Part shown: positions 1 to 64,000 of the stretch, piece by piece
How positions within the stretch are numbered: the stretch's first letter is position 1
Layout of the letters: each line of letters opens with the position of its first letter
NCBI GenBank assembly: GCA_934358495.1
Contig: CAKRKO010000002.1
Coordinates: forward strand, 6,634-70,633
Origin: an uncultured Eubacterium sp.
GTDB lineage: Bacteria > Bacillota > Clostridia > Lachnospirales > Lachnospiraceae
Reading direction: 5' to 3'
Length of the DNA stretch: 64,000 nt
Position numbers and translations under genes: made by a program
The notes under the pieces: model-generated
Databases searched by the model: none
Seen by the model: the letters and a program-made list of their open reading frames with translations, nothing else
Told to the model about the DNA's origin: nothing

Positions 1-225
1 CTCTGTATTTAGTTTTACCAGACCGTTATACATCGCCAGTCCGGCCGGTGTCACCCGGAGTCCGCTTTGTTTGCTCCGTAAAAAAAGTGAAAAGCCGAGT
101 TCATCCTCCATGGCTGCAATATTTCTGCTGAATGCTGGCTGCGTTATATGAATGTTCTGCGCTGCAACCGTAAAATTCAAAGTTTTTACAGCTTCCATAA
201 AACATTCAAACATTGTTAATGTCAT
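1..225 (-). CDS. LysR-family transcriptional regulator, N-terminal wHTH part (rest of gene lies outside the window)
   Basis: Manual minus-strand translation from ATG at 225: MTLTMFECFMEAVKTLNFTVAAQNIHITQPAFSRNIAAMEDELGFSLFLRSKQSGLRVTPAGLAMYNGLVKLNTE, open to base 1. This is the classic LysR HTH pattern (TQPAFS..I..LE..LG..LF.R). It is absent from the ORF track because there is no stop in the window. Confidence 0.8.
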   Translation of the reverse strand, partial: MTLTMFECFMEAVKTLNFTVAAQNIHITQPAFSRNIAAMEDELGFSLFLRSKQSGLRVTPAGLAMYNGLVKLNTE

Positions 226-303
226 TTTCATTCCCCCTAATGTGCAAAATTCTCTCTTATCATATATTGTAACAGATTTTCTTTTGTTAGGTATATATAA
301 TAC

Positions 304-334
304 GCAAAAAGCACAGCCATTCTGGACTGTGCCT
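304..334 (-). terminator. Rho-independent terminator downstream of the MFS gene
   Basis: On the minus strand, GCACAG-N10-CTGTGC hairpin followed by TTTTTG, about 45 nt after the MFS stop codon. Confidence 0.55.
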
Positions 335-377
335 TTCACGTTTTTGCTTATACTAACTTTTTTATCAGAAGGTCTGA

Positions 378-1703
378 TTATTTACGCCCTACCAAAGCAT
401 CATCCAGCGTTTTTCCTGCTGCCTTGCGGTATTTATCATCCACTTCTTTTACATGTGATGGTTTGAAGAGCAACAGTAAAATCAGAGAAATTACACCTAC
501 AATCGCTGTTGTAATAAAAATCGTACGATATCCCCCTGCGGAATACATCAGCATTGCAATCAGCATCGGACCGGAAGAACAGATGATATTTCCAATCGGG
601 CTTGCTGTTGCGAACACACGGCTAAAATCCTCTCTGCGCCAGTACTGGGCTGCCATGGACACTCCAAAGTTTGAGGATGCTCCCATAAACAGCGCCAGGC
701 AGATCATGGAAATCAACAGCGTGATCGCATTTGGAATTGTTCCTAAAATACCGGAAATGATCATAATTACTACCGAGATGATCATAGCAAATTTTGTTCC
801 AAAACGGGTATCCAATACACCAAGAATAAAACTTCCGATACAACCAAAAATCATGATCATAGCCATAACACCGGTATATCCACCCACAAATGCCAGTTCA
901 TTTTCAAAGTTTGCAATAATTGCTGCAGACTGCGTCATCATACCTACGGAAAACATTAACAATGTTCCTACTGGAATTGTGATCAGCCAGAAATCACGAC
1001 AGGCCAGTGTATGCGGTAATGTCCATACAGAAGTCTTTTTGTTTTCGATTTCTTCCAGCATCATCTTTTCTGCAATTTCCGGTGTCAGATTCTTATCATT
1101 ATCTCTGTATGCTCCACACTGTTCCGGATAATCTTTGATAAAGATCAGACCGATGATCCATCCGATCACAAATACGATAAAAAATGGTAAAAATGCACCG
1201 GTAACATCCGGAAAACCTTTTGCAAACACACTTGCGGCAAACGGTCCGATCAGACCATTTGCAATTGGAAATGCAAACGTTGCAATACCCATGATGGTTC
1301 CTTTTCTGGTAGGGAACCACTGACCAACCAGAATACCGATAGAGAATGTTGCATACAGAACAGAAACAACATTTTCAACAGCATAACACAGCATCCAGAT
1401 TGGTCCTGCCGGAAGCACCATAATCCCTAGTCCTAATAATAATGTAACCGCACCAAGAATACTTCCGAACCTCTTGATACTTTTCAGCTTTGAAATCAAT
1501 CCGGCCATGGTCAGCTGAGCAAGTACTCCAATAATTGCACAGATAGAATATACTTTTGATAATACCTGTGCTCCACCATACATATCAGCCAGAATATTCA
1601 ATGGATAGTTTGTAAAAACCTGATATGTAACAAATGCGATTGCCTGATAGATAATCAGCATCCATCCCCTGAATCCAAAATTGATTGTCTTTTTTTGATT
1701 CAT
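378..1703 (-). CDS. MFS transporter (oxalate/formate antiporter-like architecture), substrate unknown
   Basis: 441-aa ORF that is hydrophobic throughout, with two six-helix halves split by a charged loop (KDYPEQCGAYRDNDKNLTPEIAEKMMLEE). SD AGGAGGAG lies 6 nt upstream of the ATG. Confidence 0.8.
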   Translation of the reverse strand: MNQKKTINFGFRGWMLIIYQAIAFVTYQVFTNYPLNILADMYGGAQVLSKVYSICAIIGVLAQLTMAGLISKLKSIKRFGSILGAVTLLLGLGIMVLPAGPIWMLCYAVENVVSVLYATFSIGILVGQWFPTRKGTIMGIATFAFPIANGLIGPFAASVFAKGFPDVTGAFLPFFIVFVIGWIIGLIFIKDYPEQCGAYRDNDKNLTPEIAEKMMLEEIENKKTSVWTLPHTLACRDFWLITIPVGTLLMFSVGMMTQSAAIIANFENELAFVGGYTGVMAMIMIFGCIGSFILGVLDTRFGTKFAMIISVVIMIISGILGTIPNAITLLISMICLALFMGASSNFGVSMAAQYWRREDFSRVFATASPIGNIICSSGPMLIAMLMYSAGGYRTIFITTAIVGVISLILLLLFKPSHVKEVDDKYRKAAGKTLDDALVGRK

Positions 1704-1762
1704 AACCTTCTCCTCCTTTTTCCTGACACAACAACCTTATCTTGTCCTTTGTGCTGTATACA

Positions 1763-1993
1763 TTATAGCTTTTGAAAGTTAAAGAATGAAATGCTATTAA
1801 AACATGAGCTCATGCATTGCATTACTTTTATTTTTGAATGACTACCGCATTTTTTATTTCTGCATTCATATTGGTGACAGACGTATTCCCCTTTCAGCTT
1901 TCCTTGACATTTCTTATATGATATGATAAATCTGTTCTGTTGTTGTTTTTGCAAATATCCAGAAATGACACTGCGATACACAGAATCTTTCAT
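1763..1993 (-). CDS. Hypothetical 76-aa Cys-rich small protein (doubtful)
   Basis: ATG at 1993 preceded by AAAGGAAG 11 nt upstream. Product MKDSVYRSVISGYLQKQQQNRFIISYKKCQGKLKGEYVCHQYECRNKKCGSHSKIKVMQCMSSC... has 7 Cys. I recognise no family, and the region is AT-rich. Confidence 0.25.
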   Translation of the reverse strand: MKDSVYRSVISGYLQKQQQNRFIISYKKCQGKLKGEYVCHQYECRNKKCGSHSKIKVMQCMSSCFNSISFFNFQKL

Positions 1994-2028
1994 GGATGCC
2001 AATGCTTCCTTTATTTAAGTATAAAATT

Positions 2029-2211
2029 GATGTTGGGGTCAAAAGATGCCTTACGAATTGTTCCGTACTTCGTACTCCCACAATTCTACCCAATATTCGC
2101 ATATCGTGAAGCTGACGCTCCACTTTTATGCTCATATCGGGGCGGGTCATTAAGCCATAAAACCACTCCTGTGCAAGCACATCGTGATTTCAGGCTTTTG
2201 ACCCTGGCATC
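2029..2211 (-). mobile_element. MITE-like 183-bp non-autonomous element, copy 1 (inverted relative to copy 2)
   Basis: Differs from 23739..23921 at only 2 of 183 positions. Imperfect 17-bp terminal inverted repeats GATGCCAGGGTCAAAAG / GATGTTGGGGTCAAAAG. Flanked by a direct 7-bp duplication TAAAATT (2022..2028 and 2212..2218). Confidence 0.8.
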
Positions 2212-2244
2212 TAAAATTGCATAAATTATTTTTTGGGGGAATAT

Positions 2245-3579
2245 ATGAAACTTAAGAACATGAACTGGTCTGAACTGAGACCGGAAGTCAAACAAGTCTG
2301 GCAGTTAAGTCTGCCCGCAATTTTAACACAAATCACAACCATTGCCATGCAGTACATTGATTCTGCCATGGTCGGTGCTCTGGGTGCTGCTGCCTCTGCC
2401 GCCATCGGTCTGGTCGTTGCCATGACCTGGCTGTACAACGGTGTGCTCTCTGCCGTTTCTGCCGGTTTTTCTGTGCAAGTGGCACATCACATCGGAGCCA
2501 ATCAGGATATGGAAGCCCGAAATGTTATGCGGCACGGTCTGATCAGTGCCCTGATCATTTCCGGCCTTTTATGTTTGAGCGGTCTCCTGCTCAGTCGTCC
2601 GTTGCCAATCGTGCTGGGCGGTGATCCTGCAATCTGCCCGGATGCAACTGCATACTTTTTTGTATATTCACTGATGATCCCATTTTCACAGTTGAATTCC
2701 CTGACATCGGCATTTTTGCAATGCAGCGGTGATATGGTAACACCAAGTATATTAAATGCCATCATGTGCGCCCTGGATGTAGCATTCAATGCCTTGTTTA
2801 TCCCACGTTTTGGTGTTCTCGGTGCCGGTATTGGAACTGCACTGGCGTGCGCTATCATCAGTCTGATCATGGCATGGCGCTGCTGTGTTTGCAATAAACG
2901 TCTGCGCTTCAGAAGTTCCGATTCACATCCATATAATCGTGATATTCTGAACAAAGCATTTCAAATTGGCATGCCAGTAGCCGTACAGGAGATCACCATG
3001 AACGGCGCCATGGTCATGTCCACTAAAATCATTGCTCCACTGGGAGCCACCGCTATCGCTGCAAACTCTTTTGCCGTCACAGCGGAAAGCCTGTGCTATA
3101 TGCCGGGATACGGCCTCGGCATGGCAGCAACCACACTGGTTGGGCGAAGTATCGGTGCCGGAGAAGTCAAAACTGCCAAACGCTATGGCAATATCAGTAC
3201 CGCCATGGGAGCTATTTTCATGGGCTGTACCGGTGCGGTCATGATGTTCGCCTGTCCGCTGGTTTTCCGGCTTCTGACACCAGATCTGACTGTACAGGCT
3301 ATGGCTGTTCATGTTCTTCGGATTGAATTGCTCGCAGAACCACTTTTTGGCGTGTCCATTGTGGCCGCCGGAGCATTGCGTGGAACCGGAGATACTTTCG
3401 TCCCAAGTCTGATGAACCTTGGCAGTATCTGGATCGTGCGTATCGGTCTGGCGTTGATACTCGTTAAACGCCTTGGTCTCGCAGGAATGTGGATTGCAAT
3501 GGCCATTGAGCTTTGTGTGCGAGGACTACTGATGCTGTATCGGCAACACACTACAAAATACTACCGTTCGCGCACTTAA
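2245..3579 (+). CDS. MATE-family efflux transporter
   Basis: ORF 2233..3579 (TTG in the track), with a likelier ATG at 2245 after GGGGGA. 12-TM-like hydrophobic protein with a typical MATE N-terminus (VWQLSLPAILTQITTIAMQYIDSAMVGALG) and an internal duplication. Confidence 0.85.
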   Translation: MKLKNMNWSELRPEVKQVWQLSLPAILTQITTIAMQYIDSAMVGALGAAASAAIGLVVAMTWLYNGVLSAVSAGFSVQVAHHIGANQDMEARNVMRHGLISALIISGLLCLSGLLLSRPLPIVLGGDPAICPDATAYFFVYSLMIPFSQLNSLTSAFLQCSGDMVTPSILNAIMCALDVAFNALFIPRFGVLGAGIGTALACAIISLIMAWRCCVCNKRLRFRSSDSHPYNRDILNKAFQIGMPVAVQEITMNGAMVMSTKIIAPLGATAIAANSFAVTAESLCYMPGYGLGMAATTLVGRSIGAGEVKTAKRYGNISTAMGAIFMGCTGAVMMFACPLVFRLLTPDLTVQAMAVHVLRIELLAEPLFGVSIVAAGALRGTGDTFVPSLMNLGSIWIVRIGLALILVKRLGLAGMWIAMAIELCVRGLLMLYRQHTTKYYRSRT

Positions 3580-3691
3580 TGTAAGGAACAAAAGGAAAAC
3601 ATCCAGGACAGACACGGGCATTTTTCTTTTTGTTCCATTTACACAGTGGCTCACATGCCACTTGAATCAGTCAATCATTTATAGCTGAAAT

Positions 3692-3869
3692 AGCAAAATC
3701 GGAGAAAATTATCTCGGTGAGCGATTAAGCGAACGACTGAGTTTCACAAGGTTTTGCGCGAGTGGAAGACGACCATCTTTTATAGGAGTCGAGAACGAGC
3801 GCGATGAAACCGCTGTGAAACGAAGGTAGTGAACGTCTAGCGAGCGAGATAATTTTCTCCGATTTTGCT
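3692..3869. repeat. Long inverted repeat: 25-bp perfect arms around a 128-bp core
   Basis: AGCAAAATCGGAGAAAATTATCTCG at 3692..3716 is the exact reverse complement of 3845..3869. Inner 8-bp arms are GTTTCACA / TGTGAAAC. It lies between the convergent MATE and ABC genes. Confidence 0.75.
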
Positions 3870-3897
3870 TTCATATATTAAATTTTAAGCATTGTTT

Positions 3898-5757
3898 TTA
3901 TTCCGCGAACTGGCTATTGTACAGATCTGCATAGAATCCGCCCTGCGCCAACAGTTCGTCATGAGAGCCCTGTTCAATGATATCGCCATCTTTCATGACA
4001 AGAATCATATCCGCATTTTTGATCGTAGACAACCGATGAGCAATCACGAAACTGGTCCGTCCCTTCATCAGATTATCCATAGCACTCTGGATCAGCGCTT
4101 CTGTTCTTGTATCAACGGAAGATGTAGCCTCATCCAGTATCAGAATGCGGTTATCTGCCAGTATCGCACGGGCGATGGTAAGCAGCTGTTTCTGTCCCTG
4201 AGAAATATTGCTTGCATCCTCATTCAGCTCCATGTCATAACCACCCGGCAGTGTCCGGATAAAATGATCTGCATGTGCTGCCTTTGCCGCTTCAACGACC
4301 TCTTCATCTGTAGCCTCCAGACGTCCGTAACGGATATTTTCCATAATGGTTCCCTTAAAAAGCCAAGTATCCTGTAATACCATTCCAAAAGCGTCTCTTA
4401 ACTCCCGGCGGTTGAAATCGCGGATATCATGACCATCAATGCGGATGGAACCACTGTTTACATCATAGAAACGCATCAACAGTTTTACCATCGTCGTCTT
4501 TCCGGCACCAGTCGGTCCAACGATAGCGATCTTCTGTCCGGCTGCCGCCTGTGCGCTGAAATCATGGATGATCATCTGATCTGCATTATAGCCAAAGCTT
4601 ACATGATCAAATTCAACATTTCCGACTACTTTTGTCACATCTGCAGGCTGCTCCACGATCTGGTCTTCTTCTTTCTCTTCCAGGAATTCAAATACACGCT
4701 CTGCCGCTGCTGCCATGGACTGCACCTGGTTTGTCACCTGTGCGATCTGCTGGATCGGCTGTGTGAAACTCTTCACATACTGGATAAATGCCTGGATATC
4801 TCCGATGGTGATAATACCACGGATTGCCAGCATACCACCGCTCAACGCTACCGCTGCGTAACCGAGGTTTCCGATAAACTGCATAATCGGCATCATGATT
4901 CCGGAAAGGAACTGGGATTTCCATGCAGAAGTATATAATACATCATTTGTCCGGTTAAACTGAGCGATCATTTCATCTTCTTTGTTGTAGGCTTTGATGA
5001 CCAGATGCCCGCCGTAGCTTTCCTCAACCTGACCATTGATATGCCCAAGGTATTCCTGCTGTGTAATGAAGTGCTTTTGGGATTTTTTCACCACCAGGGA
5101 AACACAGATTCCAGAGACCGGCAGTACCACCAGCGCGATCAATGTCATCAGCGGGGAGATGCTGAGCATCATCACCAGTACACCGATGATGGTAGCTGTA
5201 GATGTAATGATCTGAGTCACACTCTGGTTTAAACCCATCCCCAGTGTATCCACATCATTGGTAATTCTGGATAACACTTCACCGTACGTACGGCTCTCAA
5301 AATATTTCATCGGCATGCGGTTGATCTTCTCTGTAATTTCTTTTCGCATCCGGTAACAGATTCTCTGTGTAATACCGGTCATGATCCAGCCCTGCACAAA
5401 ACTCAGTACGGAACTGAGCAGGTATAATCCCAGCACAAACAGCAGCACTTTTCCTATATAGGAAAAATCAATGCCGCCGGTTCCGGCTACTTTTGCCATC
5501 AGACCTTCTGCCAGGCCTGTCGTCGCCTTACCAAGTACCTTCGGGCCAAGCACACTGAACACTGTGGAACATGCTGCGATGATCATAACAAACACAACGG
5601 CGATTTTATATTTTCCCATATAGCGGAGGATTTTTCCGATAGAACCTTTAAAATCTTTGGCTTTCTCGCCCGGTGCCATGCCACGGCCATGTCCCATCGG
5701 TCCTCCCATACCACGTTTTGATCTGGAAGCGGAATTCATATTTCTTTCATTACTCAT
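3898..5757 (-). CDS. ABC exporter, fused permease/ATPase subunit (heterodimer partner 2)
   Basis: 619 aa with an N-terminal 6-TM domain, Walker A GPTGAGKTT, signature LSQGQKQLL and Walker B ILILDEATS. Overlaps the upstream partner gene by 8 nt. Confidence 0.9.
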   Translation of the reverse strand: MSNERNMNSASRSKRGMGGPMGHGRGMAPGEKAKDFKGSIGKILRYMGKYKIAVVFVMIIAACSTVFSVLGPKVLGKATTGLAEGLMAKVAGTGGIDFSYIGKVLLFVLGLYLLSSVLSFVQGWIMTGITQRICYRMRKEITEKINRMPMKYFESRTYGEVLSRITNDVDTLGMGLNQSVTQIITSTATIIGVLVMMLSISPLMTLIALVVLPVSGICVSLVVKKSQKHFITQQEYLGHINGQVEESYGGHLVIKAYNKEDEMIAQFNRTNDVLYTSAWKSQFLSGIMMPIMQFIGNLGYAAVALSGGMLAIRGIITIGDIQAFIQYVKSFTQPIQQIAQVTNQVQSMAAAAERVFEFLEEKEEDQIVEQPADVTKVVGNVEFDHVSFGYNADQMIIHDFSAQAAAGQKIAIVGPTGAGKTTMVKLLMRFYDVNSGSIRIDGHDIRDFNRRELRDAFGMVLQDTWLFKGTIMENIRYGRLEATDEEVVEAAKAAHADHFIRTLPGGYDMELNEDASNISQGQKQLLTIARAILADNRILILDEATSSVDTRTEALIQSAMDNLMKGRTSFVIAHRLSTIKNADMILVMKDGDIIEQGSHDELLAQGGFYADLYNSQFAE

Positions 5758-8077
5758 GTTTTTCTGCCTCCTCTCCGTCTGTTAATCCAAGTTCTTTTGC
5801 GGACATCTGAGATTTTGCAATCTCCTGATATACGGTACAGTGTTTCATCAGTTCCTCATGGGTTCCTTTTCCGACGATCTCCCCTTCATCCAGCACAAGG
5901 ATCTGATCTGCATGTAAAATTGTACTGATACGCTGTGCCACGATGATCACCGTGCTGTCCTGAACGGTATCTGAGAGTGCTTTCCTCAGTTTTGCATCTG
6001 TCTTCAGATCCAGTGCGGAAAAGCTGTCGTCAAACACAAAGATCCTCGGATGTTTTGCAATGGCACGGGCAATGGCAAGACGCTGTTTCTGCCCGCCGGA
6101 CACATTCGTTCCGCCCTGGGCGATCGGAGATTCATATTTCTCCGGTTTTTCTTCGATAAATTCTTCCGCCTGGGCAATCTGTGCCGCCTGAACCACCTGG
6201 GCATCCGTTGCTTCGGCGTTTCCAAAACGCAGGTTTGATGCGATGGTTCCGGAGAACAGCACTCCTTTCTGTGGTACAAATCCAATCTGCTGACGCAGGT
6301 CTTTCATAGAAAGTTCCCGGATATCAATACCGTCCAGTGTTATGCTTCCTTTCGTCACATCATACAGACGCGGAATCAGATTCACGATGGTAGATTTTCC
6401 ACAGCCGGTACTTCCGATGATCGCCGTAGTCTCCCCCGGATAAGCTGTGAAGTCAATGTCGTGGATCGCCGGCTCCCTGCTGCCCGGATATGTGAAATCC
6501 ACATGGTCAAATTTCAACACACCCTCTGATGTTTCGATATGTTTCGGTTCTGCCGCTTCCCGGATTGTAAAATCTGTATGCAATACTTCATCAATACGGT
6601 CTGCTGCCACACCGGCACGCGGAAGCATAACAGACATCATTGTCAGCATCAGGAATGCCATAACGATCAGCATCGCATACGTGATAAATGCAGTCATGGA
6701 ACCAACCTGCATCACTCCAAGATCTATTTTTTTAGCTGCCACCCAGACAATAGCCACTGTCAGTGCATACATGATCAGCATCATACCGGGCATCATCAGC
6801 GTCATGACACGGTTTGTGAAAAGCATGGTCTTTGTCAGTTCACGGTTCACACCATCAAACCGTTCTTCCTCTTTATCCTCACGACGGAATGCACGGATAA
6901 CCGGAAGGCCTGTCAGTATCTCTCTGGAAACAAGGTTGACATCATCCACCTTTTCCTGCATCCGTTTAAATTTCGGCATTGCCACACTCATCAGGATCAT
7001 GACAAATGCCAAAATCACAATGACAGCCACTACGATCAGCCAGCCCATTCCTGCTTTTGTCTGCACGACTTTGATGATGCCACCGATACCGATGATTGGT
7101 GCATATGCAAGCATTCGTAAGAATATGGCCGTTACCATCTGAATCTGCTGCACATCATTTGTACTTCTGGTAATCAGGGATGCCGTAGAAAAATGCTCCA
7201 TTTCCGCATTTGAAAATCGCATAACCTTCTCGTACAGTCTGCCACGCAGGGAGCGTCCAACGCCTGCACCGACTCTGGAAGCCAGATAAGATACAAAAAT
7301 AGCACAGGCCATCATCGCAGCTGCCAGACCTGCCATCTGCAATCCCTTTTTCCACAGGTATGCCGTCTGGATTTTTGCCAGATCCAGTCCTGCATCCTCA
7401 TCGCAGGCAGCTGCATACGCTGATCCGGTGGAAATGATCATTGATTCTCCCATACTATCCACCATATCCTGCATAGACTCCCGCATGGAAAGCACCGTAC
7501 CTTCATCCATCTGTCCGGAGGCAACCATTGCTTCAAAAATTGGGCGAACATCCACACAGTTTACCGTTTGTGTACTTCCATCATCCTGCTCAACTTCTTT
7601 TTCCGATACCTTCAGTTCCGCTCCAAGCATCTGTCCAATCTGCTCCAGGCTCATCTGCTCGTATACGGATACGTCCTGCCCGGTCTGCTCTGCCAGCATT
7701 TCTTTGAACTGTTCTTCTTCCATCTGAGACATCTGATAATCCAGGATCAACGGAATCGCAAATTCGGAATCCAGTTCAGCCAGGGTATCTTTGTCTGTTA
7801 CAGAACAACCATACGTATCATGTTGTGTTGCCTCGTAAGCGGAAGCCCATTGTTCCTTTTCCTCTTTCGTCATAAAAAGCTGCGAATTCTCATATTCCTC
7901 CGATGTCATTTCCTGCGGAAGGACATGTTCGATTCCTTTATTCTGAATACCTACATCAATGATATCAGCAGTATATGTCGGCAGTGCCAGATCACAATAG
8001 GCCTGGATCACAAGCACCGCCACAATCACAAGGATCGATTTCCAGTACGGAATCATATTTTTAAAAATTTTCTTCAT
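5750..8077 (-). CDS. ABC exporter, fused permease/ATPase subunit (heterodimer partner 1) with a large loop insertion
   Basis: 775 aa with Walker A GSTGCGKST, signature VSGGQKQRL and Walker B IFVFDDSFS. A ~195-aa acidic segment sits between the first and second hydrophobic helices. Confidence 0.9.
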   Translation of the reverse strand: MKKIFKNMIPYWKSILVIVAVLVIQAYCDLALPTYTADIIDVGIQNKGIEHVLPQEMTSEEYENSQLFMTKEEKEQWASAYEATQHDTYGCSVTDKDTLAELDSEFAIPLILDYQMSQMEEEQFKEMLAEQTGQDVSVYEQMSLEQIGQMLGAELKVSEKEVEQDDGSTQTVNCVDVRPIFEAMVASGQMDEGTVLSMRESMQDMVDSMGESMIISTGSAYAAACDEDAGLDLAKIQTAYLWKKGLQMAGLAAAMMACAIFVSYLASRVGAGVGRSLRGRLYEKVMRFSNAEMEHFSTASLITRSTNDVQQIQMVTAIFLRMLAYAPIIGIGGIIKVVQTKAGMGWLIVVAVIVILAFVMILMSVAMPKFKRMQEKVDDVNLVSREILTGLPVIRAFRREDKEEERFDGVNRELTKTMLFTNRVMTLMMPGMMLIMYALTVAIVWVAAKKIDLGVMQVGSMTAFITYAMLIVMAFLMLTMMSVMLPRAGVAADRIDEVLHTDFTIREAAEPKHIETSEGVLKFDHVDFTYPGSREPAIHDIDFTAYPGETTAIIGSTGCGKSTIVNLIPRLYDVTKGSITLDGIDIRELSMKDLRQQIGFVPQKGVLFSGTIASNLRFGNAEATDAQVVQAAQIAQAEEFIEEKPEKYESPIAQGGTNVSGGQKQRLAIARAIAKHPRIFVFDDSFSALDLKTDAKLRKALSDTVQDSTVIIVAQRISTILHADQILVLDEGEIVGKGTHEELMKHCTVYQEIAKSQMSAKELGLTDGEEAEKHE

Positions 8078-8652
8078 TTCCGTGATTTCCTCTCTTCCTC
8101 TTTCTTTTGCCCCTCTCGAATCTTCTCCAGTTCTTCTTTTGCCAGATCATACTGCTGATAAATATAAGTTACCAGCCGCGCCATCTCTTCTTTATCCGTT
8201 TTTTCAAATACACGACGAACAAATTCATTCATAATGTCATTCGATTCCTTTAAAGCTTCCTGCCCGGCTTCTGTAATCTCCACCAGCGTATTTCTACGAT
8301 CCTTCTGATCCACAAATCGTCTGACATATCCTTTTTCTTCCAATGCCTTGATGGTGCGGGACACCGCCGGTGGCAGCGCATGGGTATATTCAGCCAGTTC
8401 TGACATCTTCACCCCGTGCTTCGAACCGATCTTTTTCTGCACATGATAAATACCATTCATCAGCACAAACTCGCCTTTGTTCAGATGCGGCAGAATGCTG
8501 CCGATATTCAGCTTTCGAAACATATGCAGTGCTTCCCACACGTTCTGTTCCATGTGTTCCATCTGTCCCCTGCATTTAAAATGATTCCTGCAATCTGAAA
8601 AATCAGAATCATTTTTTTCATTTTTCTGTTCTTTGTTCTCTTTCTCTTCCAT
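8074..8652 (-). CDS. MarR-family transcriptional regulator (first gene of the MarR-ABC-ABC operon)
   Basis: wHTH core MSELAEYTHALPPAVSRTIKALEEKGYVRRFVDQKDRRNTLVEITEAGQ. The track ORF starts at a TTG at 8679, but the ATG at 8652 (MEEKEN...) downstream of AAAGGAGGA is more plausible. Overlaps the ABC gene by 4 nt. Confidence 0.85.
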   Translation of the reverse strand: MEEKENKEQKNEKNDSDFSDCRNHFKCRGQMEHMEQNVWEALHMFRKLNIGSILPHLNKGEFVLMNGIYHVQKKIGSKHGVKMSELAEYTHALPPAVSRTIKALEEKGYVRRFVDQKDRRNTLVEITEAGQEALKESNDIMNEFVRRVFEKTDKEEMARLVTYIYQQYDLAKEELEKIREGQKKEEERKSRK

Positions 8653-8915
8653 AACTCCCGAAAAAATCCTCCTTTCCAAGTATCATCTTATAAAAGAAGC
8701 GCCCTGTCCCAATTGTACAATATTGGACACAACTGGTATGGTGTTCTTCTCAGTAAAGCGGACATTCGCAATTCGCTTTCGCTACTTGCTCATGAACGCA
8801 GTCGCTTTACGACCTGTCAGTGGGAGCTTTTAACTCCCACTGACATAAGCATCCCCCCTACCCACCGCTTAGTGCTCTACGCACTTGAAGCGTGGGAATG
8901 CTTATTCTGCGTTCA

Positions 8916-8971
8916 ATTACTTAACAGTGTTAATCGTTAACTGTTGTTAAAGGTTAACACTGTTAAGTAAT
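8916..8971. promoter_or_regulatory. 18-bp perfect palindrome arms (candidate MarR operator or hairpin)
   Basis: ATTACTTAACAGTGTTAA (8916..8933) and TTAACACTGTTAAGTAAT (8954..8971) are exact reverse complements. The 20-nt spacer is itself rich in GTTAA(C) half-sites. On the minus strand, a TTGACA lies just upstream. Confidence 0.45.
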
Positions 8972-9105
8972 CTTGTCAATAAAAAAGGAACAATCAATTC
9001 TTAAATAATTATAAAATAGTAGCATTTACACGTCCCATTTTGATAATTAAAAAAATCAACTGTTCCTCTTTTGTATATTATTCCCAGAATCACTGCATGC
9101 TATAC

Positions 9106-11076
9106 TCAAAATTTCTCTACCAGCATACCGCTTCGATATGCCTGCAGCAGTTCTTCCAGTTCTGCGATATTTTCCCGCAACACTTTACCGGTATCGGTAT
9201 CATTAACGGTTTTCCGTTTTACCACATTCTGTTCCATAACAATATGAGAATGGATACAGGTTTCATTCAAAACCGTATCTTCCATGGAAGTAAATGGTTC
9301 ATGCGCAGCCAGCACCAGTCCATAAGAGTTGTAGATTAGGGTGTAGCCTGCAATTCCAGTCTTTTGCTGGTAAGCCTTGGAAAATCCTCCATCAATGATC
9401 AGCAGTTTTCCACCACATTTTACCGGTGATTCGCCTTTTTTCACAATGACCGGAATATGACCGTTGATGATATGCGCTCCCTGCACCGGAAGTCCGAATT
9501 CTTTCAGGATCTTATCCACGATCTCTTCCTTCTCAAACAAGCGGTAATAAGCATTTTTCGGTTCCTCATGGGTTTCCTTATCGTCAATAAAGTAACGTTC
9601 AAATGTTGCCATACGCTCTTTTCCGAATACCGGTGAATGTTTATTTTTCCATATAAACCAGAGAATATCTTCACCGCGTTTCTTGTCCACCGGTTCAATG
9701 GAATAGTACCCTTTTCTGGCATAATGCTCCAAAATATCATACAGGGCTTTTCCACTGTAAGTCTTGCCATAAATATTGACTTTCATAAAACTGCCGTCAT
9801 CATTCATCGGCACACAGCCGTGATACAGCAGATTTCCATTATATACTTTGTAAAGACTGCCCTTTGTATACAGGAAACGAATGTGTCGCTGCAGACGTTC
9901 ACTGCCAAGGAAACTGTTTTTCAGACGTTCTACCACATCTTCTTCCTGCTGAGTAAATTTATACGGATCTTTCGGATCAATGGTCGGAAAATATGTATCA
10001 TTCAGCGGATACTCTTTTCCATTCAATTTGATCGTTCCGTTTTCGTAATCAATCTTATCCAGAAGCAGACGTTCTTTCATATCCCATTCCGGATGTTCTT
10101 TGATCAGCTGTCCCTCTGCCTTGAACTGAATAATCGTGATGGCTTTGTGCATCAAGGCATCCATCTCCGCATAATCGCGGTCATATTCCTTGTCATCATC
10201 CCGCACATGGACATTAAATGTCTTACTCGTATGTCCCTGATAACAGTCCATGGCCAGACGCATTAACGGAATCATATTGATTCCATAAGCATCTTCCAGA
10301 ATAGACAGGTTTCCATATCGTGCGGAAATACGCAGCATATTACACATACAGGCCACAGATCCGGCTGCCGCTCCCATCCAGAGAATATCATGATTTCCCC
10401 ACTGAATGTCCACAGAATGATGTTTCATCAGATCGTCCATGATTAGATGCGGATACGGTCCTCTGTCAAAAATATCTCCGACTACATGCAGATGATCCAC
10501 CGTAAATCTGCGGATCAGATAGCAGAAATCCACAATCAGCTGAGCCGCTCTGCCGGTATGGATAACAGAATTGATAATTTCATTATAATAAGCTTCCTGA
10601 TCTGCTACGTCCGGTCTTCCGGTCATCAGTTCTTCAATAATATAGGCAAAATCCTTCGGTAATGATTTGCGCACTTTGGAACGTGTATATTTTGATGACG
10701 CATTTTTACATACACGGATCAGGCGGAAAATCGTCACTTTATACCAGTCTTCCAGATTTTCTCTCAGCGTCAGCTTACCCTCGATCTGCTTGATCTTCAG
10801 TTCCGGATAATAGATCAGTGTTGCCAGTGTACGCTTCTCCGGAATACCCAGAGAACTTCCAAACTCATCTTCAATTTTTCGCTGTACGGCACCGGAACCG
10901 TTACACATGACATGACGGAACTGCTCATACTCCCCATGAACATCCGTAATGAAGTGCTCGGTTGCCTTTGGCAGACTCAAGATTGCCTTCAGATTGACGA
11001 TCTCTGTCGCCGCTGCCGCAATGTTTGGATATTGTGTTGCCAGTACTTTCAGATACTTAATATCTGCATTTTTCAT
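9106..11076 (-). CDS. fbp: Fructose-1,6-bisphosphatase, class 3 (Firmicute type)
   Basis: 656 aa. Long stretches are collinear with B. subtilis Fbp/YydE as I remember it (NLKAILSLPKATEHFITDVHGEYEQF, VVGDIFDRGPYP, SVDIQWGNHD, IINGHIPV, IDGGFSKAYQQKTGIAGYTLIYNSYG). Confidence 0.95.
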   Translation of the reverse strand: MKNADIKYLKVLATQYPNIAAAATEIVNLKAILSLPKATEHFITDVHGEYEQFRHVMCNGSGAVQRKIEDEFGSSLGIPEKRTLATLIYYPELKIKQIEGKLTLRENLEDWYKVTIFRLIRVCKNASSKYTRSKVRKSLPKDFAYIIEELMTGRPDVADQEAYYNEIINSVIHTGRAAQLIVDFCYLIRRFTVDHLHVVGDIFDRGPYPHLIMDDLMKHHSVDIQWGNHDILWMGAAAGSVACMCNMLRISARYGNLSILEDAYGINMIPLMRLAMDCYQGHTSKTFNVHVRDDDKEYDRDYAEMDALMHKAITIIQFKAEGQLIKEHPEWDMKERLLLDKIDYENGTIKLNGKEYPLNDTYFPTIDPKDPYKFTQQEEDVVERLKNSFLGSERLQRHIRFLYTKGSLYKVYNGNLLYHGCVPMNDDGSFMKVNIYGKTYSGKALYDILEHYARKGYYSIEPVDKKRGEDILWFIWKNKHSPVFGKERMATFERYFIDDKETHEEPKNAYYRLFEKEEIVDKILKEFGLPVQGAHIINGHIPVIVKKGESPVKCGGKLLIIDGGFSKAYQQKTGIAGYTLIYNSYGLVLAAHEPFTSMEDTVLNETCIHSHIVMEQNVVKRKTVNDTDTGKVLRENIAELEELLQAYRSGMLVEKF

Positions 11077-11146
11077 GTCTGGTAATCCCCCCTTATATTA
11101 TTCTAACCACATAATGCAAAGCGGACATTCGCAATCCTCTTTTGCT

Positions 11147-11911
11147 TTATGATGCACTTTTGATCACATCTGCCATTCCGTAAAATCCGGCCGGTTTTCC
11201 TGCCAGGTATTTTGCAGCCTCAATGGCTCCCTTACCAAAGATGGCTTTGGAATATGCAGTGTGTTTGAATGTTATGACTTCATCTGTTCCCGCAAAGATC
11301 ACCTCATGCTCGCCAACGATATTTCCACCGCGAACGGCCTGAATTCCGATCTCGTATTTATCACGTTTTTTAAGCTCCTGGGAACGGTCATATTTGTAAG
11401 AATATGCCTCATCTAATGCCTCGTTCATGGAATCTGCCAGTGCAATAGCTGTTCCGCTCGGTGCATCCAGTTTCTGGTTGTGATGTTTCTCCACAATCTC
11501 CATATCAAATCCGGCCGGTGCCAGTACTTTTGCTGCAGTCTGAAGAAGCTCCATTAAGGTATTTACACCAAGAGACATGTTTGCTGATTTTAATACAGCC
11601 ACTTTCTCACTGGATGTTTTTAATAATGCATCCTGCTCTGTGGAAAGTCCTGTAGTACATACAACCACAGGGATCTGACGCTCCACGCTGTATGCCATTA
11701 GTGCGTCAATGCAGCTGACATGGGAAAAATCGATGATAGCATCTGCCTTAACGTCACAATCTGTAATATTTGCAAATACCGGATAACCGTAGTGCTGCTC
11801 TGCATTGATATCAATACCTGCTACGATCTCGATCTCCGGATCTTTCTCACACAGATCACTGATCACATGTCCCATATGTCCATTGCATCCATTCATAATT
11901 ACTTTTGTCAT
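11147..11911 (-). CDS. dapB: 4-hydroxy-tetrahydrodipicolinate reductase
   Basis: 254 aa. N-terminal Rossmann motif MNGCNGHMG and the DapB signature EIVEKHHNQKLDAPSGTA. Confidence 0.92.
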   Translation of the reverse strand: MTKVIMNGCNGHMGHVISDLCEKDPEIEIVAGIDINAEQHYGYPVFANITDCDVKADAIIDFSHVSCIDALMAYSVERQIPVVVCTTGLSTEQDALLKTSSEKVAVLKSANMSLGVNTLMELLQTAAKVLAPAGFDMEIVEKHHNQKLDAPSGTAIALADSMNEALDEAYSYKYDRSQELKKRDKYEIGIQAVRGGNIVGEHEVIFAGTDEVITFKHTAYSKAIFGKGAIEAAKYLAGKPAGFYGMADVIKSAS

Positions 11912-12011
11912 ATTCTAACTTCCTCCGTAAATTTCAACACTTACTCTCTGAACTTACTATTTAACTATAATACCCCCGCACATCATGCGGGGGCAAGACA
12001 TTTTATTGTAT

Positions 12012-12899
12012 TTATTTTAATAAACCGTACTTTACCATTTCCTGGCGCAGGATTTCTTTGTGTGCATCTTCCATCTCACACAGCGGTCCTCTCAGCGGAC
12101 CCGCTTCCCATCCAAGCATATTCATTGCAGCTTTTACAGGAATCGGATTTACTTCACTGAATAACGCATTGATCAGCGGGATAGCATCTAACTGCAGTTT
12201 TGCTGCTTTTTTGTAATCGCCCTCGAGGAACTCCATTACAATGTCATGCGTCTGGCGCGGTGCGATATTGGATAATACAGAGATAACTCCGAGTCCGCCA
12301 ATGGATAACAGCGGAACGACCTGATCATCATTTCCGGAATACAGCTCCAGGTTGCCATCACACAGGTTCATTGTCTTTACTGCATGGGACAGATCACCGG
12401 TTGCGTCTTTCAGGCCTACAATATTATCCACATTTTTAACCAGATGTGCAATGGTCTCCGGATTCAGCCCACATCCTGTTCTGGACGGTACATTGTACAT
12501 GATCACCGGTACTTTGATGGACTCAGCCACACGGGTATAATGTGTGATGAGGCCTTTCTGTGTCGCTTTGTTGTAATAAGGGGTTACGATCAGGACAGCA
12601 TCTACACCGTCTTTGTCAGCTTCCTGGGAAAGCTCAATGGCTGTCTGTGTACTGTTAGAACCAGTTCCAGCGATAACCGGAATGCGGTGTTTTGTAAACT
12701 CTACTGCTGCTTTTACAACTTTTTTATGTTCTTCCTCTGATAACGTTGCACTCTCACCTGTAGTACCTGCAATAACGATGGCATCTGTACCGTTATCGAT
12801 CTGATAATTAATGTTTCTCTCCAGCAGATCGAAATCTACTTCTAAGTTCTCCTTCATTGGTGTTACAATTGCTACACCTGCTCCTCTGAAAATTGGCAT
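12012..12899 (-). CDS. dapA: 4-hydroxy-tetrahydrodipicolinate synthase
   Basis: 295 aa with the DapA motif VIAGTTGESATLS and a YNVPSRTG block. Sits directly behind a lysine riboswitch and upstream of dapB. Confidence 0.93.
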   Translation of the reverse strand: MPIFRGAGVAIVTPMKENLEVDFDLLERNINYQIDNGTDAIVIAGTTGESATLSEEEHKKVVKAAVEFTKHRIPVIAGTGSNSTQTAIELSQEADKDGVDAVLIVTPYYNKATQKGLITHYTRVAESIKVPVIMYNVPSRTGCGLNPETIAHLVKNVDNIVGLKDATGDLSHAVKTMNLCDGNLELYSGNDDQVVPLLSIGGLGVISVLSNIAPRQTHDIVMEFLEGDYKKAAKLQLDAIPLINALFSEVNPIPVKAAMNMLGWEAGPLRGPLCEMEDAHKEILRQEMVKYGLLK

Positions 12900-12968
12900 T
12901 TCATAATCCTCCTATTTAAAATACTTCAACAAACGAAACGAATACCTGCTTTTCTCTGAATAGTCTCC

Positions 12969-13000
12969 GAAAAAAATGAACCAGCTGTGCGCTGGTTCAT
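12969..13000 (-). terminator. Expression-platform terminator of the lysine riboswitch
   Basis: Minus strand: ATGAACCAGC-GCAC-AGCTGGTTCAT hairpin followed by TTTTTTT, located between the aptamer and the dapA SD. Confidence 0.8.
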
Positions 13001-13044
13001 CAAAAATAATCCTTATCAATATGAATAAGAGTAAATCATTTCTA

Positions 13045-13222
13045 TTCCAGTGATAGCGCACCATCGTTTCCGATGACAGTTACAATGCTCTTAACATTGT
13101 ACCCAAGCAATATACATCCGATCCTGCATATCCTTTCGGCGTGTCTTCCTTTCCTCTGCCATCTTCTGCGATCTGGTACATCCGACAGATTACTTTTAAT
13201 TCACGCAACCTCTATCTTATAT
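13045..13222 (-). promoter_or_regulatory. Lysine riboswitch (L-box) aptamer controlling dapA-dapB
   Basis: The minus strand has the conserved L-box blocks in order: GATAGAGGTTGCG ... AAAGTAA ... GGAAAGGAAGACACGCCGAAAGG ... TTGCTTGGG ... AACTGTCATCGGAAACGATGGTGCGCTATC. This is collinear with the B. subtilis lysC leader as remembered. Confidence 0.8.
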
Positions 13223-13270
13223 TGTCTTATCGGTGCTCAATATATCACTTTAACCGAGAAATGTCAACCT

Positions 13271-13762
13271 TTATGACTCTTTTTTTATGCAGATTTCATA
13301 CACATCATCTGCCTGCGCCAGGATTCCATCACTGATTACCTGTCCGGTCATGATCATATGCAGGTCATCTGATTTCAGTTCCATCAGGTGAAGAATCTCC
13401 TCCTCCGTCACAATATGCTCATCCAGAAGTCCCAACACTTCATCCAGGATCAGAATATTGCACTCACCCGTCTGCAATACCTTTCTTGCATAATTAATAC
13501 CGTTTTTCATGTTCATCTGCTCTTCCAGCTGCTCTTCTTCCGGCAATTCATGATAATATTTCTCTGATTTCTGAAAACGGAACAGACGGATTTCCGGTTC
13601 AAGGCGTCCAAGAAAACTGATTTCATCCTCATCTTTTCTTTTTAAAAACTGGATAACGATAACGGATTCTCCCTTACTTGCCTCATGAATGGCATATCCC
13701 AGAGCTGCGGAAGTCTTTCCCTTGCCCTCTCCGTAATATACCTGTATTTTTCCTGTACTCAT
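13271..13762 (-). CDS. cobO: Cob(I)yrinic acid a,c-diamide adenosyltransferase-like P-loop protein (CobA/CobO/BtuR family)
   Basis: MSTGKIQVYYGEGKGKTSAALGYAIHEASKGESVIVIQFLK plus ILILDEV (Walker B-like), typical of the family. ATG at 13762 follows AAGGAGGAG; the track start at 13783 is a TTG. Confidence 0.75.
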   Translation of the reverse strand: MSTGKIQVYYGEGKGKTSAALGYAIHEASKGESVIVIQFLKRKDEDEISFLGRLEPEIRLFRFQKSEKYYHELPEEEQLEEQMNMKNGINYARKVLQTGECNILILDEVLGLLDEHIVTEEEILHLMELKSDDLHMIMTGQVISDGILAQADDVYEICIKKES

Positions 13763-13908
13763 GGTCTCCTCCTTTGAAGTCAAACATGCTCAAAATGCGT
13801 ATAAATTTACCATTATTCAACTCCGCATGTGTCTCATTTTTGTTTTCCACCATAATATCGAATCGAAATCTAAGATAGCACATTTATTAGGAAAATGCAA
13901 CCGATGCG

Positions 13909-14541
13909 CTAATCCTGCTCCAGCAGATCCACTTTGCTGACGGAAATCTCGTAGGCAATCCGGTGCTCCACTTCCTCTTCACTGATGCGTTTCACATACT
14001 CCCTGCTCTGTACCCGGCCGACGATCTGAATGTGACTTCCCACGGTAAATCCAGAAGCGAAACGGGCATTTCTGCCCCAGCAGATACATGGTATGTAGTC
14101 TGATTTTCCATAAGATCGGTTTACAGCAAGCAGTACGTCTGCAATCTCCCGCCCCAGTGGTGTCTTCCGGTAAATCGGCTCTTTACAGATATATCCATCC
14201 AGAAAAATCTGATTTGTTTTCTCATTTTCATCTATCTCATCCAAAAACTCAAGTTCTCTAACAAACACTGACAACACCAGACGGTTTTTCTTCTCCTCAT
14301 GGCGGTTGTAGGAACGGAACTGACCGGTGACACGGATCAGCTGTCCGGTATAATCCTGCTCGGTGTCGATCAGACGTTCCGAGATCATCAGCGGAATATA
14401 ATCGGAGTAATTACTCAGACGATTCACCGCAAGTTCCACCATATAAAATCCTTCCCCAAACACCTCATGACTGAATTGAAATTCTGAAACAATTTCTCCC
14501 ATCATCGTTACCTGGTTGTTTTCAAACAATTTATCTGTCAT
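13909..14541 (-). CDS. SSB-family protein with two tandem OB-fold halves
   Basis: 210 aa. Internal duplication is visible (ELAVNRLSNYSDYIPLMI vs LLAVNRSYGKSDYIPCIC, each followed by a ...GQFRS / ...GRVQS strand). It has no acidic DDD(I/L)PF tail. Confidence 0.55.
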   Translation of the reverse strand: MTDKLFENNQVTMMGEIVSEFQFSHEVFGEGFYMVELAVNRLSNYSDYIPLMISERLIDTEQDYTGQLIRVTGQFRSYNRHEEKKNRLVLSVFVRELEFLDEIDENEKTNQIFLDGYICKEPIYRKTPLGREIADVLLAVNRSYGKSDYIPCICWGRNARFASGFTVGSHIQIVGRVQSREYVKRISEEEVEHRIAYEISVSKVDLLEQD

Positions 14542-14707
14542 TTTTGTAAGCTCCCTTCTTCACATGTACTTCTTTGTGTTTTCAATCTATTCTGCTTTTT
14601 CGTTTCTTAGAACACTTTTCACTTTTTTTCTGCCGGCTCCCATAATGTATCATGCATCAGACGAATATTTTCGTTTATTTTGTCGATAACCTTTTTCCTA
14701 TTACCCC

Positions 14708-14735
14708 TTGTCAAATCTGAATTTTGTGATAAAAT
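14708..14735 (+). promoter_or_regulatory. Candidate sigma-A promoter of typA
   Basis: TTGTCA (14708..14713), a 16-nt spacer ending in TGTGA (extended -10), then TAAAAT (14730..14735), ~90 nt upstream of the ATG. Confidence 0.5.
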
Positions 14736-14827
14736 AAATTGGTTGCACTAATGGATACTATATATTTTCTATCATTTAGATAGGAAACACTTAACAACTG
14801 ATTAATTCAGAAGGAAGGATACATGTA

Positions 14828-16657
14828 ATGAAAACAAAGAGAGAGGACATTAGAAATATTGCTATCATCGCTCACGTAGACCACGGTAAAACAACACTGG
14901 TAGATGAGCTGCTGAAACAGTCCGGCGTCTTCCGTCAGAATCAGGAAGTGCAGGAACGTGTCATGGATTCCAATGACATCGAGCGTGAAAGAGGAATCAC
15001 GATTCTGTCAAAAAATACTGCAGTATTTTACAAAGATACAAAAATTAACATCATCGACACACCAGGCCATGCCGATTTCGGTGGAGAGGTTGAGCGTGTA
15101 CTGAAAATGGTAAACGGCGTTATCCTCGTGGTTGACGCATTTGAGGGCGCTATGCCACAGACAAAATTTGTTCTGATGAAAGCATTAGAGCTGAATCTGC
15201 CGGTTATCGTCTGCATCAACAAAATCGATCGTCCTGAGGCAAGACCGGATGAGGTCATCGACGAAGTTCTGGAACTGTTCATGGATCTGGATGCTTCCGA
15301 TGAGCAGCTTGACTGCCCATTCGTTTACGCATCTGCAAAGAACGGTTATGCAACCCTGAGTCTTGACGACGAGCCGAAAGATATGATGCCGCTGTTCGAG
15401 ACAATCTTAAACTACATTCCGGCTCCGGAAGGTGATCCGGATGCAAACACACAGGTTCTGATCAGTACCATCGACTATAATGAGTACGTTGGACGTATCG
15501 GTGTCGGCAAAGTCGACAACGGATGCCTGCGTGTCAACCAGGATGCCATCATGCTGAATGCTCATGATCCTGAGAAGCAGAAAAAAGTCCGCATTAGCAA
15601 ACTGTATGAGTTTGACGGCTTAAATAAAGTAGAAGTAAAAGAAGCAAAAATCGGTTCCATCGTAGCAATCTCCGGTATCGCTGATATCCATATCGGTGAT
15701 ACGATCTGTGATCCGGAAAATCCGGTAGCAATCCCGTTCCAGAAGATTTCCGAACCGACCATTTCCATGAACTTCATCGTAAACGACAGCCCGCTGGCAG
15801 GCCAGGAAGGAAAATACGTTACCTCCCGCCACATCCGTGACCGTCTCTTCAAAGAGCTGAACACAGACGTTTCCCTCCGTGTAGAGGAGACAGACAGTGC
15901 AGACAGTTTCAAAGTATCCGGTCGTGGTGAGCTGCACCTGTCCGTCCTGATTGAGAACATGCGTCGTGAAGGTTATGAATTTGCAGTAAGTAAAGCAGAA
16001 GTTCTGTACCATACGGATGAGAATGGTAAAAAGACAGAGCCGATGGAAATGGCTTATGTTGATGTACCGGATGAATTCACCGGTGTAGTTATTGAAAAAC
16101 TGAGCCAGCGTAAAGGTGAGCTGCAGAACATGGGAAGCATCAGCGGCGGTTATACCCGTCTTGAGTTCAAGATTCCGTCCCGTGGTCTCATCGGTTACCG
16201 TGGAGACTTTATGACAGATACAAAAGGTAACGGTATCATCAATACCATCTTCTGTGGTTATGAGCCGTACCGTGGAGATATCCAGTATCGTAAACTTGGT
16301 TCCCTGATCGCATTCGAGTCCGGTGAATCCGTAGCATACGGTCTGTTCTCCGCACAGGAGCGTGGTTCCCTGTTTATCGGACCTGGTGAAAAAGTATATT
16401 CCGGAATGGTTATCGGACAGTGCTCCCGTGCAGAAGATATTGAGTTAAATGTCTGCAAGAAGAAACATCTGACCAACACACGTTCCTCTTCTGCAGATGA
16501 GGCGTTGACACTGACACCGCCAAGAATCCTCAGTCTGGAACAGGCACTGGATTTCATTGATACAGATGAGCTTCTGGAGGTAACTCCGGAGAGCCTGAGA
16601 ATCCGTAAGAAGATTCTGGATCCGACTTTAAGAAAACGTGCGTCTTTCAAAAAATAA
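14828..16657 (+). CDS. typA: Translational GTPase TypA/BipA
   Basis: 609 aa. G1 AIIAHVDHGKTTLVD, G3 DTPGHADFGGEV, G4 NKIDR, and EF-G-like domains. Confidence 0.95.
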   Translation: MKTKREDIRNIAIIAHVDHGKTTLVDELLKQSGVFRQNQEVQERVMDSNDIERERGITILSKNTAVFYKDTKINIIDTPGHADFGGEVERVLKMVNGVILVVDAFEGAMPQTKFVLMKALELNLPVIVCINKIDRPEARPDEVIDEVLELFMDLDASDEQLDCPFVYASAKNGYATLSLDDEPKDMMPLFETILNYIPAPEGDPDANTQVLISTIDYNEYVGRIGVGKVDNGCLRVNQDAIMLNAHDPEKQKKVRISKLYEFDGLNKVEVKEAKIGSIVAISGIADIHIGDTICDPENPVAIPFQKISEPTISMNFIVNDSPLAGQEGKYVTSRHIRDRLFKELNTDVSLRVEETDSADSFKVSGRGELHLSVLIENMRREGYEFAVSKAEVLYHTDENGKKTEPMEMAYVDVPDEFTGVVIEKLSQRKGELQNMGSISGGYTRLEFKIPSRGLIGYRGDFMTDTKGNGIINTIFCGYEPYRGDIQYRKLGSLIAFESGESVAYGLFSAQERGSLFIGPGEKVYSGMVIGQCSRAEDIELNVCKKKHLTNTRSSSADEALTLTPPRILSLEQALDFIDTDELLEVTPESLRIRKKILDPTLRKRASFKK

Positions 16658-16696
16658 ATTATTTTGATAACGCGACAGGTATTGAACAAAAAAGAG

Positions 16697-16742
16697 CAAA
16701 AAAACATCCGACAGCCTGAGACGGCTTGCCGGATGTTTTTTT
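16697..16742. terminator. Bidirectional rho-independent terminator between convergent typA and dapL
   Basis: ACATCCGRCAGCC-TGAGAC-GGCTTGCCGGATGT hairpin flanked by an A-run on the 5' side and a T-run on the 3' side. Confidence 0.8.
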
Positions 16743-16756
16743 GTCATATTATTTGA

Positions 16757-17971
16757 TTATAATGATTTCATACGTTCTAACGCAGCAAGTGTATTTTCAT
16801 ATGTTCCAAATGCTGTCAGTCTGAAGTATCCTTCTCCACTCGGACCAAATCCGGATCCCGGTGTACCTACGACGTTTGCTTTCTCAAGCAGGTAATCGAA
16901 GAACTCCCAGGATGTCATCTGATCCGGTGTCTTTAACCAGATATATGGTGCATTCACGCCGCCGAATACCTCAAATCCTGCGTCCTGCAGTCCGCCTTTG
17001 ATAGCTGCTGCATTTTTCATGTAATAAGCAACCTGCTCTTTTAACTGTGCTTTACCAGCTTCGCTGTAAACTGCTTCACCGGCACGCTGTACGATGTACG
17101 GAGCACCGTTGAATTTTGTTCCGTGACGTCTCGCCCACATCTGATGTAAGGATACATCCCCACACTTCAGGTCTTTCGGAACAACTGCGTATCCCAGACG
17201 AACACCGGTGAATCCTGCGTTCTTTGAGAAACTCTTTAACTCGATGGCACAGGTTCTTGCGCCTTCGCACTCAAAGATGGTATGTGCTACGTTATCCTCG
17301 GAAATATATGCCTCGTATGCACCATCGTAAATGATGACTGCACCGATTCTGTTTGCATAATCAACCCACTCTTGCAGCTGATCTTTTGTGATGGTCGTTC
17401 CTGTCGGGTTGTTCGGCAGACACAGATAAATAATGTCCGGATTCTCCTTCGGGAACTCCGGTACGAAATTATTCTCTTTTGTACACGGCATGTAGATGAC
17501 ATTGCTCCACATCTCTGTATTTGGATCATATACACCGGTTCTGCCAGCCATTACGTTGGAATCCACATAAACCGGGTAAACCGGGTCACATACAGCGATA
17601 CGATTATCTACAGAAAAGATCTCCTGGATGTTTCCAGAATCGCTCTTTGCGCCGTCGGATACGAAAATCTCATCTGCGCTGATGTCGCATCCTCTTGCTT
17701 TATAATCGTTGTCTGCAATGGCTGTGCGCAGGAACTCATATCCGAGATCCGGTGCATAACCGTGGAATGTCTCAGCATTTCCCATCTCTGTTACAGCTCC
17801 ATGCATTGCATCAATAATAGCTGGTGCCAGCGGCTGTGTTACATCACCGATACCAAGACGGATCAGTGTTTTCTCCGGATTTGCAGCCTGAAATGCACTT
17901 ACTTTTTTTGCGATCGTGCTGAACAGATAGCTGCCCGGAAGTTTCTGATAATTGTCGTTTACTTTAAACAT
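16757..17971 (-). CDS. dapL: LL-diaminopimelate aminotransferase
   Basis: 404 aa. The N-terminus MFKVNDNYQKLPGSYLFSTIAKKV and the blocks IRLGIGDVTQPL and SFSKNAGFTGVRLGY (PLP lysine) are characteristic of DapL. Confidence 0.9.
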   Translation of the reverse strand: MFKVNDNYQKLPGSYLFSTIAKKVSAFQAANPEKTLIRLGIGDVTQPLAPAIIDAMHGAVTEMGNAETFHGYAPDLGYEFLRTAIADNDYKARGCDISADEIFVSDGAKSDSGNIQEIFSVDNRIAVCDPVYPVYVDSNVMAGRTGVYDPNTEMWSNVIYMPCTKENNFVPEFPKENPDIIYLCLPNNPTGTTITKDQLQEWVDYANRIGAVIIYDGAYEAYISEDNVAHTIFECEGARTCAIELKSFSKNAGFTGVRLGYAVVPKDLKCGDVSLHQMWARRHGTKFNGAPYIVQRAGEAVYSEAGKAQLKEQVAYYMKNAAAIKGGLQDAGFEVFGGVNAPYIWLKTPDQMTSWEFFDYLLEKANVVGTPGSGFGPSGEGYFRLTAFGTYENTLAALERMKSL

Positions 17972-18101
17972 ATTTACAACTCCTCACTAAAATGTATCTC
18001 GTGTTACAAGATTCCACTCAGCATATGCCGAGCTTCTCATTACCGTATCAATGTAGTATCATTGCGAGAATGAATCTTGTTTTACCTGTAAAATCGCTCC
18101 T

Positions 18102-18131
18102 AGTATAACATAACTAACACGAAAAAATCAA
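18102..18131 (-). promoter_or_regulatory. Candidate sigma-A promoter of dapL
   Basis: Minus strand: TTGATT, an 18-nt spacer, then TATACT, ~130 nt upstream of the dapL ATG. Confidence 0.45.
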
Positions 18132-18241
18132 CCGTCTGACGCTTTTCTGTAGTAAATTATTACAGCGTTATAACCACAACTGGTATATATCCTCAAAACT
18201 CACACAGGTTTCTGGATGAAAATCCTTTTATAAATAGGTTA

Positions 18242-19069
18242 TTATCCCATTGCTATTTCACCGGAATATATTTCTTCCGCTGGCCCGGTCAGATACAGAT
18301 TCCGGCTACGGATTCCGTAGTCTACCCGCAGTTGTCCTCCCGGAAGCTGCATGTTTACCGACGGTCCGCATTTTCGCATCCGCATAGCCGCTGCTGCCAC
18401 GGCACAGGCGCCGGTTCCACAGGCTTTCGTCTCCCCGCAGCCCCGCTCCCAGACACGCATATAAATGCGGTCCGGTGCCTGGATCCATGCAATCTCAACA
18501 TTTATTCCTTCCGGGAATGAAGGATGATGTTCCAATTCCGGTCCATATTTTTCCAACGCAAACTGCTCCAGTTCCTCTTTATCTTTTAGAAAAATTACAC
18601 AATGGGGATTTCCAACAGACACACAAGTATAAGAAAAACGGACAGGTATGTGCTCTGGCACAAAGTCAGGTGTACCCATATCCACCCGAACTGTGTTAAT
18701 CCTGTCCGTTTCTTTATATAGTATTAACTGACGCACACCTGCGTCTGTCTCAATCTGAAGATTTACTTTTTCTGTTCTGTCATGGTCATACACATATTTC
18801 CCCAGACACCGAATGCCATTTCCACACATCTGCGCGGTACTTCCGTCTGCATTGTACAGTTTCATCCGAAAGTCCGCACGGGCAGAGGGCAGAATACAGA
18901 TTACTCCATCTGCGCCGATCCCGTAATGTCTGTCACAGAGTCGCTGCACCGTCTCCCGATTCAATATATCTTCTGTGCCGCTTACTCTTTTATCTCTGCT
19001 GTCCGCATCACACAGACAATCAATCATGATAAAATCATTGCCCAAACCATGCATTTTTACAAATTTCAT
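18242..19069 (-). CDS. dapF: Diaminopimelate epimerase
   Basis: MKFVKMHGLGNDFIMID, YNADGSTAQMCGNGIRC and ERGCGETKACGTGACA (two catalytic Cys blocks). ATG at 19069 follows GGGAG; the track start is at 19090. Confidence 0.93.
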   Translation of the reverse strand: MKFVKMHGLGNDFIMIDCLCDADSRDKRVSGTEDILNRETVQRLCDRHYGIGADGVICILPSARADFRMKLYNADGSTAQMCGNGIRCLGKYVYDHDRTEKVNLQIETDAGVRQLILYKETDRINTVRVDMGTPDFVPEHIPVRFSYTCVSVGNPHCVIFLKDKEELEQFALEKYGPELEHHPSFPEGINVEIAWIQAPDRIYMRVWERGCGETKACGTGACAVAAAAMRMRKCGPSVNMQLPGGQLRVDYGIRSRNLYLTGPAEEIYSGEIAMG

Positions 19070-19205
19070 AGACCCACTCCCGGAATACACGCCTGCATGT
19101 TTTCAAGTTTCATGCAGACTCTTTCTCTCAACTATATGTATTTCCACGAAAATGGTTCCTCTTTGTCTCTGTATGTATATTCACTTTTTTACGTCATTTG
19201 AACTG

Positions 19206-19769
19206 CTACTGATCCAGCATGCCAAGAATCATCTGAGCAGTTTCTGTAAAACTGGTTCCATTGTCCATACTCGTCTTCTGCAGATAACGATGAGCTTCAT
19301 CCTCTGTCATCTGATTTCGCTCCATCAGAATGGCTTTTGCGCGAGCCACCAGTTCCTGTTCTTCTTTTGTTCTCTTTCGGGGAGCCTGACGGCGCTTCCG
19401 GCGTTTCCGCTCCAGGTTATACGCCACCATCTCTACCGTAGAAAGCAGTTCATGGATTTTTAACGGCACAGAAAGTCCTACGATTCCCGGCGTACCGTTT
19501 TCCACCCACTGGTCTTTCGTTGAGATCACAACAAGTTCAAATCCCGGCGGCAGACAGTCCATAAGTTCCTGATAGATCATATCCGAAAGCTTATACGTAC
19601 AGACGACAATGCCATCCTGCAGACCGTTCGCCTCCTGTATGACCTGCGCACCGTTGGTACAGACGCAGACCACCTGATAGCCGTTTCTGACGAGTACGTT
19701 TTTTATATTTTTCCCGTTTTCAAGTTTCGGGAATGCAACAATAATCCTTGTCAAAACGCAACCATCCAC
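19206..19769 (-). CDS. ANTAR-domain RNA-binding regulator with a pseudo-receiver N-domain
   Basis: The C-terminus EQELVARAKAILMERNQMTEDEAHRYLQKTSMDNGTSFTETAQMIL is an ANTAR helix bundle. The N-domain is receiver-like but lacks the acidic pocket. The start is uncertain (GTG at 19769 or TTG at 19754 after AAGGTGGA). Confidence 0.8.
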   Translation of the reverse strand: MDGCVLTRIIVAFPKLENGKNIKNVLVRNGYQVVCVCTNGAQVIQEANGLQDGIVVCTYKLSDMIYQELMDCLPPGFELVVISTKDQWVENGTPGIVGLSVPLKIHELLSTVEMVAYNLERKRRKRRQAPRKRTKEEQELVARAKAILMERNQMTEDEAHRYLQKTSMDNGTSFTETAQMILGMLDQ

Positions 19770-19772
19770 CTT

Positions 19773-21098
19773 TTAAAATTTGTCAAGATACTCTTCAACT
19801 TCCCATTCTGTCACTGCTCTGCAGTAACGTTCCCACTCATCTTTTTTGGAATTAATATACACATTGCTGATGTGGTCACCCAGAACCTCACGGATAAAGG
19901 AATCCTGTTCCATGGCCTTCACCGCATCACCAAGGTTTGTCGGCAGAGATTCGATATTCAGCTCTGCTTTCTCTTGCTCTGTCATATTGAAAATATTTTT
20001 CTGAATATTTTCCGGCGGTGTGATCTTATTTTTGATACCGTCTAATCCTGCTGCCAGACACAGCGCAATGGTCAGATACGGATTTGCCGCGCAGTCCGGA
20101 CTTCGAAGTTCGATACGGGTTCCTCCACCGATGGCAGATGGAATACGGATCAGCGGGCTTCTGTTTGCCACAGACCAGGTAATATGAAGCGGTGCCTCAA
20201 ATCCGGAAACCAGACGCTTGTAAGAATTTACCAGCGGGTTTGTGATGGCTGTCATGCTGTAAACATGTTTCATCAGACCACCAATAAAATAATATGCATC
20301 CTGGCTCAGTCCAAATTTATCATTTTCATCTGCAAAAATATTTTTGCCATCCTTGCACAGTGACATATTGATGTGCATACCGGAACCGCTGACACCGCTC
20401 TTTGGCTTCGGCATAAACGTTGCATGCATACCGTGACGTTTTGCGATCGTCTTTACCGCCAGTTTAAAAGTCATGATATTGTCTGCTGCATGCATTGCCG
20501 GCTCGTATCTGAAATCAATCTCATGTTGTCCCGGAGAAGCTTCATGATGGGATGCTTCAATCTCAAATCCCATATCTTCCAGTGTCAGAACCATGTCACG
20601 TCTTGCATTTTCACCGTGATCGTTTGGTCCCATCTCGAAATAGCCTGCTTTTTCCGTGGTTTCTGTGGTAGCACACCCATTGTCATCGGTGTTAAACAGG
20701 AAAAACTCACATTCCGGGCCAACATCAAACACATAGCCCATATCCTCAGCTTCTTTGATCACCTTCCATAAAATGTTTCGCGGATCACCTTCAAACGGTG
20801 TACCATCCGGGCGGTAAACATCACAGATAATACGTGCTACCTTGCCCTGCTGCGGTCTCCATGGGAAAATAGTAAAAGAATCCAGATCCGGATGCAGGTA
20901 CATATCAGACTCCTCAATTCTTACAAATCCTTCGATGGATGAACCATCAAACATGCAACGGTTATCCAACGCTTTTTCCAGCTGGCTGCTTGTGATGGCA
21001 ACATTTTTCATATTGCCGAAAATATCCGTAAACTGCAGACGGATAAATTCAACATCTTCCTCTTCCACCATCTGCATAATGTCATTTTTTGTATACAT
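19773..21098 (-). CDS. glnA: Glutamine synthetase, type I
   Basis: 441 aa from the ATG at 21098 (AGGAGG 9 nt upstream). EFIRLQFTDIFG, FDGSSIEGF, HHEASPGQHEIDF, NPYL. The track start at 21149 would overlap the upstream gene. Confidence 0.93.
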   Translation of the reverse strand: MYTKNDIMQMVEEEDVEFIRLQFTDIFGNMKNVAITSSQLEKALDNRCMFDGSSIEGFVRIEESDMYLHPDLDSFTIFPWRPQQGKVARIICDVYRPDGTPFEGDPRNILWKVIKEAEDMGYVFDVGPECEFFLFNTDDNGCATTETTEKAGYFEMGPNDHGENARRDMVLTLEDMGFEIEASHHEASPGQHEIDFRYEPAMHAADNIMTFKLAVKTIAKRHGMHATFMPKPKSGVSGSGMHINMSLCKDGKNIFADENDKFGLSQDAYYFIGGLMKHVYSMTAITNPLVNSYKRLVSGFEAPLHITWSVANRSPLIRIPSAIGGGTRIELRSPDCAANPYLTIALCLAAGLDGIKNKITPPENIQKNIFNMTEQEKAELNIESLPTNLGDAVKAMEQDSFIREVLGDHISNVYINSKKDEWERYCRAVTEWEVEEYLDKF

Positions 21099-21135
21099 GG
21101 CAGTTTTCCTCCTGTAATTTTCATTTTTATTATAA

Positions 21136-21912
21136 TTATTTCTCTTCAAATTTCAAGACTTCTTCAAACTTCATATTTCCGCCAAAGAGATCCAGGGCAC
21201 TTCCAATGGTATAATTTAAATGACGCTGTCCTTTCTCCGCCAGTTCTTCCAGATCCGCAAAACTTCCGATTCCACCGGCATAAGTTACCGGGATCTTGTT
21301 CCATTTGCCAAGCAGTTCGGTAAGTTCTCCTTCGATGCCAGAAGCTTTTCCTTCCACATCCACTGCATGGATCAGAAATTCATCTGCATAACCAGCCAGA
21401 CGATCCAGCAATTCTTCCATCACACACTCATCCGTAAATTTCTGCCAGCGATCCGTTACAATATAGTAAGAACCTGCTTTTTTCCGGCAGCTTAAATCCA
21501 ACACCAAATGTTCTTTTCCAACGGTCTGCACCAGTTTCTCCAGCCGGTCATAATCTACCTTTCCATCCCGGAATACATAGGAAGTTACAATGACATGGCT
21601 GGCGCCTGCCCGAAGAAATTCATGGGCATTTTCTGCTGTAATGCCGCCACCCACCTGCAATCCGCCTGGATAAACCTGCAGCGCTGCCAGTGCCTGCAAT
21701 TTTGTTGCCTCATAATAGGGAGAATCTTTTCCATTTAATAAGATAATATGTCCTCCCCAGATTCCGCAGGACTGATACAGTTTTGCATAAAACGGAGCAT
21801 TCTGCTCCGACACGAAATTTTCTGCCGCCTGATCACCCTGGTCCTTCAGCGTTCCTCCTACAATCTGTTTTACCTTTCCGTTATGAATGTCAATACATGG
21901 CCGAAATTCCAT
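21136..21912 (-). CDS. hisA: HisA/HisF-family (beta/alpha)8 isomerase, His6-type ProFAR isomerase-like
   Basis: 258 aa. MEFRPCIDIHNGKVKQIVGG, LQVGGGI, DVEGKASGI, YAGGIGS. No other his genes in the window. Confidence 0.7.
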   Translation of the reverse strand: MEFRPCIDIHNGKVKQIVGGTLKDQGDQAAENFVSEQNAPFYAKLYQSCGIWGGHIILLNGKDSPYYEATKLQALAALQVYPGGLQVGGGITAENAHEFLRAGASHVIVTSYVFRDGKVDYDRLEKLVQTVGKEHLVLDLSCRKKAGSYYIVTDRWQKFTDECVMEELLDRLAGYADEFLIHAVDVEGKASGIEGELTELLGKWNKIPVTYAGGIGSFADLEELAEKGQRHLNYTIGSALDLFGGNMKFEEVLKFEEK

Positions 21913-22118
21913 ACAACTCTCCTTTTTTTGTCTCAGTCAGCTTGTTTTTTGGTTGCAGGTAACAATCTCTCTCACGCAAAAAAGCAGTATGAGAAGTTAC
22001 CTTATTAATTTTATTACTTCTACTTATCTCTACTTTGGTTGTTTCTTCTAACATTTTGCAAAGTATACACTTAAAATATCACAAACTGCAAAAAAAAGAA
22101 ACCTTTGTCGAAAAGTCA

Positions 22119-22147
22119 TTGACATTACAATTTTAAATTACTATAAT
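22119..22147 (+). promoter_or_regulatory. Consensus sigma-A promoter of guaB
   Basis: TTGACA (22119..22124), a 17-nt spacer, then TATAAT (22142..22147). Confidence 0.7.
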
Positions 22148-22236
22148 ATTTTCAAAATTAATTTATGTATTTTTAGAAATCAGAAAAACAGCAGTGTTTT
22201 TCTTTTTTTGCTCACAAAACACACGAGGGAGGATAA

Positions 22237-23697
<1,461 letters not shown>

Positions 23698-23738
23698 TGG
23701 CGTTTCATGGCATAAATTTTATAATTTAATTTTTACAT

Positions 23739-23921
23739 GATGCCAGGGTCAAAAGCCTGAAACCACGATGTGCTTGCACAGGAGTGGTTTTATGGCTTAA
23801 TGACCCGCCCCGATATGAGCATAAAAGTGGAGCGTCAGCTTCACGATATGCGAATATTGGGTAGAATTGTGGGAGTACGAAGTACGGAACAATTCGTAAG
23901 GCATCTTTTGACCACAACATC
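23739..23921 (+). mobile_element. MITE-like 183-bp non-autonomous element, copy 2
   Basis: Near-identical to copy 1. Flanked by a direct 7-bp duplication TTTACAT (23732..23738 and 23922..23928). Inserted 41 nt after the guaB stop. Confidence 0.8.
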
Positions 23922-23934
23922 TTTACATTTTAGA

Positions 23935-24001
23935 AGGAGAAGAACTCAGATGAGTGCCTTGGGCTAAGACGCCCTGCATCACTAATCTGAGTTCTTCTCC
24001 T
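23935..24001. terminator. Long hairpin between convergent guaB and the lipoprotein gene (possible bidirectional terminator)
   Basis: 16-bp perfect stem AGGAGAAGAACTCAGA / TCTGAGTTCTTCTCCT with a 35-nt partly self-paired loop. There is no clean T-run on either side, so terminator function is uncertain. Confidence 0.4.
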
Positions 24002-24038
24002 CATTTACGTTCTGGTAATAATTAAAAAAATCTTTTCA

Positions 24039-24452
24039 TTATCGACCATTGTTCTCTGTTACGCCGTCATTATCCGCGTTATTGGTGTTTGTTGTGTCAT
24101 CACCTGTGATACCATTTTTGATTGCCTCTCCGGTGTCACGAATCGCGTCTTTGGTATCTTCTGCTGCGTCTTTTGCGTTTTCTCTGGCTTTTTCCATGTT
24201 CTCGCCGGTAATACCACTGTCGTTTCGATCCAGATCGTTGTTTGTATCATGATTCGTTGCAGTATTGCTACTACTGTTCGTGTCGGTGCGACTCTCGTCT
24301 TTGATGGTGTCGTTGGCGTCTGTACCTTTTTCTGTCACGGAATTGTTGTTCGCTCCATTGTTCATATCCTTATTGTTTTTACCACATGCAGCAAAAGTAG
24401 TTAAACTTAATGCCAGCACAATGATAAATGCAATCTGTTTCATTTTTTTCAT
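24039..24452 (-). CDS. Low-complexity lipoprotein (Asn/Asp/Thr-rich), function unknown
   Basis: Signal peptide with lipobox MKKMKQIAFIIVLALSLTTFAAC|GK. The remainder is an acidic, low-complexity N/D/T-rich sequence. SD AAGGAGAG. Confidence 0.7.
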   Translation of the reverse strand: MKKMKQIAFIIVLALSLTTFAACGKNNKDMNNGANNNSVTEKGTDANDTIKDESRTDTNSSSNTATNHDTNNDLDRNDSGITGENMEKARENAKDAAEDTKDAIRDTGEAIKNGITGDDTTNTNNADNDGVTENNGR

Positions 24453-24613
24453 GTCGGTATCTCTCCTTTTTCACTGTTTTTCATTCAGTCTTTTTATTCA
24501 GCACGTTATTTCTGTTTTCTCCATGCATAGAAATAAAAAACTGTGTTTTATATTGTTAATATGATATTTTTTTTGATTTTTATGCATTACAAAATACAAT
24601 TTTCCATTTATAT

Positions 24614-24710
24614 GATGCCAGGGCCAAAAGCCTGAAACCACGATGTGCTTGCACAGGAGAGGTTTTATGGCTTAATTCCCCCGATATGAGCATAAAAGTG
24701 GAGCGTCAGC
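24614..24710 (+). mobile_element. Truncated, diverged copy (5' half) of the 183-bp element
   Basis: Aligns to the first ~100 nt of copy 2 with 3 substitutions and a 4-nt deletion. It ends after GAGCGTCAGC and has no right end or TSD. Confidence 0.7.
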
Positions 24711-24755
24711 GTAAAGCAGACATTCAGCATCTGCGCTCAGATTATTATAACTATA

Positions 24756-25112
24756 TTACTTTCGCATTTTTGAATTGAAAATCAGTGATGCCAGATATCC
24801 AAAGATCAATGCTGCCGATACACCGACGGCGCAGGCTGTGAATCCGCCGGTAAAAAGCCCCAGAAATCCGCTTTCATCAATGGCTGCTTTCATTCCTTTC
24901 CACAACGTGTTTCCAAATCCAAGCAGCGGTACATTCGCTCCTGCTCCCGCAAATTTTGAAAATGGCTCATAGATGCCAACTGCACCGAGCACAGCTCCAG
25001 AACATACAAGAAGTACCATGACACGCCCCGGAAGCAGTTTTGTTTTTTCCAGTAAAATCTGCACAAGTGCGCAGATCAGGCCACCGACCCAGAATGCATT
25101 TATATAGTCCAT
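24756..25112 (-). CDS. spoVAE: Stage V sporulation protein AE (SpoVAEB-type)
   Basis: 118-aa membrane protein. MDYINAFWVGGLICALVQ ... VPLLGFGNTLWKG ... matches the SpoVAE family as remembered. Follows spoVAD. Confidence 0.85.
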   Translation of the reverse strand: MDYINAFWVGGLICALVQILLEKTKLLPGRVMVLLVCSGAVLGAVGIYEPFSKFAGAGANVPLLGFGNTLWKGMKAAIDESGFLGLFTGGFTACAVGVSAALIFGYLASLIFNSKMRK

Positions 25113-25205
25113 AGTTTTCCGTCCTTCCTTACTTGTTCATTTTACTTGTAAATTCGTTTTTTTATTTACATTGTGCCGCTCTTTCTTCTGTTGTGTGTCA
25201 CTTCA

Positions 25206-26234
25206 TTAGCGTTCTGCCGCTTCCAACACCACCGCATGAGCGATTCCAGGCACGTTCTCGCCCTCATTAAAGCTGATTTTAGACAATAATGCACCTGTCG
25301 GTACAAATAGTACCCGCTTAAGTTCTCCGCGCCACAGCATCGGCAGAAAATGTGCGCTTAGCGTCACTGCGGCACAGCCACAGCCACTTCCACCACTTCC
25401 TGTACCCTGGCGCTCATTATCAAAGATTTCCAATCCACAGTCGGTATGAAAGCTTCCGATCTCAATATTTTTCTGCCGCAACAGATCGATGAGAATTTCC
25501 CGCCCTACCGCTCCCAGATCACCGGTAATGATCTTGTCATAGTAGGATGGACTTCTGGAGAAATCCTCCAGATGCGCCGCAATGCAGGCAGCAGCCGCCG
25601 GAGCCATAGCTGCTCCCATGTTCATGGAATCCCGGACACCATAATCCACGATTTTGCCCGGTGTGATTCCAGTGATACAGACAGCATACTCATGTTCTGA
25701 TCTGTCTCTGCCAAGTACAAAGGCTCCGGAACCGGTAACCGTCCAGGTAGTACATAAGGGCCTTTGATTGGCATATTCCAGGGGAAAGCGAAACTGCTTC
25801 TCCGCACTGGCAAAATGGCTGGAAGTCACCGCTCCTGCCAGATCTGCGTAGCCAGCGGCCACTGTCATTGCGGCAAGCGCCAATGACTCTCCTGCCGTTG
25901 AGCAGGCGCCGTATAATCCAAATAGTGGAATGTTGAACTGCTGCAAGCCGAAGGATGTTGCCATGGACTGTCCCAGCAGATCTCCGGCGAACAGATACCG
26001 CAGATCTTCTGCTTTTAATCCTGCTTTTCCCAATGCGATGGTCAACGCTTCTTTTTGCAAGGTACTCTCCGCTTCTTCCCAGATATCACACCCAAAATTA
26101 TCATCTTTGCCTACTAAGTCGATTTCATGTCCGATAGGTCCCTCTGCTTCCTTTGTTCCCGCCACGCAGCCACTGCTGATCATCCAGGGTGGATTTTCAA
26201 ATGTAATGCTCTGACGGCCTGTTTGTGTTGTCAT
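25206..26234 (-). CDS. spoVAD: Stage V sporulation protein AD (thiolase-like)
   Basis: ~342 aa from the ATG at 26234 (GAGGAG 10 nt upstream). Thiolase/KAS-like fold blocks (GLYGACSTAGESL, GSGGSGCGCAA), typical of SpoVAD. Confidence 0.85.
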   Translation of the reverse strand: MTTQTGRQSITFENPPWMISSGCVAGTKEAEGPIGHEIDLVGKDDNFGCDIWEEAESTLQKEALTIALGKAGLKAEDLRYLFAGDLLGQSMATSFGLQQFNIPLFGLYGACSTAGESLALAAMTVAAGYADLAGAVTSSHFASAEKQFRFPLEYANQRPLCTTWTVTGSGAFVLGRDRSEHEYAVCITGITPGKIVDYGVRDSMNMGAAMAPAAAACIAAHLEDFSRSPSYYDKIITGDLGAVGREILIDLLRQKNIEIGSFHTDCGLEIFDNERQGTGSGGSGCGCAAVTLSAHFLPMLWRGELKRVLFVPTGALLSKISFNEGENVPGIAHAVVLEAAER

Positions 26235-26377
26235 AAATACCTGTCTCCTCACTGTATAGCTTCTACTTATCATATTTTCTTACCGAATTTTTATATAATC
26301 TTCAGTTACAGTATTTAACAAAACAGAGTGCTTTATTCTTCCATATGATGTTCATTTTTATTTTTTCTCATGGACAA

Positions 26378-26426
26378 AGACAAAAACTCCTGCATCAACA
26401 GTTAATTACTGTCTTGCAGGAGTTTT
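26378..26426 (-). terminator. Rho-independent terminator after the nucleotidyltransferase gene
   Basis: Minus strand: AACTCCTGCA ... TGCAGGAGTT stem followed by TTTGTCTTTG, 23 nt after the stop. Confidence 0.7.
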
Positions 26427-26448
26427 CCTTTTACTTATGTTACATATT

Positions 26449-27348
26449 CTAAAATAACGGTGTCTTGTATACTCCGTTTGCGATCAGGTCTGCAAATGCA
26501 TCTACAACCGTCTGACGATCTTCCTGGTAGGTTACACCAAACCATTTATCCTGTGTCTCAAGTACTTTTACGGAAACTTCGCCATTTGCAAGCATATCGC
26601 CAATAATAGTTGGAAGCAGATACTCTGCTTTGATATTGCCCGGCTCAACCTTTGCCAGAAATTCTGCAAAACCTTTGTCCAGCACATCTAAGAACTCTGG
26701 TGTCACACCCCACATATTCATGGATACATGTGTTCCGGATGGAATCTCATTTCCATTCTCATCACGAACAATTCCGTCTGCGCCGCGGGCAATTCCACTT
26801 GTCTCTACGATTTTTTCAAGCATTTCCTGGTCATCTACTTTGCACACACCTCTGGTAACCGTTCCGTTATCGCTAAGTGTATTGTCGAGGATAAAGCCGG
26901 CCATGCAATACTGATATTTTGTATCACCACAATTTACCAGATAATCATGCACTTTCACAAATGCTTCTTTTCCATAGTAATCGTCTGCATTAATGACAGC
27001 AAACGGCTCATTAACGATACCTTTGCAACATCTTACTGCCTGTCCGGTTCCCCATGGTTTTGTACGGTCTGCCGGCTTCTCAAATCCTTCCGGCAGATCA
27101 TCCAATGACTGGAATACATACTCCACGTCACAGATCTTCTCGATACGGTCGCCAATCACTTCTCTGAAATCAGCCTCAATATCTTTACGAATGATAAAAA
27201 CGATCTTATTGAAACCAGCCTCCAGTGCATCATGAATAGAGTAATCTATAATAATCTCACCATTTGGACCTACCGGAGTAAGCTGTTTTACTCCACCACC
27301 AAATCTGGATCCAATTCCTGCGGCCATAATCACTAATGTAGTATTCAT
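26449..27348 (-). CDS. Sugar-1-phosphate nucleotidyltransferase (non-GalU, CugP-like UDP-glucose pyrophosphorylase type)
   Basis: 299 aa. The G-loop VIMAAGIGSRFGGGVKQL, KPWGTGQAV and VINADDYYG are typical of this NTP-transferase subfamily. Monocistronic, with terminators on both sides. Confidence 0.7.
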   Translation of the reverse strand: MNTTLVIMAAGIGSRFGGGVKQLTPVGPNGEIIIDYSIHDALEAGFNKIVFIIRKDIEADFREVIGDRIEKICDVEYVFQSLDDLPEGFEKPADRTKPWGTGQAVRCCKGIVNEPFAVINADDYYGKEAFVKVHDYLVNCGDTKYQYCMAGFILDNTLSDNGTVTRGVCKVDDQEMLEKIVETSGIARGADGIVRDENGNEIPSGTHVSMNMWGVTPEFLDVLDKGFAEFLAKVEPGNIKAEYLLPTIIGDMLANGEVSVKVLETQDKWFGVTYQEDRQTVVDAFADLIANGVYKTPLF

Positions 27349-27429
27349 ACTTCAATTTTCCTTCCTGAAAAACTTTACCTATTTTTTCCTGTAATTAACA
27401 GAATTGTAACATTTTTTCGCTGGTTAGTA

Positions 27430-27466
27430 AAGCAAAATGCACTTATTATTCAAATAAGTGCATTTT
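27430..27466 (-). terminator. Rho-independent terminator after the glucosaminidase gene
   Basis: AAATGCACTTAT-TATTCAA-ATAAGTGCATTT hairpin with T-runs on both strands, 15 nt after the stop. Confidence 0.75.
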
Positions 27467-27480
27467 TCGCTTATATTCAA

Positions 27481-30282
27481 TTATTTTACCTGTCCGTTAA
27501 CGATCTGATACGTTTTTCCGTTGGATGTAATTGTCGCATTATGAGAAAAATCAACTTTTCCATCTTTCAGATACCACCAGCCATTCTGGTTTGATGCAAT
27601 TCCCGTAAAGTTGAAATCAACCTTTCCATTTGTAATTTTCCACCAGCCATTGCTGTTTTTGGCTACCGTATTATCGTAGCTCACTTTGCTTCCAACAACA
27701 TGCCACCATGCAGTCTCACCATCTACAGTTCCTTTGATAACATCATTTTTCTGGAACGTTACCTTTCCACCTTCCAGATACCACCAGCCATTGCTGTTCT
27801 GTGCAAAGCCCTGATAGGAGAAATCTACTTTTCCATCTTTGATATACCACCAGCCATTACTGTTTTTGGCTACTGTCGTATCCTTTGTCACTTTACTATC
27901 AACCACATGCCACCATGCATTGACTCCGTCTAAAGAAGCTTTGATCACATCGTTTCGCGCATAAGTAATCTGACCATTTTCTGCATAAAGATAGTCTTTC
28001 CCATTTTTCACAAATCCATTATAGGAAAAATCTACTTTTCCACCTTTCAGATACCAGGTTCCATTCTTATTTGATGCAATTCCATTAAATCCGAAATTCA
28101 CCTGTCCATTTTCGATTTTCCACCAGCCATTGCTGTTTTTCTCCACACCATTATGAGAGAAATCTACCATTCCATTGTTGATATACCACCAGCCGTTACT
28201 ATTTTTTGCTACCGTCGTATCAAAGGTTACTTTGCTGTTCACTACATGCCACCAGCCATTGGTTCCTTTAACAATTCCTTTTATGACGTCGTTCTTTGTA
28301 AATGTAACCTTACCATTTTCAATGTACCACCAACCGTTTTCATTGCTGGCAAATCCATTATAGGTAAAATCAACTTTTCCGCCTTTCAGATACCACCAGC
28401 CATTCTGGTTCTTGGCAACACCTTCATAGTTAAAGTTTACTTTACCGTTCTCCACACGCCACCATCCGTTGGCATTTTTGTCAACTCCGGTATGATTATA
28501 GTCAATCACATCATTTACGTAATAGTACCAGTTTCCGTCTGCCGCTTTGATCACACCATTCAGTTTCTTGTCAATCACATCATTGTTATTGCTTCCATCT
28601 CCATAATTTACAACCGTTATGTAAGATGCACTTGTATATGCATACATATCTGTAAAATCATAAACACCTGTGCTGCTGTTGATTGCTGTTCGTCCACTTT
28701 TTAATACGCCATCGCTCTGAACCTTATAAAAACCATTCGATACATTTGTTCCATCTTTCAATAAGAACGCTACACCATATAAATTTGCTGCATAATATAG
28801 TCTCGCAGAAGAAGTCGTATTTCCATTCCGCACATTCAGATTCATGGACGGTGTCTTATTCACACAACTGATCGGATCTTTGATACCGATCGTGTACCGG
28901 TACTCATCTCTGGATGACAATTTCTGCCCCAGATAGTAAGCATAGTTTGCCGCCTTTTCTCCCCAGTATGGATCTGACGCATACTGTACATTGATACCAC
29001 TTGCCTTATTTCCAAGGTAAGCACCACGATAATTTCCTTTATTGAAATTATTTGGGTTCAGATATCTTTTTGACATATAGGTCTCTGCAAAATCCTTAAT
29101 ACATGTCGATACATTTGCATACTGATTTGCACTCTGTGACGGAGATGCGTCCACTGCATTTAGTCCAAACAGATTATTTTTGTTTTTTGCAATACTGCTG
29201 TCTCCCCAACTGCTTTCATTTGCGGCAATCGCAGCCATTAATAACGCATTCACACCATATGTATTTTGATCATTTACAAAATCACTGCCCAGATCCTTCA
29301 TCTTGGATGTCGATGTAAGCTTAGCATTAATGGTTGTATTCAATTCATCTGCGGTATAGCAGGTTGTACTGCGCAACGGAAGAAACTGATAATAATTGTA
29401 ATATGGCATATTCGGATTTACAGAATGTGCTCTGCTGTCACTGGCATAATCAGAAACCATTGTCGCATAATTTGTATAAAAATAATGTCCGTCGTAACTA
29501 AGATAATTTGTTCCTGCAGACAAATAGGATGGTGCCTTACCATTATTCAGTTTTGCTATATAACTTGTGCCAGATAGATTTCTGGTAATCCTGTGATACA
29601 AAGTTCCTTTTTCTACATAATAATAGCTATAACTTTTTGCACTCTCAAGTGGAATCCGTGTTACTGCACTGCTGCTGACCTTTCCGATCACACCGGCCAT
29701 CATAAATATGTAATTACTGCCCGTTGTACCAAGATAGGCCGCATCTGCGCCATAATAGCCGTTAATATATCCGCTTTTTCCTGTATTGTATTCTGTATAA
29801 GATACATAGGTAGAAGAACTATTGGATTTATTAAAGTTAATCAGATACTGACCAGACAAACTTTTCTCTTCCACTTCCAGGTCCTGCACGGCAACCTCGG
29901 CATCCTGATTTTCCTGTGTTGCGATATCCTGTGTGTTGGTTTCGGATTCCGCAGTTGATGGAATTATTTCCGGATCCTCATTTGAAATATCTGTTTTTTC
30001 TTCATCCACAACAATATCTTCCGTACTGCTGACATCCGGATTTTCCATCTCAGACTTAGAAACACCTTCTATATCTGAAGAATCTGCTTCAACCTTTGTA
30101 CCGTTATTCTGATCTGTTTCAGGCACATCTGCATTGTTTTCCGGCTGACTCACTTCCTGATCAGCCTCTGTCAGCACCACACTTCCATTATCTGCCTGTG
30201 CTGCCAGACAAGGTGTCGCAAACATTACAACACTCAGAAACAATGAAAGAATAACCGCTGTTACCTTATTCTTTTTTTTCAT
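27481..30282 (-). CDS. Secreted peptidoglycan N-acetylglucosaminidase (LytB/LytD-like) with a C-terminal cell-wall-binding repeat array
   Basis: 933 aa. Signal peptide ...[11 protein letters not shown], an acidic linker, and a glucosaminidase block [32 protein letters not shown]...YASDPYWG. Followed by ~18 repeats of the GWW(Y/K/H)-x-NGKV-F type. Confidence 0.85.
27484..28560 (-). repeat. Coding tandem array of ~20-aa cell-wall-binding (CW_binding_1-like) repeats
   Basis: Periodic NGWWY(L/I)xxGKVDFxYxG(F/I)Axx units. The DNA periodicity of ~60 bp also creates long antisense ORFs. Confidence 0.85.
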
Positions 30283-30308
30283 AAGTATCCCTCTTTTAAT
30301 GCGCTTTA

Positions 30309-32705
30309 TTATTTGTTAACTTTGCCATTTTTTACAGTATAGTTTTTTTCGTCTGCTGTCACAGTTCCATTGTAACCAAAGTTTACTTTGCCGCCTTCCA
30401 GATACCACCAGCCATTCTGGTTATGCGCAATACCGTTATATGTGAAATCTACCAGTCCATCTTTGATGTACCACCAGCCATTGCTGTTTTTCGCTACCGT
30501 CGTATCTTTCGTCAATTTACTTCCAACTACATGCCACCAACCGTAAACACCATCTGCATTTCCTTTGATGACATCATTCTTGCGAAATGTCACTTTGCCG
30601 CCTTCCAGATACCACCAACCATTACTGTTCTCTGCAAAGCCATAAAATCCAAAGTTTACTTTTCCATTTTCAACGCGCCACCAGCCGTTACTATTTTTCT
30701 CAACGCCACTGTGTGTAAAATCTACCATTCCATCTTTGATATACCACCAGCCATTTCCGTTTTTCGCTACGGTCGTATCAAATGTCACTTTACTTCCGAT
30801 TACATGCCACCAGCCATCCGTTCCATTCACAGTACCTTTGATGACATCGATTTTCTTGAAGGTTACCTTTCCTCCTTCCAGGTACCACCAGCCGTTGCTG
30901 TTCTCTGCAAATCCGTTGTAGCCAAAATCTACTTTCCCGTCTTTGATATACCACCAGCCATTACTGTTTTTTGCTACGGTTGTGTCTTTTGTCACCTTGC
31001 TTCCTACTACATGCCACCATGCAGTCTCTCCGTTTACAGCATCTTTGATCACATCCTCTTTATTATATGTAATCTGGCCATTCTCTACATACCACCAGTC
31101 AGCTCCATCACTGGCAAAGCCATTGTATCCAAAGTCTACTTTTCCTCCGGTCAGATACCAGGTCCCGTTTTCATTACTTGCTATTCCCTGGAAGTTAAAG
31201 TTTACTTTTCCATTTTCGATACGCCACCAACCATTGCTATTTTTCGCTACTGTTGTATCTCTGGTCACTTTTCCACCAACGACGTACCACCAGCCGGATT
31301 CCCCATTTACAGTTCCTTGAATAACATCTGTCCTGTCATATTTTACCTGACCACCTTCAATATACCACCAGTCTTCTCCCACATGGGTGAAACCTGTATA
31401 GTCAAAATCTACTTTTCCATTTTTCAAATACCAGGTTCCGTTCTGATTACTTGCTATTCCATAGAAATCAAAATTTGCCTTTCCATTCTCAATCCGAATC
31501 CAGCCTTTACTTGTTTTCGCTACACCTGTGTATGTCTCGTCTCTCTTTCCATTTACGGTGTAGTACCAGTCTCCGGTCTCCGAATCTTCCACAATATCCG
31601 TCTTATTATTGTTATTTTCTTCATATAAATAATCAAGATCCACACAAGTGCTGATACCACCTATTTTGGCTCTGCTGCTACACTGCCAGATATCTATTTT
31701 TCCACCATAGAATTTTCCTTTTTCTGAATCTGTGTAAGAATGGGTATTAAAACGTGCCATCCACACCCCATACTTCTGTCCGAGTGCATCGGTATCCAGA
31801 TCATGTTCCAGCCAGCTTGAACTGGAATATACCATGGCCTGATATCCTGCTGCTGTCACCTTATTACAAAATGCCGTTACATTTTCAGTTTTCTGCACTT
31901 TTGACAGATTTGCATTATTCAGACGTTCCAGGGAGTTTCCATTCTTATCCGTATTTCCGGCATACTCATAATCAATTACTACTGGAAGATCAATCTGATA
32001 ATCTTTGATATGATTTAATGTCCACTCAGCTTCTTCTTCTGCTTCCTGCACATTAATTGCCTGTGAAAAGAAATAAACACCAACTTTTATTCCTGCAGCT
32101 TTTGCGCCTTCAATATAAGTTTTAAACTTATTGTCTCCCCTAGTTGCAATTGTTCCACCGGAAAATCCTCTGTATCCGACCCTGATCATGGCATAATCCA
32201 CACCAGATGCTTTTACTTTTTTCCAGTCGATATTTCCATTATGATAAGACACATCAATTCCTGCTACAATACTTTTTCCATTGGTATTTGCCGGATTATG
32301 TGTATAGGTATTCGTCTTTGAGCCTGTAATACTTCCATTACTGTCTAACGTATAATTTTCCCAGGTTGTAGTTACACCTCTGCTGCTTCTAGCTAAATTT
32401 ACATTATCCAAAGAGAATAATGCAATATTATTGTCATCCACGGCAGATTCTTCTGTATTATCTTCATCCCCATACTGCTGCATGTATGCTCTTGCATTTC
32501 CAGGATCATCCGCATCCCAGTCATCCGGATATTTATCTGTACTTACAGTCTTGGCTGACTGTTCTTCCTCATCCTGTGTTGCTACCGTTTTTTCCACTGT
32601 GCTAACTGTATTTCCCGTAGTAATCACAGACCGCGCATACGCAGGAACTCCACTTACTGACATCGTCAAAGAAGCAATCAGACACATTACTGCAATTCTT
32701 TTCAT
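30309..32705 (-). CDS. Secreted GH25 muramidase (lysozyme) with a C-terminal cell-wall-binding repeat array
   Basis: 798 aa. Signal peptide ...SGVPAYA, then the GH25 block [33 protein letters not shown]...GVYFFSQA...VVIDYEY. Followed by ~21 GWW-type repeats. Only 26 nt from the downstream glucosaminidase gene. Confidence 0.88.
30312..31592 (-). repeat. Coding tandem array of cell-wall-binding repeats
   Basis: Same repeat family as 27484..28560. A 401-aa antisense ORF (30423..31628) is a by-product. Confidence 0.85.
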
Positions 32706-32785
32706 TTGTAAACCTCATCTTTCTAAAAACAACTATATACTTTTTTAGTATAACTCAATACATAAACCGGAACAAGCTAAATATA

Positions 32786-33832
32786 TCATTTTCTCTTGTG
32801 AAAAGCTCTCATCTTGAATTTATTAATAACTTTTAAATAAAGTAATGCCACAACACATCCACAAAGCGAAGTAATAATAAAACTATCTAATCCGTATGTT
32901 TTTTCTCCATAAAGAACTTTATAGTAGATACTCCATATATACATATGAATCAAATACATAATCGTACTCATCTTTCTTAATTTATGATATACAGGATGAT
33001 CCATTAATTTCCAATTTAAAATTATTCCAAAAAAACTTACTGTCGTCAAAATCAATAAATATGACCTCAAAAAATAATTCTTTAAAATGCAATTTAGAAA
33101 AAAACTACTTATCATAATTAAAATATTCATATTATAGGATATTTTTTTGAAATTGAAGCACATACCTATAGGAATAAATATCATTCCTCTGAATATACGC
33201 CCGTTATAAACTGTATGTGCAATTATATTTTGCACTATTTCAACACTATATTTACTGCTTTCAATTCCTGCAATCCAGCTTATTCCAATTGAAATAACAG
33301 AAAAAATTATACTCACTATCAAGAAACTATTTTTTGAAGCATTCAATTTTAACAATAATATTACTATGCACAATGTATATACTGTTGATAGCAAATACCA
33401 TAACGGCCAAGCATTATATTGTTCTCCAGTAAAAAATATCCCTTGTAAATATGTTGACATAGCTTTTTTAAGAGAAATGTTCTTATCAAAAACATGATAA
33501 ATTGTTAACGGGGTATATAATACCATCCAAATAAAATACATTTTCAGTATTTTTCCTATATAATGTCCTAATATAGATATATCTGATGCTTTGTTCGAAA
33601 ATGACATTCTCTCTGAAAGTAAAAAACCGGTTGTCAAAAAGAAAAATGGTACTGCCATGTTAACAATATTATTATATACAATTTGAACTATATCATTTTT
33701 ACAATCAACCAACGGATTCGTATGTATTGCAACTACAGCAAAAGCCATAATGAATTTTATCAAGTCAATGTTATTATATTGCAACCGTTCAGTGCTAATC
33801 AGCTCACCTGTACTCATACTTAACCTTTCCAT
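32786..33832 (-). CDS. Membrane acyltransferase family 3 (polysaccharide/peptidoglycan O-acetyltransferase type)
   Basis: Multi-TM protein with the N-terminal AT3 hallmark NNIDLIKFIMAFAVVAIHTNP. The start is uncertain (the track ORF at 33952 overlaps the upstream gene; internal ATGs at 33832 and 33817). The segment is conspicuously AT-rich. Confidence 0.75.
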   Translation of the reverse strand: MERLSMSTGELISTERLQYNNIDLIKFIMAFAVVAIHTNPLVDCKNDIVQIVYNNIVNMAVPFFFLTTGFLLSERMSFSNKASDISILGHYIGKILKMYFIWMVLYTPLTIYHVFDKNISLKKAMSTYLQGIFFTGEQYNAWPLWYLLSTVYTLCIVILLLKLNASKNSFLIVSIIFSVISIGISWIAGIESSKYSVEIVQNIIAHTVYNGRIFRGMIFIPIGMCFNFKKISYNMNILIMISSFFLNCILKNYFLRSYLLILTTVSFFGIILNWKLMDHPVYHKLRKMSTIMYLIHMYIWSIYYKVLYGEKTYGLDSFIITSLCGCVVALLYLKVINKFKMRAFHKRK

Positions 33833-33936
33833 AAAAAATACTCCAACTATCATTTCTGTAGCTGGAGCATTTTTCACTTTGCATATTACTTTAAAATCAG
33901 CATATTTGGCTCTGGATAATCCACATTCTTTCACTA

Positions 33937-36462
33937 TTACATTCTTATCCAACCGTTTGAAACCCAGTAATTATGACCATGATACCATACATTTCCGTTA
34001 TATCCGAAATCTACTTTTCCTCCTCGGATATACCACCAACCATTACTGTTTTTTGCAATTCCATAATATCCAAAATTTACTTTTCCATTCTGAATATACC
34101 ACCAGCCAAGATCATTTTTCTCTACACTGTTGCAGCTAAAGTCTACTTTTCCATTGACGATTCGCCACCAACCATTGCTGTTTTTCGCTACTCCAGTATA
34201 TGTAAAGTCTACTTTTCCTCCTCGAATATACCACCAGCCAAGTTCATTCTTTTCTACACTGTTGCAGCCAAAGTCTACTTTTCCATTGACGATTCGCCAC
34301 CAGCCATTACTGTTTTTTGCTGCTCCAGTATAGGAAAAATCTACTTTTCCTCCTCGAATATACCACCAGCCAAGTTCATTCTTTTCTACACTGTTGCAGT
34401 TGAAGTCTACTTTTCCATTGGCAATCCGCCACCAGCCGTTGCTGTTTTTCTCAACAGAATCTACAAACTGAACCTGACTGTCTTTTACAAACCACCAGCC
34501 TTCTTCTCCATTTACAGTGCCTTTGATAACATCCTTTTTCTGGAAAGAAACTCTGCCATTTTCAATATACCACCAGCTTCCCTCATTCTGTACAAAACCG
34601 GTATAGGAAAAATCTGCTTTTCCATTTCTCACATAAATCCACTGATTATTATCTTTATACAATCCCGTATAAGAAGTTCCTAATTCTGCTGAATAGTCCC
34701 ATTCATCCAAAACAGTTACAGAAAGAGTAATCGTCTTACCCCCTGCAATCGCACTGATAGTTGCACCGGTGCCTTTCTGAAGTCCTTTCAATGTACCTGT
34801 TTCCGGATCATAGGAAATATTTCCAGTTGTACGATAGGTTATATTTTTTGCACCATATACCGGAGTTGTCACTCCTACCAGAGTTGTTGTATGATTTTGT
34901 CTCACATAAACCTGTGTTACACTTTTTCCATTTACATCTCTCCAGTCAACTGTTACATCTCCCTGGCCATGCTTTTGCATCATCTGATACATACCATCTG
35001 CAGCCATAATTCCATTTTCATTATGCCCAATCTGAGAATAGTGAATATCATAATGAACATCGGTGATCCTTGTCGGGACTTTACTGAATCCATAGCGAAT
35101 CGGATAATCAAATTTACCATTATATTTTGAAAAATACTGACGTACACCGGCATCACTTACCCATGCTTCGTTATCATTTGTCACTACATATACGTTATTT
35201 AATTTTGACGATGTACTTCCACCAATTCCATACTGCGCTGCTCGCGGTCCGGTCATAACCAGCTCATCCTCGGTCTCTTTCGATCCGACAGAAGCGCGAA
35301 GCATAATAATCCCACACTTTTCAATGGTTAACTGCTTTGTAATGTCACTGTACATAGTATAAAAATCGTCATAATAATCGGAAGCACTTCGATATCTGTC
35401 CGCAGTTTCGCCCTGAAGCCAATACATCAGTCGATGACCTTCTGTATAATGTCCGGATGCGATTTCTGCTTCATATACTTTCTGCGCCAGTTTGCTGAGT
35501 GTTATTGCTCTCTCATATACACTCTGTCCCGGAATCCAGCTTGCAATTGCAGTATCACTCCAGGCTACATTTACTGTCCATACTTTTTCGCCTGTCAGTC
35601 TGTTCCATTCATAAGCCAATGCACTATCTGGACCAGTCTTACCTTCCCCTTCTGAAGTCAACGTATTTAATGGATATTCCAGTGTTTTTCCTGACAAAGA
35701 ACTGGCACTGTTCATTGAGCCAGCTATAAAATCTGCTGCATTTTCAGAATTACAAGTCTCTGAAAAATTAATACCTGAAATATTCTTTGACCAGCTCCAT
35801 ACAGTTGGTGCATAGGTTGAATACACGGTTCCAATTTCACAGGCTACAGACTTATTCAGCTGATATCCGGTATTAGCGGAACACATTCCTTCCATGTTGC
35901 TCTGTCCCATCAAATACATGATCGTCAGTGGTGCTGCTTCCACAGTCACATGAACATAAATTTTATCGTATGCTGCCTCACTATTTTCTTCCTTTGGAAC
36001 CAAAACCAGAAGTGCTGTACCAACGCCACTTGCCCTCACATTACTGTCATCTGTCTGAGTAAGTACTTCATCTGATTCCTGCTCCTGTACTTCTCCCGTT
36101 TTCACTGGATGTGATTTGCTCTCTAAATTTGTTACATGATCAATTTTATAGTCATTATATTCTTCATGATCTTTATCCTTATAAATAGAATATCTGTCAT
36201 CATATGACAACATTACCGGTTGCTCCTGCACTCTAATATTCTTGCCCAATAATTGTTCAGATATCACATTGTCCTGTTCTACTGCTGCTTGTTCAGACAC
36301 ATCCTTTTCATCCACATCACTCGAGTCTTCCATTTCTGTCTTTGTCGCATCTGTAATATCTGATGTATCAGCTAAATCTGTTGCATACACAGTACCTGTT
36401 GTCATTGTCAAAATCATAAGACCGCAGAGTAATGCAGAAATTCGTCTTTTCCAATTTTTCAT
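33937..36462 (-). CDS. Secreted carbohydrate O-acetylesterase-like enzyme (GQSNM / SASA-DUF303 type) with Ig-like domain and cell-wall-binding repeats
   Basis: 841 aa. Signal peptide ...TGTVYA, then the catalytic blocks MYLMGQSNMEGM and YWLQGETAD typical of sialate-O-acetylesterase-like SGNH esterases. An Ig-like segment (ITYRTTGNISYDPETGTLKGLQKGTGATISA) follows, then ~11-12 GWW repeats. Confidence 0.7.
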   Translation of the reverse strand: MKNWKRRISALLCGLMILTMTTGTVYATDLADTSDITDATKTEMEDSSDVDEKDVSEQAAVEQDNVISEQLLGKNIRVQEQPVMLSYDDRYSIYKDKDHEEYNDYKIDHVTNLESKSHPVKTGEVQEQESDEVLTQTDDSNVRASGVGTALLVLVPKEENSEAAYDKIYVHVTVEAAPLTIMYLMGQSNMEGMCSANTGYQLNKSVACEIGTVYSTYAPTVWSWSKNISGINFSETCNSENAADFIAGSMNSASSLSGKTLEYPLNTLTSEGEGKTGPDSALAYEWNRLTGEKVWTVNVAWSDTAIASWIPGQSVYERAITLSKLAQKVYEAEIASGHYTEGHRLMYWLQGETADRYRSASDYYDDFYTMYSDITKQLTIEKCGIIMLRASVGSKETEDELVMTGPRAAQYGIGGSTSSKLNNVYVVTNDNEAWVSDAGVRQYFSKYNGKFDYPIRYGFSKVPTRITDVHYDIHYSQIGHNENGIMAADGMYQMMQKHGQGDVTVDWRDVNGKSVTQVYVRQNHTTTLVGVTTPVYGAKNITYRTTGNISYDPETGTLKGLQKGTGATISAIAGGKTITLSVTVLDEWDYSAELGTSYTGLYKDNNQWIYVRNGKADFSYTGFVQNEGSWWYIENGRVSFQKKDVIKGTVNGEEGWWFVKDSQVQFVDSVEKNSNGWWRIANGKVDFNCNSVEKNELGWWYIRGGKVDFSYTGAAKNSNGWWRIVNGKVDFGCNSVEKNELGWWYIRGGKVDFTYTGVAKNSNGWWRIVNGKVDFSCNSVEKNDLGWWYIQNGKVNFGYYGIAKNSNGWWYIRGGKVDFGYNGNVWYHGHNYWVSNGWIRM
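33940..34690 (-). repeat. Coding array of cell-wall-binding repeats with a 132-bp higher-order period
   Basis: TCTACACTGTTGCAG recurs at 34121, 34253 and 34385 (132-bp spacing). The units encode [42 protein letters not shown]. Confidence 0.85.
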
Positions 36463-36553
36463 TTCTTCACTTCTTGCCTTTCCTATTCATCTACTGTATT
36501 AAGTTTAAACTAATTTTTTATTATAACTCATATTTTTTTTATATTCAAGAGTA

Positions 36554-36596
36554 CAAAAAATATGGATTTTAGATTTTCTATATCTAAAATCCACAT
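36554..36596 (-). terminator. Rho-independent terminator after the L,D-transpeptidase gene
   Basis: Minus strand: TGTGGATTTTAGAT-ATAGAAA-ATCTAAAATCCATA followed by TTTTTTG, ~20 nt after the stop. Confidence 0.8.
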
Positions 36597-36612
36597 TTTC
36601 TTCTTACATTTT

Positions 36613-38580
36613 TTAGAATACAATTACTTTTGTTCCGTTTGGAATATTGTCATGGATCCATTTTGCTTCACTTAAAGCAAGTCTTACACATCCATGAGAT
36701 AACTGCATACCAAGACGTCCGTCCTGAATACTTGTTTTACTTCCTTTGTTGTAAATAACTGAATGGAATAAATAATCTCCATAGAACTGTGTATAATACC
36801 AGCAATCATAGGTTGGCTTTCCAAAGGATAAGCCTCGACCTGTTACTTTAAATTCTCCTTTTACTGTCGGTGTAGAAGGTTTACCCGGACTACAGGAAAT
36901 ATATTTAACAGTTGACCAATTTCCCTGTGACCCTGCAAAAACAGCTACCTTGCAAGCAGATGTATCTGTAACAATTAACCAACTTGTGTCACTGGATGAA
37001 GTGGCTGCTCTGGCAGCGATCTGAGGACTTACCCCCTGCATCGTCACTCGACCATTTGATATATAGCAGTTTGATCCATTCCACTGCATACTACCATTGT
37101 ATCCAAAATCTACCTTACCTCCACGAATATACCAAGCTCCATTACTATTTACTGCAATACCATTATAGCCAAAATCTACTTTTCCGTTAGCGATTCGCCA
37201 CCAGCCAAGGTTGTTTTTTGCTACTCCTGTATAACTGAAATCTACTTTTCCTCCGCGGATGTACCACCAGCCAAGATTATTCTTCTCTACACTATTACAA
37301 TTAAAATCTACTTTTCCATTGACGATTCGCCACCAGCCAAGACTGTTCTTTGCTACTCCTGTATAACTGAAATCTACTTTTCCTCCGCGGATGTACCACC
37401 AGCCAAAATCATTCTTCTCTACACTATTGCAGCCAAAATCTACTTTACCTTTGACGATCCGCCACCAGCCAAGACTATTTTTTGCTACTCCTGTATAGGA
37501 AAAATCTACAGCTCCATTTGTGATTTTCCACCAGCCGTTAGAATTTTTCTCTACGCTATTGCAGGTAAAGTCTACTTTTCCGTTAGCAACACGCCACCAA
37601 CCATATGCATTTTTATCTACACCAGTATGACTATCATCTACTTTTCCGCCACGGACATACCACCAGCCATCTTCACTCTTTACGATATCATTACAGCTGA
37701 AATCTACTTTTCCGTTGACGATTCGCCAAGAACCATTTTCATTACTTTTTACACCAGTATAAGAAAAATCTACCTGACCATCTTTTACATACCACCAGCC
37801 GTTTGCATTTTTTGCGACATTGGTATAGGTACGGTCAATCAAGCCATTGTGATAGTAGTACCAATTGCCATCTTCCTGGTTTTTGATAATACCATTGACC
37901 ATGTCAGCTGTTACATTTACGGATGCTGATACCTTTTTTTCTGAATCCCATGCCGTGATCGTAGCGATACCATTTTTCATCGGTGTAATGGTACCTGTCT
38001 GTGCATCTACCGCAATAACGCCCGGATCAGAAGATTCCCAGATCAAATCCTGATTGGATGCATTTTCCGGTGAAACAACGGTATCCAATTCAAATGGTGT
38101 GGCATCTGTTACATGCACTTCTTTTACACCAAATGAGATAGATGACACCGGAACCCAGTCTACATCTTCTTTTACATCACTCACTGCCTCACATTTTTCA
38201 TCGGTACAATGTTTACTTTCCGTACCTTTTTGGTCTGGTGTGGCAGCTTTATCGATGGTGTATTTATCACTCCAGATATGTTTTTCTTCATCTGTATGTA
38301 CTGTAGCGGTATATTCCTGTCCCGTTTCTGTACAGGTATACTTTATCTTCTGATAAACAGAGTCTGTATCCTCACTTTTCACTACTTCATACTCTTTGAC
38401 ATCATCTATATGTCCATTGTGTCGAATCCACATTTCCTGCTGTTCCGCATCCGTTTTTTCTTCCTGCGTCCCTGTCACAGGTACAGTGGCAGAAGCGTCT
38501 TTTGCCAGCGCAGGCACAGAACACATACCCGTGAGCAGGGCAGCTGTTGCCAGCACCATGATTGCCTTGTTTAATTTCAT
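36613..38580 (-). CDS. Secreted L,D-transpeptidase (YkuD domain) with Big_2 domain and an internal cell-wall-binding repeat array
   Basis: ATG at 38580 after AAAGGTGGG. Signal peptide MKLNKAIMVLATAALLTGMCSVPALA, a Big_2-like segment (VVSPENASNQDLIWESSDPGVIAVDAQTGTITPMKNGIATITA), ~14 GWW repeats, and a C-terminal YkuD motif LSHGCVRL. Confidence 0.85.
   Translation of the reverse strand: MKLNKAIMVLATAALLTGMCSVPALAKDASATVPVTGTQEEKTDAEQQEMWIRHNGHIDDVKEYEVVKSEDTDSVYQKIKYTCTETGQEYTATVHTDEEKHIWSDKYTIDKAATPDQKGTESKHCTDEKCEAVSDVKEDVDWVPVSSISFGVKEVHVTDATPFELDTVVSPENASNQDLIWESSDPGVIAVDAQTGTITPMKNGIATITAWDSEKKVSASVNVTADMVNGIIKNQEDGNWYYYHNGLIDRTYTNVAKNANGWWYVKDGQVDFSYTGVKSNENGSWRIVNGKVDFSCNDIVKSEDGWWYVRGGKVDDSHTGVDKNAYGWWRVANGKVDFTCNSVEKNSNGWWKITNGAVDFSYTGVAKNSLGWWRIVKGKVDFGCNSVEKNDFGWWYIRGGKVDFSYTGVAKNSLGWWRIVNGKVDFNCNSVEKNNLGWWYIRGGKVDFSYTGVAKNNLGWWRIANGKVDFGYNGIAVNSNGAWYIRGGKVDFGYNGSMQWNGSNCYISNGRVTMQGVSPQIAARAATSSSDTSWLIVTDTSACKVAVFAGSQGNWSTVKYISCSPGKPSTPTVKGEFKVTGRGLSFGKPTYDCWYYTQFYGDYLFHSVIYNKGSKTSIQDGRLGMQLSHGCVRLALSEAKWIHDNIPNGTKVIVF
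37039..37869 (-). repeat. Coding array of cell-wall-binding repeats, also with a 132-bp higher-order period
   Basis: TCTACACTAT recurs at 37286 and 37418 (132-bp spacing). The units CNSVEKN(D/N)(F/L)[20 protein letters not shown](S/N)LGWWRI(V/A)NGKVDF closely resemble those in 33940..34690. Confidence 0.85.
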
Positions 38581-38687
38581 AAACCCACCTTTCTGCAAAA
38601 AATGTTTGTAACATTTACACTCATTCTTCACAATAAATAACTCTAAGTCTAAATCTTACTCTCTTTTTTATAAATGTCAACACTGGT

Positions 38688-39488
38688 TTAAAAGCTCTGT
38701 CCATACTTTCTATTTTTAAATTTTGCCGCAAGGAAATATCTGATTTTCTTTGGCCAGTTTTCTTTTCCGATCTGAACCCAGGGCAGTTCCTTATATACAA
38801 TATGATTATGCTCCAACCACACATCCAGTAATAATTCACTAATTCGTCCCATAAACCGGGCCTCATACGGCGTCATTTTGCTAGTATCAATTTTCTTTTC
38901 CACTTGCTGCAAAACAGGGAACAGCCATTCACAATACGCATGATACAGTTCTTTTTTCATAATAAACATATTAAACATATGACCGCTTTTACGCTGAAGC
39001 ATTCTCGTAAAAGTCTCTGCATATGCCGGATAAAGTGTCTGAATGATCTCCTCTGTGATATCCAGATGTCTGTGATCATGTGTATGTTCATAATGCTTAT
39101 ACAATGTCTCTATATAATAATTTCTTTTTTTCGGAACGATCACATCATAATGTTCCAAAATGTGATCCGCTTTTTTCCAGGTTAAAACAGATTCTTTTTT
39201 ATCCTTAAACCAAACAGGAAGACTTCTGTTCCTGTTTGACAGATAACGTCTATAATGTACCAAGCCTATATAATCTGCATCAAGATTCTTCCACGCCCAA
39301 TAAATACCTGTCAATTCACAATAGTTTGCATTTTTCTCAGATATATTTTCACCGGTGTCGTCACCCTGATATCCAATATCTTCCTTTGCGATCGCATGAC
39401 CTACATGTATCGGCAGATACATTTCATCCGACGGCATCCAATATTTCTTATGCGCAGCAACTATTATTTTTATATTCTTCTTACTCAT
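38688..39488 (-). CDS. DUF4422-family glycosyltransferase
   Basis: 266 aa. KIIVAAHKKYWMPSDEMYLPIHVG ... NANYCELTGIYWAWKN ... GLVHYRRY is the DUF4422 signature as I remember it. Last gene of the long operon. Confidence 0.75.
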   Translation of the reverse strand: MSKKNIKIIVAAHKKYWMPSDEMYLPIHVGHAIAKEDIGYQGDDTGENISEKNANYCELTGIYWAWKNLDADYIGLVHYRRYLSNRNRSLPVWFKDKKESVLTWKKADHILEHYDVIVPKKRNYYIETLYKHYEHTHDHRHLDITEEIIQTLYPAYAETFTRMLQRKSGHMFNMFIMKKELYHAYCEWLFPVLQQVEKKIDTSKMTPYEARFMGRISELLLDVWLEHNHIVYKELPWVQIGKENWPKKIRYFLAAKFKNRKYGQSF

Positions 39489-40540
39489 AATCCTAATATA
39501 TCCTCTGCTGTCCGTATCGCCTTTCTGCCAAACTGTCCTGTCCTTAATTTTTCTGAAAGCACTCGTGTAGCTTCAGCATATCCATTATACGCATTCTCGT
39601 CCAACATTTCAAATATTGTCGATAATTCCTTAAGGGAATCCACACAGATGCCAACTCCCTGTGCCTTTACAAAAGTTGCTTCAGCAGCTTCTTTCCAGAT
39701 AATTACCGGCAGACCGCTTGATAAATATAACGATAATTTGTGTGGATTATTATAGCGTAAATATTGTCCGGACTGTCCGATGCATCCATCAATACCGGCT
39801 CCATCCCATACCAAGCCAAAACCACCAGTCAATTTTCCAGGGATCTCATCTGTTGGAAAACTTCCGTAATACCGTACATTTTCACATTGATCCATTTTTT
39901 TATCATAATTCATTCCAAACAGTTTCACCTGTACACTTGACAATTGACCAAGCTGACCAACATATCCACATTTTTCAGTATCAAGGTTTCCAGCTACCGT
40001 AATGGATCTTTCAAACTGTGGTTTTCTATCCACACTTCCACTTTGCAGATAATCAAAAATTCCAAGTGTCACAATTTTCTCTTCCGGAACACCACACTCT
40101 ATAAAAAACTGCTTCATCACCGCATTATGTACGATCCATACATCTGCAATGCGCAGCATAAAATCAAATTCACCCTTATAATAATCGTTATACCGAAAAG
40201 CTCTCAATTCCTCTACATCATGAATCAGGCTGACGAATTTCACATGTTTTTTTTCTTTCAGTTCCATCAGTATTTTTTCTCTGGTTAACTGAGGATAATG
40301 AAACGGATGCTGTAATAAAATAACAGCATTCTCCTCTACCTTTTTCAGACATTCTGCCCAGTCTTTCCGATATCCAATCTGCCGCTGTACTTTTGCAAGC
40401 TTTGTCTTTTTTGTTGTATTCATGTGAATCATGACCCGCTCATACCCAAGCTGATCTGCAATCTCTGTAATATCCTGAGTTGCCTTTGTTCCCGCATGAT
40501 TATGATTTTCAGAAATTTCTACAATTTGATATTTCTTCAT
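39485..40540 (-). CDS. Putative GT-B glycosyltransferase (WbbI/galactofuranosyltransferase-like)
   Basis: 351 aa. The C-terminal block GGFGLVWDG...YLRYNNPHKLSLYLSSGLPVIIW is the block I associate with Gram-positive EPS sugar transferases of this family. 4-nt overlaps on both sides. Confidence 0.5.
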   Translation of the reverse strand: MKKYQIVEISENHNHAGTKATQDITEIADQLGYERVMIHMNTTKKTKLAKVQRQIGYRKDWAECLKKVEENAVILLQHPFHYPQLTREKILMELKEKKHVKFVSLIHDVEELRAFRYNDYYKGEFDFMLRIADVWIVHNAVMKQFFIECGVPEEKIVTLGIFDYLQSGSVDRKPQFERSITVAGNLDTEKCGYVGQLGQLSSVQVKLFGMNYDKKMDQCENVRYYGSFPTDEIPGKLTGGFGLVWDGAGIDGCIGQSGQYLRYNNPHKLSLYLSSGLPVIIWKEAAEATFVKAQGVGICVDSLKELSTIFEMLDENAYNGYAEATRVLSEKLRTGQFGRKAIRTAEDILGL

Positions 40541-41658
40541 TTTACTTCCTTTAAAAACAACTTCTCTAATTTTACTGTTTCCGTCTCTATATTATATCCC
40601 TTTTCCGTAAAATTCTGTTTTACTTCTGAAATATCAAGACGTTTCATCGTCTGTCGAATATGGTTCAGGTGCTCACTCCATACGACTGCCCCCTCATCCA
40701 GATTCACAAATTCAAAGTTCGAATTAATTTTTACTTCCTGCGGTATTACTTTTGCAGAAGCCACCATTGGCACGCCATTCGCCTGTGCTTCCAACGCTGC
40801 TATCGGCAGTCCCTCAAATTTGGATGGAAACAAAAAAGTATCAAAAGCACTCAACCATCCACGGATATCCGTCTGCGTTCCCGCAAAGTGCACTTTTTTG
40901 CTGATTCCATACCGCCTGGTCAGCTCCTTCAGCTCCGCTTCATCCTCGCCCTGTCCGATCAGAACCAGACAGGCATTCGAATCTTTTTTCAAAAACTGCT
41001 GTAAAATCTCCAGACAGAACTTCTGATTTTTCTGAAAATGCAGTCTGCCGACATTGCCGATCACCCATGTATCGTCATTACACTGCAGCTGTTTCCGATA
41101 TTTTTTACGCTTTTCCTCATCAAAAGCCATACGTTCCACTGAGATAGAATTTCGAATCATCACAACTTTCGGAAGCAGACGTTTTTCATAAAACCATTTT
41201 GCAGCATCCTCAGAGCATGTCCAGAAATCCGTTGCAAATTTATCAATGCGTTTTCTATTTCTTTTGTGCAGTATGCCACGGAGTTTACTGTCCATATTCT
41301 GTGAATTATGGCTGTGAATGATTCTCCGCGGTATGCCGTATTTTTTTGCCATGATCAGATAATCAATATTGGCCAAACTACAGACATTTACCCAGATTGC
41401 ATCATAAACGCTCTGTGAAGTTTCAAAAAATGCTTCCAATTCTTTTTTATATTTTCCATAATTCTCACTGCGGGCTGTAATATGAAAAACGTTACCGCCC
41501 ATGGCGGTCAGTTCGTCCTCATACGCTGCATCTTCATGAAAATTACAAAGAAAGTCAAATTGTATTTTTGTTTTATCAATACACCGATAATAGTTCATGA
41601 TCACACTTTCCACACCACCGGGATTTTCTGTCATTCCAAATACAAGAACTCTGTACAT
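40537..41658 (-). CDS. Glycosyltransferase family 4 (GT-B, group 1)
   Basis: 373 aa. LFPSKFEGLPIAALEAQANGVPMVAS (E-x7-E motif). Confidence 0.85.
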   Translation of the reverse strand: MYRVLVFGMTENPGGVESVIMNYYRCIDKTKIQFDFLCNFHEDAAYEDELTAMGGNVFHITARSENYGKYKKELEAFFETSQSVYDAIWVNVCSLANIDYLIMAKKYGIPRRIIHSHNSQNMDSKLRGILHKRNRKRIDKFATDFWTCSEDAAKWFYEKRLLPKVVMIRNSISVERMAFDEEKRKKYRKQLQCNDDTWVIGNVGRLHFQKNQKFCLEILQQFLKKDSNACLVLIGQGEDEAELKELTRRYGISKKVHFAGTQTDIRGWLSAFDTFLFPSKFEGLPIAALEAQANGVPMVASAKVIPQEVKINSNFEFVNLDEGAVVWSEHLNHIRQTMKRLDISEVKQNFTEKGYNIETETVKLEKLFLKEVK

Positions 41659-41803
41659 TTTCTTTTACTCCTAAAATAATCTGTCTGCATTTCCTATTTT
41701 TATCATTATGATAGATTTGACCATTTTTATACAAGTATATTATATACTCAAACCATCTTTTTCTGTACCTTTTTATTTTTAATTTTTTATTAAGTCACTG
41801 TAA

Positions 41804-43318
41804 CTATTTTGTATCACTTTTGCTGATATACTTTTTCGCATCTTTAAAAAAGCTCCATATCATCAGAATCATGATGATTCCAATCGGAAAGGCCGAAATA
41901 ATACTGATCGACTGAATATTTCCCATAGAACTTTCTGAAAAAACAAGTGCGATCGGTAACACAATCAACAGAACACACCATAATAATGTAATTAATGTGT
42001 GTGGATGTTCATTTTCTCCAAGTTCTTTATAGCTATAGCATGCTGCGGTATACGCTATAGAATCAAAGGATGTTGCATAGAATGCAATCATACATACAAA
42101 AGTGAGGATCAGAATAAAAGGTGCACAAGGCATTGTCTGTATAATATTAAGGATCAAATCATACAAATCTCCGTTTGCCTTAAACTGAGCAATAAAATCT
42201 ACTCTTCCTGCTACCTGCAATCCCAGAGAATAATTACCCAACACGATAAAGCTTACAATTGTTGAGCCAACACCAAAAACGTATCCTCCAAGTATTGTCT
42301 GTTTTATCGTTCTTCCCTTTGAAATATTGCCAATAAAAAACGGAGCAGCAACACACCATACCATCCAGTATGCCCAATAATAAATGGTCCAGTCCTGTGG
42401 AAAATGATTTGCCCTGACAGGGTCTGTGTAGGTCGCTAATCCAATGAAGTTCTGTACCATTTTTCCAAGAGACTGAATTCCGTTTTCAATAATGAAACGT
42501 CCCTGACCACCAAACACAAGCACAACAACCAATAATCCAAAAAACAGATAAATACATAATTTTGCCAGAAAGCTGATTCCTTTAAAGCCATGTAACACTG
42601 CATAAGTATAGACAGCACATGTAATCAGCAAAATGATAATCGTCACGACCGTTCGGCTGACATGAATATGAAATAACCGCATTGCAATTCCTGCCAGCAG
42701 CGGAGTTGCAACGCTGAATGTTGTCGCTGTTCCTGCCAGCAAGGCAAACAGCGCAAACATATCTATTACACGTCCCAGCAGACCATCCGCATGTTTTCCG
42801 ATAACCGGGCGGCATGCCTCTGAATATCTCTGACGCTTTCGCTTTCTTACATGAAGCATAAAACCAAATGCAACCGCAAGCACCAGATAAAACGCCCATG
42901 GAATGAAACTCCAGTGGAACAAAGGAAATACCCCTGCCCATTCATGCACTGGTCCAAGGTCCGCTATATGCGGATTTGTTGCATACATGATCCATTCAGC
43001 AAAGGAATAAAATAATATATCCGCTGCCAGTCCACAGGTGAACATCATACTTCCCCATACAAAAAATGAATATTTCGGTTTTTCATCAGGTTCGCCCAGT
43101 ACGATATTTCCATACTTTGAAAATGCCAGGTAAACAGATATCAATAAAACGCCTAAGCCAATGATCAAATAATAGCTGCCCAGTGTATCTCCAAGAAAAA
43201 ATCTTATCTGATGTATTACATCATTGGATTCTCTCGGCCATATAAACAAAATCACTGCAATACCAACAATTATAATAAATGGCACTAACGTGACCATCCA
43301 GTCTATTTTCTTCTTCAT
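41804..43318 (-). CDS. BCCT-family transporter (choline/betaine type)
   Basis: ~504 aa. BCCT tryptophan box WTIYYWAYWMVWCVAAPFFIGNISKGRTIKQ. ATG at 43318 after GGGGAGGAG; the track start is a GTG at 43342. Directly downstream of licC. Confidence 0.85.
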   Translation of the reverse strand: MKKKIDWMVTLVPFIIIVGIAVILFIWPRESNDVIHQIRFFLGDTLGSYYLIIGLGVLLISVYLAFSKYGNIVLGEPDEKPKYSFFVWGSMMFTCGLAADILFYSFAEWIMYATNPHIADLGPVHEWAGVFPLFHWSFIPWAFYLVLAVAFGFMLHVRKRKRQRYSEACRPVIGKHADGLLGRVIDMFALFALLAGTATTFSVATPLLAGIAMRLFHIHVSRTVVTIIILLITCAVYTYAVLHGFKGISFLAKLCIYLFFGLLVVVLVFGGQGRFIIENGIQSLGKMVQNFIGLATYTDPVRANHFPQDWTIYYWAYWMVWCVAAPFFIGNISKGRTIKQTILGGYVFGVGSTIVSFIVLGNYSLGLQVAGRVDFIAQFKANGDLYDLILNIIQTMPCAPFILILTFVCMIAFYATSFDSIAYTAACYSYKELGENEHPHTLITLLWCVLLIVLPIALVFSESSMGNIQSISIISAFPIGIIMILMIWSFFKDAKKYISKSDTK

Positions 43319-43338
43319 TTCTCCTCCCCTGCATTTTA

Positions 43339-44046
43339 TCACATATCTTTATATGATCCATCTAATGCTATCAGTTCCTCCAGATTATCGACTTCAATTA
43401 CATCATCTGCGTTCATCGGACGAATACCCAGTTCATACTCGTCTGCATGGCAAAACATTGCAACATCATCCCAGTAAATCTGTCGATTATGTTTCTCATT
43501 AAACTCCAGTTCCAGATGATGTTTCAGACGCTTTCCATCTGCCTCGTTCCATCTTGATACAGAATACAGCTGCCATCCGCCTTTTCCACCGGTTCTGCTA
43601 CATGAAGTAACAATCCCGTTTTCTACCGTCATCAGCCATTCCCCTGTCTCGTCATCTGTCCAAACTGCATTGTATCCGGATCTATCAAATTCCGGGGCCA
43701 GAATTTTCTCATTGTAAATGATCTGGTCTCCATCCAATATAATGGCATTTTCTATATAATCTCTTGCCACATATAATGATGAAATATTATTGCAGGTGTC
43801 ATAAAATGGATTTTCAATGAGCTTCACATTTTCATATTCTTTGGGCAATATCTCAAATTGATCTTTCAGATATCCAACTACAATATAAATTTCAGATATT
43901 CCATTTTTATGCAGCGCTTCAATTACACTGTCAATCATTCTCTTTCCATTTACTTTTACCAATGGCTTTGGTGTATGCAGCGTTACCGGTCTCATTCGGG
44001 TTCCTTTTCCCGCAGCCATAATGATTGCTCTTTCTACTTTATACAT
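43339..44046 (-). CDS. licC: Choline-phosphate cytidylyltransferase (LicC-like)
   Basis: 235 aa. The G-loop AIIMAAGKGTRMRPVTLHTPKPLVKVNG. Size and layout are collinear with pneumococcal LicC as remembered (…IVVGYLKDQF…, YWDDV…). Confidence 0.8.
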   Translation of the reverse strand: MYKVERAIIMAAGKGTRMRPVTLHTPKPLVKVNGKRMIDSVIEALHKNGISEIYIVVGYLKDQFEILPKEYENVKLIENPFYDTCNNISSLYVARDYIENAIILDGDQIIYNEKILAPEFDRSGYNAVWTDDETGEWLMTVENGIVTSCSRTGGKGGWQLYSVSRWNEADGKRLKHHLELEFNEKHNRQIYWDDVAMFCHADEYELGIRPMNADDVIEVDNLEELIALDGSYKDM

Positions 44047-45697
44047 GTTCCTGTATCTCCACTTTTCTTCTCTCAGTCTCTACAATCGCATAATACTCTT
44101 TTGCATATCTGTATTGCCGTAGCGAATATTCTCCAAATTCAACACCAAGACTTCGCTTATATTCGCACCAGTTGCTCCACAATAAACCACATATCGCTAT
44201 ATATGCATAAATTTTTATACGGATGTTTTCTGCACACCCCTCTGTAAAATAAGCATCGATCGTCTGATCAATATGTGTTCTGTTATACATAGCATAAATG
44301 CAAAACATCGCAATATCCACATGCGGATCCTGCATTGCTGCATATTCCCAGTCAATCAGCTTGATGTCAGTTTCTTTCGGATTTTTCTCCCAAAACAGAA
44401 AATTATCCGGAACAGCGTCAATATGTGTCAGTACTTTCTGCCCACAATACTGTTCCACATACGATTTCAGCGAAAATACTTTCCTTTTCGTCTCCGCATA
44501 ATCTTTAAAAGTGGAAGGGCTTCCCTCCCATAATTGCTCATAAAATTGAATATGTTCAAACAAATCAAATTCGTGATTGACCTTCAGCTTTAATTCATGA
44601 AACTCGCGCAACTTTTTCATACATTTCTTCACATCTTCCATCTGCTCTGCATCGCAGTTTCTGACAGAGTTCATATATTCTGTAATTTTATATCCGTTCT
44701 CCGGATTCATATAAATTACCCGGTCACATATATGATAATCTGCTATCTTCTGATAAACTTCTGCTTCCTCACGTCTGTTGATCAGTTTATCTGTCCCCTC
44801 ACCGGGGATTCGCATAATATACTTTTTCTCTTTGCATTCAAATAAAAATGACCGGTTGGTCATTCCCTTTTTCAGAACCGTAATATTCTTTATATCCTTT
44901 TGCGACACCTGGAACACTTCTTCAATAATCTGAATCGCATCTGTTTTTAACTGATCACAACCGCTGTCCAACTCCCGTAACTGTTCAAATGTATTAATTT
45001 CTACTACATCTGCTTCATCTACTACTCTGGCCGGCACGATCATTTTTCTTTTTTCATACAGCGTTTCTTCCCAGAATGCACTCGTATAACAGGATGTACT
45101 GCACATTTCTTTTATCCGTTGTTTTACCAGCTGAGCTTCCTTTCCTGTCAGATAAGAAATACCAATCATACCATTTCCGGCATCTGTCTCTGATATCAGA
45201 TTCAGTTCCATATTTGAGTTTACTAAGACACAGCTGTCTGGTTTTAAAGAATTATTTACCATGTACCAGGAGTATAATTCCTGTTTTCGGAACAGATTAT
45301 GTTCACACCAGATATCACATGGAACAATATACGTATTTGAAATATATTTTTCTGCACATTTCAGTGAATACAGGTTATTTTTCGTTGTATATTCCGGATT
45401 TACGATCAACTCCACCCGATATTCATCAATCAGATATTCATATCTTTCTTTCATAAATCCAACTACGATATATATATCGTATATTTCCGCTTCATGAAGC
45501 TGCCGGATCAACCTTTCGATTAGTGGTTCCCCGTGAATCTCCAGAAGTCCTTTGCTCACTTCTGTATTGATTGGAACCATCCGCATACCATATCCGGCGG
45601 CCAGAATAATTGCATTTTTTGGTGATGCCGCATGAATCTGCGCTTTCGCTTTACCATTCCTTTGCATATTTACATCCACATAGTAGTTCTCTTCCAT
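44039..45697 (-). CDS. licA: Bifunctional NTP-transferase / choline kinase (LicC-like N-domain fused to LicA-like kinase)
   Basis: N-domain AIILAAGYGMRMVPINTEVSKGLLEIHG. C-domain kinase motifs LTHIDAVPDNFLF (HxDxxxxN) and LIDWEYAAMQDP. ATG at 45697 follows GAGGA; the track start at 45766 overlaps the upstream GT2. Confidence 0.8.
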   Translation of the reverse strand: MEENYYVDVNMQRNGKAKAQIHAASPKNAIILAAGYGMRMVPINTEVSKGLLEIHGEPLIERLIRQLHEAEIYDIYIVVGFMKERYEYLIDEYRVELIVNPEYTTKNNLYSLKCAEKYISNTYIVPCDIWCEHNLFRKQELYSWYMVNNSLKPDSCVLVNSNMELNLISETDAGNGMIGISYLTGKEAQLVKQRIKEMCSTSCYTSAFWEETLYEKRKMIVPARVVDEADVVEINTFEQLRELDSGCDQLKTDAIQIIEEVFQVSQKDIKNITVLKKGMTNRSFLFECKEKKYIMRIPGEGTDKLINRREEAEVYQKIADYHICDRVIYMNPENGYKITEYMNSVRNCDAEQMEDVKKCMKKLREFHELKLKVNHEFDLFEHIQFYEQLWEGSPSTFKDYAETKRKVFSLKSYVEQYCGQKVLTHIDAVPDNFLFWEKNPKETDIKLIDWEYAAMQDPHVDIAMFCIYAMYNRTHIDQTIDAYFTEGCAENIRIKIYAYIAICGLLWSNWCEYKRSLGVEFGEYSLRQYRYAKEYYAIVETERRKVEIQEHV

Positions 45698-45701
45698 CAA
45701 C

Positions 45702-46751
45702 CTAATCCTCTGTCCGCATTTCTTTTTTTTCATTCTGCTTTGCACGCAGTTCATACACTTTTCCACACAAATAATATTGCTGAAATTTTAAAAGCAATAT
45801 TGGCATCATACGCGCAGATCTGCAGGAAGCTACCGGTACAGCCTGCAATGCTTTCTGAAATATTTCCTCCCGCAGAAGCTTCTTCAATGCCTTCACCTTT
45901 TCTGAAAAAGCCACTCTGTTTCCCGCGGAAAATACTTCTCTGACCATCATTATATTCAGATGCATTAAAATATACACCTGATAAGCCTGATATAACTGTT
46001 GGTCATTCTCTGGTATCGCATTCTGTGTTGTCTGCAGAGATAACAGGTATCCTTCCGTCTTCTTCCCGTCATATGTCCGCATTGCAGAACCTGCATCCGT
46101 AGAATAATGATAACAGGATTCCTGTGAAAAAATGATCCTGCCACATTTCATTATATACCGAATCAGGAAATCACTGTCTTCAGCCAGGCTTAATTTTTTA
46201 TTAAAATCTAATGAAGATTGCTGAATAATACTATGCCGGAACAATTTACCCCAGACAGCCATGCAGCGTGTCGGGTTCCTGAGCATTCCTGCAAGGCATT
46301 CCCGTACCCCGGTTCCTTCATAACCGTCTGCATTTTCTCCAGTTGCAACATTTACGATCGCATTTCCTTTTTCATAACTGAAAATATACATATCTGCCGC
46401 TTTTCCGCTATTTACCGTATCCAATAATTTCTGCAAAGTTCCTGCTGGAAGATAGTCATCTGCATCCAGGAAAAAAATCCATTCTCCATGTGCAGCTTTT
46501 ACTCCAGCATTTCTTGCATTCGAAACACCTTTTTCAGAACAGATCAGAAAAACATTCTCATACTTTTCAGCCAAAGCTGTTCCAATCTGTTTTGTATGAT
46601 CGGAAGAACCATTCTCTATAATTATGACTTCAGCCAGGTTGTAATCTTTTGGCTGCTTTTCCTCTTTTACTACACTTTCCACACATCTTTTCAGAAACTT
46701 TTCTGAATTATGTGCCGGTATAATAAAAGAAATCACAATGTTATTCTCCAT
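45702..46751 (-). CDS. Glycosyltransferase family 2
   Basis: ISFIIPAHNSEKFLKRCVESV, IIIENGSSD, FLDADDY (DxD). The ATG at 46751 overlaps the stop of the flippase gene. Confidence 0.85.
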   Translation of the reverse strand: MENNIVISFIIPAHNSEKFLKRCVESVVKEEKQPKDYNLAEVIIIENGSSDHTKQIGTALAEKYENVFLICSEKGVSNARNAGVKAAHGEWIFFLDADDYLPAGTLQKLLDTVNSGKAADMYIFSYEKGNAIVNVATGENADGYEGTGVRECLAGMLRNPTRCMAVWGKLFRHSIIQQSSLDFNKKLSLAEDSDFLIRYIMKCGRIIFSQESCYHYSTDAGSAMRTYDGKKTEGYLLSLQTTQNAIPENDQQLYQAYQVYILMHLNIMMVREVFSAGNRVAFSEKVKALKKLLREEIFQKALQAVPVASCRSARMMPILLLKFQQYYLCGKVYELRAKQNEKKEMRTED

Positions 46752-48216
46752 CTTTCTCTGCCTTTCCACGTTTCACTTTCCCATGCAATACATCCTGTAA
46801 TACCTCAAGGAATAACGGTTCCCGCATAATCAAAAGTAATACCGCATATACTGCTCCAAAAACACATACCGATATTACCAGGGCTATAAAATTTGATAAA
46901 TTCAGTGCTTTTACTCCATAACAGGCAACTCCTGCTACCGCGGTAGATACACATGCTTTTACCCATTGTACTTCTGAAAACAAATCCCTGATCCAGTCAC
47001 GCAATACAATGAGCTGAACAATCAGAACAACAGTCTCTGCGATCAGTGTTCCAAGCGCAGCACCAGCTGCCGACATTGTTGGAATAAAAATCATATTTGC
47101 AACAAAATCTGCAATTCCTCCGGCAAGTACAGAATAAAATACCATTTTTTCTTTTCCGATTGGCACCATGATCTGCAATCCTAAAACATTTGTCAGGCCG
47201 ATCAGAAGTACTGTAGGCATAATGATCTGCATTGGTATAATAGAATTTTCATATGTTTTGGAGGCCAGCAAAAAGATAGACTCCCTGGAATACAAAATAA
47301 AATATACCGTCACCGGCAGCGCAAGCAGCACCACAAAATGTAATGCTTTTCTGCTCACCCGTTTGAATTCCTCTTTCATTCCACGCTCAATATAATAAGA
47401 AACCCTTGGCAGCAATACAGTACTCAAAGCTGTAACAAAACTTACCAGTAATCCTTTAATTTTTATGGATGTTCCATAATAGCCTGCCTGCGTTTCATTT
47501 TTCAGGAAACCAAGCATAACGTTATCCAGATTCGTATAAATTGTCGTTGCTGCTGCCATTGCAAAGAAAATCATTACTTCTTTGAAATGGTGTTTTAAAT
47601 CATAATGACCTACCGGTCGCAGATTAACATACTTTCTCAGATTAATAAAATTCAGGAAATTAGATCCAACCGTAGCCACAATGCTGATTGCTCCATAGAT
47701 AACGTAATCTCCCTGATGTCTGACAAACAGGAACATCAGCACCAGACCGATTGCTTTAAAGATAATTGACCGCACTGTAATATAAGTATACTGCTCCAAA
47801 CCTTTATACAGCCATTCCACACCAATTACATTAAAAATAATTGTAGAACTCATGATCCAGTATAAAGCAGCATCATTGTGCATCTTCGGCACTTGCCATA
47901 CTGCCACAAAATAAGCAGCATACACAAAAACAGAAATAAGGAGATTCAGCAATAGAATCTCCTGTACTGTTTTGGTCAGCTTCTCTCTGTCATCTCTTAC
48001 CTGTGCACATGCACGAATACCATAAGTTGGCACGCCAAGCATCGCTACCATAGAAAAATACTGAGCAATCGAAGTAGCTACGTTTACCTTACCAACACCT
48101 TCTACCGAAAGCACACGCGTGATATACGGCAATGTGATCAGCGGAAAAATGAATGTAGATGCCGTAAGAATCATATTCATTATAAAATTTACTTTAACAG
48201 ATTTAATCTTGACCAT
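46741..48216 (-). CDS. wzx: Wzx-type oligosaccharide flippase (MOP superfamily), copy 1
   Basis: 491 aa, ~12-14 TM, with an N-terminus ...FIFPLITLPYITRVLSVEGVGKVN typical of polysaccharide biosynthesis protein/flippases. The start may be the internal ATG at 48180. Confidence 0.8.
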   Translation of the reverse strand: MVKIKSVKVNFIMNMILTASTFIFPLITLPYITRVLSVEGVGKVNVATSIAQYFSMVAMLGVPTYGIRACAQVRDDREKLTKTVQEILLLNLLISVFVYAAYFVAVWQVPKMHNDAALYWIMSSTIIFNVIGVEWLYKGLEQYTYITVRSIIFKAIGLVLMFLFVRHQGDYVIYGAISIVATVGSNFLNFINLRKYVNLRPVGHYDLKHHFKEVMIFFAMAAATTIYTNLDNVMLGFLKNETQAGYYGTSIKIKGLLVSFVTALSTVLLPRVSYYIERGMKEEFKRVSRKALHFVVLLALPVTVYFILYSRESIFLLASKTYENSIIPMQIIMPTVLLIGLTNVLGLQIMVPIGKEKMVFYSVLAGGIADFVANMIFIPTMSAAGAALGTLIAETVVLIVQLIVLRDWIRDLFSEVQWVKACVSTAVAGVACYGVKALNLSNFIALVISVCVFGAVYAVLLLIMREPLFLEVLQDVLHGKVKRGKAEKDGE

Positions 48217-49415
48217 TTATTATTATTACTCCTACAGTCTCTTTGTTCCAGTTGCGGTGCCGTTGCAAATAATGCCAGTGCAAATGGATTGTACGTTAAT
48301 TCTATGATATGATGCGCAATCATACAATTAATAGATATCAGAATGATAACCACTATAAAATACGGATCATTTTGAAACTTTTTGCAGCACATCATGTATA
48401 CCGCCAATGTAATCAGTAAAAAAAACACTCCATATCGCAGAAAAATATACAGGTACGAACAGTCTATAAAGAAATATTGGGAAGCCGATATCTTTGTAGT
48501 CCCACCATTTCCAACCATTTTTATCGACTGTCCAAATAATGTCATTCCATATTTCATCAATCCCTTATGCCCCAATTTCAATCTAGCTGACATAAAACTG
48601 TCTAATGCCAGAAAAATAGGATTTCCAGAACTGTAAAAATAGGATACAACAAACATAAATCCTGCTGCAATTGGCATGCTGTAAGGTAAAGCCTTCTTTG
48701 CTTTTCCTGTACTGAAAATATTTCTACCGTTTGCAACATATCCCTGGCTGATGCAAAAAAAACAGATCAGCATAAGAAACAGACAGCCCATATCCAGACG
48801 TGTATTGCAAAACCAGTAAACCAATACTCCCACAACCGCTCCAAGAATAAAATGCCATGTCTTCAGTTTGTCCTTCAGCAAATAAAACGCAGACATCGTG
48901 AACATAAAAATATGTGATGCAAAATCCGTTGTATAAATTGCACCAAATGAATTTCTGACCCGTTTTCCATCACCTCTGGTATACTGCAGATTTTCTATCA
49001 CCTGCAACATGGATGCGCAAAAAGCTAAAAGCACAATGCTGATCGTAACGATCAGATATACCTTCAGTATTTTCTTAAATGAAACATTTTTCGCGCTCAT
49101 CACAAAAAGTACCCAAAAGAATACTTCCATATATCCGGAATTAACATATACCAGAATAGTTTCCAGTATTAATAATACAAATATAAAAAATGTTTTTCTC
49201 GAAAATTCATCAAATCGAAACACTTTTATAACCAGCAATAAACATGCCACTGCTTTGCAAAGTGTATATGCACTCCCCGGAAGTTGAAACATGGTTGTCG
49301 AAAACGTCTCACTGATCAGAAAAATAAAAAATGCCAACAGGTACAATTGTTCTCCTACACTCGGTTTATTTATTCCGGACAACATTTTCCGTTTTGTTTT
49401 ACTTAATATTTTCAT
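48189..49415 (-). CDS. wzy: Wzy-type polysaccharide polymerase (polytopic membrane protein), copy 1
   Basis: 408 aa, ~10-11 TM with one larger loop and no soluble domains. Its position between wzz and wzx supports the call. Family assignment is by context. Confidence 0.6.
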   Translation of the reverse strand: MKILSKTKRKMLSGINKPSVGEQLYLLAFFIFLISETFSTTMFQLPGSAYTLCKAVACLLLVIKVFRFDEFSRKTFFIFVLLILETILVYVNSGYMEVFFWVLFVMSAKNVSFKKILKVYLIVTISIVLLAFCASMLQVIENLQYTRGDGKRVRNSFGAIYTTDFASHIFMFTMSAFYLLKDKLKTWHFILGAVVGVLVYWFCNTRLDMGCLFLMLICFFCISQGYVANGRNIFSTGKAKKALPYSMPIAAGFMFVVSYFYSSGNPIFLALDSFMSARLKLGHKGLMKYGMTLFGQSIKMVGNGGTTKISASQYFFIDCSYLYIFLRYGVFFLLITLAVYMMCCKKFQNDPYFIVVIILISINCMIAHHIIELTYNPFALALFATAPQLEQRDCRSNNNKWSRLNLLK

Positions 49416-49417
49416 AA

Positions 49418-50740
49418 TTATTCAACTACAACACATCCTAAAACAGAAACATTAAATTTTTTGCAAATTTCCAAATAAGCTTTGATCTGTGTGTATGTGG
49501 TTTTTCCGACTTCAACAAATAAAATACAGTTTCCAATTTCAACGAATCGCTTCATCATCTCAGAATCATTCTCAATATTGCTTCCGACTTCTACACCAAG
49601 TGATTTCTTTTCCATTACAGCCTGATATTCCTGCGCAGCTTTCTGTACAATTTCCGCATCACTCAGCATTCCAAAAAATACCTGTTCAACAGAATGTTCT
49701 TTTCTGATCAGATCAAAATCTATCATTTCGCGTTCCAATGCCGGATAATACCCCTCTTTTGCGGAATAATTACCAAGAACAGTAATTCCGGCCGCCTTTA
49801 TATTTTCTTTTCCTTTTAATTTATCACTTAACACATATAAAAGCGCTAATAGAGCACAACTGATCACCAGTCCGGCAATGATTCCCAGAGCGGCATACTG
49901 AACCAGCACTTTTTTTGCACTTGGTGCATCCATGCTGTCTGGTTTATAGTCCTTTATATAACCTTTCTCTGATATCTGCTGTGATAACTGATCTTTTTGC
50001 AAATCAGACAGGCTGTCTTTATAGTTTTTCAATGAAGTAAGATAACTGTTTTGTGCTGACTGTACCTCTGGTATTGCCTTGGCAGATACATTGCTTGAAA
50101 TAACAGAAAATGAAAAATCACCGTTTTCTTTTAATGTAGAAGCAGCATATTTCTGAATCTGCTCATCAATTACCTTACTGATTTTTGCTGCCTGATCAGC
50201 ATCATAATGCATAACAGTCAAAGTAAAAATATTTCCGGTTGAATTGCTGCCAACCACTTCCGGCAAATATTCTACCGGCACATCCGTCAATTTTTCTTCT
50301 ACCGCAGCTTTCCATTCACCATTTTTCACATATGCAGTTAACTCGTTTATAATATCTGTAACTTTTTCACTTACACCAGATGAAGAAACCTGTGTGTTGT
50401 CTGTACCATTCACGGTAATACGGTACTGCACAGAAGCCACATTTACATTTAGTGCATCAAGCTTCATATAGATAGATGAATCACAATAACTCTGCAAAGC
50501 ATCAATCTGATCCTGCGTGGTTGAAATATTTGCTTCAATATTCTTCATAACCTCCGCATACTTATCAAGGCCACTCTTATAATCTTCAATCTTCTGTACT
50601 TCAGATGCGGATGATGCAGATTTCGCTTTCTTTACACCCAGACCGGCTCCTGCCACAAAGCAGAGCAGCACAAATATGATTATGATTTTTTTATGCTTCC
50701 AGATAGAGTCCCACATTTTTTTCATAGATACTGATTCCAT
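49418..50740 (-). CDS. wzz: Wzz/CpsC-like chain-length determinant with an extra C-terminal cytoplasmic domain
   Basis: 440 aa. TM1 KIIIIFVLLCFVAGAGLGV, a long coiled-coil-like ectodomain, TM2 YAALGIIAGLVISCALLALLYVL, then ~130 aa ending ...GNCILFVEVGKTTYTQIKAYLEICKKFNVSVLGCVVVE. Confidence 0.7.
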   Translation of the reverse strand: MESVSMKKMWDSIWKHKKIIIIFVLLCFVAGAGLGVKKAKSASSASEVQKIEDYKSGLDKYAEVMKNIEANISTTQDQIDALQSYCDSSIYMKLDALNVNVASVQYRITVNGTDNTQVSSSGVSEKVTDIINELTAYVKNGEWKAAVEEKLTDVPVEYLPEVVGSNSTGNIFTLTVMHYDADQAAKISKVIDEQIQKYAASTLKENGDFSFSVISSNVSAKAIPEVQSAQNSYLTSLKNYKDSLSDLQKDQLSQQISEKGYIKDYKPDSMDAPSAKKVLVQYAALGIIAGLVISCALLALLYVLSDKLKGKENIKAAGITVLGNYSAKEGYYPALEREMIDFDLIRKEHSVEQVFFGMLSDAEIVQKAAQEYQAVMEKKSLGVEVGSNIENDSEMMKRFVEIGNCILFVEVGKTTYTQIKAYLEICKKFNVSVLGCVVVE

Positions 50741-50743
50741 TTG

Positions 50744-51925
50744 TTAACCCTTTCTTTCTATGTTATCCCAGGTATTTTCAAGATATTTATGTTCCAGTTT
50801 TATCAGTCTATCTTTCACTTTCAATTTTTTAAATATATATTCCCTGATCATATCAATAAAAGAACATATAAAATATAACGATACAACAATTGCCAGAAAT
50901 GCCAGCAGCATCAGCACCACATTATAATTTAATAATCCCTTTAACCGATCCTGCAATATATACGCTTTCACCAATGGATGGAAATGTATCAGATATACAC
51001 TGAATGAGACCGGTGCAAATAGTTTTATGAACTTCTTCCATTTTTCAGTTATATTCAGCTTTGAAAAAAGTATAACCAATGCAATTCCGGCCAATAGTAT
51101 GGTCGGTGATGTGTAACTCACCAGAAATGTTGTCTGATTCGTATCTCCACTCACACCAAAACGATGATGTTCAATCACAAATTTTCCTAACCAGGTTACC
51201 GCTATGCATACGATATAAATAAAACCAAGGTGTCGTTTTGATTTTTTCTTCCATCCCTGGTATTTTCCAAGATAACCGCCAATAATATACAAAACGATCA
51301 TCCAGATTGGACTGTATCCCTCTTTCGTAACAAAAATATCCCGTCTGAATAATTCCGGCAATACAGAATACAGTACAATCCCCAACATAACAACCAGTTT
51401 CAATTGTTTTCTTGATGCATGCGATATAAAAAAATTAAGTACCGGGATCAGGAGAAACAATCCTGTATACGCTGTAAAATACCAGTATTGTTCTCTCGAT
51501 GTCGGGAAAATCGCACTTGTCCACTCATACCGTCCCACTACAGAAGGTGTAGCAAATTTGAAAAAAACTGTAATCAGAACGGAATAAAATAATACTCTCA
51601 GCCACAGGAGTACCCAGTTTGAATACCGGTATTTTCCATGTATTCCCACATATCCGGAAATTAATGCATAGCAGTTTACCGCACAGTAAGCAGCGATTTC
51701 AATCAGCCACACCACTTCATATTTTCCGGATAAAAAAGGGGCATAATCCAGGATTCCACCTCTTCCAAGCATATGAAGACATACAACCATAAACATGGAA
51801 ACAATCCGTAAGAAATCGATTCCCCAGTTATATTCTTTCTGTTTTGTGGCAACACTTTCCCTGCTATTGGATTTTATCATCCTACTTTTTTCCATCAGAT
51901 TTGGCACCAGTATTCCTCCTGTCAT
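50744..51925 (-). CDS. Membrane acyltransferase family 3 (O-acetyltransferase), second copy
   Basis: 393 aa. NWGIDFLRIVSMFMVVCLHMLGRGG, 10 TM. The ATG overlaps the upstream TGA (ATGA). Confidence 0.8.
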   Translation of the reverse strand: MTGGILVPNLMEKSRMIKSNSRESVATKQKEYNWGIDFLRIVSMFMVVCLHMLGRGGILDYAPFLSGKYEVVWLIEIAAYCAVNCYALISGYVGIHGKYRYSNWVLLWLRVLFYSVLITVFFKFATPSVVGRYEWTSAIFPTSREQYWYFTAYTGLFLLIPVLNFFISHASRKQLKLVVMLGIVLYSVLPELFRRDIFVTKEGYSPIWMIVLYIIGGYLGKYQGWKKKSKRHLGFIYIVCIAVTWLGKFVIEHHRFGVSGDTNQTTFLVSYTSPTILLAGIALVILFSKLNITEKWKKFIKLFAPVSFSVYLIHFHPLVKAYILQDRLKGLLNYNVVLMLLAFLAIVVSLYFICSFIDMIREYIFKKLKVKDRLIKLEHKYLENTWDNIERKG

Positions 51926-52710
51926 TTACGTTCCAGCTTCGCACATTTATAAACCTGTGTCCAGCCAAGATGTCTATACCAGTCCATTACATTTTGTTCA
52001 TAACAATATAATACCGGAACTTTCTGCTCCTTTATCACCTGTGCCGTCAGGCTTTGCAGTACACGCTTTCCGTATCCCTGTCCCCGTGCTGCCGGAGCTG
52101 TTACCAGTCCGCCTAAAACTGCAATACCTTCCACATCTGCATATGTTCCCATATGTGCAACAATCGTTCCATTTTCTTTTAAAACAAAATTCTGACAATG
52201 CCAGTTTTTCATTCTGTCTTGCAGCTGTTCTTCCAACAGTGCCACAGAATAATGTCCACCGATTCCTTCATCTGCACAAATAAGTGATGCGATTTCATAG
52301 CACTCATCCGAATTTGCCTTACAGACTTCTGAATCCGCTTTTGCCGCTCCCTGTCCGGCTTTCATGATAATGCCTTCCGTTTTTTTCCATTCCGGCAGCA
52401 GACAGGAAATTTTTCGTATCAGCTCTACTGATCCTGATAACATTTGACTGTCATTTTTTTCAATCAAAAAACATATTTCTCTTATATTTTCATCACTTGG
52501 ATCTGATATTCCAAAAATCTGCAGACTGTTATAATATTTATATACAATTACCGTATCCGCCTCAGAATCAGAAATAATCCAAGTCTGGATATCCTGATTT
52601 TCAAATCCATAGGTACTTGTATCAATATACAGATACACATTTTGAAATATATCTTTTTTAATTATACCTTTCAGATATTCTATATCTTCCACGCAGCATT
52701 TTCTTATCAA
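51922..52710 (-). CDS. GNAT-family N-acetyltransferase with an uncharacterised N-terminal domain
   Basis: 262 aa. The C-terminal GNAT core is LGGLVTAPAARGQGYGKRVLQSL. TTG start after AAGGAG. Confidence 0.7.
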   Translation of the reverse strand: MIRKCCVEDIEYLKGIIKKDIFQNVYLYIDTSTYGFENQDIQTWIISDSEADTVIVYKYYNSLQIFGISDPSDENIREICFLIEKNDSQMLSGSVELIRKISCLLPEWKKTEGIIMKAGQGAAKADSEVCKANSDECYEIASLICADEGIGGHYSVALLEEQLQDRMKNWHCQNFVLKENGTIVAHMGTYADVEGIAVLGGLVTAPAARGQGYGKRVLQSLTAQVIKEQKVPVLYCYEQNVMDWYRHLGWTQVYKCAKLERK

Positions 52711-52722
52711 TGTTCTTCTCCT

Positions 52723-53577
52723 TTATCCAAAAAAGTAACTTGAAACCGGTGCATGTGGATCTCTTTTATCTTCTGGTGGCAATTTCATATAATCATTATA
52801 AATATATTTTAAGATTGTATCATAATCTCTGGTACCCATCAGTTTCTTTCCTTCAAATTCATATTCCTGCAAATCCAGAAACCATTCCTTTGGCATACCG
52901 TATCTGGTCTTTAAGCTGTTCTCTCTTTTCCGATACAGCTTTCCTGTCGCCGGAAACAACAATGTACGAACTCGGTTTGTACTGCTGTTTCTGCTTTTTT
53001 CAGCAATTTTTTCCACACGTTTAAACACCCAGGACGGTGATATATGAGATACGATCTTATAATATAATCTGTGAATTCCGTCCTCGGAAGTACTGTATTT
53101 TCCTACTTCAGACCACAGAATTTTTCGCAGACAGAAACAGTAAAAATCATTCAGCATCTGGCCGATGGTTGAATGTGGAATGTCATCCATAGGGAAAACA
53201 TCAATAAAAACACCTGTTTTACATTTTAAATGCTCCTGACCTACGCGCACATAAGTTGTGCCTGTTCTTCTTAACTTTCCATAACCCCAGCGATATTCCG
53301 GATCCGTATCATGATCCTGAAAATAACAGATTTCTGAATTTAACTGGTCTGTTACTTTTTTGAATTTATCATAATCTTCACGCAACATGGCAACATCTGC
53401 GTCGTCATCCCACGGAATATATCCTTTATGTCGGACAGCTCCCAGAAGTGTTCCGCCAAAAATCGTGTAATTAATATTATTCTCGCGGCAGACACGGTCT
53501 AACTCAACTAACATATCAAGCTGAAGCAGCTGCATCTGTCTGAACTCTTCCGGTGATAATTCTTTTATCTCTCCCAT
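52723..53577 (-). CDS. licD: LicD-family phosphotransferase (phosphocholine transferase type), copy 1
   Basis: FGGTLLGAVRHKGYIPWDDDADVAM is the LicD hallmark. ATG at 53577 lies 9 nt after AAGAGGA. Confidence 0.85.
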   Translation of the reverse strand: MGEIKELSPEEFRQMQLLQLDMLVELDRVCRENNINYTIFGGTLLGAVRHKGYIPWDDDADVAMLREDYDKFKKVTDQLNSEICYFQDHDTDPEYRWGYGKLRRTGTTYVRVGQEHLKCKTGVFIDVFPMDDIPHSTIGQMLNDFYCFCLRKILWSEVGKYSTSEDGIHRLYYKIVSHISPSWVFKRVEKIAEKSRNSSTNRVRTLLFPATGKLYRKRENSLKTRYGMPKEWFLDLQEYEFEGKKLMGTRDYDTILKYIYNDYMKLPPEDKRDPHAPVSSYFFG

Positions 53578-53609
53578 TGTACTCAATCCTCTTTATTTAT
53601 TTTCTGTTT

Positions 53610-54947
53610 TTATACAGTAATTGTGTGCAGATCCTTTTTTTCATTCCATTCTTCAATGACAGAACAGATTTTTTCTGACAGTTCCTGTGAAATATAGGAA
53701 TTTGACTGCTTACTTTCAATTGATCTGATAAAAGCAACAATCTGATATCTGATTCCTTCTCCATCCAACTGATAAAAATAACGTTTGTTTTCTTCCTGAT
53801 TTTCATAACGGATTTCAAAATAATCAGTCTTCCACCATGGTGCCGGGACATAAATATATCCCTTTGTACCAGCAATGATCAGATTTCCCTCAGCTTTTAC
53901 ACCTTTGCCAACTTTTACAGAAGCCACTGCATTCTTATAGTTAAAATTAATTTTTGTAAACAGATCAAAGTTATCATTTTCCGGCATAAAATAAGAACTT
54001 GCTTCTTTTTTTTCATAATCAGTTCCAAGCAGCTGGAATACCGGAAGCAGCGCTGTTGGTCCCCATGCACAGATGCTGTTCCTACGTTCGTAGGTACTGG
54101 TCTGCGTTTCCATTTCTTTTGTACTTGTACAGGTAGCATCTACCGAGACAATATTTCCAATTTTTCCCGATTTAGCCAGCAGCAGTAATCTATGGTAAGC
54201 AGTTGCATACGCTGTTTTGATTGCATCCATGAGAATCAGATCATTCTTTTCTGCAATTTCAAAAAGTTCCTGACACTCAGATTTTTTTAATGCGATCGGA
54301 GATTCACATAATACATGTTTTCCACTCAGAAGCGCTTTCTTTATCTGTTCATAGTGTTTGGATGGATGTGAGACAATAAAAACTGCATCTACAATTTCCA
54401 GCAATTTATCATAATCATTTGTAAATACAATATCATTATCTTTCTGTTTTAAAGAAACATCTTCCGTATAAGCCGCTACAACTTCCACACCATTGGCAAA
54501 TGCAGCTTCCTGCCGATATTTTTCAAAAATTCCTGTATCTCCGACAAGTCCCATTTTTACAAGCCGCTTCTGAGAACGTAATTCTGTACTTGAAACACCC
54601 TGCGTTCTGTCCAGATATACCACCTTACAGTACTCATTTAAATAATCAAATTTTCCCTTCCAGTCTGAACCAACTGTAAAAATATCAACATTATAACGCA
54701 AAATATCATCGATTTTCTGCCCTTCATATTCCTCGATGATAATTTCATCTGCAAGTCCTGTCTTTTTTACCGCCAGTACACGTTCCATCAAAGACTGCTG
54801 CACATTTATCTTTCCTCTGGTTTTATCAAAATCATCTGCCGTCACACCGACGATCAGATAATCCCCCAGTGCCTTCGCACGTTCCAGCAATCGGATATGC
54901 CCATAATGAAGCAGATCATATGTTCCATATGTTATTACCTTTGTCAT
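53610..54947 (-). CDS. Fusion protein: TagD-type glycerol-3-phosphate cytidylyltransferase + Gfo/Idh/MocA NAD(P) oxidoreductase
   Basis: aa 1-125: MTKVITYGTYDLLHYGHIRLLERAKALGDYLIVGV...FTVGSDWKGKFDYL...VVYLDRTQGVSSTELR, collinear with B. subtilis TagD. aa ~135-445: Rossmann MGLVGDTG... and GKHVLCESPIA (an EKP-motif variant). Confidence 0.85.
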   Translation of the reverse strand: MTKVITYGTYDLLHYGHIRLLERAKALGDYLIVGVTADDFDKTRGKINVQQSLMERVLAVKKTGLADEIIIEEYEGQKIDDILRYNVDIFTVGSDWKGKFDYLNEYCKVVYLDRTQGVSSTELRSQKRLVKMGLVGDTGIFEKYRQEAAFANGVEVVAAYTEDVSLKQKDNDIVFTNDYDKLLEIVDAVFIVSHPSKHYEQIKKALLSGKHVLCESPIALKKSECQELFEIAEKNDLILMDAIKTAYATAYHRLLLLAKSGKIGNIVSVDATCTSTKEMETQTSTYERRNSICAWGPTALLPVFQLLGTDYEKKEASSYFMPENDNFDLFTKINFNYKNAVASVKVGKGVKAEGNLIIAGTKGYIYVPAPWWKTDYFEIRYENQEENKRYFYQLDGEGIRYQIVAFIRSIESKQSNSYISQELSEKICSVIEEWNEKKDLHTITV

Positions 54948-54980
54948 CTTTTAATTACCTTTCTCTCCCCTGCTTAACGA

Positions 54981-56054
54981 TTATAACAGTCCTCTGTTCT
55001 GCATATCTTTCAAAGCTTCCACCAGTGATGTATTATCGTCTGTTGTAAGTGCACCTATATGACCAACTCTGAAAATCTTTTCTGCCAGATCACCACCATT
55101 TGGACAAACCCAGATATGATACTCATCTTTCAGTGTCTCAAATATTTTATAAGCAGAAACATTCAATGGATGAAGTGGTGTCACGGCATTTGACATAGAT
55201 TCAGACGGGATTTCAAATGGCATATCTTTGATTTTTTCTCTGAAATCTGCTGCCAGTAAAGCAATCTTTGCTGTTTCAGCCTCTACGCCGCCTGCTTTTT
55301 CAATTTCCAGTAAACGGGCATGAATCTGTCTCAGGATACCAACGGCCGGCGTGAATGGAGTCTGTCCGCGCTCTCCGTTTTTTAACGCTTCTTTCAAATC
55401 TAAATACAGACACTGTGGTGTTTTCTCATATACACGCTGTACTGCATGTTCAGATAAAACGATAACAGAAATACCCGGAGGGCACGCAAGTGCTTTCTGT
55501 GATCCTGTCAGCATAAGGTCTACGCCAAGTTTCTCCATATCAAACTCATCTGCCAGGAAAGAACTGATTGCATCCACCAAAAGGAACATATTGTTCTTTT
55601 TGCAAAATTCACTGATCATAACCGGGTCATAGTGTACACCGGTGGATGTCTCATGAATATTTACAAGAAATCCTGTATAATCTTTTCCATCATACTGATC
55701 TAACATTTCCTGTGTCAGTTTTTTCCCGATTTCAAGTTTGATCTCTGTATATGGAATCTGATGAATCTGACAGATTTTCACAAAACGCTGTCCAAAACTT
55801 CCACCATTTACGATTAGTACTTTATCCTTTGTATCAAAAACGTTGATGACTGCTGCTTCCATCGCAGCTGTACCTGATCCGGTCAGAAATACAACACGCG
55901 CATTTTCATCTGCTTTTGCAAATTTCTTCATAAGATTCTCATTTTCAAACATGATTTTTGAAAATTCCGGTGTTCTGAAATACGGTACCTGCTCCGCTCC
56001 AATTGTACGAACCTCTTCACATGACATTACTGGTCCTACTGTAAAATTAAGCAT
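54981..56054 (-). CDS. Class V (AGXT/serine-pyruvate type) PLP aminotransferase
   Basis: MLNFTVGPV..., [13 protein letters not shown], and [13 protein letters not shown] (PLP-lysine block as in AGXT SGSQKALNAPPG). ATG at 56054 lies 8 nt after AAAGGAG. Confidence 0.8.
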
Positions 56055-56067
56055 TTTTGTCACTCCT

Positions 56068-57267
56068 TTATAATTTCATAAATTCAGCAATTCTCTTGCT
56101 GCTGTTCCCATCTGTATATTTATAAATTCTTCCGCAAAGTTCTTCTCTCTGCTTTTTATAAGAATCTTTTTCCTCTGAAACATCTTTCAGGAATCCCAAT
56201 AACTCATCATAGCAATAAATTTTAGGACCTGCAATATATTCATCCGGATTATCCACACAAAGACCGTTCGTATATGAATCAAGATCTGAAAAATCATATC
56301 CAATTGGTCTGTTCAGCATTAAATAATCATATGCAATACTGGAATAATCACTTAATAAAGCATCTGAATCTTTTAACAGTCTGTAATTGTCTACATTCAG
56401 CTTTTTCACAGTGCTTCCTGTAAGCACACAGACATTTGACATGCCATGTACTTTTATTGTCTCCGGATCCTGCATCGGATGTATTTTTATGATCAAAAGC
56501 ATGTCCATTTTCACAAGTTCATCATTCAGTTGTTTTAATTCTTCCTCAGATTCAATGATCGGAATCCCCAATGGCTGCTCCTTCGTACTGTCGTTCCGCT
56601 TATAACCTCCGCCTTTACGGAATGTAGGCATCCAGATCACCACTTTTCGATAGGACTCTTTCGTCACTTTCGCCAGTTCATTTTCTGATGGCGTAAACAG
56701 CCGGTCATAACTTGGATATCCAAGATATACAAATCTGTCATTTGGGAATGGCAAGCCTCCCTGCTTTGCCTGAATTGGTCCATATGCTTCTGATGGAGAC
56801 AGAATATAATCAACCGTATCAGACAGATTACATTTCCCAATTACACTTTTCAAGCAAACCGCTCCATGAGTAAAATAAAATGATTTCTGGTCGGCACGAA
56901 CTTTATTTGTCACCACACAGTCAGCTGTAAATACTTTTGCCTTGCATACATACAACGCTTTTTTCAGACTCGGTTTATATAACCAGCACCAGTCAACATT
57001 CGCTGGTAAAGATTTCGGAGCCTTATTTTTTAACAGCCATACAATTTTGTACTTGTCATTATAATGATTTTTTATCAGGTAGTCATAAAAAGCACCGCCA
57101 TTGGAATCAAAATCATTATGACTTTCAATAATAATGATATTCTGTAACGGTCTGTGTTTCAAAAAGAAATTACAGCCTTTTTGCAGGATCAGGTCAAGCT
57201 TATAATGATAAAAGACATCAAAAACCCTTTTTATTCCATTCTTTTTAATATAACTAACGGCATTCAT
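56068..57267 (-). CDS. CDP-glycerol glycerophosphotransferase-family enzyme (TagB/TagF-like)
   Basis: 399 aa. [11 protein letters not shown] (PTxR motif), IKIHPMQ, and [25 protein letters not shown] are TagF-family blocks. Confidence 0.8.
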
Positions 57268-57293
57268 CGTTTTTCTCCTTTATTACCAGCTCA

Positions 57294-64000: not shown

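Follow-up and report, generated by a model that had tools for sequence, protein, structure and literature searches.

What kind of object is a 183-bp repeat that looks like a transposon at its ends and like a structured RNA in its interior? The question is raised by a 64,000-nt stretch of DNA from an uncultured Eubacterium sp. of the Lachnospiraceae (contig CAKRKO010000002.1, positions 6,634 to 70,633), hereafter the window. Copy 1 (2029-2211; RNA-sense, i.e., Rfam, orientation on the minus strand) and copy 2 (23739-23921; RNA-sense on the plus strand) are reverse complements at 99% identity with two differences, as an earlier note made from the sequence alone had stated, and copy 1 scores 228 bits with our own model of the element. 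Each copy is bracketed by its own 7-bp target-site duplication (TSD), read directly at both borders: TAAAATT at 2022-2028 and 2212-2218 for copy 1, and TTTACAT at 23732-23738 and 23922-23928 for copy 2. On the outward strand the termini of the window copies are GATGTTGGGGTCAAAAG and GATGCCAGGGTCAAAAG. The note had called them imperfect 17-bp terminal inverted repeats (TIRs), and the 17-mer pattern, with up to two mismatches, does recur at five sites in the window, against a mean of 0.72 in shuffled sequence and no shuffle reaching five. In copy 1 the left TIR, at the RNA 5′ end, is GATGCCAGGGTCAAAAG (2195-2211, minus strand), and the right TIR, at the RNA 3′ end, is GATGTTGGGGTCAAAAG read outward-in (2029-2045, plus strand); the 17-bp TIRs, the right one included, are near-invariant among 19 aligned elements. 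Both copies listed in the note stand, while a third was overlooked: a truncated, decayed, 5′-only copy at approximately 24614-24730 (plus strand), recovered by repeat search and by the Rfam model RF01699 (model positions 1-105, E = 2e-21). It contains the left TIR with one mismatch, stem P2 (the stems are described below) and part of stem P3 to ...GTCAGC, and a short stretch is deleted within it. Protein coding by the element is unlikely, in agreement with the note's failure to find a credible ORF, because the lengths of family members (181-205 nt) do not vary in steps of three and their stems carry compensatory substitutions.

Mobility is most directly seen at copy 2, which lies in the 3′ region of guaB (22240-23697), ahead of a bidirectional terminator hairpin. 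The note had proposed a search for empty sites in sister strains, and five conspecific contigs in which GuaB is identical at the protein level (L254-L257 and L259) provide a precise one: they correspond to the filled allele (the window, L258 and L260) minus exactly 190 nt, that is, the 183-bp element and 7 bp more, with one TSD copy remaining. The move of copy 2 is so recent that strains with identical GuaB differ in its presence. Copy 3 is also missing from these five contigs, in which the junction is rearranged. Copy 1 is present in all six contigs that encode an identical MATE protein, two of which end within the element; no alignable empty site was found for it, the MATE orthologues at 88-92% identity having another upstream neighbour (AsnA). 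Across the family, exact flanking repeats of 7-10 bp border 26 of 64 non-redundant elements (0.44% in a mismatched-locus control), and exact repeats of at least 7 bp border 24 of the 43 elements of 131-260 nt. The repeat sequence differs from locus to locus, the insertion targets are AT-rich with the consensus ATATAAT, and the duplication is 7 bp, sometimes 8. About half of the elements have no exact flanking repeat, many being off by a single mismatch; this may reflect their age. Several copies come from one metagenome-assembled genome, and assembly contigs frequently end within the element. Cultured bacteria also carry it, among them Lachnospiraceae bacterium NK4A144 (L065), Blautia sp. OF03-15BH (L008) and Lachnospiraceae bacterium MD308 (L082). 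Short TIR pairs of 35-80 nt were considered as an independently mobile mini-family for which the fold would be dispensable, and were rejected: they are internal-deletion derivatives, the shortest class of which has decayed repeats.

The repeat thus combines the attributes of a MITE: TIRs, locus-specific TSDs, an empty site, small size, the absence of a transposase gene, multiple copies and an autonomous relative. We assign a probability of roughly 85% to the reading that it is a MITE, a non-autonomous derivative or hitch-hiker of a 1.85-1.93-kb IS1182-like insertion sequence (IS) of gut Lachnospiraceae and other Clostridia. The note's suggestion of a recently active non-autonomous DDE-type element is borne out by the empty site, the family-wide TSDs and an autonomous IS with the same termini.

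The note could not assign the repeat to any named RNA family. It is Clostridiales-1, Rfam RF01699: copies 1 and 2 each score 138.2 bits (gathering score 48, E = 1e-31) over model positions 1-166 of 166, at 2044-2212 on the minus strand and 23738-23906 on the plus strand. The model begins 1 nt beyond the left terminus and ends 15 nt before the right terminus, leaving the right TIR of the element outside it, and it scores 60-157 bits on 17 tested TIR-bounded elements of other genomes. Clostridiales-1 and the 183-bp MITE are the same object, the model covering its left terminus and interior. A match to a known structured RNA had been named in the note as a finding that would speak against a mobile element; the match exists (138 bits), yet it does not refute mobility, RNA motif and MITE being one and the same. 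The motif was catalogued in 2010 without a known function and was taken to be a non-cis-regulatory RNA, mobility being unmentioned (Weinberg et al. 2010, PMC2864571), and Rfam gives its type as ‘Gene; sRNA’. Our literature search returned no paper tying Clostridiales-1 to transposition, and the portion of the Weinberg supplementary alignment examined held just low-complexity marginal matches. With the published Clostridiales-1 the element has in common its sequence family, four-stem architecture, covariation and habitat (Clostridiales, human gut); it differs from a free-standing sRNA in its TIRs, TSDs, insertion polymorphism and IS-shared termini.

That strong RF01699 match, together with an original description as a non-cis-regulatory RNA that is silent on mobility, is what one would expect of an ordinary chromosomal small-RNA gene that has been duplicated, its end repeats being part of the RNA or a coincidence. 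We regard this as very improbable. Presence or absence of the element is precisely polymorphic, with a single 7-mer at the empty site; its flanking repeats are locus-specific; its right TIR is near-invariant though outside the RNA model; the same termini flank an IS that encodes a transposase; no promoter or terminator of its own was found; and it occurs in either orientation relative to its neighbours.

A longer element with the same ends and a transposase gene, for which the note had also proposed to search, was found as a 1.85-1.93-kb IS. The copy in L326 (1786-3673) is 1888 bp long, with MITE-type termini, a perfect 7-bp duplication (ATTCTAT) and a single 533-aa ORF with the domains DUF772, DDE_Tnp_1 and DDE_Tnp_1_6, all above Pfam cut-offs. 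The best NCBIfam model for this transposase is that of the IS1182 family, aligned end to end (protein 44-517 versus model 35-487 of 488) with 145.6 bits, below the cut-off of 270. On its sequence we call the partner IS1182-like, probably a distant branch, rather than filing it as a confirmed IS1182 member; its length, single ORF, DUF772 and DDE_Tnp_1/DDE_Tnp_1_6 domains and short TIRs are like those of the IS1182 family. The termini common to MITE and IS comprise 17 bp, GATRYYRGGGTCAAAAG. Homologous IS copies adjoin the same terminus in five other sequences (L266, L308, L082, L267 and L301), and two more IS variants, of 1931 and 1891 bp, occupy 17 different sites, six copies having exact 7-8-bp repeats; in the L381-L400 series, too, the termini and the duplication length are those of the MITE. 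The transposase family numbers more than 3000 proteins, mainly on contigs of about 2 kb. Because the termini and the duplication length are shared, we infer that the 533-aa DDE transposase acts on the MITE in trans, binding its termini and mobilizing it.

How the interior was acquired is a separate matter. Similarity between MITE and IS is restricted to approximately 17-41 nt of the terminus (approximately 40 nt at one end), and the MITE interior is not shared, hence the MITE is not a simple internal deletion of the IS. An Rfam search of sampled IS copies returned no Clostridiales-1 fold, for which reason inheritance of the fold from an untranslated region of the IS was rejected, and the origin of the interior is not explained by the IS, which shares only termini. 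An additional inverted repeat, TTGAAAAMTTCAWA, occupies a subterminal position in the IS copies and is missing from the MITE.

In line with the note, which had found no transposase in the window, tblastn with the partner transposase gave no match there, and no IS copy was found either in the window or in any contig known from this species. Among approximately 75 Clostridia genome tiles, no transposase adjoined a TIR and no similarity extended more than 240 nt inward of the terminus, probably because the IS ends up in contigs of its own, about 2 kb long, and is missing from binned genomes. BLAST against plasmids gave no match and against phages matched unannotated faecal virome contigs only, and a scan of viral contigs with the TIR pattern gave mostly chance matches. 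Several candidates for a longer element were discarded: an apparent 1.6-kb TIR pair (L239) belongs to an unrelated phage, and a candidate composite (L120) and other distant TIR pairs (L275, L318, L324, L371 and L373) enclose ordinary genes, their TIR matches being chance or degenerate.

The interior, described in the note as RNA-like, shows strong covariation. Its fold has four stems, P1 and the three hairpins P2, P3 and P4, and leaves the right TIR unpaired. P1 joins nt 1-6 of the left terminus to an internal GGYATC with which they covary, bringing the left terminus beside the right TIR. The Rfam alignment, the minimum-free-energy fold and covariation all support P2, a long hairpin whose tip, GCUUGC, is conserved (element nt 9-67; 2145-2203 in copy 1), P3, with a GA/GA internal loop (nt 71-123; 2089-2141), and P4 (nt 126-157; 2055-2086), each on the minus strand. 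The left TIR contributes nt 1-6 to P1 and nt 9-12 to the base of P2, and includes an outward-facing TTGACC. The first two hairpins drawn in the note correspond to P2 and the tip of P3; the third, TACGAA(N11)TTCGTA, was in the wrong register, the supported P4 being GAAUUGU-GGGA-GUAC(GAA)GUAC-GGA-ACAAUUC. One of the two differences between the full copies, U or C at element nt 25, faces G49 and exchanges a C-G for a U·G pair, as had been pointed out; the other, at nt 176, lies within the right TIR.

In two alignments, 92.8% and 93.9% of paired positions are held, compared with 31-43% when partners are slid, the percentages being inflated by the fitting of both alignments to the structure. Both sides of the pair have changed in 55 of 60 and 49 of 60 pairs, respectively. 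We infer from this that the interior is not filler and that compensatory substitutions have preserved the fold among subfamilies no more than 65-80% identical; judged by covariation, the four-stem interior is under selection. As to which strand matters, G·U exceeds A·C by 38:17 and 46:10 in the two alignments (84:27 in total), which favours the Rfam strand, as a 3:1 bias among related sequences and not as proof of RNA. Predicted minimum free energies are -79.1 kcal/mol (z = -8.3) for the sense strand, whose optimal structure is the Rfam fold, and -58.8 kcal/mol (z = -4.3) for the antisense strand. The surplus of G·U pairs and this large gap in folding energy suggest that the fold acts as an RNA of the sense strand.

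Selection on the fold might instead be selection on DNA. The three local palindromes, as hairpins, as a cruciform or folded on a transient single strand, could pair the TIRs of so short an element for transpososome assembly, extrusion overcoming the stiffness of an approximately 150-bp duplex, so that selection would be on transposition efficiency. The simplest reason for a non-autonomous element to show family-wide covariation is an effect of the fold on its own propagation; P1 sets the left terminus beside the right TIR; the MITE, being without the subterminal repeat of the IS, may need other means of pairing its ends; and full-fold elements keep flanking repeats (24/43) where internally deleted derivatives of 30-60 nt have no exact ones (0/10). 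Deleted derivatives of 69 and 153 nt do retain exact repeats, a weak objection, as deletion in situ would keep repeats too. More telling are the strand asymmetry (G·U 84 versus A·C 27, and a gap of 20 kcal/mol), given that a duplex cruciform needs both strands to fold, and the conservation of loops and junctions (GCUUGC, CCCGCC, GA/GA and GGGAG), since a simple hinge of DNA could do without conserved nucleotides there. We consider a DNA role for the fold unlikely, at perhaps one chance in five.

The genomic position of the copies bears on what the fold could do. Of 43 intergenic elements, 21 are followed at a distance of 16-45 nt by a predicted start codon (11-13% of control sites; p about 1e-8), none lies 0-15 nt from a start codon, and 4 of 47 elements are within ORFs. 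At most one or two of 17 sampled IS copies are equally near a start codon. Relative to the downstream gene both orientations occur, 12 elements being co-oriented and seven divergent, which is not significant. TTGACC is invariant in both TIRs, outward-facing and 8 nt from the tip. In copy 1 it belongs to a candidate hybrid outward promoter for the MATE gene (ATG at 2245), found by consensus scan at 2198-2227 on the plus strand, in which TTGACC in the TIR is followed, after an 18-nt spacer, by TAAATT in the flank, ending 17 nt ahead of the start codon.

Copies might accordingly be retained for their outward -35 box, which would form hybrid promoters such as that of the MATE gene, the fold being irrelevant to the benefit. 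The location of about half of the intergenic copies just upstream of starts in either orientation is as expected of a symmetric outward signal, the scarcity of IS copies at such sites makes the bias look like a property of the MITE rather than of the transposase, and in the window and four other sequences (L008, L030, L062 and L101) the element has distinct MATE genes as neighbours. Against this, only approximately 7-9 of 23 comparable gene-proximal termini have a -10-like hexamer spaced at 16-18 nt, and their flanks are AT-rich, so that such matches often arise by chance; a hybrid promoter as a general feature of gene-proximal termini is not supported. The promoter consensus scan around copy 1 gave as many matches as expected by chance, the predicted leaders are just 10-20 nt or so long, and the covariation of the interior is left unexplained. 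Retention for promoter activity appears to us about as improbable as a role of the fold in DNA.

The explanation that we tentatively prefer, at somewhat less than even odds, sees in the fold a module working in cis, through which carrying the element would cost little or bring a benefit. Since the element is too small to accommodate its own promoter and shows no terminator (no terminator-like site was found within it on either strand), its RNA would be produced passively, within transcripts of neighbouring genes. The module would be compact and terminator-free in both directions, leaving a ribosome-binding site just downstream free, which fits the accumulation of copies 16-45 nt upstream of start codons. 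A strictly sense-strand role in the 5′ UTR predicts an orientation bias, of which the 12 versus seven elements show none that is significant.

Considerably more doubtful is a covarying RNA that is active in the life cycle of a DDE transposon, recruiting or licensing the transposase or steering insertions upstream of ribosome-binding sites. A slightly less probable form of trans action is an RNA that serves as partner or regulator of the transposase, as decoy, scaffold or guide, and affects the site or frequency of transposition of both IS and MITE. The conserved loops and strand asymmetry do point to a specific binding partner, the inclusion of the left TIR in P1 and P2 means that the RNA would display a putative transposase-binding sequence in structured form, and the strong positional bias of insertions otherwise has no explanation. 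We know, however, of no RNA cofactor for IS1182/IS5-type DDE transposases, the IS lacks the fold and yet makes the same duplications, and sampled IS copies show no positional bias. If an RNA did take part, an RNA-assisted MITE would be a mechanism undescribed for DDE-type IS.

Other small elements offer partial parallels. Correia elements of Neisseria, RUP and BOX of Streptococcus pneumoniae, and ERIC are small, non-coding, intergenic, multicopy and TIR-bounded; they are co-transcribed with their neighbours, whose expression they can change, and some carry outward promoter elements. They fold mainly via TIR pairing into a single long hairpin, whereas in the element described here three separate hairpins with conserved loops meet in a closed junction, compensatory change is extensive, the right TIR is left unpaired and the transposase family is a different one. 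The ωRNAs of IS200/IS605 TnpB and IscB and the bridge RNA of IS110 are structured RNAs at a transposon end that include terminal sequence. In this respect the element is alike, its fold also taking in terminal sequence. Those systems, on the other hand, have no TIRs or TSDs, their RNA adjoins a nuclease or recombinase gene, and a guide function has been demonstrated; here the transposase is of the DDE type, the IS itself lacks the fold and any function of the RNA is putative.

Microbiome studies still count Clostridiales-1 as a regulatory RNA. If it is a mobile element, such counts mirror copy number and transposition history and not regulation, its mobility accounts for its abundance in the gut microbiome, and assembly breaks at element sites in Lachnospiraceae are explained. 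The finding also raises the question of why a non-autonomous element keeps a complex fold by compensatory evolution, which is directly testable now that a partner transposase and termini are defined. With start-proximal copies and an outward -35 box at each end, the family may rewire adjacent genes, efflux transporters included, in common gut commensals.

The 183-bp element and the Clostridiales-1 RNA (RF01699) are one and the same object. In the Rfam scan that the earlier note had called for, the RF01699 covariance model aligned over its whole length with both full copies, scoring 138.2 bits where the gathering score is 48. The model starts 1 nt outside the left terminus (the RNA 5′ end) and ends 15 nt before the right one, so that the right terminal inverted repeat (TIR) lies outside it. 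All 17 TIR-bounded elements tested from other loci also score as RF01699 (60–157 bits). The Clostridiales-1 motif was described with 206 representatives and judged to be probably RNA and not cis-regulatory, with no function proposed (Weinberg et al., PMC2864571), and a 2026 preprint still counted it as a regulatory RNA. Nothing tying Clostridiales-1 or RF01699 to transposition was found in the searchable literature. The earlier note had regarded a match to a known RNA family as an argument against mobility, but the element both matches RF01699 and, judging by an empty site, moves.

Two full copies lie in the window, inverted relative to each other and 99% identical, in agreement with the sequence-only reading: copy 1 at 2029–2211 (RNA-sense strand minus) and copy 2 at 23739–23921 (plus). 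They differ at two positions. Element nt 25, opposite G49, is U in copy 1 and C in copy 2, which confirms the proposed exchange of a C-G for a U·G pair, while nt 176 is inside the right TIR. The imperfect 17-bp TIRs (GATGCCAGGGTCAAAAG and GATGTTGGGGTCAAAAG) and a separate 7-bp target-site duplication for each copy (TAAAATT and TTTACAT, respectively) were likewise found as claimed. With up to 2 mismatches allowed, the TIR motif occurs at 5 sites in the window versus 0.7 by chance; the fifth is part of a third copy, truncated and decayed (about 24614–24730), that had been missed. Copy 1 is indeed directly upstream of the MATE gene, its terminus 33 nt from the ATG at 2245 and its RNA-sense strand directed away from the gene. 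Copy 2 is 41 nt past the guaB stop codon, just upstream of a long GC-rich hairpin (ggagaagaactcagat...atctgagttcttctcc, about 23935–24000) that lies between the convergent guaB and a 137-aa gene and is probably a bidirectional terminator. Elsewhere the window contains a lysine riboswitch aptamer (RF00168; 13046–13222, minus strand; 105 bits, gathering score 30) and four diverged tandem-repeat blocks (27537–28493, 30368–31531, 33990–34702, and 37023–37850) that have a period of 66 nt (22 codons) and wider spacings of 207/273 nt; these resemble a group of paralogous repeat-domain proteins, perhaps carrying cell-wall-binding repeats.

The element is a miniature inverted-repeat transposable element (MITE) that inserted recently. 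Contigs encoding a GuaB identical to that of the window fall into two classes, copy 2 being present in two (L258 and L260) and missing in five (L254–L257 and L259), and the filled allele is longer than the empty one by exactly 190 nt, that is, the 183-bp element and one 7-mer. This precise empty site in sister strains is decisive evidence of mobility, and such presence and absence among contigs with identical GuaB supports the earlier suggestion of recent activity. Copy 3 is missing from the same five contigs, where the junction is rearranged. Copy 1 is found in every contig with an identical MATE protein, 2 of which break within the element; next to more distant MATE orthologues the element is absent and another gene lies upstream, so that no empty site can be aligned. 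Strain differences at the guaB locus also include a 10-nt tandem duplication (cgtaaatttt) after the guaB stop (about window 23710) in L255 and L256, seen neither in the window nor in other strains, and a 126-aa variant of the 137-aa gene in L254, L257, and L259.

A terminal-motif scan of one genome per species gave 120 tiles, about 75 of them from Lachnospiraceae and other Clostridia (Blautia, Lachnospira, Butyrivibrio, Dorea, Roseburia, Coprococcus, and others). Full-length relatives of 181–205 nt all have the same termini and interiors only 65–80% identical. Exact flanking direct repeats of at least 7 bp bracket 26 of 64 non-redundant elements from genome and metagenome loci (7 bp in 16, 8 bp in 8, 9 bp in one, and 10 bp in one), against 0.44% when left and right flanks were drawn from different loci; in many more elements the repeats are one mismatch apart. 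These repeats vary by locus around a target consensus, ATATAAT, which is the same as the sigma-70 −10 box. Shorter elements, of 35–120 nt and with the MITE’s termini, are products of internal deletion, consisting for example of the left terminus, one hairpin (P2), and the right terminus, or of two abutted termini. None of the 10 shortest elements has an intact duplication, versus 24 of 43 elements of 131–260 nt. Two Eubacteriales genomes carry orthologous elements at the same site between the same flanking proteins (L020 6211–6313, 103 nt; L066 5644–5811, 168 nt), and their different internal deletions indicate that copies decay in place.

No transposase adjoined a terminus in roughly 75 genome tiles, and the window has no homologue of the transposase described here. 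Scanning unbinned metagenome contigs did recover the longer same-ended element that the earlier note had proposed to look for. On contig L326 (1786–3673) it spans 1888 bp, with termini GATGCCGGGGTCAAAAG and (reverse complement) GATGTAGGGGTCAAAAC, a perfect 7-bp duplication (ATTCTAT), and a single 533-aa ORF with DUF772, DDE_Tnp_1, and DDE_Tnp_1_6 domains. The best NCBIfam model for this protein is the IS1182 family transposase, matched end-to-end at 145.6 bits, and we call it only “IS1182-like” because the cut-off is 270. Homologues abut the same terminus on five further contigs (L266, at 62% identity and frameshifted, L308, L082, L267, and L301). The family has >3000 matches, mostly on contigs of ~2 kb, as expected of a repeat that assembles alone, which probably explains its absence from binned genomes. 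Two more variants, traced by exact protein identity, measure 1931 and 1891 bp and occupy 17 different sites, with termini GATATTGGGGTCAAAAGG... and GATGTTGGGGTCAAAAGG...; exact 7–8-bp duplications flank 6 of these 17 copies, and the rest could represent ancient insertions, recombination products, or assembly chimeras. Thus, an IS1182-like insertion sequence has the MITE’s termini and duplication length, and its transposase would be expected to move the MITE in trans. In Lachnospiraceae bacterium MD308, an isolate genome (L082 1–296 and 3789–3860), the insertion sequence runs off the contig end, with the transposase N-terminus 95 nt inside the TIR, and 3.5 kb from it there is a left-end fragment resembling the MITE, so both co-occur in a culturable strain.

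The Clostridiales-1 fold is absent from the insertion sequences examined, whose similarity to the MITE is confined to the termini and ~40 nt at one end, including the GGGGTCAAAAG...TTGACCCC hairpin. A second subterminal inverted repeat (TTGAAAAMTTCAWA), 45–65 nt from each end, is present in the insertion sequences (L326 1786–3673, L381 1323–3254, L391 1367–3257, and L266 5009–6854) and absent from the MITE, and each insertion-sequence end has a small tip hairpin with the TIR core (GGGGTCAAAAGCCCC / GGGGTTTTGACCCC). A direct role of the RNA in transposition is improbable, and nothing in this analysis backs it.

The interior fold is maintained by compensatory change, with a strand bias. The Rfam structure was transferred to the window copies and a model built, to which 37 genome-locus and, separately, 36 metagenome matches were aligned. 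Standard pairs occupy 92.8 and 93.9% of paired positions, respectively, percentages inflated by fitting both alignments to the structure, versus 34–42% and 31–43% when 3′ partners were slid by 1–3 columns. Pairs changed on both sides number 55/60 and 49/60, and compensatory cells 409 (52–82 in slid controls) and 186 (22–33). An independent MAFFT/RNAalifold analysis recovered the core pairs of hairpins P2, P3, and P4, with compensatory changes at 19 of 34 predicted pairs. In stem P1, nt 4 of the left TIR (G or A) covaries with the internal GGCAUC/GGUAUC position (GC:15 vs. AU:12 in one set, GC:15 vs. AU:9 in the other), so that the putative transposase-binding end forms part of the fold. The main rival to a function in RNA is a DNA-level role, in which the fold would bring the ends of so short an element together; we consider this unlikely, if less so than a direct RNA role in transposition. 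G·U outnumbers A·C among full-length copies (38:17 and 46:10), and the sense strand, with a folding energy of −79.1 kcal/mol (z = −8.3), reproduces the Rfam structure exactly with the right TIR unpaired, versus −58.8 kcal/mol (z = −4.3) for the antisense strand, where the two termini pair with each other; together these favour one strand. Neither strand has a terminator-like site inside the element.

Only 4 of 47 elements of 130–260 nt fall within predicted ORFs, and 21 of 43 intergenic ones (49%; loci L003–L379) lie 16–45 nt upstream of a predicted start codon, compared with 12.7% of AT-rich intergenic 7-mers and 11.1% of ATATAAT-like 7-mers from the same loci (binomial p about 1e-8). Gene-proximal elements sit just 5′ of a visible ribosome-binding site and in both orientations relative to the downstream gene (12 co-oriented, 7 divergent); no element at all was 0–15 nt from a start codon. 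At most 1–2 of the 17 insertion-sequence copies are as near a start codon; in this small sample, the lack of obvious bias points tentatively to the small element being selectively retained, not to target choice. An invariant TTGACC faces outward in each TIR, 8 nt from the tip, and in copy 1 is followed by 18 nt and TAAATT. A properly spaced −10 hexamer follows only about 7–9 of 23 such termini, and a promoter scan of the window gave hits at chance level; outward promoter activity may be one factor in retention, irrespective of the fold’s role. MATE-family efflux genes adjoin the element in 5 of ~60 Clostridia loci (window 2245–3579, L008, L030, L062, and L101, the last flanked on both sides). 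These genes are distinct (21–25% mutual identity), and since these genomes contain many of them the adjacency could be coincidental, or a change in efflux expression could have been selected for.

The Clostridiales-1 motif had been catalogued before, and MITEs as such are well known; within the literature searched, what appears to be new is that Clostridiales-1 is a MITE, the identification of its partner insertion sequence, and the concentration of insertions just upstream of start codons. The fold would act as RNA made by read-through from neighbouring promoters. Our preferred reading, to which we tentatively assign a probability of about 40%, is that the fold keeps down the cost of carrying the element close upstream of genes, or makes carriage useful, given that it is compact, lacks a terminator, and does not occlude the ribosome-binding site.
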